Positions 1 to 32,969 of a stretch of DNA of 32,969 nt are shown piece after piece. How positions within the stretch are numbered: position 1 is the stretch's first letter; each line of letters opens with the position of its first letter. Below the pieces are notes generated by a model. It was not told where the DNA came from. It made no database searches and saw only the letters and a list, made by a program, of their open reading frames with translations. Location: IMG/VR virus record IMGVR_UViG_3300031802_000304, positions 1-32,969 of that record. One strand, written 5' to 3'. The DNA comes from a virus (Duplodnaviria > Caudoviricetes). Made by a program: the position numbers and the translations under genes.

Positions 1-2
1 AA

Positions 3-254
3 TGTATAAGGGAGGTTAAGTTTAATAAACGCAGACACCAACCATTACATGCGAACCTCGCTGATAAAAGAGATCACTTTTTTCACGTCGAATTAAATGA
101 CGAACTTGATAAGTGTTCTGATAAAGACCTGCTTGTAGATCGTATGAACAACCTTACTATTAAGGAGATAGCAGAAAAACGTGGCTACAACCGGGAAACC
201 ATTAGAAGAAAAATCAAAAAATCCGCAAACCAGTTGTCAAAACGATTAAGATAA
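3..254 (+). CDS. C-terminal fragment of an RNA polymerase sigma-factor-like protein (region 4 HTH), 5'-truncated by the window edge
   Basis: Frame 3 is open from the window start to TAA at 252-254. It translates as ...DRMNNLTIKEIAEKRGYNRETIRRKIKKSANQLSKRLR*, matching the sigma70 region-4 pattern T-x-x-EIA-x-x-x-G-x-x-RET-I/V-R at a protein C-terminus. Confidence 0.65.
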   Translation, partial: CIREVKFNKRRHQPLHANLADKRDHFFHVELNDELDKCSDKDLLVDRMNNLTIKEIAEKRGYNRETIRRKIKKSANQLSKRLR

Positions 255-263
255 GTGTATAAT
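234..263 (+). promoter_or_regulatory. sigma70-like promoter (TTGTCA-18 bp-TATAAT)
   Basis: TTGTCA at 234-239 and TATAAT at 258-263, upstream of an AGAGGAGG RBS and the ATG at 344. Confidence 0.6.
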
Positions 264-343
264 AGTTGTAGGATTATAGGACTTTTTGTGGAGCCGGAAC
301 TTGGTTCTTTCATTCCATTTACAGAAAGAGGAGGAAGTCTATC

Positions 344-1024
344 ATGGCTACCACAAATGCACACAGTTCAGTAACAGCAGAAGTTAACGATGGCGGAACC
401 GTTCTTGGTGGCGGGAACATCCCTGCTGCCGCGCCCATGACCAAAAATATTGATATTAATGATATCAATGGCCCAAAAGATTATCCCTATGGGTCACAGG
501 TTGTGGCAAATGCTACCGAAGCCCCCTTCGACTTCACTGACCCAGATGGTGTCACTACGGCAAAGGCTGGAGGGGCAGGCGGTATTGCCTATTTCCCAGA
601 TGCTCGTCTAGCAGACGACAACGGAGGAAGAAACTTCCTCTTCCGTCATGCTGGCACCACATCAGCAGGCAGAGTGAATAATTCTGCTCAGACCGTGGGC
701 CTCAATAGCACTGGCTCTGAAGGCAACGGCAGAAACTTTGTTGGCAAAGAAGCCTTTGTCGCTGACCGTCGCTTGGGTACAGGTGGCAGCTACAATATAC
801 TAGCACTTCCAAGCAGTGGTGTTCATCCTAGTTGGGTACAGCACACTGCCAACCGTGGCGGTGCCAATACTTATATTGATCCTGCTGCCGGTGACGGGAC
901 TTCTCCTGCTACTGATGCAGGAGTTCGTCCAACTCGTAACGTTCCGGGTGAACTCACCTACAGAACTGGTGCCAAGAATCCAGTTCAAGACGCTTACAAG
1001 CCTAGGGATACCTACGAATCCTAA
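344..1024 (+). CDS. Hypothetical Gly/Ala/Thr/Asn-rich protein, possibly a virion structural or decoration protein
   Basis: 226-aa ORF with a strong RBS (AGAGGAGGA), its own promoter and a terminator. Composition is rich in small residues, with no recognisable enzyme motif. Confidence 0.7.
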   Translation: MATTNAHSSVTAEVNDGGTVLGGGNIPAAAPMTKNIDINDINGPKDYPYGSQVVANATEAPFDFTDPDGVTTAKAGGAGGIAYFPDARLADDNGGRNFLFRHAGTTSAGRVNNSAQTVGLNSTGSEGNGRNFVGKEAFVADRRLGTGGSYNILALPSSGVHPSWVQHTANRGGANTYIDPAAGDGTSPATDAGVRPTRNVPGELTYRTGAKNPVQDAYKPRDTYES

Positions 1025-1042
1025 GCCATCCCCGTTCTAACA

Positions 1043-1072
1043 GGTTGCCCCTTCGGGGGCAACCCTTTTTTT
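1043..1072 (+). terminator. Rho-independent terminator
   Basis: Perfect 9-bp stem GGTTGCCCC/GGGGCAACC closing a c(TTCG)g tetraloop, followed by C and T7, 18 bp after the stop of 344..1024. Confidence 0.95.
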
Positions 1073-1077
1073 AGCAA

Positions 1078-1088
1078 GGGGGGGGGGG
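1078..1088 (+). repeat. G11 homopolymer occupying the Shine-Dalgarno position of ORF 1093
   Basis: 11 consecutive G ending 4 nt before ATG 1093. Confidence 0.85.
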
Positions 1089-1092
1089 TTCA

Positions 1093-1689
1093 ATGGAGGT
1101 AGATACAGTAATAATCATCACGACTCTGCTAAGTTTTGCTGGCGGGTTAGTCTCTTGGATTATCTTCAGGGTTGTCAAGCCCACCATGAAATTCATAAAT
1201 AAACACGAAGATCTAGCCAGTTCAGTAGAAACGATTAAACAGGAGATCACCACTAATGGTGGCGGTAGCCTCAAAGACGTTGTTTGCAAACTTGGGGAAT
1301 CCTGTGATAGGATAGAACACGGACAAAAAATTATTGAACAAAGAACCAAGGCTTCTCTACACTACAATTCAACAGCCTTATTTGAAACCGACAGCAAAGG
1401 AAAGGCAGTTTGGACTAATGAACCATTTTATGAGCTAACCGGGCAACATCTTCCCGATGTAGAAGGTTATGACTGGCTTGCCTATGTCCACGAAGAAGAT
1501 AGGGAAGAGCTTTTTATGGATTTTCAATCTTGTCTTGATCTGAGCAGAAAATTCCAAAGAGAAGTTAAAACATTTGACGACAAGAGGGTAAGGATGCTGG
1601 GCTTTCCCTATAAGCTCAACGGTGACGAGCAAGGAGGCTTTTTAGTAAGTGTATCTGAAATCACAATAAGAGAGGTAAACAATGGATAA
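1093..1689 (+). CDS. Membrane protein: N-terminal TM helix, coiled coil with NGGGSLKD motif, and C-terminal PAS domain
   Basis: Hydrophobic residues ~6-26. The TNGGGSLKDVV motif resembles small phage lysis-cassette membrane proteins. PAS signature: ALFETDSKGKAVWTNEPFYELTG...GYDWLAYVHEEDRE. Confidence 0.8.
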   Translation: MEVDTVIIITTLLSFAGGLVSWIIFRVVKPTMKFINKHEDLASSVETIKQEITTNGGGSLKDVVCKLGESCDRIEHGQKIIEQRTKASLHYNSTALFETDSKGKAVWTNEPFYELTGQHLPDVEGYDWLAYVHEEDREELFMDFQSCLDLSRKFQREVKTFDDKRVRMLGFPYKLNGDEQGGFLVSVSEITIREVNNG

Positions 1690-1933
1690 TTCCAAAGCAT
1701 TTTCACTGAACGTTCACGATTTTAAGAAGCTGGGCTGGAACGGTTTCATGGTAGGACTGGCCGCTGGCCTCACCTTCCTTGGGTCTAACCTAATGTCGTT
1801 AGATCTTGGCCTGACTGGCGCTGTTGCTATTCCCATCGTGACTATTCTGCTAAACGCAGCGGTCCAATGGGCCAAGAATAACCACATGGCAGATGAAGTC
1901 ATTCCTCCGCCTCCTGCACCACCTGCGGAGTAA
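1682..1933 (+). CDS. Small 2-TM holin-like membrane protein
   Basis: 83 aa with two hydrophobic segments (GFMVGLAAGLTFLG; LTGAVAIPIVTILLNAAV) and a short Pro-rich tail. Overlaps the upstream gene; GAGG RBS. Confidence 0.55.
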   Translation: MDNSKAFSLNVHDFKKLGWNGFMVGLAAGLTFLGSNLMSLDLGLTGAVAIPIVTILLNAAVQWAKNNHMADEVIPPPPAPPAE

Positions 1934-1954
1934 TTAACATAAGGGGAAAGTTAT

Positions 1955-2476
1955 ATGGCCAAAAAAAGCCTTACGGAAATGAAGTTTGGTTTAGCTACCA
2001 TAATTCCTTGGTCGCTTGTTCTTGTTCTTGGTACTGCGTCTGTGTCAGAACATGCCATTTCGTTGTTTCACTCTCAAGAAGTAGTTGACAACAACTCCGA
2101 CGAACCGGAACCGGAACCAGACAACGAAGAGGAAATCAAAGCGAAAGCGATTGCTGCCGCGTTAAGCAAGGTGCATGAAGAGTTTGTTAAAATAGAGAGC
2201 GAAGAAGACAAAGTAATAATCTACAAACTTTTCTCAGGCAGCGCTGAATATCTAAATAACTCTGTATCTCTTGAAGACACCAGCCAGTTTGACCCCATTC
2301 TTGGGAGGGCACAAACAAGCTATGGCTGGAACAGAGAATCTTATCCTGACTTTACCCAGTCTGTATCTGACTACCTAGTTGTGGTTGGATACGATGAGTC
2401 TAGAAAGCTGGACACCCAAGAAGCAAGAGAGTGGTTTCAAGGCGTCTTTGAATCTTTAGCGGAGGCGACTAGATAG
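1955..2476 (+). CDS. Hypothetical protein with N-terminal membrane anchor/signal and acidic EPEPEP linker
   Basis: Basic N-terminus followed by hydrophobic FGLATIIPWSLVLVLG, then a Pro/Glu linker and a helical domain. AAGGGG RBS. Confidence 0.7.
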   Translation: MAKKSLTEMKFGLATIIPWSLVLVLGTASVSEHAISLFHSQEVVDNNSDEPEPEPDNEEEIKAKAIAAALSKVHEEFVKIESEEDKVIIYKLFSGSAEYLNNSVSLEDTSQFDPILGRAQTSYGWNRESYPDFTQSVSDYLVVVGYDESRKLDTQEAREWFQGVFESLAEATR

Positions 2477-3379
2477 ATGGCTGATTTATCACACCTTGGT
2501 GGGTGGATAAAAGATCCACATGCAGTAGAAGCAGCAATGAATTCTTTGCCACACCCCGTGTTTCAAGACTCTTGGGGTCCGATGAAAGATTCAGGAAGGA
2601 ATAAAGTCTGCTTATTGTATAGTTATATTAAAGAAGTAGCAGGTAAAGTTCCTATCAGGATTCAAACTGTAGGAGATTGCGTAGCTCAGGGGGCAGCTTA
2701 TGCGGTAGATGCTTCCAAATGTGTAGATATTGTTGTTAACAATGAACGTGAGGAATGGGTAGCAGAAACTGCCACTGAGGATATATATGGAGGGTGTAGA
2801 GTGCAGATAGGCGGGGGGAGTGTCAAAGGAGACGGCGCTTACGGCGTATGGGGTGCTAGATACTGCAACGAATATGGGGCAGTGCCTCGTGGTAAATATG
2901 GCAATGTTGACCTAAGAGAATATAGCGGTTCTAAAGCTAGAAGCTGGGGTATGCCATCAGGTGGAGTTCCTAAAAGCCTGTTGAAAATCTCTAAGCAACA
3001 TCCTATACTCACAGTTTCAAGAGTTGATTCCTATGAGCAGGCTAGAGACCTCCTTGCTAATGGTTATGCTATTACTGTATCCAGCAATCAAGGCTTCAGT
3101 TCCCGAAGAGATTCAGAAGGTTTTGCTAAACCCAAAGGCGAATGGGCACACCAGATGTGCTTACTCGGAGTTGATGACAAATACAAGAGGCCCGGAGTTC
3201 TGTGCATGAATTCTTGGGGGGTTTGGAACGCTGGTCCGAAGCGTAATGATCAACCAGACGGATCTTTTTGGATCGACGCAGACGAGGTAGAACGAAGCAT
3301 GCTCAAGGTAGGAGACTGCTGGGCTTTCAGTGGATACGAAGGATTCAAACCCAGAAAGCTTGATACGAGGATCATATAA
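2477..3379 (+). CDS. Papain-like (clan CA, C1-type) cysteine peptidase
   Basis: Oxyanion Gln and catalytic Cys (IQTVGDCVAQG), catalytic His (WAHQMCLLG), Asn motif (MNSWG) and a downstream G-x-FWI. No signal peptide. Confidence 0.85.
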   Translation: MADLSHLGGWIKDPHAVEAAMNSLPHPVFQDSWGPMKDSGRNKVCLLYSYIKEVAGKVPIRIQTVGDCVAQGAAYAVDASKCVDIVVNNEREEWVAETATEDIYGGCRVQIGGGSVKGDGAYGVWGARYCNEYGAVPRGKYGNVDLREYSGSKARSWGMPSGGVPKSLLKISKQHPILTVSRVDSYEQARDLLANGYAITVSSNQGFSSRRDSEGFAKPKGEWAHQMCLLGVDDKYKRPGVLCMNSWGVWNAGPKRNDQPDGSFWIDADEVERSMLKVGDCWAFSGYEGFKPRKLDTRII

Positions 3380-4071
3380 TGAGACACTTTGCAATTGTTG
3401 TATCGCTGCTTCTGGTGCTAGGTTGTTATAGTCAGCAAGAGCCAAAACAAGAGACTGGGTTCGATCATGCTCGCAATGAAGGCTATGTTGCGTTTATTGT
3501 AAACGAAATCAAAAAAGACGTGCCGCCAGACCCAGAACCACAACCAGACCCTGACCCTGAAAAGTGTGCCTGCAAAGGGACCGGCATTATCACTCACGGA
3601 GATGGACACACAACTCCCTGTCCCTATCATGGAGAAGGTGCTGCTTCTTCGCGCCAGTGGAGATGTCGATGCGACACTGATGAAACATACTGTGACTGTA
3701 AAAACGTACACAGCAAATGTAGCTGTAAAAAAAAAATAGTAGTCCATCTGGACAGAAAGAGAGGGCATACTGTATCAATGCAAGAACTCGGCAAGGCTTA
3801 TGATGTTCTCAACAGTCTTTTTTCAAAGAAGGGGTATCGAGCAGGAGAGTATTTGCTAAAGTCAGACCTCCCGATGGTAGTAAAAATATCATCCCCAGAA
3901 CATGGCTTGATAGATATAGATTTCGTAGACGAGAAACCACAGATTTCTGTTAAGAAAATATTTACTATCAAGATTGATGTGTTAGGCATTTCTCTAGGGG
4001 AATCTGGGGGTGTCGTAAAGCTTGACAACTTCCCAGACAAGTCTTTTGACTACGAAGAGGACCAAGGATAG
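3379..4071 (+). CDS. Predicted lipoprotein with Pro linker and Cys-rich (CxC repeat) segment
   Basis: Lipobox-like MRHFAIVVSLLLVLG-C, PPDPEPQPDPDPE linker, and CAC, CP, CRC, CDC, CSC motifs. Confidence 0.7.
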   Translation: MRHFAIVVSLLLVLGCYSQQEPKQETGFDHARNEGYVAFIVNEIKKDVPPDPEPQPDPDPEKCACKGTGIITHGDGHTTPCPYHGEGAASSRQWRCRCDTDETYCDCKNVHSKCSCKKKIVVHLDRKRGHTVSMQELGKAYDVLNSLFSKKGYRAGEYLLKSDLPMVVKISSPEHGLIDIDFVDEKPQISVKKIFTIKIDVLGISLGESGGVVKLDNFPDKSFDYEEDQG

Positions 4072-4431
4072 ATGCATTTCTCAAAAATACGACAAGAAAT
4101 AGGTTCTAAATATAAAAAGAAGAAAGATCAGAAAATTGCAGAGAAATGTTTGCAACTTGGCGAGGAATGGACTAGAATAGTAAGCGGAGGATTCGCTGAC
4201 TTCAACAGGTTCAAAGTCCCCGCAGGGGCAGACCCCAAGAAATACAAAAGAGAGCTTGCAAAGGAGTGCAAGCTGTACATTAAGGACAGCTTAAGCGAAG
4301 ATGATGTAAAGAGCTACTTCCCCGTAGTATGGATTGTGCCGTTTGTTGTCCAAATCTTTCTAGGCACTGTAATTAGCTGGATAGCCAGAAGACTACTTGA
4401 TGACCTATTTGAAAAAAACAATGAAGTATAG
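4072..4431 (+). CDS. Hypothetical protein with C-terminal TM helix
   Basis: 119 aa, Lys-rich N-terminus, hydrophobic FPVVWIVPFVVQIFLGTVISWIA. Abuts the upstream stop. Confidence 0.7.
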   Translation: MHFSKIRQEIGSKYKKKKDQKIAEKCLQLGEEWTRIVSGGFADFNRFKVPAGADPKKYKRELAKECKLYIKDSLSEDDVKSYFPVVWIVPFVVQIFLGTVISWIARRLLDDLFEKNNEV

Positions 4432-4470
4432 CCACATTCTCACGACACGACAGTAATTAGAAACCTGTCC

Positions 4471-4497
4471 GCCACGGCCACTAGGTCGTGGCTTTTT
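4471..4497 (+). terminator. Rho-independent terminator
   Basis: Stem GCCACGGCC/GGTCGTGGC (one G-U pair), loop ACTA, followed by T5. Confidence 0.8.
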
Positions 4498-4540
4498 ATA
4501 TATATATATCAAGGACGTTCTGAAAATGGATACGGAATAA

Positions 4541-6733
4541 ATGTCAATCAAATCTCTTATGAGCTACAGCTTTGTTTCTAAATATGCACGATGGATTCCA
4601 GAAAAGAAAAGAAGAGAAACTTGGAAAGAGTCAGTTGACCGAGTAAAGGATATGATGTATGAGAAGTATCCTGAAGTTAATGGAGAAATAGCTTGGGCGT
4701 ATGAACTTGTGTATAAGAAGAGGGTACTGGGGTCACAGAGGGCTTTACAGTTCGGCGGCAGCCCCATCTTTAAACACAATGCTCGTATGTATAATTGCAT
4801 TGCGTCCTATGCAGACAGGCTCAGGTTCTTTCAGGAGTGTATGTATCTTCTTCTGTGCGGGTGTGGAGCAGGTTTTTCTGTGCAGAAGCATCACATAGCC
4901 AAGCTTCCCCACCTTGTACGAGTAAGACACGGCACTAAAAAGTTTGTTATACCGGATAGCATAGAGGGTTGGTCTGATGCTGTAGGAGTTCTTGTTTCTA
5001 GCTATTTCCAACAAGAGGAATTGTTTCCCGAATATGTAGGAAAATCTGTAAGCTTTGACTTCTCCAAAATACGACCTGCCGGATCTTACCTTAGCTCTAG
5101 CTCTGGCAAAGCTCCCGGCCCAGAGCCTTTAAAAAAAGCCCTTTCAAATATCAGAAAGGTCTTGGATAAGGCTCTAAGAAATGTCGAATTTGCCTCTGAT
5201 CAAATACACAGGCTTACCCCTATAGAGGCTTATGATATTGTGATGCATAGCGCAGACGCTGTAATCAGCGGTGGCGTTAGGCGTAGCGCAACCATCTGTT
5301 TATTTTCTCCTACCGACATAGAAATGGCAGAAGCCAAGACCGGCAATTGGTTCCATGATAATCCCCAGCGTGGACGTTCCAACAACTCAGCCTTGCTACT
5401 GAGAGATAAGACCAGTCCAGAACGATTTTCACAATTGATGAAGTCTGTACGAGAATTTGGTGAGCCGGGATTTGTTTGGTCGGACTCTAAAGAGCTTGTT
5501 GTTAATCCTTGCGTGGAAATCGGCTTATACCCAGTGGACGAAGAAACAGGACAAACCGGCTGGCAAGCCTGCAACTTGAGCACAATCAATTGCTCTAAAT
5601 TGGAATCACCAGACGAATTCTATGAGTCCTGTAAAGCTGCTGCCATTATCGGGACACTGCAAGCAGGTTTCAATACCTTTCCCTATCTTGGAGAAGTTAG
5701 CGAAAGGATTATAGCCAAGGAAGCTTTATTGGGAGTTTCCATGACTGGCATTATGGATTCCCCTGATATATGTTTAGATCCAGAGGTTCAACAGTGTGGA
5801 GCCAAGGTAGTTAAAGAAGTTAACAAGGAGTTTGCCAAAAAGATTGGAGTTAATCCAGCCGCAAGAACTACTTGTATTAAGCCGGAAGGCACCACTTCAT
5901 GCGTTCTTGGTACGAGTAGTGGCATCCACCCTCATCATGCCAAGAGATATATAAGGCGGGTGCAGGCCAACAAAAGGGAACCCATCTACCAATACCTAAA
6001 AACTATTAACCCACGATCTTGCGAAGAGTCTGTGTGGTCGGCCAATGACAGTGATGAAGTTATATCTTTTTGTATTGAGGTAGCCCCCGGATCTAAAACA
6101 AAGAATCAGCTTGGTGCCTTGGACATGCTAAGTTATGTTAAATCCACACAGAAAAACTGGGTTGTTCACGGTACTAACAAAAAGCTTTGTTCCAAACCAT
6201 GGCTGACACATAATGTATCAAATACTATCAATGTCAAGCCAAACGAGTGGGACGAAGTGGAGAACTTTATTTACAAACACAGACACTTTTTTTGTGGAGT
6301 ATCACTACTCCCCATTACTGGAGATAAAGACTATCCGCAAGCCCCGTTTACAGCCATCTATTTACCCACTGAGCAAGTAAGCCACTATGGAGATGCCTCT
6401 CTGTTTGTCAGCGGCCTCATTGAAGTAGCTTTAGATTTATGGGAAGACAATCTATGGGCGGCATGTGATTCTCTGCTTGGTTTGGGTGCAACAACCAGAG
6501 GAGCAGCCAAGAAAACATGGATAGCAAGATGCAAGAAATTTGCAGACAGATATTTCGGGGGAGACGTGAGAAAGCTAACCTACTGCATGAAGGATGTATA
6601 TAATTGGAAAGAGTGGGTAGATCTTAAAAGAGAATATAAATCAATAGACTATACAGAAGTTATAGAAGAAGAAGACAACGTTGAACCAGAGCAGGAGTGG
6701 GCTTGCTCTGGAAATTCGTGTGAACTAATCTAG
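4541..6733 (+). CDS. nrdJ: Class II (adenosylcobalamin-dependent, monomeric RTPR-type) ribonucleotide reductase
   Basis: Motifs YNC, GCGAGFSV, GGVRRSA, NPCVEI (thiyl Cys), ACNL, TCIKPEGT, SSGIHP and the C-terminal redox pair ACSGNSC. No beta-subunit gene adjacent. Confidence 0.92.
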   Translation: MSIKSLMSYSFVSKYARWIPEKKRRETWKESVDRVKDMMYEKYPEVNGEIAWAYELVYKKRVLGSQRALQFGGSPIFKHNARMYNCIASYADRLRFFQECMYLLLCGCGAGFSVQKHHIAKLPHLVRVRHGTKKFVIPDSIEGWSDAVGVLVSSYFQQEELFPEYVGKSVSFDFSKIRPAGSYLSSSSGKAPGPEPLKKALSNIRKVLDKALRNVEFASDQIHRLTPIEAYDIVMHSADAVISGGVRRSATICLFSPTDIEMAEAKTGNWFHDNPQRGRSNNSALLLRDKTSPERFSQLMKSVREFGEPGFVWSDSKELVVNPCVEIGLYPVDEETGQTGWQACNLSTINCSKLESPDEFYESCKAAAIIGTLQAGFNTFPYLGEVSERIIAKEALLGVSMTGIMDSPDICLDPEVQQCGAKVVKEVNKEFAKKIGVNPAARTTCIKPEGTTSCVLGTSSGIHPHHAKRYIRRVQANKREPIYQYLKTINPRSCEESVWSANDSDEVISFCIEVAPGSKTKNQLGALDMLSYVKSTQKNWVVHGTNKKLCSKPWLTHNVSNTINVKPNEWDEVENFIYKHRHFFCGVSLLPITGDKDYPQAPFTAIYLPTEQVSHYGDASLFVSGLIEVALDLWEDNLWAACDSLLGLGATTRGAAKKTWIARCKKFADRYFGGDVRKLTYCMKDVYNWKEWVDLKREYKSIDYTEVIEEEDNVEPEQEWACSGNSCELI

Positions 6734-6745
6734 GAGAGAGACACT

Positions 6746-7156
6746 ATGCCTTCGCCAAGAAAAGGAGAAAGCCAGAACGATTTTATTTCTAGATGCATGT
6801 CTAGTGATGAGTCACAAAATAGCTTCCCGAATCAAAAACAAAGATCGGCCTTCTGTCACAGCCAGTGGACAAACAAAGGGAAGTCTTCTAAAAACATGTT
6901 CGTGTACAAAGACCCCATAACACGCGAGCTTCATTACTATGATAGAAGAGGGGTGTTTAAAAAGAACGGTAGAACGTTAGTGTTTGTTAAAGAACTAAAA
7001 GGAGAAACTATGTCTGAACCAATTAACGACCTTATTCAAGAAGCAGACAGGCTCTTGCAAGAAAACAAAGCCGATAAAGACGCAGGATATCCACCGAATT
7101 GCAAGCCGGGATACGTAGAGAAGGATGGAAAGTGTGTGCCAGAGAAGAAGGATTAA
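6746..7156 (+). CDS. Hypothetical phage protein (N-terminal GESxxDFISRCM...QRxAxCxSQW module; C-terminal CxxGYxxxxGKC module)
   Basis: AGGAG RBS, 136 aa, two small Cys-pair modules. Confidence 0.7.
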   Translation: MPSPRKGESQNDFISRCMSSDESQNSFPNQKQRSAFCHSQWTNKGKSSKNMFVYKDPITRELHYYDRRGVFKKNGRTLVFVKELKGETMSEPINDLIQEADRLLQENKADKDAGYPPNCKPGYVEKDGKCVPEKKD

Positions 7157-7162
7157 TAAAAA

Positions 7163-7603
7163 ATGCAATCAACCATTAAGATTAAGAAACTAACTGAGTC
7201 GGCTCAAATTCCCACTAGGGCCAATGAAAGCGATGCGGGATGGGACATTTACTCTGACGAGGACGTTATCATCAATCCGAACACGCAAAGGCTTATTAGC
7301 ACCGGGATTTCTGTAGAAATACCAGCCGGAACGGTTGGGTTAATCTGGCCTAGGTCTGGCTTGGCTGTAAAACAAGGGGTAGACGTATTTGCCGGGGTGG
7401 TAGATGCGGGGTATCGAGGAGAAGTAAAAGTTTGCCTTTTTAACTCTGGTTCTGTTTGGAGTACCCCGAGGGTTGAAATTGCAAAAGGAGATAGGATCGC
7501 TCAAATATTGTTTCAACCTGTTCCTTCATTCAGTCTTGTCGAAACCACGGATCTTACTAGCACTCGTCGTGGATCTGGAGGCTTTGGCAGCACGGGAGAG
7601 TAA
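7163..7603 (+). CDS. dut: Trimeric dUTPase
   Basis: All five motifs present: AGWDI, PRSG, GVVDAGYRGEV, RIAQI, RGSGGFGSTG. Confidence 0.97.
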   Translation: MQSTIKIKKLTESAQIPTRANESDAGWDIYSDEDVIINPNTQRLISTGISVEIPAGTVGLIWPRSGLAVKQGVDVFAGVVDAGYRGEVKVCLFNSGSVWSTPRVEIAKGDRIAQILFQPVPSFSLVETTDLTSTRRGSGGFGSTGE

Positions 7604-7617
7604 AGGTGTCCCTATAT

Positions 7618-8277
7618 ATGCAAAGAAAAAGACACAGAAAAAGCCCACAGCATAAACTTAATTCCCTTGAGGCAAAAACTAATAACCAAAGGTCATACGT
7701 CAGATCTATTATAGATAATGACGTTACTATATGCATAGGCCCTGCTGGTACAGGAAAATCATTTGTAGCTGCTGGGATAGCAGCGGAACATCTTCACAAG
7801 AAAAAAATCGAGCAGATAATAGTAACAAGGCCCTTGGTGTGTGCAGGCACTGATATCGGTTCAATGCCGGGAGATGTGAATGACAAGATAAAGCCTTACC
7901 TTATGCCTATGGAAGAGAATTTGAAGTTCTTCCTTAGTCAATCTTACTATGGGGCGCTTCTTAACCAAGGCAAGATAAGATACGAGCCGCTGGAGACCAT
8001 GAGAGGAGCCACTTTTCATCAATCATGCATGATATTAGACGAGGCGCAAAACTGCACACTCGATCAAATAAAAATGTTTATCACAAGGATGGGAGAAGAC
8101 TCTAAGGTCATCATAAATGGAGATGTAAAACAAACAGATATAAGTAACAGGAGCGGACTCCAATCTTGTATCGACAAGCTGGATAGAATCTCTGGGGTCG
8201 GGGTTGTAGAACTTGACTATATCGACATACAAAGGCATTCCATAGTTGGAGCTATACTTGCCGCACTTGAACAGTAA
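7618..8277 (+). CDS. phoH: PhoH-family ATPase
   Basis: GPAGTGKS Walker A, TRP, MRGATF, ILDEAQN, TRMGE, GDVKQTD, RH. ATG 7618 was preferred over GTG 7606 on AAGGT RBS spacing. Confidence 0.95.
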   Translation: MQRKRHRKSPQHKLNSLEAKTNNQRSYVRSIIDNDVTICIGPAGTGKSFVAAGIAAEHLHKKKIEQIIVTRPLVCAGTDIGSMPGDVNDKIKPYLMPMEENLKFFLSQSYYGALLNQGKIRYEPLETMRGATFHQSCMILDEAQNCTLDQIKMFITRMGEDSKVIINGDVKQTDISNRSGLQSCIDKLDRISGVGVVELDYIDIQRHSIVGAILAALEQ

Positions 8278-8285
8278 GGGTTATC

Positions 8286-8618
8286 ATGGACAAGGTGTGC
8301 CGCATACTGTTTTATGCCATGTGGTCTATGATCGGAATTATTTCCGCTCTGGATTTATTTTTGGCCCTACGATTTTTAGATCCGGCTTGTATGGACACTC
8401 TCAGGAGTCAAGAAAAAAACCCAATAGTTGTCAAAATGATTGAACTAAGCGGTGACATGTCCTTCTTTACCATTTGTAAAGTGTTTGGGACACTTACTGC
8501 ACTATTCGTAGTCCGAAAGATATTTCTTCACAACAGGAAGTGGGGGCTATCAATTGTGTCTGGGATGTTTATTTTTCAAGTCTGTTTATTATTTTACCTT
8601 TTGTTTTGGACAGGATAA
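8286..8618 (+). CDS. 3-TM membrane protein, DUF5658-like
   Basis: Three hydrophobic helices with D in TM1, an EKNP motif and K in TM2. Pattern recalled for DUF5658 proteins. Confidence 0.55.
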   Translation: MDKVCRILFYAMWSMIGIISALDLFLALRFLDPACMDTLRSQEKNPIVVKMIELSGDMSFFTICKVFGTLTALFVVRKIFLHNRKWGLSIVSGMFIFQVCLLFYLLFWTG

Positions 8619-8957
8619 ATGCTTTACGACTATATATGTAGCAATTGTAGCCACGAATGGAACGATGTCAAACAATCTATGAAAGATAAACCAAAAAAAA
8701 AGTGTCCAGAGTGTGGCAAACATGCCCTTCAAAGAGTATTATATGGTGGAGCTTACGTGTTTGTCAGCAACGCCAACACTGTGGGTCAACTTGCCGACAG
8801 AAACAGAAAGGATATGGGTCACTATCAAAGGTCGGAGCTAGATGATAAGGCAAAAGAAAAGCTAACAAACACTGATAGCAACAAGGTCACGTCTAGAGAA
8901 ATTAACAAAATGACCACCTCTCAAAAACAAAAATACATAACGGAAGGCCAAAAATGA
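8619..8957 (+). CDS. FmdB-family zinc-ribbon protein
   Basis: MLYDYICSNC...CPECG...LQRV motif. Confidence 0.85.
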   Translation: MLYDYICSNCSHEWNDVKQSMKDKPKKKCPECGKHALQRVLYGGAYVFVSNANTVGQLADRNRKDMGHYQRSELDDKAKEKLTNTDSNKVTSREINKMTTSQKQKYITEGQK

Positions 8958-9292
8958 AGTACGTAGATGATGCGGAACAGGGCCATAGCGATTCACATGT
9001 CGTAGAGAGACTGTTTGATCGAACTGGTGAACCTGTAATTAACAAAAAGGAAAAAAGCTATGCCAAGGTTATAAAAACCACAAGCAGGTCAGGAAGATAT
9101 GAGCATCACTACATAAGGACATACCAAAGTGCTCCATATGATCCTTGGGGAATGCATAGCCACAGAGAGGACTACGTCGAGACCAAGCTGCAAAAGGTGC
9201 AAGCAGAGACTTTCAATTTTTACATGATGTTCTTGAAAACTAGAAACATGCTCTATATGACAAGGGCGCAAAGGAGTTTTATCAATGACTAA
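8954..9292 (+). CDS. Hypothetical phage protein
   Basis: 112-aa ORF coupled by an ATGA overlap upstream and an 8-nt overlap downstream. YDPWG motif. Confidence 0.7.
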   Translation: MKYVDDAEQGHSDSHVVERLFDRTGEPVINKKEKSYAKVIKTTSRSGRYEHHYIRTYQSAPYDPWGMHSHREDYVETKLQKVQAETFNFYMMFLKTRNMLYMTRAQRSFIND

Positions 9293-9614
9293 AAAGGGAC
9301 CACTAGGCACAGCAGAGATTTTTTATGTTACATCGCACTATAAGGAAAAAGAAGTGAGCGAAATTGCTAAAGAGCTAGACCGCCCTTTGGTTACCGTGCA
9401 AAGACAGGTAGATGAGCTTGTTGGCGCAGAACCTCCGAAAACAATCACCAGTGGGAGCTTGATGTCAAGAAGGGAAGGTATCGTAACCATGACAGAGGGT
9501 GCTTCCTCAAGGGCAGACGAAAGAAAAACCAAAACCAGAAAGCCAGCCACGGGGCGGCGTACCACCGAATGCGTTACGAGGACCAGAAATGACTCAGTAC
9601 ACGACAAGCCGTAA
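9285..9614 (+). CDS. Putative HTH DNA-binding protein
   Basis: AAGGAG RBS; VSEIAKELDRPLVTVQR resembles an HTH. Confidence 0.6.
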   Translation: MTKKGPLGTAEIFYVTSHYKEKEVSEIAKELDRPLVTVQRQVDELVGAEPPKTITSGSLMSRREGIVTMTEGASSRADERKTKTRKPATGRRTTECVTRTRNDSVHDKP

Positions 9615-10020
9615 GGAATGGCTTCTAGAGTACAGGAAAGATAAGGAAGCTATCTGGGTGAGGGCGGTCCTGTCTGACGGTGTAGAAATATTCTTCAAGG
9701 ACTATAGCGTTTGGCTTTCCCTGCAAGAAAAATGTGAAAGCGAAAGCCTTTCTGTCTGTACTATCAAGCTTCAGTACAGGTCTCACGTAATAGAAGTTGA
9801 TACCTCAGACGCTGAGGCTGTGTATTTGGTTAGATCTGTCATGGGAGAGTTCGGAGGAAACACTCGCAACTATTACACAATAGGTACTCTACAGGATGGA
9901 GTGGTTTATAAAACAAGATGGCTCGTTCCAGAACTTGAAGCAGAAGAAAAGTCTGAAGAAACACTTGACAATTGCTTTGAAGAAGCTATAATACACAATC
10001 ATGCCCACAAAACAAACTGA
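9589..10020 (+). CDS. Hypothetical phage protein
   Basis: In-frame ATG at 9589 (MTQYTTSRKEW) with a GAGG RBS, inside track ORF 9499..10020. Confidence 0.65.
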   Translation: MTQYTTSRKEWLLEYRKDKEAIWVRAVLSDGVEIFFKDYSVWLSLQEKCESESLSVCTIKLQYRSHVIEVDTSDAEAVYLVRSVMGEFGGNTRNYYTIGTLQDGVVYKTRWLVPELEAEEKSEETLDNCFEEAIIHNHAHKTN

Positions 10021-10453
10021 CCTAAGTCGATACAAGTCTCCCTCTACAGGAGAGTATTGTACCTGCGCACAATATGTCGCTGAGATAGTGTGTAGCAGGG
10101 TTGCTGAAAAAGAGAATGTCGGCACTCAAGCACACAAGTTTTGGAACACGGCGAAGTGGCGTAAGACGTACCAGTACCAAGTAGTTCTTGCCAACCGCCT
10201 CATAAAAAAATACCCAGAGGCTGCGGTTGTCAAGGCTATTCACTCCCCGGAATGTAGACGCATGTATTCGCTTCGGTTTCCACCTCTTGAGACCATTATA
10301 AAGAAATACCAAAAAATCATAGAGCATCAAGTGCAGAATTCAACTACAATAGATGTAAAGGAAAACTCGGTTTCTCGCAAGTCGAGAAGTTATGGTAAAA
10401 AATCTAGGCTACAAAAATTGAGAGAGTTAGATGGCAAAAAAGAAGGTGAATAA
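10001..10453 (+). CDS. Hypothetical basic phage protein
   Basis: 150 aa, Lys/Arg-rich, overlaps neighbours in the operon. Confidence 0.7.
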   Translation: MPTKQTDLSRYKSPSTGEYCTCAQYVAEIVCSRVAEKENVGTQAHKFWNTAKWRKTYQYQVVLANRLIKKYPEAAVVKAIHSPECRRMYSLRFPPLETIIKKYQKIIEHQVQNSTTIDVKENSVSRKSRSYGKKSRLQKLRELDGKKEGE

Positions 10454-11549
10454 ATTTGCAAATGATCCCGTTAGCAATACAGTTATTTCTACCTACGGAG
10501 ATGTAGTAAGACCGGGAAGTGAAGTCCTAGATAATCTAACTAGCCTTGGCGTTCTTAGCATATCCCCAGCGTTAGACATCGCACTCGGTGGTGGTATTCG
10601 AGAGGGCAGTTGCGTAGTCATGTCTGGAGACCCCAAGACGGGGAAAACTACCACCGCTTTACATTTTGCTGCTAAATGTCAAAAGATAGGCAAGAAAGTA
10701 ATCTACGTAAACACCGAGGGTAGACTGGCCATTCAAAACTTTGAGGGTATCCAGTCTCTCGACATAGAGAATATCATAGTGGTTGAATCCACCGACGACA
10801 GAGTTCTGTCGGCGGAGGACTACCTAAACATAATTGAATATTATATCAACAACGATCCTGAGTGTGTTATTATTGTTGACTCGGTGTCCAGCATGGTTCC
10901 TAAAGATGAGCTTGAGGGACTTATCAGAACTGGTGTTAGAAATGCTCTGCCGAGACTTCTTTCCATGTTCCTTAAGAGGATTGGTGGTCAGGTAACAAAG
11001 AATAAAACCGTCGCTTTGTTCATCCTGCATAATATTGCCAACACGGGTGGAAGTAGATGGGCACCGGCCAAGATGACGGATGGCGGCAACATGATTCAGT
11101 ATCAAGCTGGAACAAACATCGCAATTACCCACAGAGGTAGATGGCAGATACCAAAAGAAACTGGGCCTCATGTGGGGCAGATTGCCAACTGGAAAGTATT
11201 GACATCTAATGTTGGCGGAAGACCTAATTCAACGGCAGAAGGTTGGATAAGGTATGGCATTGGGGTGGACGAAACCCAAGAAGTTGTACAGATAGCTTGC
11301 GAGTTCAGGCTTATCAAAAGCGCTGGAGCTTGGTACACTATAGCCTGTGCATTAGAAGAAAAAGACCATCCGGCAATAGCAGAAGTTCTGAAAGACAACG
11401 GCGTCCCCGACTCAGAAGAAGAGATAGAAAAGTTTTTCAAGTTTCAAGGCGTAAACAATTTGTCAGACTTTCTTGTGGCAAACCAAAAAGTGTGCGACTT
11501 TGTTTACAGTAGAATTAAGGACTTATTCAGTGAAGGCGATAGGATTTAG
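10431..11549 (+). CDS. recA: RecA/UvsX-like recombinase (divergent)
   Basis: SPALDIALGGGI, Walker A GDPKTGKTT, YVNTEG, Walker B VIIVDSVS, VPKDELEG, GGN, KSAGAWY. Confidence 0.88.
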   Translation: MAKKKVNKFANDPVSNTVISTYGDVVRPGSEVLDNLTSLGVLSISPALDIALGGGIREGSCVVMSGDPKTGKTTTALHFAAKCQKIGKKVIYVNTEGRLAIQNFEGIQSLDIENIIVVESTDDRVLSAEDYLNIIEYYINNDPECVIIVDSVSSMVPKDELEGLIRTGVRNALPRLLSMFLKRIGGQVTKNKTVALFILHNIANTGGSRWAPAKMTDGGNMIQYQAGTNIAITHRGRWQIPKETGPHVGQIANWKVLTSNVGGRPNSTAEGWIRYGIGVDETQEVVQIACEFRLIKSAGAWYTIACALEEKDHPAIAEVLKDNGVPDSEEEIEKFFKFQGVNNLSDFLVANQKVCDFVYSRIKDLFSEGDRI

Positions 11550-11955
11550 TGGAAGAGAATATACTTGGAATTTGAACAGGTACGATATATATGCAGATGA
11601 CACCAGAAAAAAATCTAAACACCACTTACGAGCCAGAAGAATACTCAAAGAAAGATACGGGGGCAGCTACAGGATACTTGAAGAAGTCAAGTTGCCCGGA
11701 AGCACCTTACCTTACAGAAAGTCTGTTCTGTATCTGGACTTCTTCATTCCTGTTATCAAGGTTGGGATAGAAGTACATGGTAAGCAGCATTACGAGTTCA
11801 CCCCATTCTTCCACAAGCATATGACCGACTATCTCTTGGCAATGAACAGGGATGATGACAAGGCTAATTGGTGCGAATTGAATAACATTAAATTGATAGT
11901 TCTCAAATACTCGGATAGCGATAATGAATGGCGAAACTCAATTAACGGCGTCTGA
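11530..11955 (+). CDS. DUF559/Vsr-like PD-(D/E)XK endonuclease
   Basis: LEEV...YLDFFIP..IGIEVHGKQHY...D..K..WC..NNI.LI pattern. Probable GTG start at 11530. Confidence 0.75.
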   Translation: MKAIGFSGREYTWNLNRYDIYADDTRKKSKHHLRARRILKERYGGSYRILEEVKLPGSTLPYRKSVLYLDFFIPVIKVGIEVHGKQHYEFTPFFHKHMTDYLLAMNRDDDKANWCELNNIKLIVLKYSDSDNEWRNSINGV

Positions 11956-12400
11956 ACGCCTAGCTAAACATATAGAACAGATAGACAACTACCTAGACTT
12001 GTCCAACGTTAGGTTCTCTGCATTCAGAGAAGAATTTTTGGATACAGCCAACATGCCTCAAGAAAGGATACAAGCCCTAGCCCAGCAAGAGCTTTTCGAT
12101 CATGCATACGTTCTCTATGGTTACTCATCTTACGTACAAGATGAAATCAACAAAAACAAAGTAGTGCTAGACTGGTGCAATGACCAGATAGAAAAAATAG
12201 TAGTTGGAAATCTGCACAGATTTGACCAATACACTAAGCACGAAGTTAAAAGGCAGAGTATAATAAGAGAGAATAGCTATGCTGCTAAGTGTGACCAGAT
12301 GAGAGGCATTGCCGAAGCTAGGCTTCAGTCACTTGAAGGTAAGGTTTACGAACTCAAAAGAAAAGGCGATATACTGCTCGAAAAGGGAAAAAGATTATGA
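11924..12400 (+). CDS. Helical/coiled-coil hypothetical protein (possible UvsY-like recombination mediator)
   Basis: 158-aa all-helical-looking sequence just downstream of the recombinase. The function is inferred from context only. Confidence 0.5.
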   Translation: MNGETQLTASERLAKHIEQIDNYLDLSNVRFSAFREEFLDTANMPQERIQALAQQELFDHAYVLYGYSSYVQDEINKNKVVLDWCNDQIEKIVVGNLHRFDQYTKHEVKRQSIIRENSYAAKCDQMRGIAEARLQSLEGKVYELKRKGDILLEKGKRL

Positions 12401-12771
12401 GTGCTATGGAAGAATTCTTCTCGTCTCTTGACCAAGAACAAAGGGATAACTTTAAAAGGCTATTGGAAAATGAAAATACAGTAGACAAACAAGAAGACAC
12501 ACCCACGGTCAATGAAGACTTCGTGGTTGATAACAGAACTAGAACAACTAATACAGGGAGAACAAAGGTGAAGGCTGGCAAAAAAAATGAATGGGTTGAT
12601 ACTGGAGAATTTAAAGATGTAGAAACCCCAGATGGAGAAAGAACTCCTAGGCTGAGAAAGAAACCCAAAAAGACAACAGTCGAGTGCCATATCTGTGGTA
12701 AAGAATTCAAGGCTGACCCCAGATACCTAAGCGGCGTATATCATAGATGCAACCGTTGCGTCGGAAGGTAA
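12397..12771 (+). CDS. Hypothetical protein with C-terminal zinc ribbon
   Basis: CHICG...CNRC motifs; ATGA overlap. Confidence 0.7.
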   Translation: MSAMEEFFSSLDQEQRDNFKRLLENENTVDKQEDTPTVNEDFVVDNRTRTTNTGRTKVKAGKKNEWVDTGEFKDVETPDGERTPRLRKKPKKTTVECHICGKEFKADPRYLSGVYHRCNRCVGR

Positions 12772-12777
12772 AGCGGA

Positions 12778-14256
12778 ATGAACTCCCATTTGTCTGACAT
12801 TGGGGCTGAGCGGGCCGTACTGGCTGGCTTGTTTAACTTCGGCCTTGATGCGTATGTTGAAATATCTGACGTTATTGATCACAACACCTTTGCCCACTCT
12901 AACAATCAAATTCTGTACAAGTGTGTATCAAGAATTCTGGAAGGTGGATCAGAGGTTGATGTTCCTTCCATACTCTCAGCAGCCTCCCAGCTAAATTTTT
13001 CTGAAACCATCAACAGCCAACAAGAGCTTCAGTATATCAAGTCTCTTTTCGATTTTCCTGTTAAGCGGGAAAACGTCAGCAGCTTTGCGGTTCAGATAAA
13101 AAAGTTTGAGATGGCTAGGCGTATTAGATCGCTAACCAATAAAATTGGGAAGGATATAGATGGAGTCAATGGTTCCGAATCTGTAGATGAAATACTTGCC
13201 ATAGTAGAAAATCCTCTTGTTGATTTTTTGCGAGAAGATGATGGTGGAGAAAAGCCGGAAAAAATTGGCTCCGATATCCACGAGTACGTTGAGTTTTTAA
13301 AGGAAAATAAATGTGATATCGTTGGAATATCTACTGGGTTTCCTAGATTCGATGCGTCAATTGGAGGAGGTCTTCGGAGAAAGTGTGTAGATCTGGTTTC
13401 TGCTAGACCCAAGGTGGGGAAGAGTGTGTTTGCAGACAATGTAGCTGTCCACATCGCTTCTGAAGGCATACCTGTATTAATGCTGGACACTGAGATGTCC
13501 AAAGAGGACCACCTGAATCGCATCTTGGCCAACATGAGCGGAGTGCCTATAAATGAAATAGCAACAGGTCAATTTGCAGACGATGACGACAAGCTAGCAA
13601 AGATAGAGGAAGCTGTCAACAAGGTAGAGTCAATACCATATAGCTATACTTCTGTGGCCGGTAAGCCTTTTGAGCAGATAGTTAATCTCATCAAAAGATG
13701 GTTGATGCAAGAGGTGGGCACAGACGAGAATGGTAATACCAATGATTGTGTAGTCGTATATGATTACCTGAAGCTCATGTCCTCTGATTCTATCACCTAC
13801 AACGTACAGGAATATCAAGCCTTGGGTTTTCAAATCACCGCCCTTCACAACCTGTGTGTTAAATATGATTTCCCATGTCTAGCCTTTGTTCAACTTAACA
13901 GAGACGGTATTACCAAAGAAAGTACAGATACAGTAAGCGGATCTGATAGATTGATCTGGCTTTGTACGTCCTTTAGTATATTTAAGAAGAAGTCTCCAGA
14001 AGAACTGGCAGAAGATGGCCCCAGTGCTGGAAACAGAAAGCTGGTTCCTGTCGTAGCAAGGCACGGGGCCGGTCTAGATGATGGCGATTATATCAACATG
14101 GACATGCTGGGAGAATATGCCAAATTAAACGAATTGAGAACCAGAAACGAACTGCGAAAACAGCCCGATGGGGATACTGGATTAATTGATAGTTCCGGTC
14201 TAGAAGATATTGCAAATGATGAACTTGAAGAAAATAAAGTCGATGCTCTTCCGTGA
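12778..14256 (+). CDS. dnaB: Replicative DNA helicase (DnaB family)
   Basis: AERAVLAGL N-terminal domain, GISTGF, ARPKVGKS Walker A, DTEMS, VYDYLKLM, QLNR, ARHG. Confidence 0.93.
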   Translation: MNSHLSDIGAERAVLAGLFNFGLDAYVEISDVIDHNTFAHSNNQILYKCVSRILEGGSEVDVPSILSAASQLNFSETINSQQELQYIKSLFDFPVKRENVSSFAVQIKKFEMARRIRSLTNKIGKDIDGVNGSESVDEILAIVENPLVDFLREDDGGEKPEKIGSDIHEYVEFLKENKCDIVGISTGFPRFDASIGGGLRRKCVDLVSARPKVGKSVFADNVAVHIASEGIPVLMLDTEMSKEDHLNRILANMSGVPINEIATGQFADDDDKLAKIEEAVNKVESIPYSYTSVAGKPFEQIVNLIKRWLMQEVGTDENGNTNDCVVVYDYLKLMSSDSITYNVQEYQALGFQITALHNLCVKYDFPCLAFVQLNRDGITKESTDTVSGSDRLIWLCTSFSIFKKKSPEELAEDGPSAGNRKLVPVVARHGAGLDDGDYINMDMLGEYAKLNELRTRNELRKQPDGDTGLIDSSGLEDIANDELEENKVDALP

Positions 14257-15241
14257 TATAGAGTTGGTACTCAACAATCTAGACATGGAGTACGAGATGC
14301 TGGGAGACAATATATATTCTACCTGTCCCATACACGAGGGCAGCGACAATCAGCGTGCATTTTCTTTATCAGTAGATAAGCAGATATGGAGATGCTGGAC
14401 TAGGGATTGTCAAGAAGAGCATGGGAATGATATTTTTGGCCTGATCCAAGGCATCCTGTCAAGTAAAAGCGGAAGTGACAAGGCTTTTAAAGATGCATTA
14501 GCGTGGGCGTGTAGGATTTTAAACATAGATCGTAATAGTATTACAGTAACCAAAAGTGTTGAGCCTGACGAATTTGTTAAGCTGGTCGATATATTTTCTC
14601 ACAGTTCTGTCCAGCATTCAGGCTCCGCTACGCCTATAATAAAGAAAGGGCGTAACTTAATACATCCATCTGAATATTTTACAGGTAGAGGATTCAAGGA
14701 AGACACGCTACTCAACTTTGGCATAGGCGACTGTACAGACAGGCAATCTCCAATGTATCAGAGGGCAGTTGTTCCCATTCACAACGATGTCGGTTCTGAT
14801 ATTGTGGCCTATATCGGAAGGTCTGTCAAGGAGTATCGAAAACCTAAGTTTTTATTCACCAAGGGTTTTGACAAGCGATATTTTTTATACAATTACCATA
14901 GGGCAATTCCCACAGCTTCTGAAAAATCCTGCCTGTTCATTACCGAGGGACAAGGAGATGTATGGAAACTATTTGAGGCCGGTGTACACAACGCTGTAAG
15001 CATTTTTGGCAAATCATTAACTGTTCAACAGAAAAACAAGCTACTGCAAAGTGGACTTACTACCTTAGTTATCCTCACTGACAACGATCAGGCTGGCAGG
15101 GAATCCAAAACAGAGATACAAAGACAATTAGGAAGAATGTTTAAGCTAATTTTTCCAATCATGTCTCATAAGGATATAGGCGAGATGTCAGTAGATCAGA
15201 TTAATTCAGACATATTATCGCAAGTAAAGGATAGATTTTAA
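14216..15241 (+). CDS. dnaG: DNA primase (CHC2 zinc finger + TOPRIM)
   Basis: CPIH...CWTRDC zinc-binding domain, GR, KFL, TEGQGDV, DNDQAG. Confidence 0.9.
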   Translation: MMNLKKIKSMLFRDIELVLNNLDMEYEMLGDNIYSTCPIHEGSDNQRAFSLSVDKQIWRCWTRDCQEEHGNDIFGLIQGILSSKSGSDKAFKDALAWACRILNIDRNSITVTKSVEPDEFVKLVDIFSHSSVQHSGSATPIIKKGRNLIHPSEYFTGRGFKEDTLLNFGIGDCTDRQSPMYQRAVVPIHNDVGSDIVAYIGRSVKEYRKPKFLFTKGFDKRYFLYNYHRAIPTASEKSCLFITEGQGDVWKLFEAGVHNAVSIFGKSLTVQQKNKLLQSGLTTLVILTDNDQAGRESKTEIQRQLGRMFKLIFPIMSHKDIGEMSVDQINSDILSQVKDRF

Positions 15242-16014
15242 TGTTCAAGATACTAGGAATATCAGGAAAGAAACAGTCAGGAAAAAACACGATGGCCAAT
15301 TATATTCAGGGAACCATTCTCCGTGGATTAGATATGGTACAAGATTTTTCTATTATAGAGGGCGGTCACCTATCAGTTCTAACCTCCTCCCAAGATGGAA
15401 CATCCGGGTGGGGGATATTTGACACAAACAGAAACGACACACAATTTGTTGAGTATGCACACCACCACCTGTGGCCCCATGTAAAAATGTATAGTTTTGC
15501 TGGTGGTTTAAAAAGCATTTGTGTTGAATTCTTTGGTCTTACACCAGAACAGGTTTATGGTACAGACGAGCAGAAAAATACAGAAACACACATGCTATGG
15601 AAGGACATGCCATCTACATCAGACTCCCGCTGGATGGTAAATGCTGGAGCCAATAGAAGCCCTAACATGACAGCCAGAGAGTTTATGCAATACTTTGGTA
15701 CGGACATCATGCGTCGAATGTATGAGCCAGTACATGTGAATCATACCATCAACAGAATACTGTCAGAACAATCGGAACTGGCAATAGTTCCAGACGTGAG
15801 ATTTCCCAACGAGGTTAAAGCTATTCAAGATGTTGGGGGCAAGGTTGTCAGATTGGCCCGCGATACTAAAGAAGATTCCCACTCCAGCGAATGCTGCTTA
15901 GATGAAGACAATTTTGACTGGAATAATTTTGATGCTGTAGTACACAACACTGGTTCTTTGGACAATTCTCTGCGAGATTTTGGTAAATCTTGTTCATCTT
16001 TCTTTCTAGGATAA
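15241..16014 (+). CDS. Phage deoxynucleoside monophosphate kinase
   Basis: GISGKKQSGKNT P-loop, SFA..LK, REFMQYFGTD, DVRFPNE, HSSE: motif set of phage dNMP kinases. Confidence 0.88.
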   Translation: MFKILGISGKKQSGKNTMANYIQGTILRGLDMVQDFSIIEGGHLSVLTSSQDGTSGWGIFDTNRNDTQFVEYAHHHLWPHVKMYSFAGGLKSICVEFFGLTPEQVYGTDEQKNTETHMLWKDMPSTSDSRWMVNAGANRSPNMTAREFMQYFGTDIMRRMYEPVHVNHTINRILSEQSELAIVPDVRFPNEVKAIQDVGGKVVRLARDTKEDSHSSECCLDEDNFDWNNFDAVVHNTGSLDNSLRDFGKSCSSFFLG

Positions 16015-16017
16015 CCT

Positions 16018-17040
16018 ATGTTAGTCACATATATAAGAAGTTCCAGCTATAATAATTACTCCTTCTGCCAGATGCAATATTTTCTAACATATGTTCTGGG
16101 ATACCAGACGGATAGCGGCAAGAAGGCAGAGCTTGGAACCATAGTCCACAAAACCATGGAAGTTCTTGCCTCCCTCAAAAAGTTTGCACAGGACAACCCC
16201 AAAAGAAAATACCTCAAGATAGAGGATGACGCCTTGGGAGAGGTTAAGGTTCACATTGACCAGTTCATGGAGGACTTTTGTGTAGCTGGATTTTCTGATA
16301 GAAGTTTTGATTATTATACCAGTAAGTCCAAAAATAAATTCTCAAAGAGCGATAGGGCTACATGTCTGAATTTAACTTGGGACGCTCTCCAATATAATGA
16401 AGGTCAATTTGACCCAAGAAACAGGAACGTCGTTGCTTCTGAGCCTCATTTTGATATCGAAATAGAGGAGGAGTGGGCAAAATATGAATATGAGATGCCC
16501 AACGGGGAAAAAATTTCTGGAAATCTTGCCATAAAAGGGACTATAGACCTTGTAACTGAGACAGATAATGGTATAATTGAGGTGGTGGACTGGAAAACGG
16601 GAAGGCGGCTGGACTGGGTAACTGGGCAGGAGAAGACTTATGAAAAGTTACAGGTAGATCCCCAGCTACTTTTGTATAATTATGCCATATCCAAGACTTT
16701 TCCTAAATATGATCAGTCAATAATGTCTATCTTCTATATAAAGGACGGTGGGCCGTTCTCAATGTGCTTTGACAAGAAAGACGAAGCAGACTTCTTAGAG
16801 ATGCTTAGAAAAACATTCGAGTCTATCAAGGCTAACAACTCTCCCAGACCACTCTCCTATGATAGGAGCCACTGGAAATGCACCAAGCTGTGCCATTATT
16901 TTAAAAATAATTGGCCGGGAACAGACAAGAACATGTGTATATATATAGAGGAGCACCTCAAAGAGCACGGCATGGACAAGACAGTTCAAGAATGTACAAA
17001 GAAGGGCTTTAGTATTGGATACTATAACGCTCCGGGTTAA
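16018..17040 (+). CDS. PD-(D/E)XK exonuclease, Cas4/AddB-like, with putative Fe-S Cys staple
   Basis: N-terminal Cys (FCQMQY), GTIVH, E, GTIDL, VDWKTG, QL..Y, and C-terminal CTKLC...C. Confidence 0.85.
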   Translation: MLVTYIRSSSYNNYSFCQMQYFLTYVLGYQTDSGKKAELGTIVHKTMEVLASLKKFAQDNPKRKYLKIEDDALGEVKVHIDQFMEDFCVAGFSDRSFDYYTSKSKNKFSKSDRATCLNLTWDALQYNEGQFDPRNRNVVASEPHFDIEIEEEWAKYEYEMPNGEKISGNLAIKGTIDLVTETDNGIIEVVDWKTGRRLDWVTGQEKTYEKLQVDPQLLLYNYAISKTFPKYDQSIMSIFYIKDGGPFSMCFDKKDEADFLEMLRKTFESIKANNSPRPLSYDRSHWKCTKLCHYFKNNWPGTDKNMCIYIEEHLKEHGMDKTVQECTKKGFSIGYYNAPG

Positions 17041-17070
17041 CAACGTCAACGGGTTTTTAAGGAGGGAGTT

Positions 17071-18318
17071 ATGCTGGATTTAGATTTTAATAGGCGTGAT
17101 TTTTTGAGGGTTGGTGGTCTTGGCGCTGGACTGGGGGTTCTTCCGTTCTCTGACGAAGCCTTCGCAGAAGAAGAATTCATTATCCCGAGCCAAAAATCCG
17201 TAGTGTGGGTTTGGTTGGGCGGAGGTCCGACACAGTTCGAGACCTTCCATGCTCCTACTGACACAGTCCCAGACACACACATGCCGGTCACGGGATCAGT
17301 AACGCATAATAACGGACTTGCTTTTGGTGGTTTGTTTAAAGAATTGATCAAGCAGGGAGACCATCTTACCGCCGTAAATTCCTTCTCTCACGGAGACTCT
17401 TCTCACAGACAGGCCACACACTGGATGATGACGGGACACCGCAATCCCAAGAGGGAGAACACCGCTGACTCTGAATATCCCGGTCATGGAGCTATTGCCT
17501 CTTCTGTGTTTGGCTCTAACCATCCCACTAACGGCATGCCAGCTTATGTCAAGCAGGGCAAGATCGAGGGTGAGCAGCCAACGTTCTTGGGCGGAGCGCA
17601 TAAGCCTTTTGATCCATCCAATAAAGATAACCTTACACCAAGAGTTCCTGTCATCCGCTTTTCGGAGAGAAAAGAATTGCTAGGAGCTTTAGACAGAGTG
17701 GATAGGGTTTACTCCAGAGAGGCAGATTCATTCGCCAAGATTGGCAATACTGCATACAATGTTATCCTTGGTAATGCGAAGGAGGCATTTGATCTTGACA
17801 AAGAACCTGAAGCTATGCGAGAAATGTATGGCAAGGGTGGCATTGGCGACCAAATGTTGCTGGCTCGTAGACTTTCTCAGTTTGGCACCAAGTTTGTTAC
17901 GATTCACTACGGCGGTTGGGATATGCACGGCAATATCAAGAAGGCATTAGAGGGAAAGGTTCCCCCGCTTGACAAGGCCCTTGCCGCCTTTGTAAAAGAC
18001 ATCCACCAAAGCGGCATGTCTGACAACACCCTGCTTGTAGTTACTGGAGAATTTGGTAGGACCAGACTTAACGCTAACTCTGGTCGTGATCACTGGCCAT
18101 CCATTACTCCCATGCTTATGTCCGGGGGTAAGTATAACCACGGCAGAGTGATTGGTTCTGCGGACAAGGCGTACTACCCGAAGGTAGGCAAGGTTGGCCC
18201 ACTAGATGTGGCCGCAACCTTGTTTGATCATTTCGGAATTCCCAAAGAAATCCAGAGGACAGACCAAGGTGGTCGTCCACGATATCTGCTTGAGGGAGAC
18301 GGAAAGGTTATTCTGTGA
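17071..18318 (+). CDS. DUF1501-family (alkaline phosphatase/sulfatase-like fold) protein with twin-arginine-like N-terminus
   Basis: NRRDFLRVG, WLGGGPTQFETF, GGWDMH, TGEFGRT, GRDHWP, GRVIG. AAGGAGG RBS. Confidence 0.88.
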   Translation: MLDLDFNRRDFLRVGGLGAGLGVLPFSDEAFAEEEFIIPSQKSVVWVWLGGGPTQFETFHAPTDTVPDTHMPVTGSVTHNNGLAFGGLFKELIKQGDHLTAVNSFSHGDSSHRQATHWMMTGHRNPKRENTADSEYPGHGAIASSVFGSNHPTNGMPAYVKQGKIEGEQPTFLGGAHKPFDPSNKDNLTPRVPVIRFSERKELLGALDRVDRVYSREADSFAKIGNTAYNVILGNAKEAFDLDKEPEAMREMYGKGGIGDQMLLARRLSQFGTKFVTIHYGGWDMHGNIKKALEGKVPPLDKALAAFVKDIHQSGMSDNTLLVVTGEFGRTRLNANSGRDHWPSITPMLMSGGKYNHGRVIGSADKAYYPKVGKVGPLDVAATLFDHFGIPKEIQRTDQGGRPRYLLEGDGKVIL

Positions 18319-18638
18319 CAATAAAGCTTACGGAGACAGCAGCCGCCGAAGCCAAAAAATTCCTTGAAGACACTGAAGAAAAGTATTTAAGGGTTGGGGT
18401 CAAAGGCGGTGGCTGTTCTGGTTTTGAATACAGTCTCACCGTAGGTCACGAATACGATGACCAAAAAGATACGCTGTCTAATCAACATGGCGTAGATGTT
18501 GTCGTAGATAAGAAAAGCGCCCTCTATCTGGAAGGCACTACTTTGGATTATTATTCTGACATTTCTAAACGTGGCTTTAAATTTGATAACCCCAACGCAA
18601 CTAAAAGCTGTGGGTGTGGCAGCAGCTTTCAAGTTTAA
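18315..18638 (+). CDS. iscA: A-type Fe-S cluster carrier (IscA/HesB family)
   Basis: LRVGVKGGGCSGFEY, LEGTTLDY, F.FDNPNA, CGCGSSF. GTGA overlap with the DUF1501 gene. Confidence 0.95.
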   Translation: MTIKLTETAAAEAKKFLEDTEEKYLRVGVKGGGCSGFEYSLTVGHEYDDQKDTLSNQHGVDVVVDKKSALYLEGTTLDYYSDISKRGFKFDNPNATKSCGCGSSFQV

Positions 18639-18651
18639 CAGGAGCTAGCCC

Positions 18652-18945
18652 ATGATAGCAAAAAAAATTCTTGGTTGTGCTCGTGCTCTAGTGGTGCTTT
18701 TGGCAATCACCATGGGCTTTGTCATATCTATGAGTCGGAAGCCCACGGAAGCACCCACAATCTCACAACCTGTCAGACCCGTCAATTTAGATCAAGTAAA
18801 TGCCAAGCTGGATAGAATTCTTGAGGAGGGAAGAGCAAGAGATACAGTGCTCTTGCAGCAACTTTTAAAGCTTCAGCAGCACGCCCAAGGAGGCAGTCGG
18901 GGGATAATTGCTGAAAGTTTTTCGGAATTAAAGTTGGATTATTGA
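18652..18945 (+). CDS. Small protein with N-terminal TM/signal and coiled coil
   Basis: AGGAG RBS, hydrophobic ALVVLLAITMGFVI, Gln/Leu-rich helix. Confidence 0.65.
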   Translation: MIAKKILGCARALVVLLAITMGFVISMSRKPTEAPTISQPVRPVNLDQVNAKLDRILEEGRARDTVLLQQLLKLQQHAQGGSRGIIAESFSELKLDY

Positions 18946-18962
18946 CAGGTTTATGCTATAAT
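18934..18962 (+). promoter_or_regulatory. sigma70-like promoter with extended -10 (TTGGAT-17 bp-TATAAT, TGc before -10)
   Basis: TTGGAT 18934-18939, TG at 18954-18955 and TATAAT 18957-18962, upstream of dnaE-N. Confidence 0.65.
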
Positions 18963-19000
18963 AGTGTAAGCCGATTTGAAATTTAACATTGAAGGACACT

Positions 19001-20656
19001 ATGGACTGGGCACCACTCTGCAACTATACGCATTATAGTCTGCTAAAGGGCTTCTCTAAGCCTGACGAACTGGCTAAAAAATGTAGCGAAAATGGATATA
19101 AGGCTTGCGGGATTACCGACTACAAGTCTATCTCTGGCGCTGTATCCTTCTACCAAGCCTGTATCAAGCACGGCATCAAACCCATCATAGGCTGTGCTTT
19201 CGATCAGTTCACCCTTCTTGCCAAGAACAAAGAGGGTTGGAACGATCTCATAGAACTGGTTTCCTCTCTTGATACTGATGGCAATATACCCACACACGAA
19301 TCTAAGCGTATCTTTGACAATAGAAACCTCGTCTGCATTGCTTCTAAAAAATATCCCGCACTAGGCGAGGACTCTTATGCTGAGTCTCCAGCAATGCCCA
19401 GTTCGTACTACACAAACCGAGAAGACGCTTCTCTTCACAGAGTTTTACTTAGCTCCGACCTTAAGACCACCCTGCCCAAGATACAAAAAAAGCTTAAGCG
19501 TGGAGAGCTATCAGCAGATGTAGAAAAGCTCTTTACCCACGACGACTTTTATTTACACAGTAAGGAAGAAATCACAGAATCTCTACTGAACGAATGTTCT
19601 TACGAGCAAGTGTCTGAGGTAACGGAGATCATTAATAAGTGCGGACATTATGACATCCTATGCAAGCCACGATTGCCAGAGTTCTCATGCCCTGACGGCC
19701 AGCCGGAAGAAGAAATGTTGACCGACCTTTGTCGCGTGGGATGGAGGCAGCTTCTTTCGGATACAGGCAAGGTCGATGACCCAGAAGATAAAGAGGTATA
19801 CAAAGCAAGGTTTGAAGAAGAGCTTAGTGTTATCAAGGAAGCTAATCTGTTTGGATATTTTCTTGTAGTGTGGGACATTATCCGTTTTGTAAACGAAAAG
19901 GGTTGGCTATCTGGTCCGGGCCGTGGGTCTGCCGCCGGATGCCTACTGTCATACCTGATGGGCATAACAAAAATTGATCCTATTGAATATGATTTGCTTT
20001 TCGAGAGGTTCTACAACAAGGGTAGAAATACAGACGGACACATCTCATTGCCTGACATTGATATAGACGTACCCGGAAAAAAACGCGACGAGATTATTGA
20101 ATACCTGAAGGATAAATATGGACATGATAATGTTAGCCAGATGATTACCTTTGGCAGGCTTCAGGGCCGTAGCGCACTAAAAGAAGTCTTACGCATCAAT
20201 GAGGCGTGCTCGTTTGGCGAGATGAATGAAATAACAAGGAGCATACCCAACGAGGCAGATATTTCAGACCAACTTCAAGAGATGGATGACGAGGACAGAT
20301 CTATCATTAGATGGGCACTCATCAATCATGCAGATGAACTGAGAGGCTTTTGCTTTATCAACGATTACGGAGAACTCGATGGCGACTATGCAGAGTTCTT
20401 TGACCAAGCAATCCGTATGGAAGGAACCTTTAAGTCTCAGGGAAAGCACCCTGCCGGGATAGTTATCTCACGAGACAGATTGAGAAGCGTATGTCCAATG
20501 GTAGACCAAAGGAGTGGTAACGAAAAGATTGCAGGACTAGAAATGAGTGACCTAGAAAGCTTAGGCCACGTCAAGTTCGATGTACTAGGGATTAATCTGT
20601 TGGATAAAATTATGAAAATTCAGGATATATTAGAGGAGTCTTGTCATGGCGAATAG
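19001..20656 (+). CDS. dnaE: DNA polymerase III alpha, N-terminal half (PHP + palm/thumb)
   Basis: YSLL.G, GIKPIIG, GPGRGSAAG, LLFERF, PDIDID, KHPAG, KFDVLG. ATG 19001 follows an AAGGA RBS; track start is TTG 18989. Confidence 0.92.
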   Translation: MDWAPLCNYTHYSLLKGFSKPDELAKKCSENGYKACGITDYKSISGAVSFYQACIKHGIKPIIGCAFDQFTLLAKNKEGWNDLIELVSSLDTDGNIPTHESKRIFDNRNLVCIASKKYPALGEDSYAESPAMPSSYYTNREDASLHRVLLSSDLKTTLPKIQKKLKRGELSADVEKLFTHDDFYLHSKEEITESLLNECSYEQVSEVTEIINKCGHYDILCKPRLPEFSCPDGQPEEEMLTDLCRVGWRQLLSDTGKVDDPEDKEVYKARFEEELSVIKEANLFGYFLVVWDIIRFVNEKGWLSGPGRGSAAGCLLSYLMGITKIDPIEYDLLFERFYNKGRNTDGHISLPDIDIDVPGKKRDEIIEYLKDKYGHDNVSQMITFGRLQGRSALKEVLRINEACSFGEMNEITRSIPNEADISDQLQEMDDEDRSIIRWALINHADELRGFCFINDYGELDGDYAEFFDQAIRMEGTFKSQGKHPAGIVISRDRLRSVCPMVDQRSGNEKIAGLEMSDLESLGHVKFDVLGINLLDKIMKIQDILEESCHGE

Positions 20657-21323
20657 AGATTTTATTGTATTTGACTTTGAAACTGGTTCGCGTAATCCGC
20701 ACAGAACCCAGCCCACTCAGCTAGCAGCCGTGGCTCTAGATGGGAGGAATCTAAAACTCAAGGGCACTTTCAATAGCGAGATTAGGCCCATACTCAGTGA
20801 CAAAAAGGCTGAGGAGGCTGGTCTAGACCCCTTGGAAGACGAAGCCCTGCGTATTACAGGCAAGACTAGAGAAGAATTAAAGAAAGCTCCGACACTAAGA
20901 TCGGTATGGAAAAAATTCCATCAATTTGTTGATCAATATAACTGGAAAGGCACGCAGTGGTTTGCCCCCATACCCGTAGGGTGGAACATCATAGGGTTTG
21001 ATATGGTTATTGTGAACCGGCTATGCAAAGAATACGGGCCGTTTAATACAGACAGGGAGCAGCAAAAACTATTTCACGCGATTTACAAAATAGATATGAT
21101 GGACAATTACTTTATGTGGACTGAGGGAGACCCCTCTGTGAAGTCGATTAGCATGGATGCCACCCGTGAACGTATGGGCCTTAGCAAAGAAAATGCTCAC
21201 GACGCACTTCAAGACGTTAAAGACTGCGGAAACATAATGATTAAATTCTTGAAGACACATAGATCTGTTTACCAAAACTTGAAGCTTGATAAGGCATTTG
21301 CAAATGGAAACCTGTATATCTAA
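20646..21323 (+). CDS. DEDDh 3'-5' exonuclease (DnaQ/epsilon-like)
   Basis: ExoI DFETG, ExoII GWNIIGFD, ExoIII HDALQD. Own GAGGAG RBS. Confidence 0.9.
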   Translation: MANRDFIVFDFETGSRNPHRTQPTQLAAVALDGRNLKLKGTFNSEIRPILSDKKAEEAGLDPLEDEALRITGKTREELKKAPTLRSVWKKFHQFVDQYNWKGTQWFAPIPVGWNIIGFDMVIVNRLCKEYGPFNTDREQQKLFHAIYKIDMMDNYFMWTEGDPSVKSISMDATRERMGLSKENAHDALQDVKDCGNIMIKFLKTHRSVYQNLKLDKAFANGNLYI

Positions 21324-22902
21324 GCCTAATACAGACCTAGTAATTGATTACGATTGCGACACAACTTGGGGTCTGTTCAGAGATGGCAAAACAAAAGGAG
21401 TATTTCAACTTGAAAGCAACCTTGGAAAATCTTGGTCCAAAAAGCTAAAGCCTTCTAGCATTGAAGAGCTTGCTGCTCTCATAGCTTTAATACGTCCCGG
21501 CTGTCTCAAGGCTATCCAAGATGGCAAGTCGATGACCCAAAGATATGTTGATAGGAAAAGAGGTATTGAGGAGGTCACCTGTCTAGACCCGTCTCTTGAA
21601 GAGATTCTAAATCCCACATACGGAGTGTTGGTATACCAAGAACAGTCCATGAGGATTGCCCAAAAGATTGCGGGGTTCAACCTACAAGAGGCAGACGTTC
21701 TCAGAAAAGCCATTGGAAAAAAGAAGGCTGGACTCATGGCACAAGTCAAGAGTTCTTTCCTAGGAGGCGCAGAAAATAAAGGGATCGTTACTAATGATAT
21801 TGCAGAAGAAATTTTTAGCTGGATTGAAAAATCTTCTCGCTATTCATTTAACAAATCTCACGCTGTAGCCTACGCGATGTGCTCCTACTGGAGCGCCTAC
21901 CAGAAGGCACACCATACCAATGAATTCTTTTTGTCCTATCTGTATTTTGCTAATGAGAAACAAAATCCTCATGAAGAAATATACGAACTGGTAACAGAAG
22001 CTAAGCTTTTTGATTTAGAAACCAAGACCCCCAACATCACCAGCTTCTCCGAAAAATTCAACATAAAAGATAGTACTATATACTTTGGTATAAAGGATAT
22101 TAAATCTTTGTCTGGCAAATCAGGAGATAAAGCCATTCAGGCTGTATGCGATTTAAAATCTGAGCTTCGAAAGCCCATAAGCGACTGTACGTGGATGGAG
22201 ATACTACTATATTTTTCTCCGAAGGTGAACTCGACTGCCTTCAAAGCTCTTTCTTCTGTGGGGTTCTTCAGGGGATTTAAGGACAAAGTTACCAGAAACG
22301 AAGCTCTATATCAGTACAGTATTTACAGGACATTGACAAAAGCTGAGACCAAGTGGGCTGAGGAACACTACCCCAAAAAACAGTGGAAGAACTTTTCAGA
22401 TTGCCTTAGAGATTTAGCTCCCCTGAAGAAGGAGGGCGGCGGAACACACCGTGTGGATCGTAGTCAGATTGTTTTAAACGAGCTTTACTTATTAGAGAAT
22501 CCTCCCTATGCATTATCAGATGACCCCGGATGGGTGATAGACCAAGAGGTAAGGCTGTTAGGGTGTCCCGTCTCTATGTCTAGAATAGAAACGTCAGATA
22601 CGTCTGCCGCTAACACGACCTGCAAGGAAATACTCAATGGAAAGACTGGAAGCGGCCTGTGCATATGTGGAAACTTGAAGAAGATGTCAGACTATAAGAT
22701 TACCAAAGGCGAATCAAAAGGAAAGTACATGGCCTTCTTGACTATAGAAGATGAAACCTGTTCCCTAGACGGAGCAATTGCCTTCCCAGACGTAAGAGAG
22801 AAGAACAAGTATATATTATATGAAGGAAACAATCTAGTTCTGTGCGGCAGTGTTAAACGAGGAGACAATTCCTTCATAGTTAACAGAATTCACGAGATTT
22901 AA
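21304..22902 (+). CDS. dnaE: DNA polymerase III alpha, C-terminal half (fingers, HhH, OB fold)
   Basis: GVFQLES, ALIRPG, TYGVLVYQEQ, ADVLRKAIGKKK, YSFNKSHAVAY, FGIKDIK, MAFLTIED. Probable ATG at 21304. Confidence 0.92.
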   Translation: METCISKPNTDLVIDYDCDTTWGLFRDGKTKGVFQLESNLGKSWSKKLKPSSIEELAALIALIRPGCLKAIQDGKSMTQRYVDRKRGIEEVTCLDPSLEEILNPTYGVLVYQEQSMRIAQKIAGFNLQEADVLRKAIGKKKAGLMAQVKSSFLGGAENKGIVTNDIAEEIFSWIEKSSRYSFNKSHAVAYAMCSYWSAYQKAHHTNEFFLSYLYFANEKQNPHEEIYELVTEAKLFDLETKTPNITSFSEKFNIKDSTIYFGIKDIKSLSGKSGDKAIQAVCDLKSELRKPISDCTWMEILLYFSPKVNSTAFKALSSVGFFRGFKDKVTRNEALYQYSIYRTLTKAETKWAEEHYPKKQWKNFSDCLRDLAPLKKEGGGTHRVDRSQIVLNELYLLENPPYALSDDPGWVIDQEVRLLGCPVSMSRIETSDTSAANTTCKEILNGKTGSGLCICGNLKKMSDYKITKGESKGKYMAFLTIEDETCSLDGAIAFPDVREKNKYILYEGNNLVLCGSVKRGDNSFIVNRIHEI

Positions 22903-22969
22903 TGTGTTTTAAATTGCTGTCGCGGCTAAAATAGTAAGATATAAGATAAGTTTATACTGGGGAAAAGAA

Positions 22970-23281
22970 ATGAACCTATGTTCTTTTACTGGGTTTCTTA
23001 CGGAAGATCCAGTTCTAACGCAGGTTGATAGGGTTAGTCAGGCGTCTTTTACGCTAGTAACTTACACCTACAGAACCGCTAAAAGCACTGGAGAGAAGAG
23101 TAGGATTCCCACATTTATCAAATGCGAAGCTTGGCATACAGGCGCAGAAACTATACACAAGCTGTTTGTCAAAGGTTCTAAAATACACGTACACGCCTCC
23201 GCAAAAAATGTTGCCAAGGGTAGCCGTGAAATTGTTTTTCGCGTGAATGAATTTGATGTTGGCGACACGATGGCAGACTAG
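22970..23281 (+). CDS. ssb: Short single-stranded DNA-binding protein (OB fold)
   Basis: MN...TGFLTEDP, FTLV, FIKCEAW, AE....KGS.I.V pattern of bacterial-type SSB, with a very short acidic tail. Confidence 0.8.
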   Translation: MNLCSFTGFLTEDPVLTQVDRVSQASFTLVTYTYRTAKSTGEKSRIPTFIKCEAWHTGAETIHKLFVKGSKIHVHASAKNVAKGSREIVFRVNEFDVGDTMAD

Positions 23282-23310
23282 CGATCTATACCTTTATCGG
23301 TGAGGATGTA

Positions 23311-24975
23311 ATGCGAAAGAAAAGAATTCTCTTCTGTAGTGAGGCCACGTTTCTCAACACCGGGTATGCTACATATGCTAGGGAGATTCTAAACTACCTA
23401 CATGGCACTGGGAAGTACGAGCTTGCAGAGCTTGCCTCTTACGGCGAAAGAAACGACAAGCGTGCTGTAGGTATACCGTGGAGATACTACGGCGTAATGC
23501 CTAATATGGAAAGCGAACCAAAAGCCGCACAATCAGAAATAGACTCATACGGCTCCGTTCCAACCAACCAGTTTGGAGAATTTCTGTTTGAGCATGTGTG
23601 CCTAGACTTTTTTCCAGATATAGTTTGCGATATCAGAGACTTCTGGATGCTAGACTTTGCAGACAGGTCTCCGTACAGGCCGTTTTTCAAATGGGCTATT
23701 ATGCCCACTGTGGACGCTAGCCCCCAAGCCAGACAATGGATTGCCACTTATGAATCAGCAGACGCCTGCTTCACATACTCCGACTGGGCTGGTGGAATCC
23801 TAGGCGACCAGTCAGGGGGAAAGATCAACTACCTTGGTAGCGCCCCACCATCAGCGCATCCAGCGTATCAGCCTATACAGGATAAGGATGAGCACAAAAA
23901 GAAATTTGGGATAGATCCAGAATATAAAATCATAGGCACAGTGATGCGTAACCAAAGACGCAAGCTGTACCCCGATTTGTTTGAAGCCTTTAAGAAATTT
24001 CTAGATTCTTCCGAAGATAAAAAGTACATCTTGTATTGCCATACGAGCTACCCCGACTTAGGGTGGGATATACCTGAACTAATACACCAACACGAACTAT
24101 CTGCTCATGTTATGTTTACATACATATGCAGGGAAACCAGAAAGCCATTTCCTTCTCTTTTTAAGGGAGCCATGGCACAGTCTCCCTACACTGGCAAATT
24201 TGGCTCTACACTTTCTAGCGTCAAACTAGGAGTAGAGTATTCCGAGTTGTCCGATATCATTAATCTTTTTGATCTGTACGTACAGTACGCAAACTGCGAG
24301 GGCTTTGGACTCCCGCAAGTAGAGGCGGCTGCGTGTGGCGTTCCCGTGATGGGTACGGATTATTCAGCCATGGAAAGCGTGCTAAGAAAGCTGGGTGGAA
24401 TAACTACTAAGCCCAAAGCCTTTTACAAAGAACTCGAAACCGGATGCCTTAGAGCAGTTCCAGACAACGATTTGGCCGCAGAGCAGTTCAAAGAATTTTT
24501 CAGTCAGCCTAAAAGTTTGAGAAGAAAAATGGGCTTTAATACACGAAAGGCGTTTGAGAAATTCTACCAATGGGACATTAGCGGAAAGAAATGGGAAGAA
24601 TATTTTGATAGCGTTCAGCTAATTCCAAAAGAACTTGGGTGGGGTTCTCCCCCCAAGGTTTTACAGCCATCTCCCAAGCCAGAGGTCCAAGACAATGCTA
24701 GCCCAGCACAATTAGCTAGATGGCTAATAGTAGAAGCGTTGAAAGACCCCTCTAAAATCAATACTTTTTTTGAGGCAAGGCTCATGAGAGATCTCATATA
24801 CCACACTACAACAGGAACTACTGGAGGTATGTATTTCAACGAAAGTTCTGCCGCATTTGACGGTAAAAATACAAGATCCTCGTTCAACTTTGACATGGCT
24901 TACGACCACATGGTTCAACTGTGTAACAGAAGGAACATGTGGGAAGACAAAAGACAGAAGGCGATCTCAAAATGA
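23311..24975 (+). CDS. GT-B glycosyltransferase (GT4-like) with C-terminal extension
   Basis: TGYATY, RNQRRK, EGFGLPQVEAAACGVPV, DYSAM. Confidence 0.9.
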   Translation: MRKKRILFCSEATFLNTGYATYAREILNYLHGTGKYELAELASYGERNDKRAVGIPWRYYGVMPNMESEPKAAQSEIDSYGSVPTNQFGEFLFEHVCLDFFPDIVCDIRDFWMLDFADRSPYRPFFKWAIMPTVDASPQARQWIATYESADACFTYSDWAGGILGDQSGGKINYLGSAPPSAHPAYQPIQDKDEHKKKFGIDPEYKIIGTVMRNQRRKLYPDLFEAFKKFLDSSEDKKYILYCHTSYPDLGWDIPELIHQHELSAHVMFTYICRETRKPFPSLFKGAMAQSPYTGKFGSTLSSVKLGVEYSELSDIINLFDLYVQYANCEGFGLPQVEAAACGVPVMGTDYSAMESVLRKLGGITTKPKAFYKELETGCLRAVPDNDLAAEQFKEFFSQPKSLRRKMGFNTRKAFEKFYQWDISGKKWEEYFDSVQLIPKELGWGSPPKVLQPSPKPEVQDNASPAQLARWLIVEALKDPSKINTFFEARLMRDLIYHTTTGTTGGMYFNESSAAFDGKNTRSSFNFDMAYDHMVQLCNRRNMWEDKRQKAISK

Positions 24976-26099
24976 AAGTACTCTATCTAGGGCATTATCG
25001 AGAGTTTGGAGGCTGGTCTCAAGCGGCTAGGAACTATATCTTAGCAATGGACTCAGTCGGTATAGACGTGGTGTGTAGAGATATTCCTCTCACTCAGAGA
25101 CAATCAGACATCCCGCCTAGAATCTCAGAGTTAGAACAGAAGAGCGTGGAAGGTTGCGATGTTTGTATACAAAACTTGCTTCCGCATCATTTGATAGGAA
25201 CTAAACAGTTTAAGAAAAACATAGCAATCATCTTTTCTGAATCATCGAGCATTAAGTCTTTACCGTGGTTTATTGCCCTACAACAGATGGACGAGGTTTG
25301 GGTTCCCAACTCCGATTCTCAAATGTCTTTTGTGCTAGACAACCTTATGCCAGAAGACCGCATCAAGGTTGTCCCCTGTGCATCAGACCTGTCTCAGTAC
25401 AACGGGCAACAGCAACACCGCACTATCCTTATCCAAGAGACAGAGGGCAAGTTTAAGTTCTATTACATCGGAGACTTCAACGATAGAAAAAATATCCCCT
25501 CCATCATCAGGTCATTTCATAGTGAATTTGACAGGTCTGAGCCTGTATCCCTTATTATTAAAGTGCAGAGGTTCGGAACTAGTCCAGAGCAGCTTGACTC
25601 TGCCGTCAAAGATGTATGCACACAAATTAAAACGCGATTGAGATTATATAAGTCTATTGAATCGTACCATTCAGAAGTTATTATACCAGAAGAAATTGAT
25701 GATTCCGGTATATGCTCCATTCATAGCTATGCTGATTGCCTAGTTTCTCCATCTCACGGAGAAGCTTGGTCTATTCCTGCCTTTGATGCCATGTGTTTTG
25801 GCAACACCCCTATATGCAGCAACGTTGGTGGACCCAAGGAGTTTATTGGCACAAACCGTGACACCGGGACATTAGTAGACGGACAACAAACAACATGTAT
25901 TTATTCAGACCCTGCCTTTAAAGACATGTTCACAGGCAGAGAAAGCTGGCTTGATCCAAGCGACGATGAAATTAAAAAGGCTATGAGATATTACTATGAA
26001 AATAGAAACGAAATAGATAAAACGGCAGGACTTATGCAAGCTCAAAAGTTTTCATATGAGAACATTGGCAACAAGATAAAAGAATATCTAGGAGTATAA
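24972..26099 (+). CDS. GT-B glycosyltransferase (GT4-like)
   Basis: GGWSQAAR, DEVWVP, RKNI, PSHGEAWSIPAFDAMCFG. ATGA overlap start at 24972. Confidence 0.88.
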   Translation: MKVLYLGHYREFGGWSQAARNYILAMDSVGIDVVCRDIPLTQRQSDIPPRISELEQKSVEGCDVCIQNLLPHHLIGTKQFKKNIAIIFSESSSIKSLPWFIALQQMDEVWVPNSDSQMSFVLDNLMPEDRIKVVPCASDLSQYNGQQQHRTILIQETEGKFKFYYIGDFNDRKNIPSIIRSFHSEFDRSEPVSLIIKVQRFGTSPEQLDSAVKDVCTQIKTRLRLYKSIESYHSEVIIPEEIDDSGICSIHSYADCLVSPSHGEAWSIPAFDAMCFGNTPICSNVGGPKEFIGTNRDTGTLVDGQQTTCIYSDPAFKDMFTGRESWLDPSDDEIKKAMRYYYENRNEIDKTAGLMQAQKFSYENIGNKIKEYLGV

Positions 26100-26100
26100 C

Positions 26101-27600
26101 ATGTTTGAAGGATACAGAGGGAGGAATTATATAAATGGAACGTGGAGGAAGTGCGACAGGACTTTCTCTAAAATAGACCCATGCACCGAGAAAGAGATGA
26201 GTCTTTTCCCACAGTCATATGACTACTGCGTTAAGGAGGCTTGTGACTCTGCCAGCAATGCTTTTAAGGGATGGAGAAGTCTCAGTCGTATCAAGCGTGC
26301 AGAGTATCTCTTACGTGTATCTCAGATTTTAGAAAGGGACTTGGAAAAATTCGCCACAGCGATTTCAGAAGAAACAGGCAAGAATTATAACGAGTCAGTA
26401 GCTGAGGTAAACGAAGCCCTCCACATGGCTCAATATGCATTTGGTACGGGACGTATGCCGCATGGAGAAGCACTAGCTTCTGAAATTCCAGATAAGGATG
26501 CTTACATGCTACGTAAGCCGAAGGGTGTAGTGGCAATTATCAGTCCTTGGAATTTCCCTCTGGCTATCGGTGCATTCTGGTGTGCCGCCCCCGCTTTGGT
26601 TGAAGGCAATACTGTTGTTATTAAGCCTAGTGAAGACGCTCCTCTCAGCACAGAGCTTGCAGTCAAAGCCTATGAAGAAGCTGGTATCCCAGCAGGTGTT
26701 ATCAATCTGGTTCACGGGGACGGAGATGTAGGAGACCATTTAGCTAATGGTGACGTTGATCATATTTGTTTTACCGGAAGTGCAGAGGTTGGTCAATACA
26801 TCAGAAGAGTCTGTGCAGATAGCTGGCATAAGACATGCTCTTGCGAAATGGGTAGCAAGTCAGCCGTAATTGTATTCGATGATGCCAATTTCGAGCTTGC
26901 TGTTTCTGCCAGCATAGCAAGTGCATTCAAGCTTTCGGGGCAACGATGTGTTTCTGCTGGACGACTGATTGTACAGAGAGGAATATATGAAAGATTTTCT
27001 GAAAGCTTTTCCGAGTATGCCAGTCAGACATCTTTTGGTAAGCCCTTCTTTAAGGACGCTCTCTTAACTAAGCAGCAACCTAACGTTCTATCCCACATGG
27101 GTCCAATTATTAATGAGCAACAGTTTAACAGGGTGTTGAAATTTAATGAGATGGTTAGAGACGACAGCGAGGCTACAGTATTAGTAGATTCTGTACATGC
27201 CAACCCCGGATATTTTGTTTCTCCGATGGTCTACAAGACAGAGTGGAGAGACGCACCCTATCTAAAGAAGGAGGTTTTTGGCCCACACGTTGCTATCATT
27301 CCATTTGATGATATTGACCACGCTATTAATATTTACAACGACACCGACTATGGTCTGTCGGTAGGAATAATTACGGAAAACTTTAAGGTAGCAAGGAGGA
27401 TGCGTGATGAATGTGATTATGGCCTTGGCTATTGGAACGGTGGGAGTATTGCTGCTGAGAGTCATTTGGGATTCGGCGGAGTGAAGAAGTCTGGTAACGG
27501 ATTTCCCTCTGCCGCTAGAACTGTACAAGCCGTGACCCACGAAGTGTCATGGACTGTTAACCATGATGATCGGCTTAGTTTTCCGCAGGGAATGAAATGA
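26101..27600 (+). CDS. NAD(P)-dependent aldehyde dehydrogenase (semialdehyde dehydrogenase-like)
   Basis: SPWNFP, KPSE, FTGS, catalytic Glu (CEMGSK), catalytic Cys (GQRCVS), EVFGP, YGLS, FGGVKKSGNG. Confidence 0.95.
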   Translation: MFEGYRGRNYINGTWRKCDRTFSKIDPCTEKEMSLFPQSYDYCVKEACDSASNAFKGWRSLSRIKRAEYLLRVSQILERDLEKFATAISEETGKNYNESVAEVNEALHMAQYAFGTGRMPHGEALASEIPDKDAYMLRKPKGVVAIISPWNFPLAIGAFWCAAPALVEGNTVVIKPSEDAPLSTELAVKAYEEAGIPAGVINLVHGDGDVGDHLANGDVDHICFTGSAEVGQYIRRVCADSWHKTCSCEMGSKSAVIVFDDANFELAVSASIASAFKLSGQRCVSAGRLIVQRGIYERFSESFSEYASQTSFGKPFFKDALLTKQQPNVLSHMGPIINEQQFNRVLKFNEMVRDDSEATVLVDSVHANPGYFVSPMVYKTEWRDAPYLKKEVFGPHVAIIPFDDIDHAINIYNDTDYGLSVGIITENFKVARRMRDECDYGLGYWNGGSIAAESHLGFGGVKKSGNGFPSAARTVQAVTHEVSWTVNHDDRLSFPQGMK

Positions 27601-28400
27601 AAAGAATACTAGTTTGTGATCCAGAATTTTTTGATATCCGATATGAGATAAATTCTTGGATGAATACTGAGAACAAAGTGGACGGGATAAAAGCTCGGAC
27701 ACAGTGGGACGGAATGATAGACTGTCTTGTAGATAGTGGGGCCAGAATAGAACATATACAACCAGACCCCAACTTTCCCGACATGGTTTTTACCGCCAAC
27801 GCGGGGTTAGTTAGGGGGAACAGAGTGGTTCTTTCTAACTTTCGCCACAAAGAGAGGAGAGGAGAAAGAGATCTTTTCAAGCGGTGGTTCTTAGATCGAG
27901 ATTATGACGTTATTGAATTGCCGGAAGATATATCCTTTGAAGGCGCGGGAGACGCAATGTTTTTTAACGACGTGCTTTTCATTGGGTGTGGATTAAGGAC
28001 GAATCGAAGATCGCATCCCATTATAGCCGAAGCTCTAGGGGTAGATTATGTCTCTTGCGATCTAGTTAACCCTTATTTTTATCACTTAGACACCTGTTTG
28101 TTCACGACAGATGATCAGTTCGTCTACTATGACGAAGCCTTTACGCATTCTTCATTGCACGAAATGCTAACCAAGGTTATAGAAGTCACTATGAAAACCA
28201 ACAACAGTGTTAGTATACACCCGGTAAATACGGCTCAAGCAAAACAGTTTATATGCAACAGCATAAAAGTTCAGCACAGGACAACCACCCACGCATACAA
28301 CCATGACGGTGTTTTCTCTAGCGTACATACGTTCAATTGTGACGTGTCCGAATTTATAAAATCTGGAGGAGCAGTCAAATGTCTAACTCTCGAATTATAG
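27597..28400 (+). CDS. Guanidino-group-modifying (amidinotransferase fold) enzyme resembling the arginine dihydrolase domain of ArgZ/AgrE
   Basis: YEINSWM, PDMVFTANAG, HKERRGE, FEGAGD, FYHLDTC, EFIKSGGAVKCLTL (catalytic Glu/His/Cys). Confidence 0.85.
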   Translation: MKRILVCDPEFFDIRYEINSWMNTENKVDGIKARTQWDGMIDCLVDSGARIEHIQPDPNFPDMVFTANAGLVRGNRVVLSNFRHKERRGERDLFKRWFLDRDYDVIELPEDISFEGAGDAMFFNDVLFIGCGLRTNRRSHPIIAEALGVDYVSCDLVNPYFYHLDTCLFTTDDQFVYYDEAFTHSSLHEMLTKVIEVTMKTNNSVSIHPVNTAQAKQFICNSIKVQHRTTTHAYNHDGVFSSVHTFNCDVSEFIKSGGAVKCLTLEL

Positions 28401-29590
28401 AAAGTCTTTCAAAGCATGTGCTTACAGACGGTTTTCACATTGTCGTAGATACAGACAAAAGTGAAGGGTCTTGGATTGTGGATGTCGAAACCGGAAATAA
28501 ATACCTCGATTGCTATTCCCAGTTTGCCAGCCAAGCTTTGGGATGGAACCATCCTGCTCTTGTCAATGCTCAATTTCGCTTAGGGAAGGTGGCTATGCAC
28601 AAATTAGCCAACAGCGACATGTACTCAAAAGAGTATCACAATTTTGTTGAAAGGTTCGTATCTATTACCCCTGACTTCAGCCATTACTTCTTTATTGAGG
28701 GTGGTGCTTTAGGGGTTGAGAACGCTTTGAAGGCTGCGTTTGATTGGAAGGCACAAAAACTAGGCATCTCTTCTAGTGAGGCTACAAACAAAATGGATGT
28801 AGCCCATATGTACAGAGCTTTTCATGGTCGCACTGGATACACCCTGTCAACGACAAACACTGATACGATTAAAACCAAAAGATTTCCACAGTTTAACTGG
28901 ACAACCATGTTTGATGTGGACACTTTGGGTCAGTACATTAATGATAATACAGCAGCAATTTTGTTAGAACCCATCCAAGGAGAAGGTGGAGATAACCATT
29001 TTAACGAAGCAGTTTTTACAGAACTCAGATACCTAGCAGATAAACACGAAGCCATGCTCATCTTTGACGAGGTTCAAACGGGTCTAGGACTAACTGGCAA
29101 GATGTGGGCATACGAACACTTCGGCGTCATTCCTGACATGATGTGCTTTGGAAAGAAAACTCAGGTGTGTGGATTTTGTTCTACTGAGCGTATTGATGAA
29201 GTTAAGTTCAACGTGTTTAATACCAGCGGGAGGATAAATTCCACTTGGGGTGGAAACATCGTAGACATGTCAAGATTCTGCTGTATCATTGACACCATAG
29301 AAGCAGAAAACTTGGTGTATAATGCCCAAAGCGTAGGAAGACATCTATTGTGGAGTTTACGATCTATTGAGGGTCTAGATAATGTAAGGGGCAGAGGCTT
29401 AATGGTTGCCTTTGATCTTAAAGATGGCAAAGAGAGAGATACACTTATGGAAGCAATTCAACACCGCATGATAGCTTTGAAGTGCGGTCACAAATCTATT
29501 CGTCTAAGACCAGTCCTTACCTTTTCCACAGAAGATGTTGATATGGCATCTTCTATTATAAAACAAGCTGTGGATGAGATGGGGAAATGA
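28379..29590 (+). CDS. lat: L-lysine 6-(epsilon)-aminotransferase-like class III PLP aminotransferase
   Basis: LAT-type motifs: K.ANSDMYS, FFIEGGALGVENALKAAFDWK, AFHGRTGYTLS.TNT, EPIQGEGGD.HF, FDEVQTG, FGKKTQVCG, RINSTWGGN. Confidence 0.9.
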   Translation: MSNSRIIESLSKHVLTDGFHIVVDTDKSEGSWIVDVETGNKYLDCYSQFASQALGWNHPALVNAQFRLGKVAMHKLANSDMYSKEYHNFVERFVSITPDFSHYFFIEGGALGVENALKAAFDWKAQKLGISSSEATNKMDVAHMYRAFHGRTGYTLSTTNTDTIKTKRFPQFNWTTMFDVDTLGQYINDNTAAILLEPIQGEGGDNHFNEAVFTELRYLADKHEAMLIFDEVQTGLGLTGKMWAYEHFGVIPDMMCFGKKTQVCGFCSTERIDEVKFNVFNTSGRINSTWGGNIVDMSRFCCIIDTIEAENLVYNAQSVGRHLLWSLRSIEGLDNVRGRGLMVAFDLKDGKERDTLMEAIQHRMIALKCGHKSIRLRPVLTFSTEDVDMASSIIKQAVDEMGK

Positions 29591-29679
29591 AACAATGGGC
29601 GCTTGGGCTTTAATATTGGCTTTTTTACTGTACCTTGCACAGTAGCTCTGGAGATGGTTAACAACATGAAAGGTAACAC

Positions 29680-30768
29680 ATGAGAGCGGCAATAGTGGGA
29701 ACAGGAAGAATGGGGCGAGCCATAGCTTGGGCTATGGACAAACTGGGATGTAAAAAGTTCACCTTAATAGACACCGATGTAGAAAATCTGATAGATTGTT
29801 CTCAAGTGTCGGAATCAGTAGATGACTGGAACTCAGGCTATAGAGTCCTAGCAATTCAATGCGACGAGTACAACCCTGATTACTCTGCCCTGTCAAGCTG
29901 CGATATAGTTATTTCTGCCTTGCCTTACCACCAGAACGAAAAGCTAGCTAGATATTGCATAAACCAGAATATTCCCTATTGTGATCTAGGTGGCCACATG
30001 AGTACCAGCAATAGCATTAATGACTATGCCAAAAACAAAGGCTCGGTTGTTATGACCGATTTAGGATTGGCTCCGGGGTGGGTTAACATATTGGCAGAAC
30101 ATGGATACAACTCTAGCCGAGATCTACCCGAAACAGTAGAAATGATGGTGGGAGGACTTCCCGCAAATCCGAATAACTATCTAAAATACAGTTGCACTTG
30201 GTCACACGACGGATTGATAAATGAATACAAAGACCAATGCGAGGTATTAATCAATGGGTTTAATACTCTGGCTGCTGGCATGTCTGGTCTTGTGGACATA
30301 GATACCTCCCTCGGTCCAATGGAGGCATTTTATACTAGTGGGGGTGCTTCCCACACAATAGGCACCATGCAAAAAAGAGGGGTTAACAACTGTCATTATA
30401 AAACGATCAGACACAAAGGTCATTGCGAAGTCATGAAGTTTCTAATTGAGGAATGCGGTCTTAGTAACGAAGACCTGTCAGGTCTGCTAAATAAAGCGTG
30501 CCCTCCCGCAGACGACTTAGTAATCATCAAGGCTAAAGTAGACAAGTGGGAAGAAGAAAAGATTATCAGATGCAATAAGAAATTTTCAGCTATGCAGATG
30601 GCTACAGCTTTTCCTGTATCAGTAGTGGCCACGATGATTGCCAACCACGTCGGCCACACATATCGGACTGGCCCACTGGCCTATAAAGACATCTCTTACG
30701 ATATATTTGAACAGAACTTAGATTTTCTTTTTACGGAAGCAAACAATGAGCCAGAATCAAGTAACTAA
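29680..30768 (+). CDS. Saccharopine dehydrogenase / lysine 6-dehydrogenase family oxidoreductase
   Basis: Rossmann GTGRMG, SALPY, CDLGG, LGLAPG, VGGLP, WSHDGLINEY, EAFYTSGG, YKTIRHKGH. Confidence 0.88.
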   Translation: MRAAIVGTGRMGRAIAWAMDKLGCKKFTLIDTDVENLIDCSQVSESVDDWNSGYRVLAIQCDEYNPDYSALSSCDIVISALPYHQNEKLARYCINQNIPYCDLGGHMSTSNSINDYAKNKGSVVMTDLGLAPGWVNILAEHGYNSSRDLPETVEMMVGGLPANPNNYLKYSCTWSHDGLINEYKDQCEVLINGFNTLAAGMSGLVDIDTSLGPMEAFYTSGGASHTIGTMQKRGVNNCHYKTIRHKGHCEVMKFLIEECGLSNEDLSGLLNKACPPADDLVIIKAKVDKWEEEKIIRCNKKFSAMQMATAFPVSVVATMIANHVGHTYRTGPLAYKDISYDIFEQNLDFLFTEANNEPESSN

Positions 30769-31735
30769 TATCATTCGAAACGCCGTGTGCGGGAAGCCCA
30801 AGAAGTATAATATACTTACATTTCCTACACATGAACGGTATGAAACCCAGCTATGCAAGACTGGGCATAACTTTTATTCCTTTACGTCAGAGGACCAGAA
30901 AGCGTGGGACAATAGCTATGCCATGCGGCCAGACAACTATTACCTTTTACCGAAGAACGCCATATACCAAGGTATTAGATATGACTTTATATTATCTCAA
31001 AGCAAGTTTGGCCAATTTCAGATCGCTGCACAGATTAACAACATGTTGCGTCTTCCCGTGATTTCATTAGAACACACGCTTCCAATTACTGACTTCTGGC
31101 CTCCGGGTCAAGCCGATCAGATGAGGACTATGAAAGGTGACAGAAATATATTTATCTCTGAATATTCCATGAACGCTTGGGATATGAAGGACGTACCATC
31201 GACCATCATTAATCACGGAGTAGATACAGATTTGTTTTCTCCTTCGGAAATAGAAAAGCAACCGCATATCTTAAGTGTGGCTAACGATTTTGTGAATAGA
31301 GACTATTGCTTAAATTACCAAGGGTGGCAAAGGATAACACAGGGACTTAATGTTCGTCTTGTAGGAGCTACAGAAGGCTTATCAGAACCAGCCCCCTCTA
31401 CCGAAGTTCTAGTAGGAGAATACAATAGTGCTCAGGTATTTTTGAATACATCCACGTTAAGTCCCATCCCGACCTCTTTATTGGAAGCCATGTCTTGTGG
31501 TTCTGCGGTGGTGTCCACAGCAACATGCATGATACCAGAGATTATCCAGAACGGGGTAAACGGATTCATTTCCAATGATGAGGAAGAACTAAAGTCATAT
31601 GTTATGCAGCTATTAGAAGATAAAGATCTAGCTGCCAAAATGGGCAACGCTGCTAGAAAAACTGTGATCGAAAAATTCTCAGAAGAAGAATTTATTAATA
31701 ACTGGAACACCGTATTTGATGAGGTAATTCAATGA
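30746..31735 (+). CDS. GT-B glycosyltransferase (GT4-like)
   Basis: HGVDTDLF, VFLNTS..SPIPTSLLEAMSCG, EII.NGVNGF, MG.AARK. Confidence 0.9.
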   Translation: MSQNQVTNIIRNAVCGKPKKYNILTFPTHERYETQLCKTGHNFYSFTSEDQKAWDNSYAMRPDNYYLLPKNAIYQGIRYDFILSQSKFGQFQIAAQINNMLRLPVISLEHTLPITDFWPPGQADQMRTMKGDRNIFISEYSMNAWDMKDVPSTIINHGVDTDLFSPSEIEKQPHILSVANDFVNRDYCLNYQGWQRITQGLNVRLVGATEGLSEPAPSTEVLVGEYNSAQVFLNTSTLSPIPTSLLEAMSCGSAVVSTATCMIPEIIQNGVNGFISNDEEELKSYVMQLLEDKDLAAKMGNAARKTVIEKFSEEEFINNWNTVFDEVIQ

Positions 31736-32148
31736 AGGTACATGTAGTGGGCGCGGAAGAACAGCATATCGAGGGGTATGAAAGGGTTGAGATAAGCCAG
31801 AACCAAGGAAGTCTTAAGCATTTATCCGACAATGAGTGTACCTTTGTGTTGGCAAATGATACCTTGGACCAACTAGATTATAATTCGGCTAAAGGCTTTG
31901 TCTTAGAGGCCAGACAAAAGTTGAGGCTTGGAGGAACACTTGTGGTTGGTGGTACTGACATACGCCTTCTGGCACGTAATATCATCAATGATTCTATTGG
32001 GGTAGAAGATGCCAATCAGATTATGTTCAACAAAAAATCGTGTCTAGACATAAACACGGTGACAGACTTGGTTTCCAGCGTTGGGCTACAAATTATATCT
32101 ACCAGAATATCAGGTGTTCATTATGAAGTTGAAGCCAGAAGAAACTAA
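31732..32148 (+). CDS. Degenerate class I SAM-methyltransferase-like protein
   Basis: DNECTFVLA.D.LD...ARQKLRLGGTLVV..TD resembles the MTase core, but no GxG SAM motif is visible. Confidence 0.55.
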   Translation: MKVHVVGAEEQHIEGYERVEISQNQGSLKHLSDNECTFVLANDTLDQLDYNSAKGFVLEARQKLRLGGTLVVGGTDIRLLARNIINDSIGVEDANQIMFNKKSCLDINTVTDLVSSVGLQIISTRISGVHYEVEARRN

Positions 32149-32902
32149 CAAGCATCTCACAACTAGCTGTAAAGATTGTGTGTTTGCCCAATATGATGGA
32201 AATACTCAAACGGGGTGTGCGGCTGACCGATTAGATTTGTTTAGGGATCAGGGTTACATCATAGAAGCTTACGATGAAGAAAAAGAGTTCTATGTTATAG
32301 ACTGTTTTTGTAATTACTATAGGACACCCAAGTGGGATGGGTATGATGACGGCAAGGCTAACCTACAGGTTGCAATAGATGAGATCAAGCCGCGTGTCTT
32401 TATATCCATTTATTTTGACTCCCCGACCAGCGAAAAGGTTAACGCTACGCTACAATCAATTCTTAGCTTGGACTGTGACAAAAGCCACATATTCATAAGC
32501 ATATCTCAATCCCATTCAAACACAACGCAAGAAGAAAGACATCTATCAACCCACCTGTTGTGCAGACTAAGCGAGGAGGATATTAACAGTAAAGTAATGG
32601 TGAACTTTTCTGAAAGAATGCGAGAGTACGATCTCTTTAGGGTGGCTGGAGTAAGTAGTCACATCGCCATGATCAATATTGGAGACACCATACCTTCTGA
32701 TTTACTTGTAAGACTAGACGAAGAACTTAACGACAAACATAAACGCATTATTTTCTTTGACTATCAGGGACTTTCTATCGTGATGTATTCTCTCTTCTTG
32801 TCAAAGTATGCTGAATATTTTGACTACCAAGCATTTACGTTGGACATGAGAAAAGAATCCAAAAAAGCCAACATGTATATGGAGTTGGTAAGTAACATAT
32901 GA
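32123..32902 (+). CDS. Hypothetical protein with N-terminal Cys-rich motif and possible degenerate GT-A-like domain
   Basis: CKDCVFA...GC...CFC motif, then VFISI...ATLQSIL.LD resembling the start of a GT2 fold. Probable ATG at 32123. Confidence 0.55.
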   Translation: MKLKPEETNKHLTTSCKDCVFAQYDGNTQTGCAADRLDLFRDQGYIIEAYDEEKEFYVIDCFCNYYRTPKWDGYDDGKANLQVAIDEIKPRVFISIYFDSPTSEKVNATLQSILSLDCDKSHIFISISQSHSNTTQEERHLSTHLLCRLSEEDINSKVMVNFSERMREYDLFRVAGVSSHIAMINIGDTIPSDLLVRLDEELNDKHKRIIFFDYQGLSIVMYSLFLSKYAEYFDYQAFTLDMRKESKKANMYMELVSNI

Positions 32903-32969
32903 GGAATAACGGTAGATTTATTACCTCTCCTCAGAAGAACGGAGGCAGGATTGATGATAGAATAACCGT
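32899..32969 (+). CDS. 5' fragment of the next gene (runs off the window)
   Basis: ATGA overlap at 32899; open reading MRNNGRFITSPQKNGGRIDDRIT... Confidence 0.55.
   Translation, partial: MRNNGRFITSPQKNGGRIDDRIT

Follow-up and report, generated by a model that had tools for sequence, protein, structure and literature searches.

The window, by which we mean the whole 32,969-nucleotide stretch analysed here, comes from an uncultured aquatic phage and is a linear virus record (IMGVR_UViG_3300031802_000304) estimated to be about 22% complete; it carries phage replication and nucleotide genes, and its relatives are 145-167 kb long and 94-100% complete. A block of six genes on the plus strand is bracketed in it by terminator-like hairpins at 1043-1064 and 4471-4492. 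The upstream hairpin, with the T run that follows it (1043..1071), resembles an intrinsic terminator and lies just 5' of the first gene of the block, and a hairpin with a T4 run precedes this gene in 32 of the 52 distinct intergenic stretches of the clade; 8 terminator-like sites were observed, against 3.9 expected in shuffles. The block opens with a gene for a 198-aa protein made of a transmembrane (TM) helix, a helical stalk and a PAS domain (1093..1689), followed by one for an 83-aa protein with two hydrophobic segments and the size and layout of a holin (1682..1933, with GAGGT upstream at 1672-1676). Then come a 173-aa protein of no family with an N-terminal hydrophobic anchor or signal (1955..2476), a papain-like (C1A) cysteine protease (2477..3379), a 230-aa lipoprotein-like ORF (3379..4071) and, last in the block, a 119-aa protein with a C-terminal hydrophobic segment (4072..4431). 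The 230-aa ORF corresponds to two separate genes in several relatives, and may possibly have arisen by their fusion.

Before the block, positions 344-1024 encode a 226-aa Gly/Ala/Thr-rich protein of no family behind a sigma-like gene; 65 of 66 loci have this gene 5' of the TM-PAS gene. Eleven consecutive G residues (1078-1088) stand just ahead of the start codon of the TM-PAS gene; the run is the same in the twin contig L005 and, that contig excepted, has no counterpart in the other relatives shown.

A search for homologues of the 198-aa protein, covering lengths of 108-347 aa, found 292; 66 viral loci were fetched, the window's twin among them, with 52 distinct PAS sequences. The best TM segment of the protein spans residues 6-24 (1108..1164; hydropathy 2.2). 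Lysine and arginine are more abundant on the C-terminal side of this helix in 63 of 63 clade sequences and in 96 of 98 wider members, so that the positive-inside rule predicts an N-out/C-in topology with the PAS domain facing the cytoplasm. In the AF2 model (pLDDT 82.9), two helices (3-54 and 58-90) are broken at the motif NGGGSLKD (residues 55-62, 1255..1278) and lead into a five-strand PAS fold (95-189); the putative coiled coil of the earlier note would correspond to these long helices. The PAS domain (residues ~92-190, 1366..1662) is also recognised by Pfam (PAS_3, 27.9 bits with a cut-off of 25.6; PAS, 23.7 with a cut-off of 22.6), and VIA ranks the PAS domain of NifL first (115 residues superposed at rmsd 2.9), the top matches being PAS and LOV domains and the closest solved folds those of sensor-kinase PAS domains. 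As the protein ends about 9 residues past the last PAS strand, it has no output domain. Hydropathy, Pfam, AF2 and VIA together bear out what an earlier note had read from the sequence: a single TM helix, a stalk with NGGGSLKD and a PAS domain without output. Bacterial PAS sensors (NifL, FixL, LOV, Aer) share with this protein the fold and the N-terminal helix leading into PAS (Z 13.6), but the window protein lacks their kinase, cyclase or DNA-binding output and its nearest Atlas clusters are 99-100% viral.

All three parts of the protein are under purifying selection, with dN/dS values over 18 unsaturated pairs of 0.11 (TM), 0.04 (stalk) and 0.09 (PAS). The best 120 of the 292 homologues are 164-255 aa long; this uniform length, in a search open to 108-347 aa, and the low PAS value rule out a truncated kinase relic. 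Residues N55, G57, S59, K61 and D62 of the motif are invariant in the 63 clade sequences, as are W107, N109, W128, R137, R152, P172 and Y173 of the PAS domain and C147 in its long helix 134-150, this cysteine being Ala in 63% of the wider family. The signature of LOV domains is a motif of the GxNCRFLQ type. It is absent from the clade alignment, which rules out a LOV light sensor; there is no invariant His inside the PAS domain, and no LOV, heme or FAD cofactor signature was recognised in the PAS alignments of the clade or of the wider family. One could picture a lysis protein whose PAS domain is ligand-free and, by doing no more than dimerise or dock other proteins, gives lysis a fixed clock. 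The missing LOV motif and His, the replacement of C147 outside the clade and the existence of PAS-less proteins in the same genomic slot (see below) are in keeping with this. We nevertheless hold it to be very unlikely: the many invariant PAS residues could equally well line a ligand site or form a docking surface, and phages of great diversity have retained the fusion (E<=1e-10 in 698 clusters, some of them perhaps plain PAS matches).

In the clade, 65 of 66 loci have the gene for the 83-aa protein directly 3' of the TM-PAS gene; in the exception (L021), a different 60-aa two-segment protein takes the partner slot. In the window the two ORFs overlap, as the earlier note had stated, by 8 nt, but elsewhere a gap of 0-27 nt separates them (63 of 64 measured loci) and an overlap recurs only in the window's twin. 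It is therefore the coupling that is conserved, and the overlap is ruled out as a conserved feature. A reciprocal search starting from the 83-aa gene found the TM-PAS gene directly upstream in 53 of 61 loci. Of the remaining eight, six keep the flanking genes but enclose between them a single-TM protein that is unrelated and has a charged tail, one locus breaks off, and in the last the 83-aa gene stands at another place in the block. PAS-less single-TM proteins occupy the slot at L246:2162-2473, L284:2168-2473, L261:1526-1846, L254:299-688 and L266:1437-1706, with weak family matches. What the slot needs seems to be a one-TM helical protein, PAS being optional, and such unrelated occupants imply that the PAS domain is dispensable for the slot's job.

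The 83-aa protein had been described as a two-TM protein; two hydrophobic segments are indeed present, the first of them weak (hydropathy maxima of 1.54 and 1.97). None of 43 members of its family matched the holin families of Pfam and PHROGs. In the Atlas, r1t holin is the named cluster closest to it (0.89), which we treat as no more than a lead, and the family's own profile lends no support to a relation with the r1t holin Che8 gp34, 40 of 300 shuffles scoring as high. The term holin-like is thus a prediction from size, layout and company, not from homology. On an unrelated contig (L139), a remote homologue of the 83-aa protein lies right behind a PAS-less NGG gene (15.4 bits, 0 of 300 shuffles as high, E 1.3e-4), with no endolysin seen near this pair. 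This was the sole match of the profile in 5, then 14 records of other lineages, and when the profile was run against 13 other small membrane proteins L139 alone was clearly above shuffles. A complex prediction for residues 1-192 of the TM-PAS protein and 1-70 of its partner, with alignments for both, gave a score of 0.00 (mark 0.32), which speaks neither for nor against contact between them.

Four endolysin-related families were found in none of 17 clade records, whereas the positive controls were found, and six further such families in none of five near-complete clade records. In one complete clade genome, no endolysin, holin or spanin was detected at E<=1e-4 among 133 of the 153 ORFs of at least 100 aa (the other 20 were either replication genes already seen in the window or ORFs on the opposite strand); rIIA/rIIB-like genes were found in it. 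A lysin of some unrecognised family may be present. The best candidate for the lytic enzyme of the clade is the papain-like protease at 2477-3379. Its catalytic set is intact (Q63, C68, H225 and N245 are invariant), and the best match in a fold search is xylellain (E 1.8e-10), while phmmer against PDB gave nothing useful. Of the 66 stretches fetched, 46 contain the gene; it is missing from the other 20 and from 5 partial records. These absences rule out that the cassette always includes it, and in L110 a subtilase (L110:6074-7009; Peptidase_S8, E 3e-34) takes its place a little way behind the TM-PAS/2-TM pair. The protease ORFs of L033 and L062 are enlarged to 680 and 651 aa, with similar lengths in L254, L266 and L283. 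We take the enlargement to be an insertion resembling an intein; it falls precisely at the catalytic cysteine, which suggests that the protease matters to the phage.

Fusions of this kind extend far beyond the clade. A wider profile search retrieved the 698 clusters mentioned above, and the NGG motif is present in 125 of the best 150 matches. Neither the window protein nor one distant member had a tblastn match among 50,697 GenBank phages, so that no cultured carrier was found by sequence. A viral fold search with the model of 1093-1689 gave matches in the cultured Cellulophaga phages phi18:3 (S0A2B2) and phi19:1 (R9ZZL0), and also matched phage GAF proteins. To define lineages, loci, one set of them drawn from 14 of the 64 parts of the collection, were clustered at 42% identity, giving 40 clusters, 39 of them outside the window clade; four of 65 new pattern loci had been dropped (L200 has stop codons in its N-terminal part, and L225-L227 have no matching ORF). 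Neighbourhoods were scanned on the same strand over ~2.2 kb, for one representative per cluster and a few extra members.

Among these 39 lineages, 13 have an endolysin or spanin within 2.2 kb, one occupies a T7 holin slot, 8 have only unnamed small membrane or lipoprotein neighbours and 17 have no lysis context. By the earlier note, its reading would be refuted if homologues occurred mostly without holin-like neighbours: they do not in the clade, and partly do in the wider family. A peptidoglycan hydrolase is near the gene in 12 representatives and belongs to one of several enzyme families: lysozyme (L087, L179), SLT (L216), Hydrolase_2 (L219), M15 peptidase (L095, L178, L201, L222), or CHAP, NlpC or PG-binding (L077, L079, L088, L206). 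NlpC or CHAP genes can also be tail enzymes. In L201 the cassette consists of an M15 peptidase, a 2-TM gene and a spanin-like gene. The thirteenth lineage has a spanin pair in L071, and a 3-TM holin with an M15 endolysin in its cluster mate L182. The hydrolase is the very next gene in 9 representatives. Binomial p values are 4e-4 for the 13 of 39 and 2e-5 for the 9 adjacent cases, taking base rates of 0.12 and 0.04 that were assumed, not measured. In the L181 group the gene lies between a 791-aa ORF without family match and the T7-type small and large terminases, which is the position of the T7 holin gene gp17.5.

Such arrangements raise the possibility that the TM-NGG-PAS protein is itself a hole-forming single-TM holin with a cytoplasmic regulatory domain, the 83-aa protein then being an accessory or an antiholin. 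In L077, L087, L179, L206, L216, L219 and L222 the gene directly precedes the hydrolase and the ORF lists contain no separate small 2-TM gene; the gp17.5 position is filled in the L181 group; class III holins of the T4 type are matched weakly in fold searches (E 0.047 and 0.11); and LysF1b, a single-TM lysis protein of an actinophage, supports lysis triggering alone (PMC13056207, as far as its accessible part goes). ORF lists can miss small genes, however, and the genomes in question may encode holins at other sites. In the window clade the TM-PAS gene hardly ever lacks a coupled 2-TM gene, and 17 of the 39 lineages are without lysis neighbours. We consider a holin function of the protein itself unlikely.

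Those 17 lineages bear as well on the question of whether there is a lysis role at all. The genes concerned lie beside portal, RNR, DNA polymerase or tail genes, several of them in large phages. In the L073 group, L086, L089, L100 and L106, the TM-NGG-PAS gene stands between an HNH-like gene and the portal gene or comes next after ribonucleotide reductase, and no lysis gene is near it. The output-less PAS protein could then be a decoy for host sensor kinases, or serve virion assembly or superinfection exclusion, its position reflecting late-gene clustering; the clade's want of a recognisable endolysin and the sensor-kinase PAS domains among the closest solved folds would suit this. Against it, phages that are not related have the TM-NGG-PAS gene coupled directly, often with 4 nt of overlap, to hydrolases of unrelated families, the N-terminal half of its product has homology to lysis-cassette proteins, and large phages often scatter their lysis genes (PMC13056207, in the part available). 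The D29 gene lysA2b likewise lies outside the lysis cassette (bioRxiv 10.64898/2026.08.27.747656, in the part available). A function unrelated to lysis appears decidedly unlikely to us, and involvement in lysis, whatever its form, probable.

The N-terminal half of the 198-aa protein belongs to a widespread phage family of one-TM proteins. In a sample made up of 14 of the 64 parts of the collection, 45 of 80 loci encode PAS-less proteins with the same TM and NGG motif. One of these proteins, gp52 of Streptomyces phage mu1/6, comes after endolysin and holin, another, P1312_040 of a Thermobifida phage, lies directly before an amidase, and in L112 the order is CHAP endolysin, a small 2-TM membrane protein of 60 aa and the PAS-less NGG protein. 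The premise of the earlier note that TM-NGG proteins occur beside holins in lysis regions is thereby confirmed. Both mu1/6 gp52 and P1312_040 match PHROG 15431 'holin' (E 4e-5 and 1e-10), and the N-terminal profile of the window clade scores them at 21.4 and 18.7 bits.

A more remote link may lead to the actinophage protein LysF1b. An N-terminal profile of 98 wider members scores Che8 gp35 at 15.7 bits, a value reached by none of 2000 shuffles and none of 237 single-TM decoys, and aligns NGGxSLKD onto its NTHDTNMRDD stretch. Che8 gp35 is a DUF2746 protein 98.4% identical to NormanBulbieJr gp33, which is LysF1b (PMC13056207). The window clade's own N-terminal profile gives Che8 gp35 -0.9 bits, Pfam DUF2746 (PF10874) has no match to window residues 1-85 at E<=0.005, and PF10874 is not among the 25 families listed for the 98 wider members. 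The link is transitive and weak, and the protein is therefore not filed in DUF2746. The available part of PMC13056207 describes LysF1b as a one-TM N-out/C-in protein that activates an otherwise inert 2-TM protein, and the same 1-TM/2-TM logic, with a 1-TM protein that can trigger alone, is described for LysA2b/LysA2a of D29 in the available part of bioRxiv 10.64898/2026.08.27.747656. PMC13056207 reports, in the text available, no domain of high identity in LysF1b-like proteins, and its main text has 0 occurrences of 'NGG'.

With LysF1b/LysF1a of Girr and NormanBulbieJr (PMC13056207) and LysA2b/LysA2a of D29 (bioRxiv 10.64898/2026.08.27.747656), the window pair shares an N-terminal TM of predicted N-out/C-in orientation that basic residues follow, an extended helix, charged and predicted to be cytoplasmic (21 of 62 residues, or 34%, are D, E, K, R or H in residues 31-92, counted from the sequence; 30-50% marks the LysF1b type) and an adjoining small 2-TM gene; the weak similarity to LysF1b in the wider family's profile, with the NGGxSLKD motif aligned, may be a further tie. 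It differs from these pairs in the appended PAS domain and in length (198 aa vs 92-150 aa), in the gene order (1-TM, then 2-TM) and in having no DUF2746 match; moreover, profile comparison does not place the partner among the r1t-family holins, and lysin A and B are missing from the clade.

By analogy with LysF1a/LysF1b, the 198-aa protein would act within the membrane on its 83-aa holin-like neighbour, switching it on or setting its timing. Dimerisation would occur through the stalk and PAS domain, as general knowledge of PAS domains suggests, and a signal inside the cell would be received by the PAS domain and passed back up the stalk to the membrane, tuning burst time; this route is proposed because nothing follows the PAS domain. 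Burst timing would thus possibly answer a signal inside the cell. We give roughly even chances to this reading of the protein as a LysF1b-type regulator of a 2-TM holin-like partner, with PAS tuning the timing. The architecture, the purifying selection on three parts, the linkage to a 2-TM gene and the recurrence in classical lysis cassettes support it; the lack of a holin-family match, the lack of a canonical endolysin in the clade, the 17 of 39 lineages without lysis neighbours and the PAS-less substitutes count against it. The sensor-controlled holin regulator proposed in the earlier note therefore stands in part: TM-NGG-PAS genes do occur in classical lysis cassettes and the pairing is kept in 65 of 66 loci, but the gene at 1682 matches no holin family. 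A bolder version, in which a ligand-binding PAS domain has been grafted onto a one-TM regulator or holin so that a host metabolite, redox or nucleotide signal sets burst time, and in which the clade gates a papain-like protease replacing the muralytic endolysin, is more doubtful, and we put it forward tentatively.

If a LysF1b-like membrane protein does carry a PAS domain for this purpose, it would represent a direct cytoplasmic input to lysis timing and so touch on the long-standing question of how phages set their burst time. The regulators of phage lysis timing that came to our attention respond to membrane energy, to superinfection (T4 RI/RIII) or to partner proteins. The soluble domain of T4 holin T presumably has a GAF-like fold. 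T4 T with its antiholins RI/RIII (class IIIa) resembles the window protein in combining a single TM with a globular domain regulating lysis timing (PMC12894885, in the part available), but T is N-in/C-out with a periplasmic domain, whereas the window protein has a canonical PAS, predicted to be cytoplasmic. The two showed no sequence similarity, and the T4 holin is absent among the best 50 VIA matches listed for the 1093-1689 model. According to the same part of PMC12894885, phiKZ gp142, with its regulator gp143, is another lysis protein with a single TM and a large regulatory domain in the cytoplasm; it differs in being N-in/C-out, in having its soluble domain at the N-terminus and a separate soluble regulator, and no PAS is named there. 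Class III holins are defined as N-in/C-out (PMC12894885, same part), and N-out/C-in is predicted for 63 of 63 clade members.

The earlier note knew of no described system with this architecture, and no published description of a TM-NGG-PAS lysis protein was found in the literature on PAS domains and phage lysis, as judged from the listings of a search that covers few subscription papers. The 1-TM/2-TM pair is already known; in the literature searched, nothing corresponds to the PAS fusion, to its breadth or to the motif link. The NGGxSLxD segment may tie these aquatic phage proteins to recently characterised actinophage lysis regulators and offers a motif to mutate, and some homologues, being in compact cassettes with ordinary lysozymes or peptidases, make the proposal testable in E. 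coli.

Elsewhere in the window, positions 17071-18315 encode a DUF1501 protein with a TAT signal and with many close homologues (83-93%). The DUF1501 domain is found preferentially in the PVC group (PMC3542564, in the part available), so that the gene hints at a PVC-group host; the homologue search with it named no host. DNA polymerase III alpha is split in two ORFs with an exonuclease gene between them (18989-22902), a layout shared with G002. At 26101-30768, genes for an aldehyde dehydrogenase, a DDAH-like amidinohydrolase, a class III aminotransferase and a saccharopine-dehydrogenase-like protein lie amid glycosyltransferases, and together look like an amine or polyamine modification-like cluster.
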